A DNA stretch of 64,000 bases from Octopus sinensis (lineage: Eukaryota). Position numbers and translations under genes: made by a program. How positions within the stretch are numbered: position 1 is the first letter of the stretch; every line of letters begins with the position of its first letter. The notes beneath the pieces are model-generated. The model saw nothing but the letters and a program-made list of their open reading frames with translations, ran no database searches and was not told the DNA's origin. The stretch spans positions 69,130,001 to 69,194,000 of the forward strand of contig NC_043007.1 in the NCBI RefSeq assembly GCF_006345805.1. Reading direction: 5' to 3'. Positions 1 through 64,000 of this stretch are shown piece by piece.

Positions 1-667
1 GTATCAAATTTTGCCAAAAAGTTACCGAGACCTGCTCAGAGACCTACGTAAAGTTTTCAAAAAGTTTTCATCGTTCTCGACACAATCAAGGAGATTTTGT
101 ATAACTGAAATCCAAGTGTGTTCTTGGTCAGCTGAAAGCACAGACCTGGTAGACACGCGTCTCATACTCAAAAATTTTTTAGTGATAATGGACTGAACTG
201 AACCGTAATTAATCTGCACATCCTCTGATAACTCACGGAAAGTGATTTGACGATTTCCCCTCCGAGCTGCACGCACATCTGCGATGTTTTTCTCAGTTCT
301 GTTCGTTGCGGGACTCCCAGAACGTTCGTCAATATCGTCATTTTCTTAGCCATCTTCAAAAAGTCTGATCCACACGTACACCTATGTGCAGCTCATACAC
401 TCCTCTCCATACACATTCTGCAACTATGTGTACGCTTCTGAGCAGGTATCGCCATGACAGCTTTCTCTGTTATGGTTTATGTGACGATCACACGCTACAC
501 ACCTTCCTTCCAAGCACAGCTGTAAACAGCGGAAGTGAGCTAGGAAGTCCAAACTTAGTACCCATGTACAGCAAAGTTCAAGGTCAATCTTTGCCAAGCG
601 GCTTCACTCAGCGTTGTTTAGCATCGTCACTGCGGCAACCACCTGGATACTTATTGATCAGACCTCG
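1..667 (-). mobile_element. Mariner-family transposon relic (5' part; continues out of the window)
   Basis: The terminus reads TA|CGAGGTCTGATCAATAAGTATCC on the minus strand (TA at 668-669). Frameshifted HTH-region peptide RQITFRELSEDVQINYGSVQSIITKKFLSMRRVS...NDENFLK (ORF 22-276). Confidence 0.8.
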
Positions 668-968
668 TATAATATATGTAATATATATATATATATAAAA
701 TATAAATTAGAGATAAAACCACTATTATGCAACTCAAACAGTGATAGACATAAACCAATACATAAATAACAAATATATATATTTATAAAACATAATTTAT
801 AACTAGATCTCAAAAAATATAAAAATGAATGATCAATATATAAGTAAAAATATTACTACTCCCTAATATTATTATTATTATTATTATTATTATATTATTA
901 TTATTATTATTATTATTATATTATTATTATTATTATAATATATATGTGTATATATATATATATATATC

Positions 969-1007
<39 letters not shown>

Positions 1008-2126
1008 AAGTATATATATATATATATATATACATATACAAGCATATATATAAATGCGTATATACAAGTAAACATATATATACCAAACCAAGCATTAATA
1101 AGCGTTTGCATACATTAGCTCCTCAAATCACCATATGCTGACATTCATACTCGTGCGTGCGCGTATGTGTGTGTGTGTTTGTGTTTACTTGTTCGTACAA
1201 TAAGCCACCGGAGGGAAGGTATGGACAATTAGACAAAATATTGCTGGTCAGGATCAGATAATCCTTTAGCAAAGCTCTAGCAAACCCCTTGATGTAAATC
1301 GAAAAGGGATCATAAAGGTTTATAATCCCCTACCCTACATTTCATTATTCCGGGGAAAACGGAAGGTGTTTCAAACATTTTATTTTCTCTTGAACTGGGT
1401 GTAAAAAAAATCGTTAGATTGTTTAAGGGGTGTTTAAGGAGTTGTCTGAGAGTAGGATGATAGGGTGAACTAGCTGTAGAATTTAAGGCGCAGGATGTAG
1501 AGGTGTAGGGCTGTTGAGTGTACGTGGTTTATTTACTTATACAGAAGATAGACCTTACGTTTGGTGGCGGGACAGCGACGATGACGGGGATTAAGAAGAA
1601 GAAGAAGAAGAAGAATGAGGAGGAAAGGGTGGTGGAGGAGGAGAAATGATGATGATGATGATGACGACGACGACGACGACTAGGAGGAGGGCGAGTGAGG
1701 GAGGAGGAGGGACGAGGAGGAGGGGAGGAGGGAAGAGGAGGAGTGAGTGAGGAGGAGGAGGGGGAGGAGGAGAATGAGGAGGAGGAGGAGGGGAGGGGGA
1801 GGAGGAGGATGTCGGCAACCGCAACAACAATAATGATAGTCATTTCTGCTCTAGACAAAAGTCCTGAAATTAATTGTTGGGGGGGGAAAGCGGCCAATTG
1901 ATTAATTACATCAACCTCAGTATTCTACTCGTACTTATTTCATCGAACCCCGAAAGGATGAAAGAGGAAGTCAACAACCTCAGCGGAATTTGAACCCCAG
2001 AACGTAAAGTCGGGGAAAATGCTACTAAACATTTTTGTCCAGCGTGTTAAACAACAACAACAACAACAGCGTTAATGGTTTCAAATTTTTGCACAAAGCC
2101 ATGAGTTTTAGAGATGGCGATTAATT

Positions 2127-2452
2127 CTAAAGACTCCGCCGGTTACGACAACGAGGGTCCCAGCTGATACGATCAACGGAACAGCTTGCTCGTGAAATTA
2201 ACGTGCAAATGGCTGAGCATTCCACAGACACGTGTACCCTTAACGTAGTTCTCGGGGATAATCAGCGTGACACAGAGAGTGACCAGGCTGACCCTTTGAA
2301 ATACAAGTACAACTCATTTTTGCCAGCTGAGTGGACTGGAGCAACGTGAAATAAAGTGTCTTGCTCAAGGACACAACGCGTCGCCGGGAATCGAACTCAC
2401 AACCTTACGATCATGAGCCGAATGCCCTAACCACTAAGCCACGCGCCCTCAC
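2127..2452 (-). mobile_element. tRNA-derived SINE, family B (young)
   Basis: A-box TGGCTTAGTGG and B-box GTTCGATTCC, followed by TGTGTCCTTGAGCAAGACACTTT. 12-bp TSD tggcgattaatt at 2115-2126 and 2453-2464. Confidence 0.9.
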
Positions 2453-2663
2453 TGGCGATTAATTGAAACATAGGTTGAGTATTTCAACAGAGACATAGTA
2501 AGAAATGTATTTGATGATGCAACTAAGTTACCGAGATTTCGTAGAGGACTTCAGCCGATCGATCGTCGTTTTGTGTTCACGGGGAGGTAAGGTAAAATGT
2601 CCTGTAGCCACTACTAAAGCTGCCACAAAATTATGTTAGTCATCGCTATCAAGAGTAACATAT

Positions 2664-2899
2664 TACCTATTTCTTTATTACCCACAAGGGGCTAAACACA
2701 GAGGGGACAAACAAGGACAGACATAGGTATTAAGTCGATTACATCGACCCCAGTGCGTAACTGGTACTTAATTTATCGACCCCGAAAGGATGAAAGGCAA
2801 AGTCGACCTCGGCGGAATTTGAACTCACAACGTAACGCAGACGAAATACAGCTAAGCATTTCGCCCGGCGTGCTAACGTTTCTGCCAGCTCGCCGCCTT
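2664..2899 (-). mobile_element. tRNA-derived SINE, family A (central domain resembles the Nin/Deu type)
   Basis: GGCGAGCTGGCAGAAACGTTAGCACGCCGGGCGAAATG...GAGTTCAAATTCCGCCGAGGTCGACTTTGCCTTTCATCCTTTCGGGGTCGATAAATTAAGTACCAG. Dozens of related copies occur across the window. Confidence 0.85.
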
Positions 2900-3195
2900 T
2901 ACCATCAGTTTAGAGATAAGGACTGAAGTCGATTTTATAGACATCCAAAATTTGAAACCAATATCCCTACTACCACCAGACCACCACCACCTCAACGTTT
3001 ATTTAATATGCTAATACTATATCCGCTACCATTATCTGAAACACAAACCGTGTCATCACCTCCTGAAACTTCTCTGCAGCAACTCATCCACCTTCACCAC
3101 TGTCCAAATTACACTATTTCCCCCATCATCAACATTACAACCGCTGCTGTAGCCAAATACTACGGCTAATATCACCACCACCTCCAACAACAACA

Positions 3196-3390
3196 TGTGG
3201 AGACGCAATGGCCCAGTGGTTAGGGCAGCAGACACGCGGTTGTATGAACGCGCTTTCGATTCCCAGACCGGGCATTGTGAGTGTTTATTGAGCAAAAACA
3301 CCTAAGTTCCACGAGGCTCCGGCGGAGGAGGCTGGTGAACCCCGCTGTACACTTTCACCACAACTTTCTCTCGCTCTTTCTTCCTACTTC
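3196..3390 (+). mobile_element. tRNA-derived SINE, family D (degenerate)
   Basis: TGGCCCAGTGGTTAGGGCAGC (A-box), TTCGATTCCC (B-box), then ttgagcaaaaacacctaa. Confidence 0.6.
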
Positions 3391-3954
3391 TTCCACAAAG
3401 CAGAGGAACCATGGTGTAACCCACTATGGTGTGGTAAACTTTCAGACCCTAGTCTAGATTGCGAATCATCTGTACCCCAGGATGGTTCAGCTCTCCACCC
3501 GTTAAAAGCCACCGTTTACGGAATGAGGATAACAACGTAGCTTTCGCGCCCGTGCAACCGCCAGTCTGTCGCGTGTGGTGAGTGGATCTTCAAGTTGCCA
3601 CACGCATTCTTAGTAGCTTAGAGTAGGCTCGAATTAGAGAATATTATTCTTTGTGGCTAATGGCGTGGGTCCTGATTGGAAGAAGAAGAACAACAACAAC
3701 AACCATCACCGACAACACCTCTCCCAATCTCATCATCATTACCATCGCTACCAGCAACAACGCCATCTCTACCACCGCCATTACCAACAATATCCCCATC
3801 ACTACCACCACCATCGTCATCACACTCACCACTACCATCATCATTACCACCACCACCATCACCTCCAACAACTATGTCCCAGCCACCACAACTACCATCG
3901 CTACTGCCGCCGCTGGCATCATTACCACTACAATTACTACCATCACTACTACTA

Positions 3955-3992
<38 letters not shown>

Positions 3993-4157
3993 ACTACTAC
4001 TACTACTACTACCGTTTAACGAAAGTTCGATGAGATCAAGTGTATTGAAATTTATGTGGATACGCGTGTATATTAATGTGTGTGTATGTGTGTTTGTTTT
4101 CCTTTGTATGTGTATATTAGTGTGTGTGTGTGTATGCGCGCGCGAGCATTCGCGCGT

Positions 4158-4206
<49 letters not shown>

Positions 4207-4488
4207 AAGGAGTTAACGTTGGGTGAAGCGTAACCAAATATCAGTTCAAGCAAAGCATGACAAGTGGCCTGTTCACGGTTCGGCTCAAATACCTTCAATA
4301 TTTGTTGCGGTTCTCAGTCATACGTGACCTCATCTAAACCCCGCTCCCCATCTTTTGCGGTCGCATCATTTGCCTTTGTAAATTGATTAGAATTACGCAC
4401 TTTACGCTATAAACATTCATATTTTGCATATAATTACAACATAAAGGTAAACATTCGTACACAAATCTGTCTGTCTATCTATCTATCT

Positions 4489-4572
<84 letters not shown>

Positions 4573-4590
4573 TATATATATAGATATATG

Positions 4591-4623
<33 letters not shown>

Positions 4624-4741
4624 CTATATATATATATATATATATATATAGCAGCTAGCTATCCATCCATTTATTTATCTGTCTATCTATCTATCTATCT
4701 ACTATCTATCTATCTATCTATCTATCTACTATCTATCTATC

Positions 4742-4772
<31 letters not shown>

Positions 4773-4793
4773 CTATCTATCGCTCTCTCTCTC

Positions 4794-4834
<41 letters not shown>

Positions 4835-5631
4835 CATAGATAAACAGACAGGCTGAGAACAGAGATTAGTTTAATATGCATGTAGGTAGCATGTATGTAT
4901 GCATATATGTGTGTAGGTATCTATGTATGTATGTGTGTATGTATGTATTATGTATGTATGTATGTATGTATGTATGTATGAATGATATGTCCTTGGTATG
5001 ACTGCATCGAGTAGTCGAGCCCTGGTACGAGAGTTCCAGGGTTTTGAGGGCTGTGGAGCCACATCGTAGCCTCTGTTCTCAAATCTACACTGGTGAAGTG
5101 AAGAAACCCTTGGTCTCGTTAGAACTTCCTTCTCGGAGAAGGCAAACTGGTAAATAAAACCTAAAATGCAGTTCGTTTCTGCTCATCTCAAAATCTGTTG
5201 CGCCAACAAATTGCACCAATCTAGCTCACACACACGGGTGTTTTCTGGACTCTTTTAAGGTTTACACGTACTTAATGCATTTAGGAAGTAGTCTTCCCAG
5301 CTCACGAGTTTACTACCATCATATATGTATGTATGTATGTATGTATTTTTAAGTATGTATGTATGTATGTATGTATGTATACATGCATGTATGTATGTGT
5401 ATGAGTAAGTAAACAGTCGTTTCTGTCATCTGTAAAGACGTTTCTATATGCATTTCTCATCAGTATAGCTTATGGGCGGTTATATTTAATATTATTAATT
5501 AATTACTCGGCATGGGAACCGGAAAGAAAGGAGAGGCGTGTGTTCTGGCAGAATCGTTAGAACGCCTGGCAAAATGTTTAGCACCCCTTCTTTCACTTTC
5601 CCTCTCCCTGTCTCTGTCTGTCTGTCTTTCT

Positions 5632-5672
<41 letters not shown>

Positions 5673-5678
5673 TATATA

Positions 5679-5720
<42 letters not shown>

Positions 5721-6194
5721 CAATATAATACATAATATGATAATATAAAATATGATATAATAGAAAGCGACGAGCTAACAGAATCGTTAACATGGCGGGC
5801 GAAATACTTTGCGACATTTCGTCCGTCTTCACATTCTGAGTTCACACTCTCCGAGGTTACCCTTGCCTTTCATCCTTTAGGGGTTGATAGAATAAGTACC
5901 ATGTAGTCGACTAACCACTTTCCTTGGAAATTCTGGCCTAGTGCTATAATTTGAAATCAATAATGTTATTGAATTTAATTAATTTATATCAGAGTTGAAT
6001 ATAATTGTTTTCTATTCCGCATACCAAAGTGCAAGCATAGCCATGGAAACACATGCGTACGCATTGACAAGCATAATTATATACACGCGCACATGCACAC
6101 ACATTGCTCTATTGTTCTATAGAATATATCTATAGAATTTTTTTACTTAATGCTCGATGTTATAACGAATAACCAATAAGTCTGTATACACAAT

Positions 6195-6520
6195 AGGAGC
6201 ACTCCGTCGGTTACGACGACGAGGGTCCCAGCTGATACGATCAACGGAACAGTTTGCTCACGAAATTAACGTGCAAGTGGTTGAGCATTCCACAGACACG
6301 TGTACCCTTAACGTAGTTCTCAAGGAGATTCAGCGTGACACAGAGTGTGACAAGGCTGGCTCTTTTGAAATACAGGTACTACTCATTTTTGCTGGCTGAG
6401 TGGACTAGAGCAACGTGAAATAAAGTGTCTTGCTCAAGGACACAACGTGTCGCGGGGAATCGAACTCACAACTTTACAATCACGAGCCGAATGCCCTAAC
6501 CACTAAGCCACGCGCCCTCA
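6195..6520 (-). mobile_element. tRNA-derived SINE, family B
   Basis: Homologous to 2127-2452. 13-bp TSD ctgtatacacaat at 6182-6194 and 6521-6533. Confidence 0.9.
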
Positions 6521-6953
6521 CTGTATACACAATGAAAATAAACACTTGACGCGCACAAGTAAATTTGTGTGTGTGTATGTGTGTGTGTGTGTGTGTATAC
6601 AAGACCGCTATATATTCACACTGTTTGCAAGAAACAGCTGACAAATTTCCCTTAAATAACAATTTAACGCACGTCTGGAAGAAAAGAAGAAGCGGAAAAT
6701 CACATTCTACAATGTAGTTCACGATACACTTTGTCTAATCTAAAATATAGATGAGATAGGAACAAATGAAGGAAACAAATAGAAAAAAAAAAGAAAGACC
6801 GGTCGAACTCTTTTTCATCATAGGTCTGCTATACATCGCAGATGACCTGGGAACCCGACCAACCACAATACAAACATTAAGTTCACAGAAAGATCAGACA
6901 CGTGAAACATAAAACATTGCTCGTTTTCATTTCCTTCACCCTCTTCTCCCTCT

Positions 6954-7042
<89 letters not shown>

Positions 7043-7429
7043 TTCTCCCCCTTTCTTTCACGCATGATCTCCGATCCTAAATCAATCTAATTACGTTTTC
7101 TCATTAAAAATTAATTATAAATGTTAGCAGTTATTTTTGTACTTTTATAATTAAATTCATTCGCGTCTCGTGTTGATCACGTCTTGATTTATTTTTTTTT
7201 CGTTTTTATTAATAATTTACTTGTTCTTGTTGTTACCGTTGTTGTTTAGCTATGAGGTCAATCTGGAATGAAGCGGACCTCTGATCAAAGTCATTCCAAC
7301 CGTAAAGATCCTTTGTTATTTTTTTTTTTAAGGCCATCTAGGACTGCATTAACTTATGTAGCAGTACCATTATTTTGTTTTATTTTAAGATAATGGAGTA
7401 ATGTTTGAGAAATTAATTTGATTAGAAAG

Positions 7430-8180
7430 ATAATGGTTTCTAATTTAGGGGCACAACGCCAGCAATTTCTGGGGGAATTAGACTGGTAGATACTATCAAC
7501 TATAGTATTACAGTGGCATTTTATTTTATCGAACTCTAGACATAAGCAGCCGGAATAAGTATTAGTTTCAGATGTTGGCACCAGGCCAGCAATTTCGAGG
7601 AAGTGGATAAGCCGATAACATCGACCACAGTGCTTAACTGGTATTTATTTTATGGAACCAGAAAGGATGAAAAGCAAAGTCGACCTCAGTGGATTTTGAA
7701 CTCAGAACATAATGATGGACGAAATATCGCTAAGCATTTTGCCCGGCGTGCAAATGATTCTGGCTGCTCGCCGCTTTTTTGTTTTCTAGAAATTCATAAC
7801 GATTTCAAATTTTGGCAGGGGTAGGTCTATCAAATTGACACCAGAGCTCAACTGGTACTTATTTTATTGATCCCGAAAGTATGAAAGGTAAAGTCGACCT
7901 CGGCGAATTTTGAATTCAGAACGCAAAAAATGGACGAAATGCTGCTAAGTATTTCAACCGGTGGGCTAACGATTCTGCCAACTTGCTGCTTTAACTGGAA
8001 TAAATTACTGCCAGGATTTTTTTGACTCTCTAATGAGAGTTGAATGTTTAGTTCAATATTTCAAATTTTGGCACAAGGCCAGCAAATGTCGAGGGAGGTG
8101 TTAATTCACTGACCCCAGTACTTGACTGTTAATTAACACTATTGCCCTTCGTTGGGTGAGAGACGAACTACACCTCGGCG
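7430..8180 (-). repeat. Cluster of degenerate family-A SINE copies, all on the minus strand
   Basis: Repeated ggtttcaaattttggcac / aaagtcgacctcggcggaatttgaactcagaac motifs. Confidence 0.75.
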
Positions 8181-8890
8181 GAACGTAGAGAGCTGAATTA
8201 TATAACGCAACTCACTATCAATTCTCACCGCCCTAATGATTATAAGGATAATTGTATATGTATATGTATACAATTCTGTCAGTAAACAGGTCGCGGTCTC
8301 AAAGCGATGAAAATATTTTGACAAATTAAATGTAAATATTGAAGTGAATCTTGTGTGCTTCTTAAATGGCTTATAAACACCTTCCACGCTGCAATTGTTT
8401 TCGTTCCAGCACATGATCTCGGATCAGGTCACTTGCTATATATGTATAAATGTATATATAACACGTAATCGAATGTCTTATGAGTTCATTCACGCTTTGA
8501 CAGGCCTTGCTTATCATACTGCAAGGTGTCCAAAAGCCATCTTATTCACCAAGCACGCTTTTTGGTGTTGCCGGTTTAGTTGCTGACGGTCCAAGCAACA
8601 GGTTGTCCTGGGTTGCATGTTACCTGTTGCACTCAAGAGTCAATTATGTGTATTTATATATTCGGATACATAGCTATCCTAGTTACTAACCATTAGCTAT
8701 AACATAACTTTGTTCGGCTTATCGAACTTCGACATAGGAAAAATTTACAACCTTCTACACCAATAAACCACTATTGTTTCCGAAAGTTATTTTTTTATAA
8801 CTTGTACGGACTGCTCGAAGCTTACTAGCGTCCTACATCTAGATTCTTGGATCTTACATTGACATATCATTATGTGTGTGCGCGCGTGCG

Positions 8891-8950
<60 letters not shown>

Positions 8951-9017
8951 TGCTAGCATGAGTAATAACGAAATCAACCAAATAGTGGTATTTTGAAATC
9001 GCCAACAACAATAATAG

Positions 9018-9440
9018 CGGTTTCAAAATTTGACACAAGGGCAGCAACTTTAGGTGAAGGATTACAACGACCCCAGTGTTCAACTGGTACTTATTTTATC
9101 GACCCTGAAAGGATGAAATGTAAAGTCGACGTGGCGGAATTTGAACTCAGAACGTAATACGGGCGAAATGCTGCTAAACATTTTGCCCGGCATGCTAACG
9201 ATTCTTATTTCTTTATTGCCCACAAGGGGCTAAACATAGAGTGGACAAACAAGGGCAGACAAAGGGATTAAGTCGATTGGATCGACCCCAGTGCGTAACT
9301 GGTACTTAATTTATCGACCCCGAAAGGATGAAATGTAAAGTCGACGTCGGCGGAATTTGAACTCAGAACGTAGGGTCGGACGAAATACGGCTAAGCATTT
9401 CGCCCGGCGTGCTAACGATTCTGCCAGCTCACCGCCTTCG
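9018..9440 (-). mobile_element. Two abutting family-A SINEs just downstream of the Wnt2 9515 exon
   Basis: Two successive copies of ttatcgaccc.gaaaggatgaaatgtaaagtcgacgt...gaactcagaacgta (about 9018-9204 and 9205-9440). Confidence 0.85.
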
Positions 9441-9514
9441 TCAACAACAAAAATAACAACGACAAAAAAAAACAAAAAACAGCAGCTGCAGCGAATCACA
9501 AAATCAATTCTTAC

Positions 9515-9779
9515 CAATTTCAAGATCTCTGACACAATAATCGGGTGATGACTCGAAATAGACGAGATCAGACCTGGTCGGTCGCTTGTGGTCTTTGTTG
9601 GCCACAATAAGTCCAGTACCTTCTTGGTTCATCATTACTTGTACAGCACCATTGTATTTGTTTTTGAGGTAGTCGCCAACTCTACGGAATTCCATCATCG
9701 CAGACCAGCATGTACGTATGGAACAGGAACCCGAAACTCCATGGCACTTGCATTCCAGCTTCATGAAGCGTTTTACTGC
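9515..9779 (-). CDS. Wnt2: Wnt2 internal coding exon (equivalent to vertebrate WNT2 exon 4), containing the palmitoleoylated Ser motif KCHGVSGSC
   Basis: ttctggag|GCA GTA AAA CGC..., giving [89 protein letters not shown]|gtaag. 265 bp and in frame with the 12756 exon. KYNGA.QV.MNQ.GTG and DLVYFE.SPDYC are Wnt2-like. The 5' boundary is ambiguous (see findings). Confidence 0.93.
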
Positions 9780-10186
9780 CTCCAGAAGAGAAGAATAAAC
9801 ATGCTATCAGTGAAGGGAAAACGTTGCGTGGGGAGAGGAAATAATGTCTTACATGATAATACAGGCATGGTCACGTATTGTCTATAAAATTCACACACAC
9901 CATACATACATACATACATACATACATACATACATACATACATACATACATACATACATACAACGAACGAAACAAACGGAAAATGCACACATACAATGTC
10001 GCTAAATCTTTATTAGTTATAGTCCAAAGGATCATAACAATTTCCTACCAATCCTTTGAACTGATGAGGATCAAGGGACATTCTATGTGTATTTTCCGTT
10101 TGTTCCGTTTTTTTGTGTTTCTCTATAATTTTTGAACATGTTATTTTATATAATGCCACGCACGTTCTCATTTTATAACTATTCTG

Positions 10187-10350
<164 letters not shown>

Positions 10351-10356
10351 TAGATA

Positions 10357-11872
10357 TATTGAACTACAAAAGACACGTTGCACTGTAAAAGATTATTTGT
10401 TTCACACACGATATTGAGATTACATGGATTTTGTCACATTTCTAGATAATTTGACATCAGGAAGATGTCACTGACCCACAACACCATTCTCTTTTGAAAA
10501 CACAAGGATTGCATGCAGAATTCGAACTCGCTCACTCTTCGTGAACATGGTAATGCTCGCAAACGCATCTTTATGAAAAGCATGACGGACGTGCTAAACG
10601 TTGACTCATTGGGTATAAAAGCCTGTCGTTCGTTTCCCGGACGCAGCAAGCATGCCAAGACTGACACGAAATCAGAGGGAGCAAGCCATCGGACGTCTCT
10701 ATACTGGGCGATACGTCCATAGGTCATTGCTAATGACTTGATCTGCAGTATTCGGACAATTGAGCGGCTTAGGGAACGATACAACGCCACAAAGAGCACG
10801 GATGATCGTCCACGCAGTGGTTGACCATGGGTTACAGCGGCACGTCAAAATCGTCACCTGCACCGACAGCACTTGCAGGACTGATTCCGGAGGGCAACGG
10901 TATCAGCTGGACAGACCATAGGGACTCACCGCAGACGCATCTGTGCAGAGACAGTTCGCCATCAGCTGAAATCTTTTAATGTCCTGTCGACGTCCGGTTA
11001 GGGGCACCATCCTCACAGATCGTCATCGACGGGCACGTTTGCTGTGGGCTCAAAAACGTCAGAACTGGCGATATAAGCAGTGGAGGACTGTAGTCTTCTC
11101 TGACGTTGGTCGATATTGCATTTCTGTGGCAGATGGCAGAGCTAGGGTTTGAAGAAGAAGGGAACGTCATGTCAAGGGCTGTGTGGTGGAGAGAGACTCA
11201 TGGGGAAGACAGAGCCTCATAGTATGAGGTGGAGTTGCACTCAACCAGAAACTTGGACCGGTAGTCTTCCAAAACATAGGCCAAGACCGGGGCAATGGAG
11301 TAACCGTTGTCGCTACATCGACCAAGTAAGTGTTGATGCCTCACATCGTGACATACTGTGCCCGTCATCGGAATCACGTGTTCCAACACGACAACGCCCG
11401 CGCCCATACTGCCAGCTTGACAACAGACTTCTTCCAACAGCACAGCATACAGATACTGCCATGTCCTTCCCTACGTCCGGACTGGAACCCCATAGAGCAC
11501 CTGTGGGACGAAATCCAAAGAAGGCCAAATGACATCTGTCCAAGGCCAACAACTGCAGTGCAACTCACTGCAAGCTTTAACAGTATGTACGCTGCTATCC
11601 CCATGGCCTTCATCTATCGTTTGGTGCATTCAATGTACAGAAATGCCTAGCTAACCGTGGTCACACGAGATATTGAGTTCATCTCTTTGTATCAAGGACG
11701 CTCCGTCATCACGTGACACCATGTGACGTCAAACATATTTCAGAAAAGGACGTTTTATCATTAGGAAACAACGGTGTCTTAATTAGCACTCTTCAGTCAA
11801 TGCTATGGCAGTCTGTTAACAAACCGGTTTATAGTTAGTATTGTGTGCAACGTTTCTTTTGTGGTTCAATTT
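10357..11872 (+). mobile_element. Full-length but decayed Tc1-family transposon inside the Wnt2 intron
   Basis: TIRs attgaactacaaaagacacgttgcac (from 10358) and gtgcaacgtttcttttgtggttcaat (to 11870) match at 24/26 and sit in TA context. Length about 1.5 kb. Confidence 0.9.
11330..11650 (+). pseudogene. Tc1 DD34E transposase remnant (C-terminal catalytic part)
   Basis: VFQHDNARAHTA...PCPSLRPDWNPIEHLWDEI matches the Tc1 FQQDNAP.H...WP..SPDLNPIE.LW motif. Upstream parts are broken by stops and frameshifts. Confidence 0.9.
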
Positions 11873-11884
11873 TATATATATATA

Positions 11885-11938
<54 letters not shown>

Positions 11939-12755
11939 ATATATATTATACATACATACATACATACATACATACAAACAGACAGACAGACAGACATATT
12001 ATATTCACATACACATATATATTCTAATGTGGAAAGAAATAGTGCAGTAAGTATATTGTATTATACACATTTGTGTAAACGAATGCGCTGCTCAAAGTGC
12101 ACTACGTCGCATTGCTTTCGAATTATGTCACCTTGTTAGGTCGGCGGGCAGGTGGACATTTCCACTGAACGGAACGCCGGTTCTTCCTATGGTTAGCTGT
12201 ATACAGCTCAGTGGACTGAACCTACCTGAATTGAAGTGTTTTACTTTATGCACAACGCAAAGCCGGACTGGGAATAGAAACACCCTAACCACTAAGCCAC
12301 GCGCCTTCACACAAAGACACACAGATATATGCAGAATGAGATGAGGGGGAGAGTCAGTCAGGTAGACAGAGATAAAAAGACAAAATAGGTACATCAAATA
12401 CCATACAATACAAATTACTGATATATTGAAATTATCTTTGCCTCTATAGGATGCGTCACAATTGCCAAATAGCAATAAAGATCAACTGCATATGAGATAG
12501 GGAGGTATCGCCAAGAAAGAAAATCAGGAATTTATGTTGTATGGTATTTGATACTCCTGCATTTGACCATATTATTCAAATACATGCCACTGACCACTCC
12601 TTTTGTTAATATATAAATATATGCCTCTATGTATTCAGACATGTTTGTACATCTATATACATAGTAGATGGTCTTGTAAAGTGTTTGCCCTGAATAGGTT
12701 TTGGTGAAGTATAAAGTTAAACACAAAATAAATGTAGAAAGAGATCATATCTTAC

Positions 12756-13033
12756 CCTCCTCCCAGCTCTGTTGTTATGTAGATTCATTAGCGCTCTGGC
12801 ATCACGAACTTTTTTTTCTCGCGCATCAATAAACATTCGTGAAAAGTCGCTCCCGTAGCGCACGTTGTCACTGCAGCCTCCCCATTCAAAATTGCCTTTT
12901 TTATCACGTCCTTTGCCCATTTTTGTTGGATCACAAGAACAGTCCCGCAACGTCCCTTTACTACAGGCTCGTGTGATTGCATGCACTACAGCAGAAGAAG
13001 ATATGGCGTATACGAATGCAGCCTCTCGGCTTC
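12756..13033 (-). CDS. Wnt2: Wnt2 internal coding exon (equivalent to vertebrate WNT2 exon 3)
   Basis: The minus strand reads tttatttcag|GA AGC CGA GAG..., giving [92 protein letters not shown]|gtaaga. 278 bp, phase 1 to phase 0. Wnt motifs are present (CSCD, WGGCSDN, MNLHNN.AGR), and [15 protein letters not shown] is Wnt2-type. Confidence 0.95.
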
Positions 13034-13607
13034 CTGAAATAAATAGATACCAATGAAAAAAATCTGAAAGACAAATGTTGAATTATAACAAAAAAAATTA
13101 ATAAACCAAGTGAGATTTAATGAATGGTAGAATTAAGGGTAAATATGCGGTTTTGTGGGTTTAAAAAGTGAACGTAAAATGCAGGATCTACCGGCAGTGA
13201 AATCTGATAATTTCATGTAAACAATCTATGGAGAATTGTTAGAAACAACACAACCACTTCCTGTCGGTTTTTTTAAAACTGTATTATTTCATTGTTTACA
13301 TGTAACAGAGTTGGCTATCATTTGTCGACATCGACATGCAGGCGAACGAATTGCATTTTCAGTGGTATTCATTGCTACACTTAGTACATTGAACGATGTG
13401 ACTCAGTCGCCATTTCTGAACTTCAGACATCACTAGAAGACACTATACTAGAGGGTACTTGTACTCTCGGCAAATGGGGGGATTTTATTAACAAAACCCA
13501 GGGATTTCACCAGTTCTATATATTTGATTATTGGATGTCAATGTCGTCACTTCTAGTCAATTTACTTCCATTTTCATTAATCCATTAACCAGTGTATTAA
13601 CTGAATT

Positions 13608-13939
13608 CTTCTTAAAGACTCCGCCGGTTACGACGACGAGGGTCCCAGCTGATACGATCAACGGAACAGCTTGCTCGTGAAATTAACGTGCAAATGGCTG
13701 AGCATTCCACAGACACGTGTACCCTTAACGTAGTTCTCGGGGATAATCAGCGTGACACAGAGAGTGACAAGGCTGACCCTTTGAAATACAAGTACAACTC
13801 ATTTTTGCCAGCTGAGTGGACTGGAGCAACGTGAAATAAAGTGTCTTGCTCAAGGACACAACGCGTCGCCGGGAATCGAACTCACAACCTTACGATCATG
13901 AGCCGAATGCCCTAACCACTAAGCCACGCGCCCTCACAC
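13608..13939 (-). mobile_element. tRNA-derived SINE, family B (young)
   Basis: Almost identical to 2127-2452. 12-bp TSD attaactgaatt at 13596-13607 and 13940-13951. Confidence 0.9.
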
Positions 13940-14342
13940 ATTAACTGAATTAAGTATTTGCTATGCAGTGTCTCACTGGAGCGTATTCTGTAAATTTAGT
14001 CTAAATTAGACCTTGATTAGCAGTGTTTCTATTTAGGAGCATGGAGTGGCATGAATGTTTTTGTATATGTGTGTATAGATGATACCGAGTTAATTGTTAG
14101 CATTATTTCACATTTCCAACAACCATAATGCCGGCGATAATAACAACGATTTACATGACTCTGTTAATGAATGATCCTTTTTACTCAAGGCACAAGGCTT
14201 GAAATTTGGTGGTCAAGTACTTCGACCACAGTTGTTTCACTGGTACTTAATTTATCGATCACCGAAAGGATGAACGGCAAAGTCGACGTCGGTGGAAATT
14301 GACTCTGTAAATGAATAAAGTTGACGTCTTGATGAAGATGGT

Positions 14343-14920
14343 GATGATGATGGTGATGATGATAGCAATGATGATGATGATGATGATGATAATGACGACG
14401 ACGACGACGATTACACTACCATTCTTACCACCATGAATACCAAGAAGTTGATGTCGACATTGATAATGAAAATTATAACAACGCCAACGAGAACAAAAAT
14501 GGTGTTGATGATGGTGATGATGAAGAGGACGACGACGACGATGGTGGTGGTGGTGGTAATGATGATGATGATGATGACGTCGATGACTACACTACCAATA
14601 CTACTATGACCACAAATTGTAGGTAGTGATGATGATGATGGTGATGATGATAGCAATGATGATGATGATGATGATGATAATGACGACGACGACGACGATT
14701 ACACTACCATTTTACCACCATGAATACCAAGAAGTTATGTCGACATTGATAATGAAAATTATAACAACGCCAACGAGAACAAAAATGGTGTTGATGATGG
14801 TGATGATGAAGAGGACGACGACGACGATGGTGGTGGTGGTGGTAATGATGATGATGATGATGACGTCGATGACTACACTACCAATACTACTATGACCACA
14901 AATTTGTAGGTAGTGATGAT
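14343..14920. repeat. Direct tandem duplication, about 288-bp unit, GAT/GAC/GGT-rich
   Basis: tagcaatgatg... recurs at 14363 and 14651, and the unique spacer sequences are repeated. Confidence 0.9.
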
Positions 14921-15123
14921 GATGATGGTGGTGGTGGTGGTGGTGATCATGCTGATGATCGTGGGGAAGTAGCTAGAGAGAAACCGATACGAGAATTGTT
15001 ACACAAAATGAACGTTCATGTCAGACGTGTAATACAAATTACATCTGTGATGACATTACTGTTTATATAAGAGAAGGGGTATTGTGAATGTTGTGACTAC
15101 TACTACTGCTGCTGCTGCTGCTG

Positions 15124-15192
<69 letters not shown>

Positions 15193-15198
15193 ACAATG

Positions 15199-15268
<70 letters not shown>

Positions 15269-15481
15269 TGATAATAATAATAATAATGGTAATGGAAATA
15301 ATAATAATAGTAATAACAACAACGATTACTACTACAACAACAGCAACACCAACAATAATGTATTTATCTTTTCTCTCGCACCTACATTATGTTCCTCAAC
15401 ATGGACATTTGTATTTATACTATTAAGTACCAAATGTATCTTTCTATGTATGAATGTGCATACATACATATCACACACACA

Positions 15482-15527
<46 letters not shown>

Positions 15528-15650
15528 TACATAGGTATATCTCACACACATACACATAATTGGTGTTTATACGTATGTTAAGAGTTATAGGACTGTAGAC
15601 AAATCAGCATCAGTTGCCAAGCGGTGAGAAACAAGCACAAAAATACACAC

Positions 15651-15709
15651 AAACATACAGAGTTTCAGATGCCGGGGTTGAAGTCTGCTCCGGCATCTCA
15701 TCAGTTATT
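15651..15709 (-). ncRNA. Hammerhead-ribozyme-like motif (type I, imperfect)
   Basis: Minus strand: AATAA CTGATGA GATGCCGG-14 nt loop-CCGGCATC T GAAAC TCT GTA TGTT. Strong stem II, one extra U before GAAA, weak stem I. Confidence 0.55.
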
Positions 15710-15864
15710 AAAACAAACAAAGACGCTATCAAAAAAAAAACCGTTGAATAAAGGGAAATTACTCCAATTGGCCTGGGGAAAGTAAAACTTCGTTTACAGA
15801 ATCTGCAAATGCACACATGTACACATATACATACATGTACGCACGCGCACACACACACACACAC

Positions 15865-15900
<36 letters not shown>

Positions 15901-16239
15901 ATAAATGATGGTTGTCAACTTGTTTGATAACCATCGCTGACAGTTGTGTCATCAAATGCGTGTGCAAGGGTTTTAAGTCGAGTGTGGTTTACACAACACC
16001 ACAATGATGTTCACTAACAATACAAAACGTCCAGAGACAAGCAACGTGTAAGATATCCGGCCCAGTAGAGCAGCGGTTTTTATATACGAGTTAGTCTTCT
16101 AGACAGAGAGACATCTTGACAAAGAGCAGGGGTCTGTCAATCCCTGTGGGTTTATACCCCACCTCGACCCCATCAACAAATAAACTTCACACCAATTGCA
16201 GACCGGCCATTGATTTCGCTTCGAGGTTTTCTAAGTATA

Positions 16240-16284
16240 TGGTACTGATGAGTCACAATTATGGCGAGATGTCGATATCTATCA
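16240..16284 (+). ncRNA. Type I hammerhead ribozyme with one core substitution (A14G)
   Basis: TGGTA CTGATGA GTCA-caatta-TGGC GAGA TG-tcga-TA TC TATCA. Stems I, II and III all pair (with G.U). The cleavage triplet is AUC and loop 3 is palindromic. GAGA replaces GAAA. Confidence 0.65.
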
Positions 16285-16683
16285 ATCTCGATCATCTTGA
16301 GGTGTGTTGTCTCGCCTACTCTGGGACATTCAGTGTTCTTACAGTCGACGTCGTCCAGGGATCTTTCCCAGCACGCTATCCCGCAACAAATAGGCGTGTA
16401 AACAAAACACACTATGTATGTGCGATCGATAATGTTTACAATATTAAAGCTGCTTTTTATTCTTATGTCTGTATGTATCTGCGCGTGCGTGTGTGTGTGT
16501 GCATACATACACACACAGACACACATATATATATCATATATGTTCATATATATGTACGTACGTATGGAATTCATGCATGTGTGCGTATGTGGTGTGTGTA
16601 TGTGCGCGCGCATATATATCTTTATATAAATACCTATACATACATACATACACATACATACATATATATATATCATATGTATA

Positions 16684-16718
<35 letters not shown>

Positions 16719-16768
16719 GATCTTTCTATATATATATTTAATAGTATGTATGTATATATATATGTATA

Positions 16769-16811
<43 letters not shown>

Positions 16812-16848
16812 ATATATAGATGTATATATATGTATATATATATATATC

Positions 16849-16879
<31 letters not shown>

Positions 16880-18030
16880 TATATTATATATAATATATAT
16901 ATATATAGATATATATATATATATATATATCTATTCTCAATTTAGAATGCCTCAATATGATGAGTACTTAATATTCACTAGTCTTTTGTCAACACGTCTA
17001 ATATACAAGTGATGACGTCATATTTACTTGGCAATCGACCAGCACAAATATTTCTTTCGTTAAAGTGTTGAAATCCCGTCTTTTACGACGTGTTTACGTT
17101 TTAAATAGCAATAATAATAGCAACAGTATCAGCCAAAAACAGAAAAAAAAGAAAGAAGAAAGAAAGCCATCTCTGTATAAGAAAATAAAAAAAAACACAT
17201 CAGCAACAATGATGACTGTAAGAAGTTTTTCTTCGTGGTCACACGACATACTAGAAATAGAAGATAAATCTTCGTCTTAATCACATACTACTGTCTTGGT
17301 ATGTAAGAAATCTCCATAGTACAGCGAGCGTGCATTTGAAATTATTTAATGTTCTTAGCAAGAATCGAAATGTCGATAAGTTCTTTAATTTTCTCTGTTC
17401 TGTTAGTATGTAGCTGTCTCGATGTCTGTATATGACTCAAATAGACGATAATTTAAGCTACTGAATGGATAACAAACAGCTGGAAATACGCACCGTGGAA
17501 ACCGACGGAAAATCCATTTACATACCAGCGCACACAATGATATACTCATACGTACATGCATGCATGCATACACACACACACACACACACACATACATACA
17601 TACATACATACATACATACATACATACATACATACATACATACGTATGCGTGTATGTATGTGTGAGAGAGAGATAGAGGGGAGAGAGAGACAGAGAGAGT
17701 GAGTGAGAAAGTGCGAGAGAGAGACTGACAGATAGACAGACCGAAGCAGAGAGAGGGTAAGACGGGGTGCGGCCAGTTGGTTGGGTACTCATGACCACTA
17801 GATCGTATGTGCTGTGTCCTTCAGCAAGGCACTTCATTTTCACAGTTCTACAATTTGCATAGCTGTAATGAGTACAAGCATGGGACTAGTGCCGAACTCT
17901 CTCCCTCCACCTACCATATCCTCAATGTCCCACTCAATCAAGTGTAAATAGACTGAAAGGGTATCCATGTACACTTGCTCACGCGTGATGGCTATACTAC
18001 ACACGTACATATACATACATACATACTACA

Positions 18031-18158
<128 letters not shown>

Positions 18159-18174
18159 ACAATATATATATATC

Positions 18175-18472
18175 ACCTTACCGACCAGTCCAGTCTGTCG
18201 GGCGTCCATTTGACACCGCTGGTCACAGCACACTGTCCACTCCTCTCGGATCACGCCTTTCTCATCCACGTGATCCCAATCGTCCTCCTGAAATCGTAAC
18301 TCCACCGTCGTGGAGGCCTTCCTCGAGGTCTTTTCCTCTCGCGCGGGTACCACTCGACAACTGCGCGGGTCCACCGATTATCGGTAAGCCGGGCGACGTG
18401 TCCAGCCCATCTAAACTTGCTGCGAGTATATTCTGCGATGACATTCCTCACGCCGGACTTCTCTCTGATGAC

Positions 18473-18476
<4 letters not shown>
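18175..18476 (-). mobile_element. RTE-clade LINE, 3' fragment
   Basis: IREKSGVRNVI...KFRWAGHVARLTDNRWTRAVVEWYPRERKRPRGRPPRRW is the characteristic RTE C-terminus. Flanked by (TA)n. Confidence 0.9.
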
Positions 18477-18513
<37 letters not shown>

Positions 18514-18838
18514 ATTTATACGAACATACACACGCACACACGTACGTACATTAGCATACACACATACATGTACAAACTGAGAGAGGTGAGATAAATTAAA
18601 GAACAGGCGTATGTGTACGTGTGAGTGACTGAGTGACTGAATGAGTGAGTGAGTGAGTGAGTGAGTGAGTGAGTGAGTGAGTGAGTGAGTGAGTGAGCGA
18701 GTGAGTGAGTGAGAAAGAGAGAAAAGAGAGAAAAGAGAGAGTTTAGTCGGTTGCATATTTGAAATATATAGACACCTTTCCACACACACACATACACAAT
18801 ATAAACAGATTAGACATAGATGGACAGATAGATGGATG

Positions 18839-18951
<113 letters not shown>

Positions 18952-19244
18952 ACACTGATACATACAGTGACAAACGGCGTGAGAATTCTCTTTGGTGTAA
19001 ATTATCTATTTATCTCACTATCTATCTCGCTATTTATATATATGGATTTACGTTTGTGTTTATCTTTTTAGTCATTCATTCATTCATTTTCTGAAACAAG
19101 TACGGAATTTTACAGTTAAACAACTGAAAGATAGATCCAGCCATCCCTATATATATATATATATATATGTGTGTGTGGTGTATATATATGTATATATATA
19201 ATACACACACACAGACACAGGCACACAGACACACACTATATATA

Positions 19245-19275
<31 letters not shown>

Positions 19276-19415
19276 ATATATAATGTATATATATTTATAT
19301 TCCATATCCCTGTTTTATATGCATATATATATATATACATATGAAGATTAGTATATATATATATATAGATATATATATATAAAGATGTACACGCACACAC
19401 GCACACACACACACC

Positions 19416-19451
<36 letters not shown>

Positions 19452-20207
19452 CACACACACACTATATATATATATAATATAAACATGAGTCCGAAACCAC
19501 CCAGGAAATGTCTAGATATTTTATTTGTTTGTTTTTTTTTTGTTCTTTGTTTTCCTTTTTTTTTTTATCTGGCGGCGAAATCAGACAAGGGTATCTGCGG
19601 GAGAAGACAGACACTAAACTGTTGCAGAGAATTTGACAGTCAAATATTTACCAAGTTTGTTGGAATCTACTGTTTACTAGTTGACAAATGTCTTGAATCC
19701 TCTCTGCCCAATTGATTACTGTATGTCAACGGCTAGCCGAAACATTTCCAGGAAAGGAAAGTGATCCTTGCTCCCATTGCCAACCCCCACACAAAGAGTC
19801 CAATAGTGCTTTGCATAAACTCGTATGGATTTTACTTTCGCCTCTAGACTATTATTCCTTCTTCTTCTTCTTCTTGCTTCTCTTCTGGTCCTTTCTCTTC
19901 TTATCTCTTCTTCTCTTTCTTCTTCCTTCTTCTTCTCTACTTCTCTTCTTCTTCTTCTTCCTTCTTCTTTCTTCTTCTTCTTCTTCTTCTTTCTTCTTCT
20001 TCTCTTCTTCTTCGTCTCTTTCTTTCTTCTTCTTCTTCTTCTTCTTCTTCGATATACGCAGCAAAGCACACACATACACGTAACACACACACATCTACAT
20101 TCACATTGATGCATTTATATATATGGACGCATGGACATGTACATGCGTGTCTGTGTGTGATAGGGGAGGAAATTGGAGAGAAAGGGTGTGTGTGTCTGGT
20201 GTATATA

Positions 20208-20254
<47 letters not shown>

Positions 20255-20331
20255 TCAAGCACATATGTGTAAAACACGCATAATATATATATAATTTGTA
20301 TATATGCATGCGTATAATATACTTTTATACC

Positions 20332-20387
<56 letters not shown>

Positions 20388-20997
20388 GTATGCGTAAATA
20401 CATACACTCTTACAGGTATACAAATATGTACGTGTTGGTGCGTTCGTGTGTGTGTGTGTATATGCTTAGATGTATAGACTTACATATCTACATACAAACA
20501 AAAGCACACGCACAGACAACACTTGTACGTCTCTGTGTGCGTGTGCGTGTATTTATTTTGAGATGTGTGTATGTGAGGACATATATACAAATACCAATAA
20601 TAGCTGTTTTGTCTCGGTTATTTAATCGTTGCCTTCTCTTATTCTTTGTTATTTCTTACGTTCGGAATTTCACAGAGCTGAGATGAGATTCTGAAACCGA
20701 AGTCTTTGTTGCCAGTTCAATTCCTGGGTTAGCGATTTGAGCTTATTTGTGGTTTACCCTCATAGTTAAATCATGTGAAATTATATAAGATTTCACTCGC
20801 TTAAGCCACTCGTTAGACTCAATTTTATACAACTGTATGGATGAATATATAAGCAAGAGAATCGAATAGATTTCAGCTACAATGGTGCATCAACATTTAC
20901 ACGACCAATCTTTATTTCAATCTTCTGAGGTCTTATCAGCCGCTTTTAAACTTTAATGGATGTATGAACATTCTTAGAAATACTACATACCGTAGAG

Positions 20998-21322
20998 AAG
21001 AGGTTCTCAACTTGGGCGGTAACACCCCCAAGGAATCGCTGGGCATGTCTAAGTGGGGCTTTAGGCTTTAGGGGGCGGTGAGTAGCCGGTGCAGTAACAT
21101 AATTTACATACTAATATGAAGTAAATTTACAATTTTTGTCTTTATTAATTTTTGATCATTTCACTGTTCAAATCTAATACGATCAATTTTTAGGGTAAAA
21201 TTCATATCATCAATGTTATGTTAGTTTAGTCGTAATAACTCACTCACTACTTAGGTGGGCGCTAGGCATAACAACTACTTAAAAGGGGGCGTTACAAAAA
21301 CGAAAAACCTTAAGAACCACTG
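20998..21322. mobile_element. hAT (Charlie/MER5-like) MITE
   Basis: Termini aAGaGGTTCTCAA and TTAAGAACCACTG. The flanking 8-mers ccgtagag and tagtagag resemble a decayed 8-bp TSD. Confidence 0.65.
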
Positions 21323-21609
21323 TAGTAGAGGAAGTTGAGACTCCTCATTTAAATATCTCAATGTTCTAACATTTTCTCCTCTGTGCGCCAAATGAAGTCC
21401 TGGAAAGAGGGGGAATGAGAAATTGGTATTGCCTTGAGTGAAGAGAAAGGTGGTATGAACACGAGCAAGGGGCTTTGAGGAAAAATAGGAATTTCTCGAT
21501 AAAGACTGACCATACTATTGAAGAATATCAGACATGGTTTTATCTTTTCTCTTTTAGAACTTTGCGAAGAGGCGTCACATGGCTATTTAAAAAGTAATAA
21601 TTATTATTT

Positions 21610-21822
21610 CTACTCTAGGCACAAAGCCTTGAAACTTTTAGAGGTAGGGGGCTAGTCGATTATATCTACCCCACTGCGTAACTGGTACTTATTTCATCAA
21701 CCTCAAAAGGATGAAAAGCAAAGTCGAACTCGGCGGAATTTGAACTCAGAACGTAACGGCAGACGAAATACCGGTCAGCATTTCACCCGGCGTGCTAACG
21801 ATTCTGCTAGCTCGCCGCCTTA
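21610..21822 (-). mobile_element. Family-A SINE
   Basis: Same head and central domain as 2664-2899. Confidence 0.85.
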
Positions 21823-22199
21823 AAAAAAAGCAAAATTAATAATAATAGTAGAAGGTGTTTCAATAAAAACACCGATGGTTATGTCACTGCAACACCAAAA
21901 TTCCCAGGAGTGAAAATGTCAAATACAAAAATATAAAACAATCGATTTAAAAGACTGGCACTAAAAACAGTGTGTATACGAGTGTAAGTGTGGACTCTCC
22001 GAGCCTTGGCTAGCAAACCATTTACTGAGGGTGTTATGATAAAAATACTGGTGACTGCACAACCTTACAAATACTACCTCTAAATGAGTGATGTCAAAAT
22101 TAAATAATAACCACAACTGCGCTAACGGGACTGGAACTGTAATCAGTGAAGGTGTCGTACGCGGCAGGCATGGAGCATCTGATCAAGCTATGGATCAGG

Positions 22200-22945
22200 A
22201 CCAAAATTGCAGTCAAAAGTGCAAAAGAAAATGAATGAAATGGGAAAAAAGATTTAACCAAATAAAAGAGGTTTCATGAATCGAATAAAGAGAATATGGG
22301 ATGAAATAGGTTTTGAAGCATTCGCCCAATGACTGATAGACCAAGCGAGAGCAATCTCTAGGAACGACTGGATTACAGGAGTTGAGATTGAAGAAATTCA
22401 GAGAAAGACAAAAAAAGAGCAGGAGAGTGAAACAGCGGTAAGGAAAGGGTAGGAGATGAAGATTATTAAAAAAATGGAAGTCGCAAAGTGCCAGAGAATA
22501 CTGATAAAGTAAATAACGAAGACGATCAAGTTGGACAAGTGACAGAAAATATTGCACAAACATGAATGATGAAGAGAAGGAGATTTTAGAAATGTTGCGA
22601 GATAAAATGTCTCATGGGAACAATGATATATCACCAAATGTAATATATATGGACGGAAAAGGTGAGGAGAACCAGAGGCAAAATGAAAAACGTTTTAAGC
22701 TTGATTAAAACACAACATCAGTGAAACCAACCAGCTAATCATAGCTGCTGCTAATGTCGTAGCTAACAAGTGAAAAACTGAAGGCGCAGGAATGGCTGTG
22801 TGGTAAGTAGCTTGTTTACCAACCACATGGTTCTGGGTTCAGTCCCACTGCGTGGCACCTTGGGTAAGTGTCTTCTACTATAGCCTCGGGCCGACCAAAG
22901 CCTTGTGAGTGGATTTGGTAGACGGAAACTGAAAGAAGCCTGTTG

Positions 22946-23020
<75 letters not shown>

Positions 23021-24910
23021 TTGTGTGTCTGTGTTTGTCCCCCTAGCATTGCTTGACAACCGATGCTGGTGTGTTTATGTCCCCGTTACTTAGCGGTTCG
23101 GCAAAAGAGACCGATAAAATAAGTACTGGGCTTACAAAAGAATAAGTCCTGGGGTCGATTTGCTCGATTAAAGGCGGTGCTTCAGCAAGGCCGCAGTCAA
23201 ATGACTGAAACAAGTAAAAGAGTAAAAAAAGAGAGAGTAAAGAGTATATAAAAGGAAATGAAAAGAAAGAACCAAACTGGAGGAAGAGAATACGAATGAA
23301 GCTGGAAAAGACACGGAAAGAACTGAGACAATTGAATAGGATAATGAGAGGAGAGCTCAAGAATAAGGTAGTAATCAGAAAAGTAAATGGACAGTACAAG
23401 TTAGAAGAAAGGGGAAAACAAGCAGTACATGAAGAATTGACAAAAAAAGTCAAATCATTAAAGGCCAAATTGAAAAGATTTGATACTAAATGCAAAGGTT
23501 TCGAACAGAATACACTCTTCAAATCAAATAGAAGGTATCTTTTTGAGGAAATAGAGGGAGCCCAATATCAGGAACTGATTCCAGATGCAGAAGAAAGTAA
23601 AAAAAAAATGGAGAGGCCGGTGAGACAAAGAAAGCGCGGAGTTGCTAACAAAGGTGGAAAGAAACTTGCAATTGTACCAAGACAAAAGGACGTCAGAATT
23701 GATCTATATACATTGAGACAGAAGTTAAAAAGAACATTGCAAATTGGAAAGAACAAGACCCGGATGGAGTTAAAAGCTATTGGTTGAAGAACTTTACACA
23801 GTTGCATGAAAGGATCGCTGTGCAATTGGATGACTGCCTGCAGCAAGGTCACGTACTTGCATGGATGACAAGTGGACGAACGCTGCTATGCCTCAAGGAT
23901 CCCTTGAAAGAGCTTCAAATTTTCGACCTATAACCTGTTTACCACTTATGTGGAAGTTAATGAACGGTGTCTTGGCGGAAGAGTTATACTACTATCTGGA
24001 AAGTAACAATCAACTTGCAGAAAAGAAAGGGTGCAGGAAACAAAGTAGAGCCACAGAAGATCACTTATAAGTTGATAAAATAATAATTAGAAATTGTAGA
24101 CGCAGATTGACGGGACAGAATGTAGCATGGCTATATTACAAAAAAGCATTTGACATGGTACCACACAGTTGGATAAGTAAAATAATGAGCATGTTTGGAA
24201 GAGCAAAAGAATGCAGGGAGAAAATGCTTAATGAAAGTATGAAACATTGGAATACTGAACTGATAGGAGAAAAGCAAAAACTCGGAAAGTGAACATCAGA
24301 ATATTCCAAGGTGATTGCTTGTCTCCATTACTCTTCGTATTGAACATGGCACCGCTCACTTTGATACTATGATACTTCGAAAAGTTGAAATCGCTTACGA
24401 TTTGGGAAATGGAAATTGTCAGATAAATCATTTTTTCATAGATGATATAATGTTTTAGGCGAAAAATGAGAAACAGCTTGAAAGGTTTGTTCATACTATC
24501 CGCATTTTCTCAGATGATGCAGGTATGGAATTTGGGATAGAAAAGTGCACTATTTTGAAAATGAAACGAGGAAGATTTGAAAGAAGCCGGGGAATTGAAA
24601 TGCCAAACAATGGGAACGGTTGAGTAAGGACAGTAGTATAAGTACTTGGAAATACTGGAAGCAGAAAATGAAAAATGAAGAAATGAAACAAATTACCAGT
24701 AGGGACTGCAGAAGGTGAGTAAGAAAATTATTGCAGTCAAAGCTGAATTTCAAAATTCTTATTGGAGCAATAAATTTAAGAGCAGTACCCTTAATCAGAT
24801 ATGGACTTTGAATAATAGACTGGACCAAAAACGATATAAAGAAACTTGACAGAAAAACTAGAAAGTTGTTGACGATGTATGGAGCCCACCATCCGAAAGT
24901 TGATATCAAA
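22200..24910 (+). mobile_element. Decayed R4/Dong-like non-LTR retrotransposon (RT region), interrupted by a SINE
   Basis: Fragmented RT motifs [67 protein letters not shown] and MYGAHHPK, with many stops and frameshifts. Boundaries are approximate. Confidence 0.85.
22783..23245 (+). mobile_element. tRNA-derived SINE, family C (with internal TA/TG microsatellite)
   Basis: GGCGCAGGAATGGCTGTGTGGTAAG...GGTTCAGTCCCACTGCGTGGCACCTTGGG...GTGGATTTGGTAGACGGAAACTGAAAGAAGCC-(TA)n(TG)n-...GTCAAATGACTGAAACAAGTAAAAGAG. Inserted within the LINE. Confidence 0.9.
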
Positions 24911-25416
24911 GGTAACCGCAGTGCCCCAGCATGGCTGCACCTCTCGAGCTGAAACTAATAAAGAATATATGTGTGCGTGTGTGTATGGGAGAGATAGATA
25001 GAGTGTGTGTGCATGTGTGAATAAGCATACACACACACACACGCACACACATAATACGCATGTATACGCGCGCGCACACATGCACTCGAACACACACACA
25101 CAGACACTTACGTACACGTGCGTGTGAGCTTGAGATTTTGAGAGGGGAAGAGAATGGAAGACAAGTGACAAGAGAAATACATTCAGTGATAGTGGCTTCA
25201 GTGGTGGTGTTGGCGGTGGAAGTGGTGTCGGTAGTAGTAGTAGTAGTAGTAGTAGTAGTCAGATAAATTGGCAGTGACATAGAATTTGTTTTCCGAGGAT
25301 AATCAAAGACATTTGTTAAACATTAAAACTGCTACACTTTCACTTTGTTCCGTTCCGTATTCTTTAACCTATTAAGATTATTATTGCTGTTGATGTTGTT
25401 GTTGTTGTTTTTATTA

Positions 25417-25499
<83 letters not shown>

Positions 25500-25687
25500 T
25501 TGTTATCTTGTATTTTTGTTTTTGTTCTTTTTTTCCTAAAATCTTTGATATTTTCCTTTTGTTTATGCTTTAAATTTTCATGTTGATACATTCCACCCAT
25601 CACATACACACTCGCATCGGTCTGTTATACCCCATCACTCTAGACTGTCATAAGCCCTACACAGCTATCGCCATCATCATCATCACC

Positions 25688-25719
<32 letters not shown>

Positions 25720-25854
25720 TGATAGGGACGTTGTCGTCTTCATCACAATCACTATCAGCAGCAGCAGCTGCATCATCACCACCACCACCACCAGCATTAT
25801 CATCACCATCTTCATCATCATTGACAGAAACGTTGTAACCATCTTCATCAGCAC

Positions 25855-25888
<34 letters not shown>

Positions 25889-26737
25889 GACAGGGACTTG
25901 GCTTTGTCTTCATTATCATCACAAGCCCCACCATCATCAACTTCATAATCATCATCATCATCATCGTCGTCGTCATCGTTATCACTATCGCGAGATGGAC
26001 GTGGTCGTCGTTTTCTTCATCGTCATCATCACCAACATAATGATCATCGTCAGTCACTTACCATTAAGTTCAGATTAGCTTTATCACACACTCACAAGGA
26101 TGGTCATACACACACATACACACACAAACACACACACACATGTTTATGTGTATATATGTGTGTATAGACAAAGAAATAGACAGATGGACAGACAGAAGAC
26201 AGACACATAGAAAGACAAACAGGTAGAGTGTGTGAGAGAGAGAGAGGGGGGGCTACTATTTTGGGGCAGCTTCATCTAGCTCGAAAGTAACATTATGCCT
26301 GACATGTTAAAAACGTCAGAACATGGTAAAAAATCTCTTGTAGCATTTGTTCTTGCACTTTATGTACTGAGTTCGATAACCCTAACCTCAGCTTTGCCTT
26401 TCAGTTCTCTGGGGGGTCGATAAAATTACTAGTCAAGTACTGGGGTCGATGGCATCAAGTAACATCCCTAGTCTCAAAATTGCTAAATTCGCAAATGATT
26501 ATTGTATAAAAGCGCTGGATTAGCTGAAATAGGAAAGTGTTCGAGAAACTGCCTCGTTTGAAGAAGCAACAGTAGAAGTAAACAAAGAAATAAAATAAAA
26601 TAAATTGCGACGTGAATGATCAGAAATCTGTGTGCTGATACTCAACATATTTTACCTATAATTATTACTTGAGTACACACAACATTCACTTATAGTTTTC
26701 AGGCATACATAAATACATACATACATGTATATACATA

Positions 26738-27129
26738 CTAGCAGTATCGCCCGGCGTTGCTCGGGTTTGTTTTGACCCTTTAAAATTGGAATTTTTGAAA
26801 AGTAAAAATTTCGCATTATGTAGCTTGTTATTCTCTTTAAATGAACATTTTTCTGGTTGAAATACACCGAAAAATGGCGACACAGCAGTCAAAAAATCGT
26901 AAAAAATCGGGATTTTCATAGAAAAAAGCACCTGTTTGGTCTTAATTTTTGGTCTTAACATGGTCCGATTTGAATTTTATCTTCTACGGAATGAAGAGCA
27001 AGCCTTCTTCTATGATACTCTAACAATTGGTCAACTTGCGCCGCAGGGTCTCGGAGGAGATAGTGTTAGTTGAAGGCTATCAAACCTGTCACACACAGAC
27101 AACTTCAGCTTTAAAATGTCAAACATAGA
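26738..27129 (-). mobile_element. Non-autonomous Helitron
   Basis: On the minus strand it starts TC and ends with the hairpin ACCCGAGCAACGCCGGGCG plus ATACTGCTAG. The 3' end is identical to the element at 61858. Confidence 0.75.
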
Positions 27130-28163
27130 TATCCCATATGGATAGAGTATATATTTTTTTTTTTAATTTTGATTCTTGGACTAGTCTGTAATCACACCGA
27201 TGGATTTGTTTCGCGCTATGCAGATTTCATTCCGTATAGCAAAGTCTTGTGCATATATTTTGTTTATATTTCTACATATTCCTTAGGAAAAACCTTCGAC
27301 TTAGTTTATTTCATTTTATTATATTGTATAGGCTTACTTTGGTATTTAATTTATAGATGATCCGAAATAGGGTGTTATATTTTGCATGTCTTTCGTCTAA
27401 TTTTTATTATTACACATTCACCATTTTTTAAAAAGCAATGTTGTCAGATCCTAGGCATTTTTATGTAAATATGTGTATTGCCATGAATATGCATTTGTAA
27501 GCATACGTCTTTGAATATGTGTAAGTGAGCGTATGTTTGTACTTAAGCACATACATACACGATTGTATGTGTATGTATGTATCCACTTGAACTTGTGTGT
27601 TTGCGTACTTGTCTCTATATATATGTGTCAGTATATGTGCTTACACAATTTGTATAAAATTTTTTTCTTCTTTCATTTCCTTCTTTTTCCCTTCTCTCTT
27701 TTTCTTTTTTCTCTCTCTTCCTTTGTTTCGTTTTTTTCTCTCCCTATTCGTTACTTGTATAGAGCCCTGTAACTTTATGTCCCCCCTCCCTTACTCATGT
27801 CTTTAGCTTTATGTTGTAAATAAGAACGCCCCTTCCCCATCCATGAATTTAGCTTATAGTCTATATGGAAACAATGATTTTGCATGCGAGCTTGATTGCG
27901 TATACATATGTGCACATGCATTTGTGTGTATATTTTAGCTTTGTATTTATATGTCTGTATATGTATGTGGTCTGCGCACATCTATCTGTGTATGTTGGTG
28001 TATATATGTATAGTTTAGTATGAATATGTACTGTTCTGTAATATTTTAATGCATTTTAACATTTTAATTTCAATTTCCATGTATTAATTATATTTCCTTT
28101 ATTAATGACAATATGTATTTTAACCAAAGATTCGATGTAAGGTTTTTTCCTCGAATTTAAAAT

Positions 28164-28210
<47 letters not shown>

Positions 28211-28414
28211 GAGAGCTCATTTTTGTTTATCGCTCGAAAATTGACCGTTATTTGTAAAGGACAATCAAACAAGTCCATTTTTAAAGGTGTAGCGTTTATA
28301 CTAGTCTGGATAGAATTGACATATCGGTTCTATTCTAGCAAAAACTGTCCGACGAACGGGAACGTGAAACTCAGAGTAACAGGTTTTGTTGAATTTTCTG
28401 CTGCTTTAAATAAA

Positions 28415-28449
<35 letters not shown>

Positions 28450-29569
28450 TATATATATATATACATTCAGCCATGTAACGACACACGTGCTTTTCTCGGA
28501 CTATCTGCTCCTTCCTCCTTTTTCTCCTCTCGAGAATTTTTCCTCTTTCCGACGATGACACGAAGCCCGAAACGTCAACTTCTACTGCTAATTTTCCATC
28601 TAAATGCTTCACTGAACGTCAATCTAATATATTTACTGTGTAATTGACATTTGTTGCTTTTGACGTTTTTATTTGCTTGTGTGTGGTGGGGGTGTTTCCT
28701 TGTTTACTTTCGGATTTATTTTAATGTATTTTTTTCATTTGCAGAATTCTAGCCGGTCACTAACAGTGGTAAGGTTCTGTTTAAATCAAGACAGCACTTA
28801 GATTTTGTCAATACCTGAACTGATATGCATGTATATAGATGTATAAACTTGGCCTCATGGCTGTATGTGTCACAACAGAATACAAGTGTGTATATTACAT
28901 TACTGTTTTTGTGTGAGCGTGTATATGCATTCCATATGTATATGTGATAGTGAGCCCATGTCCACACAGATCACTCAAATGAAGAATCAATCCCTGAATA
29001 GTTTTACAAAACTTTCACCCTTCCTCTGATCGATTTCTCTTGGAGAATGCGATTCACTCTGTTCTCTTCTTTTTCTCTTTTTTTTCGGGTTGGGAAAAGG
29101 GCGGTGAAGAACCGAATCATTTCTATGTTTCTATGCAAATTATTTGTTACGTAGTCCAGTACTTGTATGATACAAAGAACAAATGAAAATTTACAACGTG
29201 GATATACTAGCTGTAGGTTTCTCATCAGCTCTCCTTACTAGTTCTCTTTTTCCCAAATTTTTGAAGTGACATTTATATCCATCGGATTGCTGAACTCTTC
29301 AACAATCCCTAACTTTTGTTCCCTAACGCATACAAATATATTTGGTCTAGATTGTTTACACCGGCTAGCTGTTTCTACTGGAATGTATTCTTTCTTTTTC
29401 TTTTTCCTTTTTTTTTTTTTGAAGTGTGACAACTATCTGGTTCTGCTACGCCTCTGGTATGACCGTCAGGGCTAATACTCTTTGTGCATAGCATAATCAA
29501 CACGTACGTATATACATAATATGTACATATATACGAATGTAAGCATGTATGTATATATGTACGAATACC

Positions 29570-29606
<37 letters not shown>

Positions 29607-29744
29607 ATGTGTGTGTGTGTGCGTGTGTGCAAATTTAAATTTAAAATAATAAGGGTGAAGAATTGAATATTAATTTGATTAATATCAATTTAAAACCAGT
29701 GGTCTAGCATATTAAAATCTGAAGATTCAGAAAAATTATATTAC

Positions 29745-29972
29745 ATACATATAAGAAGGATGACAACTACGTGGACATCCACTATGCTAGACGTAGATTC
29801 GCTATGGTCATACCACTAAGAAAGGAATGTTCTCAAAAAAAATTTTGCAAATTTTTATTTCTGGCATTTGCTAAATTTTCTTGAAAACATTCCTTTCTTA
29901 GTGGTAAGACCATAGCGGATCTACGTCTAGCATAATGGATGTCCACGCATTGGTCATCCCTCTTATATGTAT
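29745..29972. repeat. Long fold-back inverted repeat (arms about 107 bp, loop about 13 nt)
   Basis: 29745-29852 is the reverse complement of 29866-29972 with scattered mismatches (e.g. gtggacatccactatgctagacgtagat / atctacgtctagcataatggatgtccac). Confidence 0.95.
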
Positions 29973-29975
29973 ATC

Positions 29976-30022
<47 letters not shown>

Positions 30023-30549
30023 TAGACAGCTAGAGAGAGAGAGAGAGAAAGACATACCACAAATATATATGTTTGCGTAAAGCTCGTTTTTCCAGCGTTG
30101 ACCACTTTACATTGCCTTGGCTTAACGACCCTCACCGTTTGTTTTTACTGTTTTGTTCTCACTGTCCTGCTTTTGTTACCACTTTCACCCTCCGCAAAAA
30201 TCCTAACTTTTATATGATTTGCTTTGCGGGAAGGACTGTTTTCAGGAAGTGGCGTCTTGTCCTTACCTTCGAAACGCGAAGTAGATACGACAGGGGACAA
30301 CTGATGAAGAGAATGTTCTTTATGTTGCATGTCGTCGTTTCTCTGTTTGGTTTTTTCGTTGTTCGAAAAAAGTTCGTTTTCTATGTTTTTGTTTTTTATG
30401 TTCTCGTTTCTCATTGTCTACTTTTTTTAATGTCCTATACATATACATGCATGTATATATACATATATATGTAGATATGTACATATATGTATATATGCGT
30501 AAATTTATATATTATTTATGTTATATATATATATATATATATATACAAA

Positions 30550-30910
<361 letters not shown>

Positions 30911-30946
30911 CAGATAGATAGATAGATAGATAGATAAGTGGATTTC

Positions 30947-30988
<42 letters not shown>

Positions 30989-31680
30989 GACACACACTAC
31001 TTCACAGAAACATACGCACATCTATATATACGTATATATACAGACACATGGGCACATACATACGTAAAATCATTAAGTATATGTATATGCATATATATGC
31101 GTGTGTGCGTGCGTGTTTGCACCCACGAATCTTTGCCGATATTAATGTTAAACATATCAAATACCTCATGTATGTATGACCGCCAGAATAAAATTAACTA
31201 AGAAAATAACAAGATCCTTAACAAAAGAGAGAAGGCTTTGATGAAAACAGCACAACAACGACAATAACAACAACAACATCTACTACTACTACTACTATCA
31301 CCACTACAAGAAAAACAGCTGAATAACAAGTAAAATGAAAAACAAGCCACGGTGTTAACATCACAGAACTCTGACAGACCTTTTAACAAAAAGCACCACA
31401 GGAACATCAACAAAATACTACAACTGTAGCTCGAGACGAAAAGTAAAAGAATAAACCAATAAATATATACAAAATGAATCAAAGGATGGCAAGAAAACAA
31501 AAAAAAAGGATGATAGAAAGAAAGAAAGGAAGGAAGGAAGGCAGCAAAAAAGAAAGAAAGTAAAAACGAAGACGCGTATATCCTGCACGCATTCATATTA
31601 GCATTTACGTATATAACAACATTGACACTGAATTACAGAGACACAAATATGTATATAAGGAAAGCAGGGAGTACAGAACT

Positions 31681-31711
<31 letters not shown>

Positions 31712-32105
31712 TGGATACGCACTCACACGCACACACATACGCATGGATGCGCGCTCACACACACATACATACACATACATACCCAAACACATGAAAACAC
31801 TACACATAAATATACGATATATATATTAGTATATAATATATATATATATATATATACATACACACACACACATATATTCTTATTGCTTATTTTAATTATA
31901 TACATATATATAAATATGTATCTACTTATAAATATATATATATATACACACGCACACGTACACTTATAAACAATATTGCACACATACACAAGGTATATGC
32001 TTTGCTAGTTCGTGAACAGACTGTGATTTTAGGTGTAAAAATGTATTTATATTCTCTTTAATTCGGGTGGTGTTAAAATACCTGGAAATCATAGAGAAAC
32101 GAGAT

Positions 32106-32500
32106 AGTGGCTGCGTGGTAAGTAGCTTGCTTACCAACCACATGGCTCCGAGTTCAGTTCCACTGCGCGACACTTTGGGCAAGTGTCTTCTACTATAGCC
32201 TCGGGTCGACCAAAGCCTTGTGAGTGGATTTGGTAGACGGAAACTGAAAGAAGCCCGTCGTATATATGTATATATTTATATGTGTGTGTGTATATGTTTG
32301 TGTGTCTGTGTTTGTCACCCCAACATCGCTTGACAACCGATGCTGGTGTGTTTACTTAGCGGTTCGGCAAAAGAGACCGATAGAATAAGTACTAGGCTTA
32401 CAAAGAATAAGTCCTGAGGTCGATGTCTTTGACTAACACCCTTTATGACGGTGCTTCTTGGCCGGAGTCAAATGACAGAAACAAGTAAAAGAATAAAGAA
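32106..32500 (+). mobile_element. Family-C SINE
   Basis: Homologous to 22783-23245. Confidence 0.9.
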
Positions 32501-32559
32501 TGTATATATATATATATATCATATGGCATAATTATAAGCAGGGCAAATTTTAGCCATTT

Positions 32560-33201
32560 CTCCTCAGACTGAAAATATTATGATCTACCTTAATCGATTT
32601 TCGAACCCTATTGGTTTCTTCTCAGAAGTGTCTACAACATTCTGACAGTCTCCAGAGAAACAAGCTGCCAATCTGTTAATATACTCAACAAATGCAGCAC
32701 TTACTCCATGAAGGAGTTCCTAATTTGCATACTTTGGAAAGCTGGTTATAAATATCAAATTAAGTGCAGCAAAATTAACAATGATTTGTCTAATCATACC
32801 AATAGTTATATGGATGAGAATTTCAATAAACACACTAACAAATTTACACCCCGTAATAAATTAGAACACCTTGGCAAGCAACTTAATTCTATGAATTGTA
32901 TTCATAATGATAACTTAACCATAAAGCAGACTTTTTAAAACTACAATGGACCAATTAATAAGACTTTTACTAACCAGATAATTACCAATACCAATATTAC
33001 TAATAATATGACTAATTGTAATGTTACAGAGAGTAATTACAGGGAAAACATTAACATAGCTACAAACAGTAACATGAAACAAAGTTTTTACAAACAAATC
33101 TCCCATTTCATCACACCCCCTTAATAACTCACATAAATACATCACCAATTCTAATGATGCTCAATATAACAATAATAATAATAATAAACTAATACTAATA
33201 C

Positions 33202-33257
<56 letters not shown>

Positions 33258-34271
33258 GTATTAGAGGTAAAAAGAAACCTATACTATATATTCGAATGGG
33301 TGACCCGTCTAATACAAACCACCATACCAATAAGAAACACAACAATAACATCATTTGGATTATATTTCCTTTTGCTAAACATTTGAAGTTAAATTTTATA
33401 AAGTCTATTCGTTCCATTATTAAATCAAACTTTAGTAACTCTAGGTATGCTAAGATATTTAATAACAAAATGATTAAATTTGGTCTTTCTGTTTCTCCCA
33501 ACTTATTTGGGATTATTTCTTCCTTTAACAATAGAAAATTAAATCAGTACTACAATGAATTAACCTCCTCTACTACAAATACTAACCCCAATTATTCCAA
33601 TAGCTCCGTATCTAATACCAACAATTCTCATACTCACACTACCTCTATCTCTATTAATACATATACACATAAGAATAGAACGCTTGATATTAGTAATAAT
33701 TGTAACTGTAGAAACTCAAACACCTGTGAAGTTGAAGGTAATTGTAAAAAGAAAAATGTAGTATATAAAGCTACTGTTATAACCCATGATCTCGCTAAGA
33801 TTCATTATATAGGTTGTACAAAGACCCTTTTTAAATTACGTCCGAATAATCTTAAATCATTTTTTAATGATCCTCGGAAAGAAAGTAGTACTAGTTTATC
33901 AAAAAAGGACATGCAACTTAAAAGAGATAATAAATTTCTCAGTTTCTTGTAATTTTATTTCTTCTGCTCCTTCTTATAGGATTAGCAATAAAACTTGCTT
34001 GTTATGCCTAGAAGAGTCTTATATAATTATGAAGATGAACGGTTCTATCTTAAATTGGAGAGATGAGAGAGCGTTTTCTTGTAAACATATGCCTAAATTT
34101 CTTTTCATTAACCTTAAAAGGGTTTTTTTATTGATAACCCCATCTTTTTCTAATTGGTTCTTATTCTATTTTATTATCCCTATTTAATTCGTTATTACTA
34201 GACCACCTACTTGCACAAACATGTATACGTCTCCATCTGTGCATATTTCAATGTCTGTATATGTATACTTG

Positions 34272-34313
<42 letters not shown>

Positions 34314-35087
34314 TATGTGTGTATATATGTATGTATGTATGTATCTATGTATGTGTGTATGTGTGTTTGTATATATATGCTTTATGGGTTTTATATATGT
34401 ATCTGTATATATGTATGTGTATGTATATGTGTACATGTGTATATGTATGTGTATATGTTTGTGTATGTATATATGTGTACATATATATATGGATATATAT
34501 ATGTAGATTTGTTTTTTGTGAATACGTGTTTGTTAATTATATTATACGTATCTATTTTCCCATACACATGCTCTCATGCACGTGTACGTGTGTGTGTGTA
34601 TGTATGTGTGTATATTTTTATGTGTTAGATGTATACGTATTTATTCCTTGTAAATTAATAATAATTTTTTCCTTCCTAATATTTTTCTATTTTTATTCAC
34701 TTTTGATCATCTCCCCTATACCGGACAAATTTTAAATTGGAGATTTTTTAATGGAGCATGTCTATATATTTTTCTAATTTTTTTTCAGTAGCGGTGTGTA
34801 TTGCTGTTGTGATGGTGGTTTTTTCCCTATTAAGTTTTTTAATTTTTTTCATTGCTTCATGCCCATAACTGTTGGTAAACTAAATGAATTTTAAATATAG
34901 TTTTATTATTATCATAATATTTTTTCGTATTCAATATAAATATATATACGTGTAACTCTCTATGTTTTCTTTTGTGTTAGTGAACGTGATGTCTATATAC
35001 GCTAGACACACGTGTGTTTGTTCACACTAGGTTTCGTCTTGATCTTTTACTATTTTTGTAAATATAACCGTTAAACATTTTAAGTTA
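32560..35087 (+). mobile_element. 5'-truncated Penelope-like element (RT thumb/linker plus GIY-YIG endonuclease) with hammerhead remnants at both ends
   Basis: See the GIY-YIG ORF below. Degenerate hammerheads at 32587-32630 (minus) and 34980-35025 (plus). Boundaries are approximate and the element ends at the assembly gap. Confidence 0.75.
33296..34110 (+). pseudogene. Penelope-like GIY-YIG endonuclease, frameshifted
   Basis: NIIWIIFPF...KIFNNKMIK...CNCRNSNTCEVEGNCKKKNVVYKATV...HYIGCTKTLFKLR.NN.KSF, then in another frame APSYRISNKTCLLCLEE...LNWRDE...CKH. Confidence 0.88.
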
Positions 35088-35187
35088 NNNNNNNNNNNNN
35101 NNNNNNNNNNNNNNNNNNNNNNNNNNNNNNNNNNNNNNNNNNNNNNNNNNNNNNNNNNNNNNNNNNNNNNNNNNNNNNNNNNNNNNN
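35088..35187. other. Assembly gap (100 N)
   Basis: A run of exactly 100 n, the usual placeholder for a gap of unknown size. Confidence 0.99.
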
Positions 35188-35897
35188 ATATTAGTATCAT
35201 CATCAATAACAACAACAACAACAAATTAATAACAATGTTTAAACAAAAACAACAATTTAAAAAATAGTAAAAAGCAACTACAATAACAACACAAACAAAA
35301 CATAGTTCTGGCAACTTGTACCAATGACAGCAATACAAACATCAACAACAAAGCGATTAACGAGAACAAGAGCAACAACAACAACAACCTTAACAACAAC
35401 TATTGTAACGGCTTTGATTTATTTTAGCTACTTTTTGTATTTTTATAATTGTTTTATTCATTTATTCATCCATTCATTCTTCTTTTTTTACCTCCTTTAT
35501 CTATTTATTTATCGCCAAAATGAAACATGGATGTCTTTAATCAATCTCGGGTAGTTTATATTAAGCTGGGGTAGATAGGTAGGTAGGTAGGTTTGTAGGT
35601 ACATGGGTATGAATAGTGGACGGGTGGGTGCTTCAGATAGGGGAGGGTAAGAAAAAATGCTGAGAGTCAAAGATAGAAGAGATAACGCTGGTGGCGGTGG
35701 TGGTGGTGGTGGTGGCGGTGGTGGTGGTGGTGGCGGTGGTGGTGGTGATTGTGGTTGTGGTGGTGGTGGTTGTGGTGGTTTTGGTGGTGATGGTGTAGAG
35801 AAAATAAACGACGAGCGAGAGAGACAAATATACAGTGGTATAGAGAAAGAGATACAGAAGAGGAAGACATGGATATTATATATATATATATATATAT

Positions 35898-35942
<45 letters not shown>

Positions 35943-35989
35943 CATATTATATATATATAATATATATATTATACATACATATTATATAT

Positions 35990-36059
<70 letters not shown>

Positions 36060-36801
36060 AAAAAGAGAGATATTGAGTGATACTTTGAATTGTGTAGTGG
36101 TGGTGGATACATTTGAAGACGAAGAAACGGGTGGGCAGAAACAGGTGGAAGAGTAGGGAGGGCAAGAAACTATTAGGGGTAACTAACCTACTATCATAAC
36201 ATTGCTGAACATGTCAAAAATAACAACAACAACAAAAAAGAAAATAATAAAAGGGGTGGAGGATAGGGGTAGATAGTAGGGTGTTCGGTGAGGTGGAGTG
36301 GCTGTTATCACAGTTTAATAAGCAAACTACCTGTAACAATGGAAGTGTAAGAGAGAAGGAGATCGGGGTGATTGTAGTGCTAGAGATGGTGATGGTAGTG
36401 GTGGTGGTGGTGTCGGTAGTAGTTGTAGTGGTGGTGATGGCGGTGATAGTAATGAGGGGGATGGCTATTGTTATAGTTTCTGTTGCTTCGCTTCAAATAG
36501 GGTAGAACTCTGATCAAAGACTTCCAACCGTAACTATCTCAACCTTTTTCTCCCACTATATATGTCGATGACTCTTGTCTAATATATTATGATTTCTTCA
36601 GGGTGTGAGTCTTGAGGGAGATTTGGCGGACATAATATTGGTTCACAGTTTAATAATCGATCTGTGAGGAAGAAATTGTGATAGAATTGAGGCGGAGGGG
36701 GGTAAAGAGAGTAGAGTAGATAGATTGACAGACGGACGAAGACATGGATAGACAGATGGATAGACAGACAGACAGACAGACACATAGATAGATAGATAGA
36801 T

Positions 36802-36861
<60 letters not shown>

Positions 36862-38377
36862 ACAGACAGACAGACAGATAGACAAGAGACAGATAGATAG
36901 ATCAGGTAGTGGAGGCGGGAGCGAAGATGGAAAGTATTGGCGCAACATTGTATAGTTTGTTCACTTAACAAAACACTGCACGAAACGTTAGTCTCAATCA
37001 AATGAATATTATTATAGGAGTGGAGAGGTGGGTATAGGTAGAGGAGTATGGGAGAATAACAGTAATCGGGCGTGGGAAGATGGTGTGAGGTATAGGCAAC
37101 AAATGGAAGGTGGGTATTTCCCTTCCACCATCACCATCATTGTCACCTGTACGTTGATCAGCCTCTACCGCAATCTTCCACTTCAGCCATCATCACCACC
37201 ACCATTATCACCGCCACTAACACGACTATAATCACCGCTACGACGACTACCACCACCACCATCACCTCTTCGATCACCATTCCACTCCCACCACCACCAC
37301 AACAACAACAACAATAACAACAGCAACAACAACTACAACAACAACCATTACTACCACCACCACATCCATCACAACCACTGCCAAGAACACATTACCAGCA
37401 CTATCAGTACCGCCACTACAGCCACCACCACTACCACCACCACCACCACCACTACCGCTACCACTACCACACCACTACAGCGACTACCTCTGCCATCACT
37501 ACAGCTATCACGACGACCACAACCACCAACAACATCCATACTAACAGCACCACCACCGCCTCTATCTTTACCACCACCACTGCCACTACCACCACCGTTA
37601 TCACCACCGTCATCACCACCACCGCCGCTGCCGTCTCCACTTCTACCACCACAACCCACTTTCCTCCGTTAATATATAACGTCAATTTGGATAAATTCCC
37701 ATCAATTTTCGTGCAATGTTTGTCAAGTGTTGTTTAAAAAGGAATAAAAAAGAAAGGATGGAAAAGAAAAAAAAAACAAAGAAAAAACAGAAAAGACAGG
37801 AAAGATAAGAACTAAGGAGTAAATAGAAATAAATAAACGACTGTCAGTGATCCAGATCACATTACAGTAGACACTAAATGTTTTGTATCGCTTATCCCCG
37901 TGACACTTTCTTGTTGAAGACTAAAGAATAGAGCTGGGGAAGCATATACCTTATGTAGAAACGGGGGCCTGAGACAACGAAGGATGGAGCGTCTATTTAT
38001 ATGGCTGCTCGCTCGCTTGTTGCCAGATATAACAGTTAAATATCCCTCAAATTAGACCCAGATATCCTCATGAAAAAAAAATTATAAATAAATAAGAACG
38101 GACAGACTGGGAAATATATTTCGGTGTACATTGCATGACAGCATGTCATGTCACGGTTGGAACATCTTTGATAATGGCGTTAGTACACACTCAGAGTTAA
38201 CCTGGGGCTAGATAACAGTAATAACGTCCCACTACCGTATATGGTAATGAGGTCTATTTGATTGATCTCAGTTTTTGTTTGACCTTGGATATTTGATTGA
38301 CCTGGGTAAGAATGGATAGCAAAGACGAATGCAGTCAGGAATTGAACTTGAAATATAATGATACTTTTCTATTGTGC

Positions 38378-39149
38378 TGTTGATGATATTGTTATTGTTG
38401 TTGTTATTATATATAGCTTTAGATGATCTCTCACTGTGTACACCTCTAGCACACAGGTTAGCTTGGTCAGCAATAAGACGCGAACCTCTCATCTCTCTTA
38501 GCTGAATAAGACATCTACTTAACAGTGGATTCTTTTATAGATTGGGAGAAGAGAATTATTGCTGAAAAAGGTTGTGGGAGGGTTGCTTAAGAGCCTTTCA
38601 GGCCCACCCAAACTGGTGATATCGATGTGTTTTGGTGATGAAAGAAGGAGGAGTTATCGAGTTTCAGCTAATCATTAAGTCGTTAGTAATCGAGAAAATG
38701 TCAGTGACAGCGGGTAGACTTCTGGTTCAGCGGAGCACAGCTATGAATTGGATAAGAAGAAGATCTTGGGTTGTGTCGCAATGTTAACCAAATGTTTGGA
38801 CTGTTGTCTTATCAGGCAGCTGGGTTTCATCTGAGGACAATTTTCTATCCATAGCATCTACATCTAGTAAACGGTTGCAGCAAACTAAAGCACATTCTAG
38901 CAGAGAAAACCTAATCTGTGTGAAAAAGTTTTGGTGATTTTCTAAACGTGATGTCACCATGAAAAAAATAACAGGAGTGTGAAGTTTAACATTTACGTCA
39001 TCTCTCTGTTGCTCATTCGGAAGAACGGTATATTTCAGAAGAAATGTGAGGTTTGCGTCTTATCGTTGACCCGGCTAACCTGTGTACGACTGGTGTCCTC
39101 AATCAGAGATCATCTGTGACTATATATAATAACTACACTATCATCAACA
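38378..39149. mobile_element. Old fold-back element with diverged inverted ends and an internal hammerhead remnant
   Basis: 38378-38488 is inversely homologous to 39048-39149 (gaggtt.gcgtcttat...tgacc..gctaacctgtgt...agagatcatct...ctatatataataac). Minus 38783-38818 reads CTGATAA GAC-aaca-GTC CAAAC. Confidence 0.6.
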
Positions 39150-40248
39150 ACATAACAACAATCTATGCCAATTGTGTTTTCAAGCTGTTAAAAGAATCTA
39201 CATCATAAAATACTTGGTGATTGTTTCTTGGTGCTGTGAAAAGAATCATGTTTTTATTTTCCATGGTGATAGTACCTGTGTTTTGCTAAAATAATCTAGT
39301 TCTTGATATACATGATGTTACTGTCTTCATGCCGTTGAATAATTTTACATCTTAATATGCATTATGATTGCATCCTCGTGCTACCAATAAAATACAATGT
39401 TTATTATTTGTGATGATGGTACCTTTGCACGACTGAAACAGTCTAAATTTTCATAATATATGATGCTAGTATTTTCGTGCTGTTGAAAGATTTCCATGTC
39501 TTCATTATATTATATTTTCGAAATTTCTGTCAATCAAGAAGTGCATATCCGATATGAAGTTTGCACACGGATAGTCTGAATGGTTTCAAAAGAGCGAAGT
39601 ACACTCTAGGCATCCGAAACTGCATACTCAATTTAGAAGACTAGGTTTGTTATGGATAGAACTTTCCAAAGGAAAACAAAGGATGACAAAGATCTTAGAT
39701 GGACGGCCATCATTGTACTTGAAAGGCCTTGAATATTGAACAAATGAAACTGCTTAATGATGAAATAATTAACATCAATACAATAATTGTTTTTAAGTGC
39801 AGAGACTGGATGTTCAAGTGGGAGGATGTTTGGTGAAATCCATTTAGACGTAAAGATGAAGTATGGATACCGAGGTAACAGAACATCAAACGACGTAGAT
39901 GATTATGAGAAAAGGTAGCACTTAATACACACACACACACACACACGCATCGTGCCTCTGTCGTTTCTGCTTCTGAATTAAAGTATTACTGGCCGACTGT
40001 GTGTACACTTAACGAAATTCTCAACCACAAGCAGTGTGACATAATATTAGACAAGACTGTACAATTTCAAATTACTGATGCAATCTGCCTGGTGAGGCTC
40101 TAAACAGTTTCCGTTTACCCACCTTTATTAACTAGGTATGGATCGACATGAGGCTCCAGAAAATTACATTCCAAGATTCCACAGTTCGAGAGTTATGATG
40201 TAAACAATATATATATTGTTTACATATATACGCACAGACACACACACA

Positions 40249-40295
<47 letters not shown>

Positions 40296-40531
40296 CACGA
40301 GCTTCTGAGGCTATAGCAGAAAACACTTGTCGAAGTACCGCGAAGTAGGACTGAACCCGGGATCATATGGTTGGAAAGCAGGTTTCTTACCACACAGCCA
40401 AGCCTGCGCCTTAGTTATGCCATGTGGGCAGTGTCAGATGATTGCGCTAAGACACAAGACGTTATAAAACAATGTTTGCTACATTCGCAGCATATGAAAG
40501 CCAACGGTAGCACATAAAAACGTATTGTGTT

Positions 40532-40573
<42 letters not shown>

Positions 40574-41121
40574 TATATATATACATACACACACGCATAC
40601 ATATATACATGTATATACGTATATACCCAAACATATGTATGTGTGCCTGTCTGTGTGTATACATGGAACACCTCAGGATAATTTGACGACGACCTTCTTT
40701 GTTATGTCTCTGTTAATTATCCTTTGATATTTAATTGACTGCGTTGCTTAAGAAAAAAATGTTATTTCTGTTTTTAATTCTACATAACGATTTTAGGCGA
40801 AATATTTCAATGGTTCATAGACAACGTTTCCAACGTCCTTTGCGAGACATCTGTAACGAGTTAAGCAGCTTTAACCTGTTAAGGTAACCGCAATGTTTGT
40901 GTATGTATGTGTGTGAGCGCACGCGCGTAAACTGATAACAATATCAGCAAGCCATCGTCGTCGTCGTATCAGTAACGCCATCGTCGTCGTCGTCATCATC
41001 ATCATCAACAACAACACCAGCAATAATGGGTTTTTTTTACTAGAAGCACAAGGCCTGACAAGTTTTCAGAAAGGGCTAGTCGATTACATCAACCCCTTGA
41101 ACTCAAATGGTATTTATTTCA

Positions 41122-41920
41122 CGGCGAGCTGGCAGAATCATTAGCACGCCGGGCGAAATACTTAGCGGTATTTCGTCTGCCGTTACGTTCTGAGTTCAAA
41201 TTCCGCCGACGTCGACTTTGCCTTTCATCCTTTCGGGGTCGATAAATTAAGTTCCAGTTACGCACTGGGGTTGATGTAATCGACTTAATCCATTTGTCTG
41301 TCCTTGTTTGTCCTCTCTGTGTTTAGCCCCTTGTGGGTAGTAAAGAAATAGAAATAGGTATTTCGTCTGCCGTTACGTTCTGAGTTCAAATTCCGCCGAC
41401 GTCGACTTTGCCTTTCATCCTTTCGGGGTCGATAAATTAAGTTCCAGTTACGCACTGGGGTTGATGTAATCGACTTAATCCATTTGTCTGTCCTTGTTTG
41501 TCCTCTCTGTTTTTAGCCCCTTGTGGGTAGTAAAGAAATAGAAATAGGTATTTCGTCTGCCGTTACGTTCTGAGTTCAAATTCCGCCGACGTCGACTTTG
41601 CCTTTCATCCTTTCGGGGTCGATAAATTAAGTTCCAGTTACGCACTGGGGTTGATGTAATCGACTTAATCCATTTGTCTGTCCTTGTTTGTCCTCTCTGT
41701 GTTTAGCCCCTTGTGGGTAGTAAAGAAATAGAAATAGGTATTTCGTCTGCCGTTACGTTCTGAGTTCAAATTCCGTCGAGGTCGACTTTGCCTTTCATCC
41801 TTTCGGGATCGATAAATTAAGTACCAGCTACGCACTGAGGTCGATGCAATCGACTTAATTCGTTTGTCTGTCCGTGTTTGTCCCTTCTGTGTTTAGCCCC
41901 TTATGTGTAGTAAAGAAATA
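41122..41920 (+). repeat. Family-A SINE head followed by four tandem 190-bp body units
   Basis: ggtatttcgtctgccgttacg starts at 41167, 41357, 41547 and 41737. Confidence 0.95.
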
Positions 41921-43317
41921 GATCTCGAAATGGTAAAAACAAAGTCGAACTTAGCGCCATTTGAATTAAGAATGAAAAAGCCAACAAAATGATTTGTCCG
42001 ATGTGATAATGATTCTGCCAGCTTTCCACTTCGTAATAATAATACCTTTTGACAGAGGCACAGAGTCAGCAATTTTGAGGAGAAGGGATTAGTTGATCCC
42101 ATCGATCCTAATACTTGACTGGTACTTTAGTATATAAACCATGAAAAGATGAAAGGCGAAGTTGATGTCGGCGGGATTTGAACTCAAGCGAAAATAGCCG
42201 GAGGAAATACATTATAATGGCCTCTGAAATAGGCACAAGGATAAAAGCTTTGACGGGAAATGATTATATAAATACACATGCATAAATGTGTGCATGTGTA
42301 TGTGTGTGTGTGTGTGTGTATGTATGTTTGTGTGTATGTATGTATGTGTGTGTGTGTGTGTACGACGGGCGTCTTTCAGTTTCCATCTACCAAATCCACT
42401 CACAGGGTTTTGGCTGGCCTGTGGCTACAGTAGAAGAAAGTTACCCAAGGTGCTACATAAGAGCTGTAAAACATACAAATAATGTTTCCAGGCTAATCCT
42501 CGCAGAATAAGCCTCTGGTCAAAGACGTTGCAGCAGTGACCATCCTGTCCTTTTCCTGGGTACAGAGCATGAGAAATGCAGGACTCTACATTATCAATTG
42601 TGATTTGTTTTGCTAGAAGATCTTTTGATGAAGATTTGGCTGCTCTTTCTAGCAACTTGAATAGACGTGTTGAAGATACTTTGTTCATTATTCTCTGTTA
42701 CATTTTATTGTGTTTTTATAGCCAATGTACTGTCTTGATTGAGTAAAACTTTGATCGAATACTCTCAACCATAACAATCTGTGTTTTATTACAGTATTCA
42801 ATACCCTTAACTATATCATCCAAAGTAGTTTTCGTTAACAAAGACGATAGCTGTGAGTTGAGGAAAATTTGGCTACTGTCTCTAACATAACGCCTGCTAA
42901 TAGGTTCCTCTCTATGTTTTTTGGATTGTTTCTGTGTTCAGATTTCAAAGCTTAGTCTATTAAATAGCCCCAAGTACTTGAAGGTGCATCATAAGATGCA
43001 AGTAAATTTCTGGAATGGATTTTTCAAGGTAGGGCCTCGCAATATTTTGGTGGGGCGTGGATGACTCAAGAATGAGGTGTAACTAAGTAACAAATGAATA
43101 GTACTTACAGAAAAGCTATATTAAATCTCTGAGCGAGATATAAACAGTATCAGTACGGAATCGTAGCATATAATTACCAACCAAGTGTGGCGTCCTATAG
43201 TGAACAATGCTACTGACGTTTATAGCCCCAAGAAGACATCTCCTTCAGCTGGCTAACGACACACATTCTGTGTCCGATTAGTATATATGCGAGGAGAGGT
43301 CTCTAGCCTTACGTGAT

Positions 43318-43364
43318 ACACACGGACTAGACTTTCTGGGTGGTTATCCGTCCTCAGCGTGTGT
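43318..43364 (-). ncRNA. Type I hammerhead ribozyme motif
   Basis: ACACACG CTGAGGA C GGAT-aacc-ACCC A GAAAG-tcta-GTC CGTGTGT. Perfect 7-bp stem I and GUC site, with single mismatches in stems II and III. Confidence 0.75.
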
Positions 43365-43569
43365 TAATCACATGCTAACTGTCCTGTATAGGACGCCACA
43401 CTTGGTTGGCAATTATATGTTATGATTCCGTACTGCTACTATTTATATCTCGCTCAGAGATTTAACATAGCTTATTCCCCCTTTTTCGAGATCAGCGATA
43501 GTTTGTCGCTGGAAAAAGCATATAGAATTTTGCGAGTGGAATGAGTTTTCATCACTAGCATGGGATTAA

Positions 43570-43612
43570 CACAGACTGAGGACGGGTAAACACCCAGAAA
43601 CTCTAGTCTGTG
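43570..43612 (+). ncRNA. Type I hammerhead ribozyme motif (second copy)
   Basis: CTGAGGA C GGGT-aaac-ACCC A GAAAC-tcta-GTC. Core and stems II and III are intact. Stem I is degraded and disrupted by a SINE insertion. Confidence 0.7.
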
Positions 43613-43613
43613 A

Positions 43614-43845
43614 AAGCGGTGAGCTGGCAGAAACGTTAGCACGCCGGGCGAAATGAGTAGCCGTATTTCGTCTGCCGCTACGTTCTGAGTTTAAATTCCG
43701 CCGAGGTCAACTTTGCCTTTCATCCTTTCGGGGTCGATAAATTAAGTACCAGTTACGCACTGGGGTCGATGTAATCGACTTAATCTGTTTGTCTGTCCTT
43801 GTTTGTTCCCTTTGTGTTTAGCCCCTTGTGGGCAATAAAGAAATA
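43614..43845 (+). mobile_element. Family-A SINE inserted into the hammerhead element
   Basis: 18-bp TSD agaaactctagtc(t/c)gtga at 43596-43613 and 43846-43863. Confidence 0.92.
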
Positions 43846-44978
43846 AGAAACTCTAGTCCGTGAGTATCACGTAAGGCTAAAGATGGGAGCGATGGCCTCC
43901 CCTCGCAAATACTAATTGGACACAGGATGTGTGTCGTTAGCCAGTTGGAGTAGATGCTTCCTGGGGCTATAAACCTCTGTAGCACTGTCCTGTATAGGCC
44001 ACCACACTTGGTTGGCAATTATATGTTACTTACAGAAAAATTTTAAATAAAAATACTTTGAAATATACGGTATATGATATAGTTGATGCAATAAAAGAGT
44101 TTCCTTAGAATCGGTTGTGGTTAAGCGTATGTATGCATTCGGAACATCTTTGCGAGGCTCCAAACAGCCATAATTGCGCGTTGGAAGTTTAATACAAAAC
44201 GTGTTTATCCTCAATTTCGCTACATTTGCTCTGTAGCTTGTAACTGGTAATACTCCTCAGGATAGTAGTTAATTCATAACTATATAGAAACCTGACTGGA
44301 TTATGAAAACCTACGTGAAGCTATAAATATAACAGTAGCAGTCGCACATCTACTCATACATGTAATTCCTGGTACACTCACACACACTCACACAGAGAAA
44401 CACACACACAGAAACACACACACACATATATACATATATACTGCGTTATATATATACTAGACTACCCGTAACCCGTTGGGTCACTGACGGTTCAGTTTAT
44501 ATAACATTGAAGCTGATTTCAACATTGCATTAAAATGATAGTTAATTTTATGATTCAGTTAAACGTTTCAATTCGTTCATGTCATCATAGGTCTGGTTTA
44601 GAAGTTCAGGTTTTAAGATTTTATTAATTAATTACAGCATTTAATAGAAATAGAACTTTCAGGATAAACTTGAACTCCAATAAAAGCATTTATTTATGGC
44701 ATATGTGCACACTTGTGCAAAAATGCAAAAGGAATTGTTATATAACGTAATCATTTAATTAATAGAGACAATTTTCATTTCTGGGTTATGTTACTTTTGG
44801 AGTATTTTCCCATTATGCATCGTTTTGGCTACTTATGAAGGTACCTATAAAAACCACGTATCTCGAGAACATCAATACATTCGAGAATGAATAAGAAACA
44901 TGGAGGGTTGTCTTGGAGTGTGCTAGAAATAACTGCCAAATCTCCATCAAGTCACTTTTTCCTCTGAAAACATTTACA

Positions 44979-45051
<73 letters not shown>

Positions 45052-45599
45052 TTACCTTAAAGACTTCCTCCATGGCTTTAAGCTAATAAAAAAAAATGGC
45101 CAAAATCTGTCCGGAGTTGGATGGTGAGGAATTTCAAAAATTATCGAAACATTTTTTTTTTTTTCATAAAAAGATGCTCACCATCATTTCGAAGAATGTG
45201 GTGAAATAAAAAATGGGAAAAATCCCCGTCAGAATGGAGTAGTTCCAACTTATTTGGTTTTCCTGATCCGAAACTCCGATTTTTTGATACCCCTGTTCCC
45301 ATGCACTCGGATAAAAGATCTTCAGAGAAATATTTTAAGTTAATTCAATGCTGTGTACCAACAAAGTTTTATTGACAATACGAAGACACAAGTAACTTTG
45401 TCTGTTCAATGTGGAGCGCACATTTTTTTTTCTTTTTTTGAGTGGGGAATGCTGGACTAATACCCTTCTCTTGCGATGAAATTAGAAATAATTCCATTCA
45501 AAAGCGGAAAATTGTGTCTACCAGGGTGCACAACGTTAATTTTTTGTGTGCTCAGAGTTCAAATCTAATCTTGGTCAATTTTAACTTTCTTCCCTCTGG

Positions 45600-48260
45600 A
45601 GTCAATAAGTATATTATTAGTCCAGAGCAGTAGACTGGCAGAATCATTAGATTGTCTGGCAAGATGCCTTGCAGTCTAAATTCAAACTCTATTTCCCAAT
45701 ATTGGCTTCCACGTGACGGCGTAGGGACTCAGCCACTAATGTCAGGCGCAGCGATTCGTAGGTAGCAGCAAAAAAGAGTAACACATGAACATGAAACAGA
45801 ATAAACGCTAGAATAGTGTTAAATATAATCAGGCCAGTGGATGCCAGAAGTGATAGAGCATTTGAGAACACTCCTTGTGATGTTCAATTCCATTCACGCT
45901 CTTAGTTCAAATCCAGTCGAGGTCGACTTTACCTTTCATTGTTTTGGGACTGGTTAAAAAATAGAAGTACTTGGGTGATGGGTGGGTATATTCCTTAGTG
46001 TCAGATAGAAAGTCTTGCTGTGGCATATATTACGGCTGTAGGGATTATGGGATCAAATTCTGTCCCTTACCGAAATATATTGACTCTTCTGTGAGGAATG
46101 GTAACCAACAGATAGTAATGAAACAGTCGATTGGGCAACATTCCGTATTGTATTTAGTTAGACTACCAGTTATTACTAGGGTTAATTATTACTAAATCTT
46201 CTCATCAATAGCCCTCATTCTCTCTCCTTATAAAATGTATGACCTTATGTTAAATTATGAATCATTATTATCCTTAGCACTATATTTCAAATTTTGCCGA
46301 CGTCGACTTTACCTTTCGTTCTTTCGGGGTCGATAAAATAAGTACCAGCTGATTACTGAGGTCAATGTAATCGACTTATCCTCTCCCCTGAACTTGTTAG
46401 CCTTGTGCCAAAATTTAAAGCCATTATTGGCTTTATCAAAGGCCTTGAGCTAGCATAATCGTTAACATGCATGTCAAAATACTTAGCGGCATTTCGTAGG
46501 CCTCTACATTCTGAGTTCAAATTCCGCCGAGGTCAACTTTGTCCTTCATACTTTCGGGATCGATAAAATAAGTACTAGTTCAGCACTGGGGTCGACTTAA
46601 CTTACACCCGAAATTACTGATCTTGTGCTAAAATTTGAAAACATTATTACCGTTATCTAAGGTGGAGAACTGGCAGAATCGTTAACACATCGAGCAAAAT
46701 GCTTCGACGCATTTCGTCCGTTTTTACATTCTTGGTTCAAGGTGCCACGCAGTGGGACTGAATCCTATAATACTTACCACACAGCCACTCCTACGCCTAT
46801 AACTCCAGCTAAATATGTTGAGAATCTCTTTCTTTCGTTCATCCACTCACTCGTATATATGTATATTACGACACACACATATAGTTATGTATATATGTGT
46901 ATACACGTGTGATAATGGTTTAGGAAATTCAAGCGAGTACCTCATATATAAATATATACACACGCACATACACATGGTGGAGATCCGTATGTAATTATAT
47001 TCATAAGAACGGCGAGCTGGCAGAAACGTTAGCACTCCGGGCGAAGTGCGTTGCCGTATTTCGTCTGTCGTTACGTTCCAAGTTCAAATTCCGCCGAGGT
47101 TGACTTTGCCTATCATCCTTTCGGGGTCGATAAATTAAGTACCAGTTACGCACTGGGGTCGATGTAATCGACTTATCCCTTTGTCTGTCCTTGTTTGTCC
47201 CCTCTGTGTTTAGCTCTTTGTGGGTAGTAAATAAATATATAGTAGGACACTTGCCCAAAGTGCCACGCAGTGGGACTGAACCCGGAACCATGTGGTTCGT
47301 AAGGAAGCTACTTTCCACACAGCCACCCCGCTATCTAATGCCAAAAGTAGAAAGAAAGAAATATTAGAATTGTCTAAGATGACGAGCTGGCAGAATCGCT
47401 AGAGCATCAGAAAACGCTTTTCACTATTTTCTGTGGGTTTTTACGTTCTGAATTCAAATATTGCTGAAGTCAACTAAGCCCATTTTCCTTCCGGGATCGA
47501 CAGAAAAAAAAGTGCCATTTAAATATTGGGATCGATGCAATCGAATTAACCCATCCCATCAAAATACAGGGTTGACTTAATCGACCAGCCCCCTTCCGCA
47601 AAACATTTCAAGCCTTGTGCCGATAGCAGAAAGCAGAAAAGATTATGAGTAAGAGAACGAAGACAATGAGCTGGAAGAATCGCTAGCGCGTCACGCGAAA
47701 TGCTTAGTCGCATATCTTCCAGTTCTTTTTGTTCTGAGTTCGAATGCCACCAAGTTTGATTTTGCCTTTCATTCTCTCGATGTCGATAAAATAAGTACCA
47801 GTTAAGCACAGGAATCGCATGTAATCGTGTACCCCTCCCTCAAAATTGCAGGCATTGTGTCTCAATTAGAAAAGATTATTAAAGGTGTTGTGCTGGCTGA
47901 ATCGTTAGCACACCAGACAAAATGCACACTGTAATTTATTCTGGCTCTTTACATTCGGAGTTCAGATCCAGCAGAGGTCAACTTTGCCTTTCATCCTTTC
48001 GAGGGCGGTAAAAAAAGCACCAGTCGCGTAATGCAATCAATGTGGCCGAATTCCTCCTTCTCTCAAAATTGCAGATCTTTTGCCAAAATTAAAATGAATT
48101 GATATCAACATGTGTACAAAAGTAGCGAGCTGACTAAACGCTTTCAGGTATTTCTTCCAGCTCTTTACTTTCTGGATTCAAGTCCCACCGAGGTCAGTTT
48201 TGTTTTACGTCTCTCTAGGGTTGATAACATAAAGTACTAGTGAACTTCTGATGGTCGATG
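45600..48260 (+). repeat. Cluster of mostly plus-strand family-A SINE copies of mixed age (young copy about 47028-47235)
   Basis: Repeated gagctggcagaatcgttag / gagttcaaat / tttgcctttcatcctttcggggtcgataaa motifs. Confidence 0.8.
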
Positions 48261-50115
48261 CAATCGACAGATGAAATGCCGCTGATCATTTTGACCGGTG
48301 AGATAATGATACTTCCAACTCGCCGCCCTGCTTGCGCGTGAATATTAGAAAGTATTACTGTTTTGAATTTAACCTATAGAACGAAGATTTTTAAGATTAC
48401 GCTTTGGATTCGTTGTCTTGTTCATTCTAACAAATACACCTACATTGATACTCCCCCGTTGCATTTTTAACCCGCCAGCTGCAATTAGGAGGGGAACATT
48501 GTGCAATAATGGACAACGTTGCAAACAAGCGGTGTCATTCACCTCAACAAAATGATGACAAGCTTGTAAGCCTACATGAATTATTATAGAGAATCTGTTA
48601 TAGTTATTTACATTTTTTTTTGCCGTTTCCTCCCCTTCCATGTGGAATTGGCGTAAAACACAGACAGCCGACACGATATTTTTCTAAATCTCAACTTTAG
48701 AATTTCAGCAGATTTAAATTGTGCTTACATAAAAATGTCAATAAGGTCAAAATGCTATGTAAAAAAAAAACGAAAAAAAGAAAAAAAAACAAAACAAAAA
48801 TACGCTTCTTTTTTTTAATGCTTCTTAGATGATTGTTGACAATAACAACAAGCGTAGGAGGGAAGTAGAGGGGAATAGAAAAATGAGAAGAGGAGGAGGA
48901 GAAGAAAGGGATAAATAAATTCGCAAAATGCAAATTCTTATATCCATTTCCGAAAGAGATACTAAAAGAAGAAAATTGTTACCAATATGAAGACAATGGT
49001 TATAAAAAAAGTTATAAAACAAAACAGAGGCGACAATTTCGTGTTTCGATTCGTTTTGCTTTGTGCTGTTTTCATTATTATTTATTATTATTTATTATTA
49101 TTTATTATTATTACTATTTGTTTTTTTTCTTCTTGAGCAACTGAATACATAATAATTGTTGTTGACTAATACGGGCAGATAACTCACTGCACATATAACT
49201 TCAACATCTGTTGTTACAAGTAAGGCATGTTTTCATTCTGAAGTTCAAAGGGAAGAATGTTTGTGTGTAGAGGGGTGGTTTAGTTCTGTGTTTATAAGGG
49301 GGTAGTGTATGAAAGAAGAAGAAGAAGAAGAAGAAGAAGAAGAAGAAGAGGGATAGAAAGAGAAATAGATATTGATAGAAAGAAAGGTGAATGTTGAAAT
49401 AGAAAGGGCGTACTGGAAGAACGCAAGGGTGGAGAGGGATTGTGGAGGAAATATCTGGGGGTAGGGAGGAAGTATGGTTTAAATGAGTGAGTGAGAGGAA
49501 TAAAGGATGGTTAGAAACAGTGAGCGTACTTCCCTTAGTAAGGGTGCTGGCCTAAAAATAAGTCATTACGTTAGAAATGTTTGTGGTATCCCATAGTTGA
49601 AAAGCCGCAAGTTCGAGTTTCATATCAGATCAACTCATGGCAAACAGCTTTCAGTTGACCAACTTGATGGTAAAGAAGAACTTTTCGCAATTAATTACAC
49701 TTAAGTTGGTCTTTATTATTAATTATCAGCTATTTATGATGACAATCAACGTGGATTTGATTAACAAATTAATGAGACTGTTTGATTTAGGTAAGTACTT
49801 GACTTGTATTTCTCATGTCTTTTCCTTTTTCTTTGATAGTTTTTTTTGTATATATGTATATATATTGTTTATTGTCTTTGTGAAGCAAATCTAAAGGAGA
49901 AAATGCCAATGTACTTGAAAGTTTCTGCGAGTATGTCTTTGTGTGTGTGTGTGTTTGCAGCTATGCCATGCATCTGGAGTTTAAAATTACATATAAAGAC
50001 CGTGAACTTATGAAACAGTGAAATAAGAAACTCTATGTCTGTGTATATGTGTATGTGTGTATGTATGCGTATGCATGTATGTGTATGTGCATATATGTGT
50101 TTATGTATGTATGTG

Positions 50116-50156
<41 letters not shown>

Positions 50157-51304
50157 TATATATATATGTAATGTGGGGGGGGGGATGTGAATGCAATAAA
50201 AGAAGAAAACGAAAAATAAAAAAAAGAAAGGGTTACATAGCGACCAAGCTTTGTGTGAGAATGGGCAAAAGTTTTATAAGGCAAAGAATGAGACATGAAA
50301 AAAGAGAAACAGATATAAAGATGGTGATAAAGGGGGAAATAAATACAAAGAAATTAAAAAATAAAGAAGTAAGTCATACAAAAATTCAAAAAGAGAGATC
50401 GGAAGGAAAAGCAATAATAAGAAAGAGAGGGAGGAGAGAAAGGGGAGAAAGGAGTAAATAAGGATGGGAATATATATATATTTTTTGCTATTATAATCAC
50501 ATTCCCATCGAAGATATTTTATAGGAATATTAAATCTATCCCAATGCTTGGCGAGAATTTTATTTCACTGACCTCGGTTGATATTGGCAGGGTTTGAACA
50601 CAGGAAATAGAATTCCATAATTGAATATCACAAAATATTTTGTCCAGCACTCTTAAAGGATTCTGCCTATCTGATGAAGTTTATCGATGCAAATAATATC
50701 TTGTACATCATTTTTTACAAATCTAAAATGACAATAACGATTGCATAATTCAAAGAAAATGCCATGTTTTTTTTTTCTTTTATTTTAAAAACATTGTTGT
50801 AACTATTCGACTAACAGTACTCTAGTATATCATTGGTTACTTATAGGCAAAATTGGCCAAGAAGAATTTGAAAATACAACAGAAAACTGAAACCTTGTAA
50901 AAGATTTAACTTTTCTATAAGCAAAGGATATTAAGTATAGACAACACTTCACAGCATAACGATTACATTTCATACATAGAAATATATTCACTGTTCCTAT
51001 TCTTTTATTTGTCTACTTGTTTCACTCATTGGACTGTGGTCATACTAGGACAACGCCTTCAAGAGTTTAGTCGAACAAATCATACCACTGATTTCTTTTT
51101 TTGTTTGTTTTTTTTCATTTAGCCTTCTACTTATTCTATCGGTCTTATAGAACGAAGCGCTGAGTTACAGTGGCATGCACAAACCACCGCTGATTGTGAA
51201 GAAAAACATTGAGACTCACACAAATACACGCGTGCATATATATATATATATCTATTTAGCTGTCTGTCTATTTATCTATCAATCAGTCAAAATCTCTCTT
51301 TCTG

Positions 51305-51387
<83 letters not shown>

Positions 51388-52889
51388 CTCTCTCTCTTCT
51401 CACACGCACGCGCGCGCACACAGAAAGGGGTTCCGTACAGTTTTTGTCTATCAAATTCATTCACTAGTCATTGGTCGGCTCGGAGCTATCCTGGGAGACA
51501 CTTGCCAGAGGTACTGCTCTGTGAGATTCAACCTGTGACCACGTAGATGTGCAAAACAAACGTCTTTACATTACAGCCATGCTTGATATTTCAACTTGAT
51601 TGAACGTTACGAAAAATATCAGAAAAAGATTAAATATATTCACCAAGATAGAACAATATATTGTGAAGCACTGGTTTCAAATTTCAGTACAAGGCCAGCA
51701 ATTTCTAGGAGGGGCTTAGTCGATTAAATCGACCCTAGTTCACAACTGGTACTTTTTATCGAACCCGAAGGATAAAAGGCAAAGCTGACCTCGGTGGAAT
51801 TTGAACTCAGTACGGACGAAATACTGCTGAGTATTTTGCCCATCCCTGGAGTGCTAACGGTTCTGCCAGCTCTCCGCCTTTAGATTGGTTTCAAATTTTG
51901 GCACAAGGCCAGCAGTTTGGTGGAATGGTTTTAGTTGATTAAATCGACTTCAGTACTGAACTGGTACTTATTCTATCGACCCCGAAACAGATTGTAGAAT
52001 ATTAATGCTAGGTTAGTTATCAACTTATCTTTTTACTTGTTTCAGTCACTGGATTGTGGCCATGCTAGGGCACATCTTCAAGCTTTTGGGGAAACAAATC
52101 AACCTAATCACTTATATATATTTAGAATATTTTACTTGTTCTGTTGATCTCTTTTACCGAACCGATAAGTTATAGGAACGTAAACCTGCGGCGGAGGTGC
52201 GAGACAAAGGCACACACACACATACATTCATACACACACGCACACAAACACACACACAAACAAACACACATATATATAAAAGATACGAGGAGTTTTCGTC
52301 AGGGTAACTTAAACTAATTGGTATGAATTATGATTGTTCTAATAGATATCCCACTAAAATTCCGGTTTGAATGGCAGATAAAGTTGTGGTTTTGTAACAG
52401 CCTTATACAAAGCAGCTAGAAGTGACTTCTCCTTGAGTCAGTAGGTATAGGTTAAAGTAGAGAGGAAAGGTAAACAATTTGACAAGACTTGAGAAAGATA
52501 TTTAATTTAGCTCTATAATGACTGGTAAAAACTATCTCTACCTTTCATTATATAGCTTATTTAGTTGCCACGCAGTGGGACTGAACCTGAAACCATTTCT
52601 ATAGACTTGTACTGACCAAAACCTTGTAAGTGGATTTGGGAGACGGAAACTAAAAGAAACCTGTCATATATGTGTCTATCTTTGTGTCTTTGTGCTTGTA
52701 CCCCCCACCACCACCACCACCACTGCTTGACCACCAGTGTTGGTGTGTTTACGTCCTTATAACTTAGCGGTTCGGCAAAAGAAATCGATCAGCGTTAAAA
52801 AGGTCCTGGAGTCGATGTGTTCGATTAAAACCCTTCAAGGCGATGTCACAGCATGGTTACAGTCAAATAGCTGAATCAAAAGATTAGAG

Positions 52890-52937
<48 letters not shown>

Positions 52938-53341
52938 AGCAGAGATACCCAGGCTCGCTCGGGATTAAAATAGCATTGTTTTTTTTTATTGTTTTACTTG
53001 TTTCAGTCATGTTACAGCAGCCATGCTGGAGCACCGCTGTTTGTCGAAAAAATTCGACCACATAATCCATTCTTTGTAAGCCTAGTACATATTCTATCAG
53101 TGTCTTTTGCCGAATGGCTAAATTATGGGAACGTAAGCACAGCAACATCGGTTGTGAAGTTACCCTGGGAGTACAAATACACGCGCGCGCGCGCACACAC
53201 ACACACACAAATATATATAATGTATACGACAGTCTTCTTTCAGTTTCCGTGTACGAAACCCACTCACAACGCTTTGGTCGGTTTGAGGGTATAATATATA
53301 TATATATATATATTCACATACACATACAGATATAGATATAT

Positions 53342-53394
<53 letters not shown>

Positions 53395-53504
53395 TTACTC
53401 TTTTACTCTGTTACCTGTTTCAGTCATTTGAGTGTGGCCATGCTGGAGTACCTTTTAGTTGAAGAAATCTACACCTGGACGTATTCGGCCGAAGTTGGCC
53501 CAGG

Positions 53505-53990
53505 TCAACACTTCGGCACCATAGCCCATTCGAGCAGAGAGTTATTGTTTTTAGAGACATATCCGAGTGTGAGTGGTTTGTCTGGTATTTGTAGAAGGTA
53601 ATCATCTAGGGACCGTTTGAATGCCGTTAAGTAACTTTCCTCCTTTATTTGGACTGGCACGATGTTGAAGAGAGCAGGGCTAGGTGAGGTGAAATGGTTC
53701 AGTCTTGGTGTTGTGTTATGACACAAACAAGCTTTCTGTAGTGGACGGATGGCACGGGGGTTAAGCCTCGGATGAATTTTAAAGATGATACCTATATCAT
53801 CTGGGCAATTTTGAAGGAATATTTTCCATACCAAATAGATGTTATAGCGCTCATGGCGGCGTTGGCGGTGGTAAAGCCTCAGCTTTTTGGGTCGATCCCA
53901 ATCGTCAACGCTGGTCATGTCACATATACATTTGCACACATAATGTTTGGCTTCGCATTTTTAGGGCAAATCTTTGAAAAGATTTAATTT
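53505..53990 (-). mobile_element. CR1/L2-group LINE, 3' fragment
   Basis: LRLYHRQRRHERYNIYLVWKI...FTSPSPALFNIVPVQIKEE...FKRSLDDYLLQIPDKP...GY matches the C-terminal pattern of this group. Confidence 0.8.
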
Positions 53991-55172
53991 CAGGTAACTC
54001 CACTGCACAATGACTTCAAATGGTGTATATGTATATATTTTTAGTATGATACACAGATGTTGAGTTTAGTTTAACACTCTTTCATTTGCATACACTGAAT
54101 CTTTCTACATTCCGGCAAGCTTCGCCAATACCCGTGAATGTTTTATTCCTTGTTTCCTATATAGAGAGGCATGAATTTCGTGTAAGTAATGCGTAATTTA
54201 TTCTCACGAGTCACTGCAGCAACGATGTTCGTCTCGATCCGATTTATATTGTGTTTTTGACACAAAAAGTCAAGGAAGAAATTTTATCGCAGTCAATTTC
54301 GCATCATTATACCATCAACAGTGCGTATACCCAGATGGCGATTTTGATTTAATGCAGTTTCAATTTTATACAGTTTTACTTGTATAGAAGTTCGTATAGT
54401 TTGTAGTAGAAGCTGAAACTTCTAAAATCTTTACTCGTGTCACGCTGCCTATTATTTAAACAATCCTAGTAATTAAGCAAATATATTCATAAATAGCCAA
54501 TCTAAGTAAGCAAAAAATATTCGTAAACTATCCAAATTTTGATGGGACATGTTATCAATATAACTATGCTTTAAATTCCAGATATATTTTGATAGCGAGT
54601 TGTTGAGACTTATTTAGTGTTCGAAAGCATACGAGAATAGTTCCTTTAAACATTGTGTTGTTTGCAAAAGGGAGATCTTAGCGAGATACAAAAATTGTTT
54701 TAGAAAGACGCATGCTGTTTGAGAGGATGCATATTAAGAGTATTACAATTACACAGAGAAAAGTGCTTTTCGGGTTTGTAGTTTTCGGTTTATACTGGCT
54801 ATTGAATAAACGTAGATTTTTCGCATCTTTGGAGCTCAACTTACATTTATTTTCGTTTAATATTTTATGTATATATAACACGGCGTAATGCTTCTTTACA
54901 ACGTTTATAAAGATCGAACATTGAAACAGTATGGAGCAGATTTTGTTTAGTATTAGTGGTGTTCAATCTTTGATAGCAGTGTATTTTAATGCATTATTAA
55001 AATAATCAGCAGTGTTGCTAAATGATTCATTAAAGGATAAGCTGGACATGCTCTAATATATATGAATATATATATATGGGGTGTATCGTTTATTTTTTAA
55101 TTTTCAGCCTTTACACTGCGACCATGTTGGGGCACCGTCTTCAAGGAGTTTAGTCAAACGAATCGACCTCAG

Positions 55173-55277
<105 letters not shown>

Positions 55278-55328
55278 CATATATTATATATATTATATAT
55301 ATATATATATTATATATATATATATAGT

Positions 55329-55478
55329 AGGAGCATTCCGTCGGTTGCGACGACAAGGGTCCCAGCTGATACGACCAATGGAACAGCTTGCTCGTAAGAT
55401 TAACGTGCAAGTGACTGAGCACTCCACAACACGTGTATTCTTAATGCAGTTCTCATAGAGATTCAGCGTGACACCACA
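55329..55478 (-). mobile_element. SINE family B, 3' fragment
   Basis: Matches the family-B tail (gggtcccagctgatacg...gattcagcgtgac) and is embedded in (TA)n. Confidence 0.8.
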
Positions 55479-55483
55479 CATAT

Positions 55484-55641
<158 letters not shown>

Positions 55642-56033
55642 TATTGTCAGTCTTAGAATGGATGCAGTGTAGTTCCGAGGTCGAAACGAAAGTTGTGCTA
55701 TATATTAGAAGAAAATAATGTGTACTCATGTCTGTTTAAAGTTTCACAGCGAATGCTTTCTAAACTGTATAGTATCTCCAGTAAATTTATATTAGTTTAC
55801 TAATATACACGCTGTGTTTTAACATACACGCACAAATTCATATATCTGCATATGTATGTATATAGGTAGAAAGATAGACAGGCAGACAGATAGATAAATA
55901 TAGATATATAGATAGATAGACAGATAGATAGATAGATTGACAGAGAGGCTGGTAGGTAGGTAGACAGACAGATAAACATATAGACAGGCAGACAGACAGA
56001 AAGACAGACGAACAGACAGACAGACAGACAGGC

Positions 56034-56109
<76 letters not shown>

Positions 56110-56110
56110 C

Positions 56111-56217
<107 letters not shown>

Positions 56218-56650
56218 CAAGCATGTCTGCAAGTGTAGAAAGATATATAAGGAGAGATAAACAAACAGCGAAATTCAGGGCTGAGAAACCTACAAGCAGC
56301 CAGAAATTATTTTTCAGAGCTATCCATTACTCATCACCTGTTCCAGCTTTGATCCCGTTGCATATGCATGCTATTTAACTAGATTTAAACTAGCCATATC
56401 CACCCGACACTTCAAATTAAAACGAAAGCTCCCACATCAAAAAGATCTTCCTTACTTATATATGTTTGTCTAACATCTGGAAGACATTGCGCCAAGAGAT
56501 GTGATATCCTATTTTACAAGAATATAAAGTCCTTACGGAATACACAGCTTAACTCTTACACGTCCTCTGACCAATCAAGATAACTACAGCAACCAAACGT
56601 TAAGCGTTGTGTGAGAGAGAACGAAGGCACTGATGATGATGATGATGGCA

Positions 56651-56742
<92 letters not shown>

Positions 56743-56939
56743 AATAATAATAATAATAATAACAAACAATTTTCGTATGGTATTTTAGGCATTCACTAGT
56801 ACAACACTAAGTACAAAACCAAATATATGGCACCCTAGGCATAACACCAACATGAACTTCCAACTTGTTGTCTCTTGAGGTCTCTGGGTGAGACTTGGAG
56901 CCAGCTTGTGCAAATGTAAAGCAAAAGTCAAACAAACAT

Positions 56940-56979
<40 letters not shown>

Positions 56980-56995
56980 TAATACTAATAATAAT

Positions 56996-57545
56996 GCCCT
57001 GATGCAGTACCAGGCGTGGCTCTCATGGTTTCTGATCTTAACTGATTGGAAGTGTGTATCATGTACATTTGTTTGTCTTGGTATAACAGATGGGCTACAG
57101 CAAATATTCTGCTCAATACCACAGATTTGCTTGTCAGTTGTTTGACCTTAACCAGTTGAGCATGTCCCTAGTGGCTGACAATATGTGCATCTCTGATCAC
57201 GAGCAGAAGTAGTGGAGGAGCATCATAGCCATGTGTTGAGAGGGATTCTTTGGGATTTGAATAGTTCACCTCTGGAAACATGGGTGGTCTTTCAATATCC
57301 TTAACAACCCTTATTCAGGGACCGTTTGAGCGGGATGGGCTACTCAACCTGAAGAAAATTCTAACTGGGCCCCACCTGCAAGGTCATGTGCTGTTTATCT
57401 TGATATGAGATCACCATGTCGCGCACTATGGTTTGTGATGCTGTGCTGGTGTACCTTTATCAGACGGGTAGTCATGGATGGGTATATTGGGCTTCGTATA
57501 TTTTACCCCAGTGTCACTTTGATGGCATGAACTGCTCTCTCACTC
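56996..57545. mobile_element. Non-coding 550-bp element inserted in a (TAA)n tract
   Basis: A GC-richer complex block with sharp edges and (taa)n on both sides. The adjacent 56780-56940 resembles a LINE 3' UTR with a TAA tail. Confidence 0.55.
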
Positions 57546-57587
<42 letters not shown>

Positions 57588-57588
<1 letters not shown>

Positions 57589-57798
57589 GTTTCAAATTTT
57601 GGCACAAGAGCAGCCATTTGTGGAGAAGAGATGAGTGGATTACATCAACCCAGTGTTTCACTGGCACTTAGTTTATCGACGTCGAAAGGATGAAAGACAA
57701 AGTCAACCTCGTCGCAATTTGAACTCAGAATGTAATGACAGGCGAAATACCCCTAGGTATTTCGTCCAGCGCACAAAGGATTCTGACAGGTCATTGCC

Positions 57799-57865
<67 letters not shown>

Positions 57866-59135
57866 TAATAATAATAACAATAATAACAACAACAACAACA
57901 TTATTATTATTATTACTATTATAATAACAATGATAATGGTTTCAAAATGCCACAAAGGCAGCAATTTCGGGGTAGGGGATGAGTCGATGACATCGACCCC
58001 AGTGTTCAACTAGAACTTATTTTATTGACCCCGAAACAATGAAAGGGAAAGTCGACCTCGGCGAAATTTGAACTCAGAACATAGCGACAGGCGAAATACG
58101 GCTTAGCATTTTGCCCGGCGTGATAACGAATCTACCAGCTCGCCGCCTTAATAATGAAAATATTATTGTTAATAATATTATTAATAACAATAATCTTTTC
58201 TGCTATAGACACATATCCTGAAATTTTGGAGGAGTGGGGTTATCGATTACATCGACCCCAGTGCCCAACTGATCATTTTTTTCAAATCAACCTAAAGGGA
58301 AGGAGAGGCAAAATCGACGTCGGTGGAATTTGCACTTAGAACATAATGAGCCTGAAGAAATGCCGCTAAGCATTTTGTCCGAGGTGCTAACGATTCTGTC
58401 AACTCACCACCTTAATTATTGTTTCTACTATAATCACAAGGCTGGCAATTTTTGAAGGAGGAAGAAAGTGGATCACATCGACCTCAATACCTAACTGCTA
58501 CTTAATTTTATCAACTCCGAAAGGTTAAAAGATAAAGGTGATTTTAGCAGGATTTAAACTCAGCACTTAAGGTACTGGAACAATACCGCAAAGCATTAGT
58601 TCTGACTTGCTAATGATTTTCCTAGTTTGTTGCCTTCAAACCAACAATATTCTTGCTTGACTTGTACTTATTTTATCGACACCGAAAGAATGAAAAGTAA
58701 AGTCGGCCGCAGCACGTAACCTGGCGGAAGAAATGCTGCTAAACATTTTGTCCGGTGCTTTAAATTTTGAGCGAATGGGTTTTAGTCGATTCCATCGTCA
58801 ACTCTTCTTCACTTGTACCCTAATTTATCGAACGTACCCTAATTTATCGAGCCCCAGAAGGATGAAACTCAAAGTTGACCTCGACGTACATAAAATATCG
58901 ATTACTTAATTCTGAGAATTTTAATTTAATATTTTTTCGTCCTATGCTTTATATTGCACGTTAATTATTTTTTTCTGCTCCTTGGAGTAAACGGAACAGG
59001 AAGAAATGGAAACAAAGATGTTATTCTGCTTCCGTATCACTGGTTTCAAATTTTGGCTCAAGGCCAGCAATTTCGGGATACGTCAATTCCAGTACTCAGC
59101 TGGTACTCATTTTATCGATCGTGAAAGGATGAATT
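57588..59135 (-). repeat. Cluster of minus-strand family-A SINE copies
   Basis: At least six successive degenerate copies in the same orientation, separated by (TAA)n or (TTA)n. Confidence 0.8.
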
Positions 59136-59175
59136 TCTATTTCCGTACTATAAAGTGAAAAATTATATTCATAGT

Positions 59176-59591
59176 GCAGTTGTATACTGTCAACTTAAAG
59201 TGACAGTCCCATAAAGGGAATCACCCCACCGCTATTTAGCCCTAGGAGGCATCGACGCTTCCTGTCGGCCTTGACACATTTCCTGTGTCCTTATGTTTAC
59301 AAGGGAGAGACAAGCACCCCATCCAGCTAAGCCTGCATCCAGAGACATGTTTCTGAGTCTTGTTCGTCATCAGTCTGGAGTAGCATGGCTTGCTAGCTGC
59401 AGATGTTTGTCTAGACATTGCAAACGTATATAATTTCAGTGAAGGCCGACAGGAAGCGTTGATGCTTCCTAGGGCTAAATAGTGGTGTGATTCCCTTTAC
59501 GGCACTGTCACGTTAAGTTGACAGTATACAACTGCTCAATCGCTCCACCGCTGCTTATATCTCTCTGAGATATTTAGAAATTTAATATTTC
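59176..59591. mobile_element. Hammerhead-bearing fold-back element
   Basis: Inverted arms 59176-59272 and 59442-59535. 12-bp TSD tatattcatagt at 59164-59175 and 59592-59603. Confidence 0.85.
59338..59379 (-). ncRNA. Minimal type I hammerhead ribozyme motif
   Basis: TCCAGA CTGATGA C GA-acaagac-TC A GAAAC AT GTC TCTGGA. 6-bp stem I, intact core, GUC site, palindromic ACATGT stem III, weak stem II. Confidence 0.75.
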
Positions 59592-60583
59592 TATATTCAT
59601 AGTATTATGGAAACCTGAAAAATGTATGAAATACGTAAACCGCCATTTTGTAAAGGAATATTTCAAAACAGTTTTGGATGCTGACAAGCTTCCATTATTC
59701 CGAGTTAACTCATTTGGACGATTTCAGTTTTGCGAACACTGTAAAAATGGATCTAATTACAAAGCGATTAAAGCATCCGCTTCGCAAGCATGCAGTCTTG
59801 AGTTCAGTTCTACTGCAAAGTACTTTGTACAGCTACCTTCTACCAAAATTTCGTGCTAGTTAATAACTTTTGAGCAATATTTATTGGACTGTAATTGCGT
59901 AGAAACCCATCGCATGTATATACGTGTGTGTGTGTGTGTGTGCGCGCGCGCTGGTGTGTTTGGTTACAACGAAAGCATCTACAATTCAACTCAGAAAAAA
60001 GTATCACAGAAGAATTCGTGGACGTTCAAGCCTGATGGTTAGGCTCGCATGACATATGCGTATGAACTTACATGAGACAAAGGACTGCACACTGTCTCAA
60101 AGTTAGCACGCACAAACTCATTTCACACAGCTTCGTGGAAAATTTGCTCTGGCGTTGGAGTCGACGACCATAAGTTATATGGCGTAGACTAAAAAGAAAG
60201 AAGAGTTCAAATTCTGTTGAGGTCGACCTTACTTTTCATTCCTTTCGGGGTCGATAAAATAATTACCAGAGGAGAACAGGAGTAGATGCAATCGACTGTC
60301 CGGCTTCCCTAAAATAACTGGCCTTGAGCGAAAATTTGAGTCAATTATTGATCATCTAGTTAATGATTTTAACCAATTAACAACTCGACTGTTTGATTAA
60401 TAGTACGATCAGTTAATCAATTATGTGCGTTAGAGTCCTTTCAACATCATTTGGTCCTCATCATTAACACAATATCTCTACTCCACGAATGTTCCAGTTC
60501 TGTTTCCAGACAGCTTATTATTTGAATGACTGAACGGTTTATCAAAGAATCGATTAACTAATTTGGTTAAATGGTTGACTAGT

Positions 60584-60710
<127 letters not shown>

Positions 60711-61536
60711 TAATAATAATAACAATAATAATAATAATAATAATAATAATAAGGGATGTGAAATAGAACCAGTGTGTGCTTATTATTGATATAATGACCC
60801 ACCCAAAATACACCCCCTCCCCCACAAAAAAAAAAGAAATGGAATAGTCATTGCTAAGAATGCCTTTGATGATAAACCAACTCAATGGGAGCAAATCTGG
60901 GGTTAAAAAGCAGCAGCACCAGCATCACCATCATCAACAACACGACCGTATCGTTCGTTAAATTTCATTTACAAACAGATGTTAACACTGTGAGGATATT
61001 TTCTTACGGAAATTTCTTTGAAATATTTCAGTATTTTGTAAAAGACGGAAGAAGTTGCAGCTGTACATATATTGATGTTTGTTATTATTTTGTAAGTTTT
61101 TTTTTTGGTGTGATTTACACGAGTGTTTTGTGTTTATTTTTTTATGTTGTTCAATGTTGTTTCTTTATTTTATTTTTTTTATTTTTTATTGTTATTTATT
61201 ATCATTATTATTTTATTTCTTTTCTTCCTTTTTTGCTATGTCAGATTTTGTTTTTAATGTGTTGTTTCGTGTTTGTTTTGTTTCGTTCTTTTTGTTCTGC
61301 GTCTGAATGTATATCAATCATATGGTGAAGAAAGAATTTTGCAACGTTTTATGCTTCATATATATATATATATTATACGAACACATATACACATATATAT
61401 AATGCGTATATATATGTAAGTGCCCATGTATGTATGCACAGAGAAAGTGAAGGGTACAAAAATAGATGAATAAAGAATTTGCAAGCGTACATAGATGCAC
61501 ATATGCATAGCTACACAGATACAAATGCATACATAA

Positions 61537-61594
<58 letters not shown>

Positions 61595-61731
61595 CATATA
61601 TACATACACGCACGCACGCACTCCGGCACGTTCTCTTCATGAGATTTCGATGGGAGATTGGATCTTAACCATCATCCAGCATTAGCATTCTCTCCATGCG
61701 GTTGTGCAGAGATTTAACATATATATATATA

Positions 61732-62651
61732 TAAAGTAAAAAGTAAAAGAGTCAAAAGGAAGAGTATGTACGGTTGGGCAGCTTTTTAGTCGGTACAAAT
61801 GTTTCGATACATACAGGTCCTCGTATATACAGGATTTAAAGTTAAGTTTATATTAAACTAGCAGTATCGCCCGGCGTTGCTCGGGTTTGTAAGGGAAATA
61901 ACTATATAAGCATTTTTAGAGAGTTACTTCCTTTATAGATACCAATTCGGGCTTTCTTAGCCATTTCTGTTTTGGTGTCTTCAAGCCATGAAGTCGTTGT
62001 TCTAAAAGAACGCTGGTCTCCTTGACAACGCTTTACGACGTTGATTTCCTTAAACTCCTTCCCCACAGCTTCACGAGGAGGGAAGAAGGGGAGAAGCAAA
62101 CAGGTGCAGGTGTGACCATGGACGCCAACTCCGCCGCCATCGACACACGAAAAATTATGCATTAAAATGGAATAAAAAATGATGTTAAATTATTTTTAAA
62201 ATCGTAGACTCATCGTAGACGCGCGTTAATACTTAGACGGGCTCGATATGAATTACGACTATAAGATACCCGAATTTGGTTAAACTGCACCGCAAAATGT
62301 GGGAGTAGTTAGGAATCTAAATCGAAGGGGACAAACACTCACACAACTACAGTTTTATATATATAGATTATGTAACGATTTACCTATACAAGAAGATCTA
62401 TATGAATCTCCCCGCCATGGATGTTGTAGCTTGGAAATCTAAATTTACTTACGGAGACAGCAACTGAGTATCGCCTGAAGAGATACACATAGACCTTCTT
62501 GTACAGGTAAATCTTGACATAACTTAATTTAAACTTAACTTTAAATCCTGTATATGTGAGGATCTGCATGTATCGAAGCATTTGTAGCGATGATTAAAAA
62601 GGTGTCTAACCGTACTTACGCTTCCTTTTGACTCTTTTACTTTTTACTTTT
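61732..62651. repeat. Long inverted repeat whose left arm is split by a Helitron
   Basis: 61732-61857 plus 62368-62410 is the reverse complement of about 62480-62651. Confidence 0.9.
61858..62367 (-). mobile_element. Non-autonomous Helitron
   Basis: Minus strand 5' TCTATATATATAAAA through a subterminal hairpin to CTAG 3'. Inserted between A and T with no TSD, as judged against the uninterrupted opposite arm. Confidence 0.85.
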
Positions 62652-62786
62652 TATTTCATACACGAAGAATACCTATACTAGAATTGGTAGCATACCATAA
62701 GAATACTACCGTCTATTTAGGAATTCTAATGATGAACGAGCTCTATTTGTACTCTTATACGTTCTTAACACAGAACACACCTCAAC

Positions 62787-62857
<71 letters not shown>

Positions 62858-62871
62858 CGTTTGTATATATA

Positions 62872-62906
<35 letters not shown>

Positions 62907-64000
62907 ATATATGTATATATATATATATAAAGTAAAAGGCTTTTAAAAATCTAGGCAGTTATGTATAAAGCATCACTGTTAAACGCAGTTATTTAAGAAT
63001 ATCCGAGAACTAGATACCAATTGCAAAAATGCAAGTAGAATAAACATCCATGTTAATTCCTCATGAATGGCAAGTAAACCCCAATTTTGTTTTGATGAAT
63101 ATTTAGAAATTTGGAGTTTAAGACAACAAAATAAGAATGGAGAAAATCACAACTTAAATTGGTAGTTATACCATACAATACCAACAATCGTTTCTGTTAT
63201 GTCAGCATATTTAGATACAGAAAATACTAGCGAAACTAATATATTCGAAAATATATTAACTCAACCTTGTCAAGGCAATCGAAAATTGGTTAACTTCAAA
63301 GTGAATACAAAAAGAAAAAAAAAGAAAAAGTAGAAGATCGCATACAAAAAGAACGTGAAGAAGATATATAACATCCTAATAAAAGTCAGTTTAGTATTTA
63401 ACTTCTTTTGGCGTCACAAAAGAATAAAAATTAAGCATAAGCATTCTACATTACTACAGTTAGAAACGCTGGAATTCTACAACACAGCAACTAGTTATCT
63501 ATCTACTAAATATACTAAACAATTTTTAGAAAAATTAAACCTATTATATTATATGAAAAACCAGTTATAATTAATGAGTTATGCAGAATTGAAACCATTA
63601 AATGCTTTTCTATATTTGTGAGAACATTTCAATGAAAAATTACCAGTATAATTCAATTATATTAATTTAGAAATAATTATATAATACATTTTATCAGAGC
63701 AAAGATCACATTTAAAGTTACCAGTATTGTACGATGGTGCGTGTCTAATAATGAACCACTTTAAATCAAACGTTAATGTTCCTATCTTTTAAATCCCAAA
63801 TGTATTTGCTAAGATTCGTAGAATTACATTTTTGTACTTAAATGAATGAGAGTGATTATGAAATCTAGATTTTCTGAACTAGATTTTGATACCCTAAGTA
63901 AAAGTAATTCTGACTGATTATACAGTTAAGTTAACACCTTGTAATAATATTAATTATAACTCTACTTGACAACCTGTGTTAGCTTGCTTACATCCCCGTA

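Follow-up and report, generated by a model that had tools for sequence, protein, structure and literature searches.

Non-LTR retrozymes of metazoans have been described from mussel, coral and axolotl as repeats of 150-450 bp, 350-390 in mussel (Cervera and de la Pena 2020, PMC7229834), and retrozymes have been placed among the non-autonomous derivatives of Penelope-like elements (PLEs; Li, Clavereau, Pollet 2026, bioRxiv 10.64898/2026.07.22.740005). The role of PLEs as retrozyme helpers has so far been based on co-occurrence and pLTR similarity. How PLEs produce tandem and inverted copies with a one-sided tail is itself described as undefined in the sections of Craig et al. 2021 (PMC8557442) on which we draw. 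Schistosoma carries opposite-strand hammerhead pairs 100-700 bp apart (PMC8557442; Cervera 2014, PMC4209133). The Tx1 clade of LINEs includes families with preferred targets, among them Tx1L inserting into Tx1D, Tx1-Mar into Mariner-N4 and Keno into U2, together with Kibi/Koshi, and preference is called there when a target makes up more than 20% of flanks (Kojima 2015, PMC4494074).

Here we describe an element in a 64,000-nucleotide stretch of the Octopus sinensis genome (the window), its genome-wide family, and LINEs found beside hammerheads elsewhere in the genome. The family is a new non-LTR retrozyme family of a kind already known; the less expected result is a preference of LINEs for hammerhead retrozymes. 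If true, this preference adds ribozyme retroelements as a new target class for target-specific retrotransposons, and LINE-upon-retrozyme insertion becomes a parasite-on-parasite link, one not found in the literature searched. That literature, with subscription papers and Repbase outside its scope, also held no report of octopus hammerheads or retrozymes, of Neptune with octopus, or of ribozymes or retrozymes as targets of Tx1 or other LINEs. Ribozymes go unmentioned in the Octopus vulgaris repeat annotation that we consulted.

Layout and setting of the window insert

An earlier note on this DNA had described a 13-bp direct repeat around the insert, and exact copies lie at both ends (Table 1). 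Since 5 nt of the repeat are common to the element ends, the unambiguous TSD is 8 bp. The inverted and direct copies of one sequence that the note had laid out were recovered, as were its two hammerhead-like motifs on opposite strands; what it had overlooked is an unrelated SINE inside the direct arm. Its description of the element as non-coding agrees with a longest stop-free frame of 72 codons, and no RT plus GIY-YIG ORF between pLTRs is present in the window element.

Table 1. Positions of the insert, its parts and nearby exons in the window
Feature	Position	Strand	Remarks
Whole insert	43113-44029		inverted arm, then 1.1-unit direct arm of 357-nt head-to-tail repeat
Left TSD, 13 bp	43102..43114	.	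last 2 nt shared with the element end
Inverted 5'-truncated arm	43113..43377	-	unit 179-357-96; 88% to family majority
Type I hammerhead motif, degenerate	43318..43364	-	predicted cut between 43325 and 43324
Direct arm, first part	43378..43613	+	unit 1-236; 92%
Type I hammerhead motif, degenerate, SINE-split	43569..43613	+	predicted cut after 43608
SINE TSD copy 1, 18 bp	43596..43613	.	
High-copy SINE, 232 bp, A-rich tail	43614..43845	+	later insertion
SINE TSD copy 2, 18 bp	43846..43863	.	
Direct arm, second part	43864..44029	+	unit 237-357, then 1-46
Right TSD, 13 bp	44027..44039	.	first 3 nt shared with the element end
Wnt-family exons	9510-9782; 12753-13040; C11:69195383-69195568	-	last exon 1.4 kb past window end

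Overall, the direct arm runs from unit position 1 to 357 and on to 46, and the insert apart from the SINE is a circularly permuted 357-nt unit. The outer end of the direct arm, on the 44029 side, is the short one of two kinds of 3' end found in the family; that of the inverted arm is the long, tailed kind. The arms have 5 non-majority bases in common, which points to one event from one template lineage. The left junction is crossed by a contig of public run X8 (42900-43142, 0 differences) and the right junction by a contig of run X9 (44001-44250), either of which may be the source sample of the assembly itself. We think it probable that the window element is one old insertion, split later by a SINE, and this probability covers the whole reading, in which a Neptune-clade enzyme likely made the copy from a monomer RNA, probably circular, that is predicted to arise by self-cleavage.

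The SINE splits the plus-strand hammerhead, the 3' half of which is duplicated as the 18-bp SINE TSD. This SINE, which we take to be of tRNA origin, has 35 matches within the window and a depth of about 10^6-10^7, against 7-60 in the flanks; ARAGORN found nothing. Similarity of its tail to LINE tails is weak (scores of 32, 33 and 43 against shuffled maxima of 40, 30 and 37). It occupies unit positions 219-236, and the site preferred by LINEs is at 171-195; with 35 matches in 64 kb, chance explains the position of the SINE in the unit. The same SINE sits at unit 179-189, within the LINE-preferred site, in another locus (L024:2155-2393), and four tandem copies of its 3' part (190-bp period, 96% alike) lie at 41122-41922 of the window.

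Wnt-family exons on either side place the element in what is likely a 52-kb Wnt intron, where the degenerate minus-strand ribozyme is sense to the host Wnt pre-mRNA. Taken alone, the window copy is a decayed Wnt-intron insertion of an ordinary kind. Elsewhere in the window, at 23906-24217, tblastn found a weak RT remnant.

The 357-nt family and its hammerheads

Searching the 2.7-Gb genome with positions 43113-43613 gave 2685 candidates, of which the best 40 were scored, and the unit was built from 26 non-redundant loci among the best 30. The search and consensus proposed in the earlier note thus yielded a dispersed family with a head-to-tail majority that closes at 357 nt, with 46% GC. Median identity to the majority is 90.5% (114 passes), and head-to-tail stretches reach 638 nt, or 1.8 units. 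Genome searches with patterns for the ribozyme and for the tail gave 39 exact and 697 matches, respectively, each with 0 in the control; among 30 loci inspected, the tail matches were mostly sister families. All loci analyzed here are top-ranked subsets and not a random sample. Four runs presumed to be RNA contain 159, 65, 190 and 72 family-like pieces at 80% or more; these are contigs, from which neither ends nor circles can be read, and they do not enter the evidence here.

The majorities of four families have lengths of 356-361 nt and are 44-65% alike. At least six further hammerhead repeat families of about 350 nt occur (L187:1507-2099, L191, L260, L246, L229, L256); palindromic stem III is present in all of them, some have a U3-A8 or U3-G8 core variant, and the four that were aligned have motifs in common. 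At locus L061, two partial units lie as mirror images of each other at a distance of 4.6 kb, which may reflect a local inverted duplication.

The family-majority hammerhead has an intact core, a 7-bp stem I with an extension, a 4-bp stem II with one extra base on each side, and a stem III that is a perfect 8-nt palindrome, ACUCGAGU. The ribozyme that the earlier note had repaired from the two window copies departs from this majority in loop 2 (AAAC where the majority has AACC) and in stem III, where both window copies have the same G-to-U change. Nor is the motif minimal, as had been implied: it is a type I hammerhead of canonical size, and the majority shows none of the marks of the minimal form (no stem III, a 7-8-bp stem II, a 4-5-bp stem I). 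In the window, the minus-strand motif has a stem II mismatch and two changes that break stem III and its palindrome, and the plus-strand motif has stem I changes.

The Rfam hammerhead models, suggested as a check, gave no match in the window, in six loci or in one intact copy. Our own descriptor gave 95 distinct matches in all fetched DNA, 63 of them with a perfect stem III palindrome of many kinds, against 2 matches and 0 palindromes in shuffled DNA. Both window motifs fail this descriptor, and their ribozymes are therefore likely dead. Stem covariation, the lack of which was to refute the note's reading, was found across sister families: 11 of 14 pairs had two-sided changes among 12 ribozymes picked from the descriptor matches (0/500 shuffles), in a set picked by a descriptor that demands pairing, so that the picking itself favors pairing. 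Core positions were changed in 26/660 cells compared with 1247/16902 elsewhere, across 39 loci chosen by overall similarity. By energy estimates, stem III adds nothing in a monomer (-9.6 versus -9.9 kcal/mol), and as a dimer it would form a duplex of -10.7 kcal/mol, against only -2.8 for the window variants. Palindromic stem III is thus predicted to be of the dimer type.

Insert ends, Neptune elements and template

End analysis of 126 segments from 69 loci showed that 5' ends are spread, whereas 3' ends pile up at unit positions 31-60 (36 segments) and 91-105 (39), so that there are two fixed 3' ends, separated by about 50 nt. All 18 complete inverted inserts pair one short with one long end; the other 16 of the 34 inverted inserts are interrupted or truncated, so that their two ends could not both be scored. 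With its SINE skipped, the window copy obeys the same rule (unit ends 96 and 46). (TA)n is touched by 39 of 82 such ends, compared with about 6% in the background. The target of the window copy is not (TA)n. Outside (TA)n, 6 of 10 inserts have a TSD of 11-15 bp (null 3/90), and in the other 4 a TSD is absent.

The window copy has long inverted repeats close to its two ends, as would an ordinary MITE or foldback DNA transposon with the arms as its terminal inverted repeats. Across the family, however, arm length varies between 31 and 560 nt and the junctions vary too, the two ends differ in sequence, and many copies are single-armed. Tabulating TSDs and inversion points, as had been proposed for this very contrast, gave variable lengths and long TSDs (11-15 bp), which makes a MITE the least credible origin we considered.

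Intact Neptune ORFs of 775-781 aa are present in the genome, with RT, a Cys linker and GIY-YIG at the C terminus, 98-99% alike within a family. The ends of Neptune family A (n=19) comprise 12 short ones and 6 with a tail of about 35 nt, nearly all into TA-rich repeats, and 1 running on. The 3' regions of both Neptune families contain hammerhead-like motifs with a palindromic stem III. BLAST (E up to 1) of four retrozyme majorities against two Neptune 3' regions found no similarity, so the partnership is assigned by integration signature only. Another observation concerns a young, intact Neptune family (L170-L178; 781 aa, 98-99% alike) that ends in (TA)n; a short hairpin occurs in its tail and in the retrozyme tail.

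The suggestion that the element is a parasite of a Penelope-type RT/GIY-YIG gains support from the variable arms, the 11-15-bp TSDs, the covarying stems and intact Neptune elements whose signature, two kinds of end and (TA)n targets, is the same. The copies might instead be 5'-truncated pLTR remnants of an as yet undiscovered autonomous, hammerhead-bearing PLE. PLE copies are mostly truncated and have the same inverted arm and tail, as far as PMC8557442 describes them, and our scoring covered the top candidates of each search. Yet no autonomous element with the unit as its pLTR was found at the 69 loci, which have no common 5' flank except a SINE; in many loci the unit is joined head to tail with itself; GIY-YIG is absent from the 21 nearby ORFs scanned; and long internal sequences are LINE insertions with their own TSDs. 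We consider such an origin improbable. Two loci taken up as candidate unit-flanked autonomous elements (L085, L087) were rejected, their internal parts being LINEs bounded by short TSDs.

Arms and passes of an insert resemble one another more than those of different loci. Shared derived bases amount to 17-19% within inserts and 7% between. In the older family of the window, pass differences are 0.113-0.122 within versus 0.137 between, a modest contrast, as is that in one sister family (4 loci; 3.0-3.4% versus 4.4%). In a young sister family with 14 loci they are 2.3-2.6% within and 7.6% between, and in another with 2 loci, 0 of 1394 columns differ within an insert against 1.5% between. Such near-identical passes fit repeated copying of a monomer; this was probably a circle, the simplest form. 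Gene conversion or template jumping could also homogenize arms.

A linear template used by the same element and enzyme, either an uncleaved multimer or a cleaved monomer with end-to-end template jumping, would also account for some of these data. Read-through of tandem copies, too, would be expected to give inserts of 1-3 units, and the bin with the cut site (226-240) holds 2 of the 126 segment 5' ends, a lack of pile-up that is equally compatible with a circle and with an uncleaved precursor. But a linear multimer would pass on differences between its units, and in young inserts the passes show few differences or none, while one locus differs from another; in addition, retrozymes of mussel, coral and axolotl are shown as circles in the text of PMC7229834. 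We judge a linear template unlikely. With good confidence, we instead favor the reading that the non-LTR retrozyme is copied by a Neptune-clade enzyme from a monomer RNA that would be released by self-cleavage and is probably circular.

In the mechanism we propose, copies longer than a unit would be transcribed, two ribozymes would pair through palindromic stem III and excise a monomer, and a host ligase would close it. The Neptune GIY-YIG would then nick both strands of AT-rich or (TA)n DNA, and both nicks would prime reverse transcription on the same template. The observed ends would place this priming at unit positions of about 41-49 and, some 50 nt on, about 91-98, both of which are ATATA-like words. 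Extension of each cDNA would halt at a variable point, and head-to-head joining of the pair would produce an inverted arm, a direct arm and a TSD. The strict end rule, the identity within inserts, the intact young Neptune ORFs and the young retrozyme families together make PLE copy-making and the helper role directly testable here.

LINEs beside hammerheads and known systems

LINE sequence flanked by short TSDs breaks up several units at positions 171-195. We examined three LINE sets, searched with LINE sequence only, under a strict rule that the hammerhead start at most 100 nt from the LINE 3' end. This was the case at 8/30, 6/27 and 5/19 loci, compared with 0/493 control windows; the combined 19/76 includes one query source, leaves out 4 loci without a findable end, and takes its third set from 20 loci chosen mostly for long ORFs among 150 matches. 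Counting decayed targets raises one set to 10/30 by alignment or 12/30 by eye. The combined figure lies above 20% of flanks in one target class, with insertions taken as independent. In a third young LINE group (14 loci, 13 scorable), 0/13 were at hammerheads, so the preference is lineage-specific.

LINEs at hammerheads measure 469, 570, 886, 1057 and 1121 nt, lie in different host families and have 18-24-bp TSDs; full-length young copies have TSDs of 17-18 bp. In the neighboring pass beyond the LINE, the site is empty. These insertions look independent. We rejected hitchhiking, the copying of an entire unit with its LINE, as the chief explanation, given that truncation lengths, host families and host variants differ and adjacent sites are empty; it may inflate LINE set A. 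One insertion is antisense and lies at the mirror word of the stem, which suggests recognition at the DNA level.

The LINEs encode APE, RT and zf-RVT in ORF2, and a zinc-knuckle ORF1. The closest solved protein is LINE-1 ORF2p, and the closest named homolog among 120 listed is from Argonauta. No named Tx1 reference is among those 120, and a homolog search with a broken LINE piece gave no match; Tx1 membership is putative.

Several further groups were observed. Some LINE families are very young (L274, L275, L287, L292; L279, L286), with ORF2 98.5-99.9% alike and up to 1134-1140 aa; every copy has a retrozyme family of its own as host and occupies one and the same site there, upstream of a hammerhead. 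A LINE form of 1.7 kb with an internal deletion, consisting of ORF1 and the 3' end and likely non-autonomous, occurs in two unit subfamilies (L085:972-2708, L092-L097, L106). A related LINE group (L276, L277, L278, L281, L283) forms head-to-tail arrays with 5.3-6-kb spacing, away from hammerheads.

Twin priming yields inverted 5' arms, and for this reason, together with the frequent position of the ribozyme directly after LINE 3' ends, one might ask whether an L1/Tx1-like LINE spreads the unit, by 3' transduction or twin priming, with the inversion an ordinary product of the latter. The inserts, however, have no A-rich LINE tail; their ends fall on two fixed positions of the unit, and they favor (TA)n. 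The LINEs lie inside units with 16-24-bp TSDs, and passes beyond them retain the empty site, so the LINEs arrived later. Spread by LINEs is thus very unlikely. In the reading we prefer, with Neptune-clade copying, LINE insertion forms the last step, and this step was observed: some L1/Tx1-like families land preferentially on these units, just upstream of the ribozyme core. More tentatively, and with somewhat less than even confidence, we propose a three-tier parasite chain: Neptune would spread a superfamily of hammerhead circles of about 357 nt through two priming events, each at a fixed site of a single circular template, and endonucleases evolved in L1/Tx1-like LINE lineages would home on the stem immediately upstream of the ribozymes, borrowing retrozyme transcription and possibly self-cleavage to define the 3' end of LINE RNA.

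Like the Tx1-clade LINEs of PMC4494074, as its main text presents them, those found here combine APE-RT and a zinc-knuckle ORF1 with a preferred site in another repeat; unlike them, they take a hammerhead retrozyme as target, beside the catalytic core, and do so in several families. The sections of that paper on which we draw name no ribozyme or PLE target, apart from unspecified 'satellites' in a figure legend, and target lists in its supplement may bear on this.

The main text of PMC7229834 describes metazoan retrozymes with which ours agree in the type I hammerhead, the stem III of which is short and palindromic, in GC below 50%, lack of an ORF, a unit within 150-450 bp, a TSD of more than 4 bp and PLEs in the same genome. 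The words 'inverted' and cephalopods do not occur in that main text, although the supplement may list cephalopods. Expression and circles, known from those systems, are predicted for the octopus family, which differs in its dispersed inserts of 1-2 units, its inverted arms and the strict pairing of short and long ends. Dependence on PLEs is likewise proposed in 10.64898/2026.07.22.740005, with similar unit sizes, from co-occurrence and pLTR homology in 35 species with no mollusc among the listed classes. Here the link is the integration signature instead, and no such homology to two Neptune families was found.

With Neptune-clade PLEs, as far as PMC8557442 and PMC4209133 describe them, the octopus retrozymes have in common partial tandems, an inverted 5'-truncated arm, a tail at one end, microsatellite-type targets, and a hammerhead in which stem II is preceded by an extra base and stem III is palindromic. 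They differ from these PLEs in having no ORF, in a tail of about 50 nt rather than 30-40, and in being unrelated in sequence to the two Neptune families compared.

What the first reader, a model, noticed from the sequence alone, without database searches (positions are those of the whole stretch)
59164..59603. Diverged sister fold-back element keeps the hammerhead structure with fully swapped stems
Seen: a 12-bp TSD, inverted arms of about 95 bp with the right side extended, and blocks collinear with the 43-kb element (tagccc.a.ga...catc; gacaca...ctgtgtcc; ttatatctc.ct.aga). Stem I is TCCAGA/TCTGGA here and ACACACG/CGTGTGT there. Stem III is ACATGT here and ACTCTAGT there. The catalytic core is retained in both, and the inversion breakpoint differs between them. 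Inference: the compensatory change indicates selection on ribozyme function. Variable asymmetric arms plus long TSDs fit reverse transcription with fold-back priming better than cut-and-paste. The palindromic stem III suggests cleavage as a dimer.
Basis: partly seen in the sequence, partly recalled or inferred. Interest (0 to 1): 0.72.

Follow-up and report, generated by a model that had tools for sequence, protein, structure and literature searches.

The report
Penelope-type hammerhead retroelement, inverted insertion
This is a worn copy of a very abundant, protein-free jumping element that carries a hammerhead-ribozyme motif of the kind found in Penelope-like retrotransposons and was likely pasted in by a borrowed Penelope-type enzyme copying RNA from both cut DNA strands; elements of this kind are already described in other animals.

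Summary
A 12-bp direct repeat (59164-59175, 59592-59603) flanks an element with ~100-nt inverted arms, a 54-nt extension on the right only, and a hammerhead-like motif on the minus strand (59380-59337).

The 43-kb element belongs to a homologous sister family. Its stems differ by paired changes and its core is kept.

Each family has thousands of first-look candidates in this 2.7-Gb animal genome. The basic unit is a ~355-nt ORF-less repeat, also found in tandem, not a fold-back.

The inverted arms are an insertion product. Two copies lie head to head with both 3' ends outward, one ending at a fixed site and the other 54 nt further on (a "tail").

One-sided tails, 5' truncation, tandem and inverted copies, ends in microsatellites, 10-14-bp duplications and palindromic stem III are the published signatures of Penelope-like elements (PLEs) and of animal retrozymes.

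Not shown:
- Cleavage was not tested.
- Rfam's hammerhead models do not match.
- No autonomous partner was found.

"Fold-back priming" is not the best fit, and "fully swapped stems" overstates the differences.

Verdict: a new member of a known kind. Earlier notes of this scan report similar ribozyme repeats on other DNA of this genome.

The parts
59164..59175 (.). Left copy of the 12-bp target-site duplication, TATATTCATAGT
   Evidence: Exact direct repeat D4. It abuts the first base shared with family copies.
59176..59443 (-). Left copy, lying antisense in the window. Read on the minus strand it runs hammerhead region, AC-rich hairpin, arm. Its 3' end lies at 59176 ('site 1', no tail). Its 5' end is truncated at about 59443.
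   Evidence: Matches family query 1-268 at 90-94% in 20+ loci. Profile positions 56-330.
59176..59275 (.). Left inverted arm (A)
   Evidence: Inverted repeats I1 and I2. 92.8% identity to the right arm over 97 nt.
59273..59289 (-). Small conserved hairpin block, GACACA..TGTGTC, kept in all three sister families. It lies about 55-70 nt downstream of the predicted cleavage site in ribozyme sense.
   Evidence: Sequence. Conserved columns in the three-family comparison. Highest summed contig depth in the element.
59337..59380 (-). Hammerhead-like motif, type I, PLE minimal style.
- Stem I: 59379-59374 with 59343-59338.
- Core CUGAUGA: 59373-59367.
- Extra C: 59366.
- Stem II and loop: 59365-59355 (2 bp in this copy, 3 bp in the family).
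- Extra A: 59354.
- GAAA: 59353-59350.
- Palindrome ACAUGU: 59350-59345.
- C17: 59344. The predicted cut is between 59344 and 59343.
   Evidence: The covariance model built from family 43 matches here full length, at 18.8 bits and E 0.0044. Cleavage was not tested.
59439..59537 (+). Right inverted arm (A'). This is the 3' part of a second copy in sense orientation, 5'-truncated at about 59444.
59538..59591 (+). 54-nt 'tail' (E), present on the right side only. It ends at 'site 2'.
   Evidence: Optional in family copies. 18 of 46 3'-type ends lie at the tail end and 18 of 46 at site 1. See also the alignments.
59592..59603 (.). Right copy of the 12-bp target-site duplication
43115..44026 (.). 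Sister-family (family 43) composite insertion. Inverted copies have outer ends at the tail end (left) and at site 1 (right). It is flanked by a 13-bp duplication, TACTTACAGAAAA (43102-43114 and 44027-44039). A nested unrelated repeat interrupts it at about 43615-43845.
43318..43364 (-). Family-43 hammerhead-like motif: ACACACG / CTGAGGA / C GGAT AACC ACCC A / GAAA / GTCTAG / T C / CGTGTGT
   Evidence: Covariance model hit of 64.8 bits.
43569..43613 (+). Second family-43 hammerhead-like motif, on the opposite strand. The nested insertion cuts its 3' stem I strand.
   Evidence: Covariance model hit of 55.1 bits.

Best explanation
Window 59176-59591 is one decayed insertion of a high-copy, ORF-less repeat family that carries a hammerhead-like motif of the minimal type found in Penelope-like elements (PLEs). 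It was likely inserted by target-primed reverse transcription from both nicked DNA strands, by a PLE reverse transcriptase/GIY-YIG endonuclease supplied in trans.

Shown directly:
- The family unit is about 355 nt. In ribozyme sense it reads 5' T-run, long imperfect hairpin with the hammerhead motif at its tip, small AC-rich hairpin, arm A', optional 54-nt tail E, 3'.
- Copies occur singly with variable 5' ends, in tandem, and head to head.
- 3' ends fall on two fixed positions 54 nt apart.
- Insertions are flanked by duplications of about 10-14 bp and often sit in dinucleotide microsatellites.
- At least two sister families share the plan with different, still-pairing stems. These are family 43, present at 43 kb in this window, and a younger 'v43'.

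Inferred:
- A staggered double nick 12 bp apart gave two 3'-OH primers.
- One primed cDNA at site 1 (the left copy, 268 nt). The other primed at site 2, the tail end (the right copy, 153 nt).
- The two cDNAs were joined in the middle. This left inverted arms, a tail on one side only, and the 12-bp duplication.

Predicted, untested:
- In multimeric or paired transcripts, two motifs would pair through the palindromic stem III (ACAUGU here).
- They would cut after C17, between 59344 and 59343 on the minus strand, probably weakly or with protein help.
- This window copy has a weakened stem II and is most likely a dead copy.
For: Copy number and unit:
- 3500 first-look candidates for family 59 and 2436 for family 43, with 40 scored each.
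- Unit layout and tandem arrays.

Ends:
- In family 59, 36 of 46 3'-type ends lie in two 5-10-nt windows: 18 at profile positions 0-4 and 18 at 50-59.
- In family 43, 25 of 54 lie at 0-19 and 15 of 54 at 60-79.
- 16 of 30 (family 59) and 19 of 36 (family 43) composites are inverted.
- 12 of 16 and 13 of 19 of those carry the tail on one side only.
- Composites with both 5'-type ends outward number 0 of 30 and 1 of 36.

Target-site duplications:
- Found in 14 of 31 family-59 composites, against 9.8% in flank-swapped controls. Non-microsatellite cases are 11-15 nt as scored.
- The window has 12 bp at the 59-kb element and 13 bp at the 43-kb element.

Microsatellites at an end: 13 of 31 against about 7% expected, and 17 of 36 against about 13% expected.

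Motif:
- Core CTGATGA in 30 of 32 rows and CTGAGGA in 30 of 51 rows.
- C17 in 32 of 32 and 50 of 51.
- Perfect stem III palindromes in 26 of 32 and 30 of 51.

Structure:
- A model built from family 43 alone finds family-59 motifs full length.
- 85.2% of cells are paired against 74.6% in shuffles (0 of 500 reach it). The covariation score is 0.329 against 0.163 (0 of 500). 8 of 12 pairs show changes on both sides. Slid controls reach at most 60.6% paired.
- The dimer fold forms a 6-8-bp intermolecular stem III and is more stable than two monomers: -22.6 against -19.2 kcal/mol for family 59, and -41.5 against -28.6 for family 43.

PLEs in the genome: 5029 first-look GIY-YIG candidates and ORFs up to 883 aa with RVT_1 plus a C-terminal GIY-YIG domain.

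Literature:
- PLE insertions show 5' truncation, partial tandems, an adjacent inverted 5'-truncated copy, a 30-40-bp tail often at one end only, and a microsatellite bias (PMC8557442, passages seen).
- A PLE enzyme nicks and extends both strands in vitro and starts reverse transcription at two adjacent internal sites that define the tail (PMC11167929, main text read).
- PLE minimal hammerheads have an extra base after A9, a G10.1-C11.1 pair, a palindromic stem III, families full of covariation, and pairs on opposite strands 100-700 bp apart (PMC4209133, parts 1-2 read).
Against: - No autonomous PLE sharing sequence with these families was found. I looked at 30 GIY-YIG loci with 1.5-kb flanks and 8 longer PLE loci. 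tblastn of 5 PLE ORFs against 72 repeat loci gave only one neighbour, in opposite orientation about 900 nt away. The link to PLE enzymes therefore rests on insertion anatomy and on papers.
- Rfam's hammerhead models give no match at E up to 10, even on intact family copies.
- The motif departs from the canonical core. It has an extra base on both sides of helix II, and helix II in family 59 is only 3 bp.
- A competing pairing of CUGA with UCAG is predicted.
- Cleavage and expression are untested. Only assembled contigs were on hand, and they cannot show RNA ends.
- The tail is 54-60 nt here, against 30-40 bp in the papers.
- Family-43 duplications were barely above control: 5 of 36 against 9.1%.
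- The loci were picked by likeness to the window's own inverted copies, so the share of inverted forms is inflated.
- 6 of 14 5'-type ends in family 59 coincide at the unit boundary, which simple random 5' truncation does not explain.
Confidence: 0.75

Rival explanations
1. A single cDNA made on the element's RNA folds back on itself and primes its own second strand. This gives a hairpin-like inverted duplication that is then integrated.
For: - The unit has strong internal inverted repeats where a strand could snap back. One is a long imperfect hairpin around the motif, -56.4 kcal/mol for 140 nt. Another is ACTGTCA..TGACAGT at the arm tip, where the inversion junction of L023 lies.
- Junctions differ between copies.
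- Papers leave open that endonuclease resolution of an intermediate makes the tail (PMC8557442, passage seen).
Against: - Snap-back copying should carry the second arm to the same terminus as the first. Instead, 12 of 16 and 13 of 19 inverted composites have one end at site 1 and the other at the tail end, a fixed offset of 54-60 nt.
- Both-strand priming with two start sites has been shown in vitro for a PLE (PMC11167929).
Confidence: 0.12
2. A non-autonomous cut-and-paste DNA transposon (MITE or fold-back type). Its ~100-bp terminal inverted repeats would be bound by a transposase that makes a fixed target duplication. The hammerhead-like motif would be incidental.
For: - Inverted terminal arms and a flanking duplication of about 12 bp.
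- Recalled, not tested here: Mutator-like elements have long inverted ends and 9-11-bp duplications.
Against: - 14 of 30 family-59 composites have a single orientation and only one arm.
- Tandem arrays exist.
- The inner junction varies.
- The ends are unequal by a 54-nt tail.
- Duplication length varies from 10 to 14 bp.
- No transposase ORF was seen in 72 loci, although only PLE ORFs were searched for.
Confidence: 0.03
3. A SINE-like element on the opposite strand, mobilised by a LINE. The sense strand would be the one ending in CTGATCAC followed by an A-run. The hammerhead-like motif would then be antisense and without function.
For: - The unit ends in a short A-run on that strand, up to about 15 A in L027.
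- Duplications of 10-14 bp also suit LINE-type insertion (recalled).
Against: - The A-run side is the variable end. Only 6 of 14 single-orientation composites reach it. The opposite ends are sharply fixed in 36 of 46 cases.
- Inverted composites never put the A-run outward: 0 of 30, and 1 of 36 in family 43.
- The motif's stems covary between families, which an antisense passenger would not need.
Confidence: 0.03
4. The element is PLE-mobilised as described above, but the hammerhead-like motif no longer cleaves. It would persist as a structured RNA signal, for example for protein binding or template recognition.
For: - The core departs from canon, with extra bases on both sides of helix II and a 3-bp helix II.
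- Rfam does not match.
- PLE minimal hammerheads cleave poorly in vitro (PMC4209133).
- Ribozyme mutants did not affect insertion in vitro, and no reads ended at the cut site in anole RNA data (PMC11167929).
- Insertion ends here do not coincide with the predicted cut site.
Against: - The 11 core bases, C17 and the palindromic stem III are exactly what catalysis as a dimer needs. They are kept across three families while the stems change.
- A PLE hammerhead did cleave when its protein was present (PMC11167929).
Confidence: 0.25

Closest known systems
Minimal type I hammerhead motifs of metazoan Penelope-like elements (Cervera and De la Pena 2014, PMC4209133; parts 1-2 of the text read)
   Same: - Type I layout.
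- CUGANGA..GAAA core.
- An extra base between A9 and 10.1.
- A G10.1-C11.1 pair in families 59 and 43.
- A stem III made of A15.1-U16.1 around a palindromic loop.
- Thousands of dispersed copies in consensus families that differ by compensatory changes.
- Pairs on opposite strands a few hundred bases apart.
   Different: - An additional unpaired A (U in v43) between helix II and G12.
- Helix II of only 3-4 bp, against the 6-8 bp reported for schistosome and Drosophila PLE motifs.
- v43 has A-U at 10.1-11.1.
- No copy was found inside the flanking repeat of a coding PLE.
Metazoan non-LTR retrozymes (Cervera and de la Pena 2020, PMC7229834, passages seen; Li, Clavereau and Pollet 2026 preprint 10.64898/2026.07.22.740005, abstract and outline seen)
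   Same: - ORF-less units within the 170-400-nt range, each with a type I hammerhead motif.
- Low G+C.
- Tandem copies.
- Duplications longer than 4 bp.
- Coexistence with PLEs, the proposed mobilisers.
- A highly self-paired RNA.
   Different: - Retrozymes are described mainly as tandem arrays with canonical hammerheads that yield circular RNAs.
- Here most sampled copies are single or inverted, and the motif is of the minimal PLE style.
- Neither circular RNA nor expression could be tested.
PLE insertion architecture and the 'tail' (Craig et al. 2021, PMC8557442, passages seen; Frangieh et al. 2024, PMC11167929, main text read)
   Same: - 5' truncation and partial tandems.
- An adjacent inverted 5'-truncated copy that forms inverted repeats.
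- An extension present at one end only.
- Microsatellite and AT-rich targets.
- Two defined reverse-transcription start sites downstream of the hammerhead.
   Different: - The tail is 54-60 nt rather than 30-40.
- The element is non-coding.
- The enzyme is not identified.
Twin priming of human L1, which gives 5' inversions
   Same: Two primers from the two sides of a staggered break, with cDNAs joined internally to give an inverted 5' part.
   Different: In L1 the second primer anneals inside the RNA at variable places, and the inverted part does not end at a defined start site. Here both outer ends are defined 3' ends.

Membership tests
Hammerhead ribozyme (type I) | Conserved core CUGANGA ... 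GAAA, with H17 (not G) before the cut and A15.1-U16.1 | tested here: met
   Window copy. Family rows: core intact in 30 of 32 and 30 of 51, C17 in 32 of 32 and 50 of 51, A-U pair in 73 of 76 cells. Extra unpaired bases flank helix II.
Hammerhead ribozyme (type I) | Match to a curated Rfam hammerhead covariance model | tested here: not met
   No hammerhead family at the gathering score. None at E up to 10 on the two window elements or on five loci with intact copies.
Hammerhead ribozyme (type I) | Helices I and II supported by covariation | tested here: met
   8 of 12 pairs show changes on both sides. 85.2% of cells are paired against 74.6% in shuffles, and slid controls are far lower. Caveats: the alignment was fitted to the model, and the changes trace to about one family split.
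Hammerhead ribozyme (type I) | Site-specific self-cleavage | not testable with these tools
   Only contigs of public runs were on hand, and they cannot show RNA ends.
PLE minimal hammerhead (Cervera and De la Pena 2014) | A base between positions 9 and 10.1 | tested here: met
   C in 23 and T in 9 of 32 rows. C in 35, T in 11, G in 3 and A in 2 of 51 rows.
PLE minimal hammerhead (Cervera and De la Pena 2014) | G10.1-C11.1 pair | tested here: inconclusive
   Met in families 59 and 43: GC in 63 of 76 cells at that pair. Sister family v43 has A-U there.
PLE minimal hammerhead (Cervera and De la Pena 2014) | Palindromic 15.2-16.2 / loop 3, allowing a dimer | tested here: met
   ACATGT in 14 rows, ACTAGT in 10, ACTCGAGT in 29. 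Perfect palindromes in 26 of 32 and 30 of 51 rows. The dimer fold forms the intermolecular helix.
PLE minimal hammerhead (Cervera and De la Pena 2014) | Location in the flanking repeat (pLTR) of an RT/GIY-YIG element | tested here: not met
   None of 72 repeat loci holds PLE coding sequence as part of the element. None of 38 PLE loci holds these families as its flank. The sample is small next to thousands of copies.
Penelope-like-element insertion signature | 5' truncation, partial tandems, an adjacent inverted 5'-truncated copy, a tail at one end, a microsatellite bias | tested here: met
   The counts are given in the For line.
Metazoan non-LTR retrozyme | Tandem ORF-less repeats of about 170-400 nt, each with a type I hammerhead | tested here: met
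   Tandem units in L027 and L055, with within-array identity of 95.6% and 98.1%. v43 pairs lie 352-353 nt apart on one strand. Most sampled copies are not tandem.
Metazoan non-LTR retrozyme | Expression as linear and circular RNA cut at the ribozyme site | not testable with these tools
   No raw RNA reads were available.
Cut-and-paste TIR transposon / MITE | Equal terminal inverted repeats at both ends of every copy and a duplication of fixed length | tested here: not met
   The ends differ by the tail. 14 of 30 composites have one arm only. Duplications range from 10 to 14 bp.

The most novel reading that the evidence does not exclude
These families are a natural record of how Penelope enzymes work in vivo. 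Inverted insertions that carry the tail on exactly one side would be footprints of both target strands priming at two different RT start sites. That behaviour has so far been shown only in vitro, for one lizard element. One inverted composite with a shared inner junction seems to have become a master copy able to present a valid 3' end on either strand. The ribozyme would be an undescribed minimal variant, with unpaired bases on both sides of a 3-4-bp helix II, that curated models miss.
Probability: 0.3. Interest if true: 0.5.

Novelty: new member of a known kind. Interest (0 to 1): 0.3.

Why it matters
- It adds two or three large ribozyme-bearing, non-coding retroelement families from a 2.7-Gb invertebrate-type genome to the PLE/retrozyme class.
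- It offers thousands of insertions whose ends can be read as a record of PLE priming: two start sites, both strands, and microsatellite targets.
- It shows that curated hammerhead models miss this style of motif, so genome annotation will under-count such ribozymes.
- It does not change what is known about how these elements work.

Tried and rejected
- **A conserved wobble pair flanking helix II.** I asked whether the two extra bases (C..A) form a conserved pair, with G..U in L094 as covariation. Rejected. Among 287 v43 matches the commonest listed form has U..U, and others have A..U or G..U. In families 59 and 43 the C-to-T changes sit in a CpG.
- **Autonomous partner.** None was found. The family-43-type copy beside the 775-aa PLE ORF in L094 is about 900 nt away, in opposite orientation, and bounded by microsatellites. 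I read it as a chance neighbour.
- **RNA evidence.** No RNA holder was listed. All runs offered were contigs, some only guessed to be RNA, and no begin or end places were reported.
- **Empty site in related organisms.** Contigs of organisms C and D run from the tail into the right flank (59568-59911 and 59562-59911, with 2-3 differences). The insertion is therefore present there, and no empty site was seen.
- **Alignments.** A MAFFT alignment of both families' motifs (A1) misplaced the 3' half and was not used. The model-fitted alignment A3 was used instead.
- **Strict descriptor.** It finds none of the window's three motifs, because each is a decayed copy.
- **Errors and misses.** One search failed on my own minus-strand coordinate error, corrected. 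The Lunse et al. paper on dimeric PLE hammerheads is not held and is cited only through a review (PMC6765202, passages seen).
- **Earlier findings.** Look-ups by place near the window and by sequence gave nothing.
Full report
**1. What is at the coordinates**

The + strand reads TATATTCATAGT at 59164-59175 and again, exactly, at 59592-59603. Between these lie:
- a left arm at 59176-59275;
- a right arm at 59439-59537. The two arm pairs are 90% and 92% complementary, and 92.8% identical over 97 nt by my own alignment;
- a further 54 nt at 59538-59591 on the right side only.

On the minus strand, 59380-59337 reads C TCCAGA CTGATGA C GAACAAGACTC A GAAA CATG T C TCTGGA T. In hammerhead terms this is:
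- a 6-bp stem I;
- the CUGANGA box;
- a short stem II;
- GAAA;
- A15.1-U16.1 around a CAUG loop, so that ACAUGU is a palindrome;
- C17.

**2. More than chance**

- A relaxed descriptor finds exactly this site in the window. The mean over 200 dinucleotide shuffles is 0.005 hits.
- The strict descriptor found none of the window's motifs and nothing in 200 shuffles.
- On family loci the strict descriptor gives 18 hits in 99,908 bases and 10 hits in 97,656 bases. In 157,706 bases of PLE loci it gives 1 hit, which is itself a family-43-type copy.
- The duplication abuts the first and last bases that other copies share.

**3. It is a repeat family, and the unit is not a fold-back**

The window lies in a genome of 2.72 Gb. 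The element gave 3500 first-look candidates, of which 40 were scored, yielding 118 matches. The 43-kb element gave 2436 candidates, 40 scored, and 146 matches.

Mapping the query onto the 30 fetched loci and aligning 17 of them shows the commonest form. In the window's + orientation it is: reverse complement of the 54-nt extension, arm A, an internal part with the motif antisense, then CTGATCAC and a short A-run. That makes about 355 nt.

Tandem units occur in L027 and L055. Within-array identity is 95.6% and 98.1%. Identity between loci is 78-95%.

In ribozyme sense the unit reads: 5' T-run, long imperfect hairpin with the motif at its tip (140 nt, -56.4 kcal/mol), small GACACA/UGUGUC hairpin, arm A', optional extension E, 3'.

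**4. The sister family**

A profile of 7 family-59 units matches family-43 copies in the same orientation over profile positions 4-263. The best between-family E-value is 7.8e-17. Thirty GIY-YIG control loci (97.7 kb) gave one hit, L087, which is a family-43-like copy.

Majority lines of the two families are identical at 162 of 304 aligned positions.

A third, younger relative (v43) has 287 matches within 3 mismatches of a 38-nt pattern. The reversed control pattern has 0.

**5. The motif across copies**

These counts are on the model-fitted alignment of 84 matches, with the duplicate L001 row dropped. One row in the family-59 group is the window's 43569-43613 copy, misfiled by my sorting rule.

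| Feature | Family 59 (32 rows) | Family 43 (51 rows) |
|---|---|---|
| Core | CTGATGA in 30 | CTGAGGA in 30 |
| Base after the core | C in 23, T in 9 | C in 35, T in 11, G in 3, A in 2 |
| Stem II | GAG/CTC 3 bp, fully paired in 25 | GGGT/ACCC 4 bp, fully paired in 31 |
| Stem III string | ACATGT 14, ACTAGT 10 | ACTCGAGT 29 |
| Perfect palindromes | 26 | 30 |
| C17 | 32 | 50 |

The window copy's stem II is weakened by a private change at 59363. Nearly all family contigs read C there.

A covariance model built from 14 family-43-type motifs (13 family-43 copies plus L094) finds the family-59 motifs end to end. E-values run from 2e-7 to 0.02 in 311,556 bases, and the window copy scores 18.8 bits.

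Counting pairs on that alignment:
- 85.2% of cells are paired, against 74.6% in shuffles (0 of 500 reach it).
- 126 cells have changes on both sides, against 52.6 in shuffles (0 of 500).
- The covariation score is 0.329 against 0.163 (0 of 500).
- 8 of 12 pairs have double changes, but 92 of 500 shuffles reach that number.
- Slid partners give at most 60.6% paired.

Between the families, four stem I pairs and one stem II pair are exchanged, and two stem I pairs are the same. The alignment was fitted to the structure, and the changes trace to about one split. This is therefore support, not proof.

Folding two copies together gives a 6-8-bp intermolecular stem III. The dimer is more stable than two monomers: -22.6 against -19.2 kcal/mol, and -41.5 against -28.6. 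The same folds show a competing CUGA/UCAG pairing.

**6. How the insertions are built**

I merged profile hits into composites and left out one of each pair of overlapping loci (L028, L040). For each outer end I then asked whether it is a 3' end or a 5' end in ribozyme sense.

- Family 59: of 46 3'-type ends, 18 lie at profile positions 0-4 (the end of the extension, 'site 2') and 18 at 50-59 (the end of the arm, 'site 1').
- Family 59: of 14 5'-type ends, 6 lie at the unit boundary and 8 elsewhere.
- Family 59: 16 of 30 composites have 3'-type ends on both sides, and none has 5'-type ends on both sides.
- Family 59: in 12 of those 16, one end is at site 2 and the other near site 1.
- Family 43: 25 of 54 3'-type ends lie at 0-19 and 15 of 54 at 60-79. 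19 of 36 composites are inverted, and 13 of those 19 are one-sided.
- The window's two elements follow this rule: 56 and 2 for the 59-kb element, and tail end on the left with site 1 on the right for the 43-kb composite.

Target-site duplications:
- Direct repeats at the ends were found in 14 of 31 family-59 composites, against 9.8% when flanks were swapped.
- Setting aside those inside microsatellites, the scored lengths are 11-15 nt with at most one mismatch. By eye they are 10-14 nt.
- Family 43 gave 5 of 36 against 9.1%, which is not convincing. The window's composite does have a 13-bp duplication.

A dinucleotide microsatellite lies within 40 nt of an end in 13 of 31 composites (about 7% expected) and in 17 of 36 (about 13% expected).

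Inner junctions differ between copies. One junction is shared by about seven copies at different loci (L004, L005, L007, L010, L012, L014, L016), which also share subfamily substitutions.

The loci were chosen by likeness to the window's inverted copies, so the share of inverted forms is not a genome-wide figure.

**7. Mechanism**

These features match the published description of PLE insertions point by point:
- high 5' truncation;
- partial tandems;
- an inverted 5'-truncated copy next to the unit, which forms inverted repeats;
- a short extension often at one end only;
- a microsatellite bias (PMC8557442, passages seen).

For one PLE the enzyme was shown in vitro to cut and extend both target strands. 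It starts reverse transcription at two adjacent internal sites downstream of the hammerhead, and the stretch between them is the 'tail' (PMC11167929, main text read).

I therefore read the window element as follows:
- a staggered break 12 bp apart;
- one strand priming at site 1, which made the left, antisense copy of 268 nt;
- the other strand priming at site 2, which made the right, sense copy of 153 nt including the tail;
- an internal join of the two cDNAs.

This reading is inferred.

The genome holds many PLEs. There are 5029 first-look GIY-YIG candidates and ORFs of 762-883 aa. [quoted passage not shown] I found none that shares sequence with these families.

The ribozyme's role is predicted only. 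The insertion ends do not coincide with the cut site, which agrees with the in vitro finding that cleavage is not needed for insertion (PMC11167929).

**8. Rivals**

- *Snap-back self-priming.* This should give arms that end at the same place. The fixed 54-60-nt offset argues against it, although junctions at natural hairpins (L023) show that strand switching happens.
- *Cut-and-paste transposon.* This is contradicted by one-armed copies, tandem arrays, unequal ends and variable duplications.
- *LINE-mobilised SINE on the other strand.* This is contradicted because the A-run side is the variable end and never faces outward in inverted copies.
- *An inactive motif kept for another reason.* This stays open.

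**9. Comparison with what is known, and novelty**

The motif meets three of the four sequence features given for PLE minimal hammerheads: the extra base after A9, the palindromic stem III, and families with covariation. The fourth, G10.1-C11.1, is met in two of the three families (PMC4209133).

It differs in three ways:
- a second unpaired base before G12;
- a very short helix II;
- no match to any Rfam hammerhead model at E up to 10, even for intact copies.

The unit size, tandem copies and lack of ORFs fit animal non-LTR retrozymes, for which PLEs are the proposed mobilisers (PMC7229834, passages seen; preprint 10.64898/2026.07.22.740005, abstract seen).

A full-text search for hammerhead, retrozyme and octopus found three papers and listed two; going by their titles and the starts of their abstracts alone, neither is about such families. 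This does not show that the families are absent from repeat libraries, which I could not consult.

Earlier notes of this scan report other hammerhead-bearing, PLE-type repeats on other DNA of this genome.

I rate this a new member of a known kind. Its interest lies mainly in being a large natural data set on PLE priming.

Noticed in passing
window 43615-43845; also 59050-59140: An unrelated short repeat is nested inside the 43-kb composite, where it cuts one hammerhead-like motif. A related fragment lies just upstream of the 59-kb element. It has by far the highest summed contig depth of the stretch in all runs laid.
   Followed up: no
L054:295-342 and L054:570-617: Another hammerhead-like motif family, with two identical motifs 275 nt apart on one strand and a GTAC palindromic loop 3. 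It looks like a separate tandem retrozyme-like repeat.
   Followed up: no
L049:2565-2609 (minus strand): A further hammerhead-like motif with stem I GCACTT/AAGTGC and a TCGA palindromic loop 3, but poor stem II pairing (14.6 bits).
   Followed up: no
L096:84 and L096:6019; ORFs at L096:674-2110 and L096:2032-4374: A coding PLE with two overlapping ORFs (479 aa with no Pfam match, and 781 aa; the 781-aa ORF of sister locus L091 has RVT_1 plus GIY-YIG). It is flanked by identical CTGACGA..GAAA motifs 5935 nt apart, probably its own flanking-repeat ribozymes.
   Followed up: partly
L004, L005, L007, L010, L012, L014, L016 (about 1700-1800 in each): About seven inverted composites at different genomic places share one inner junction (..GTAAACATA|AGGACACAGG..) and subfamily substitutions. 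The tail lies on the left in L010 and on the right in the others. The inverted form may itself have been copied.
   Followed up: partly
L087:179-225; v43 copies listed: Stem III variants that stay self-complementary. ACCCGGGT occurs in L087. ACTCGGGT occurs in many v43 copies, and would self-pair with two G-U wobbles.
   Followed up: no
window 59373-59370 with 59357-59354 (minus strand), and the same places in family copies: The core's CUGA can pair with the UCAG that spans the 3' side of helix II and the extra A. The minimum-energy folds prefer this pairing, so it may be an inactive alternative conformer.
   Followed up: no
L042:63-154: A 5S rRNA match above Rfam's gathering score (45.2 against 38 bits) lies next to a family-43 array. 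It could be a 5S gene or a 5S-derived repeat.
   Followed up: no
family-59 unit boundary (profile positions 340-357): 6 of 14 5'-type ends coincide at the T-run that follows the tail of the previous unit in arrays. Random 5' truncation does not explain this. It may mark the RNA's 5' end, or insertion next to an existing tail.
   Followed up: no
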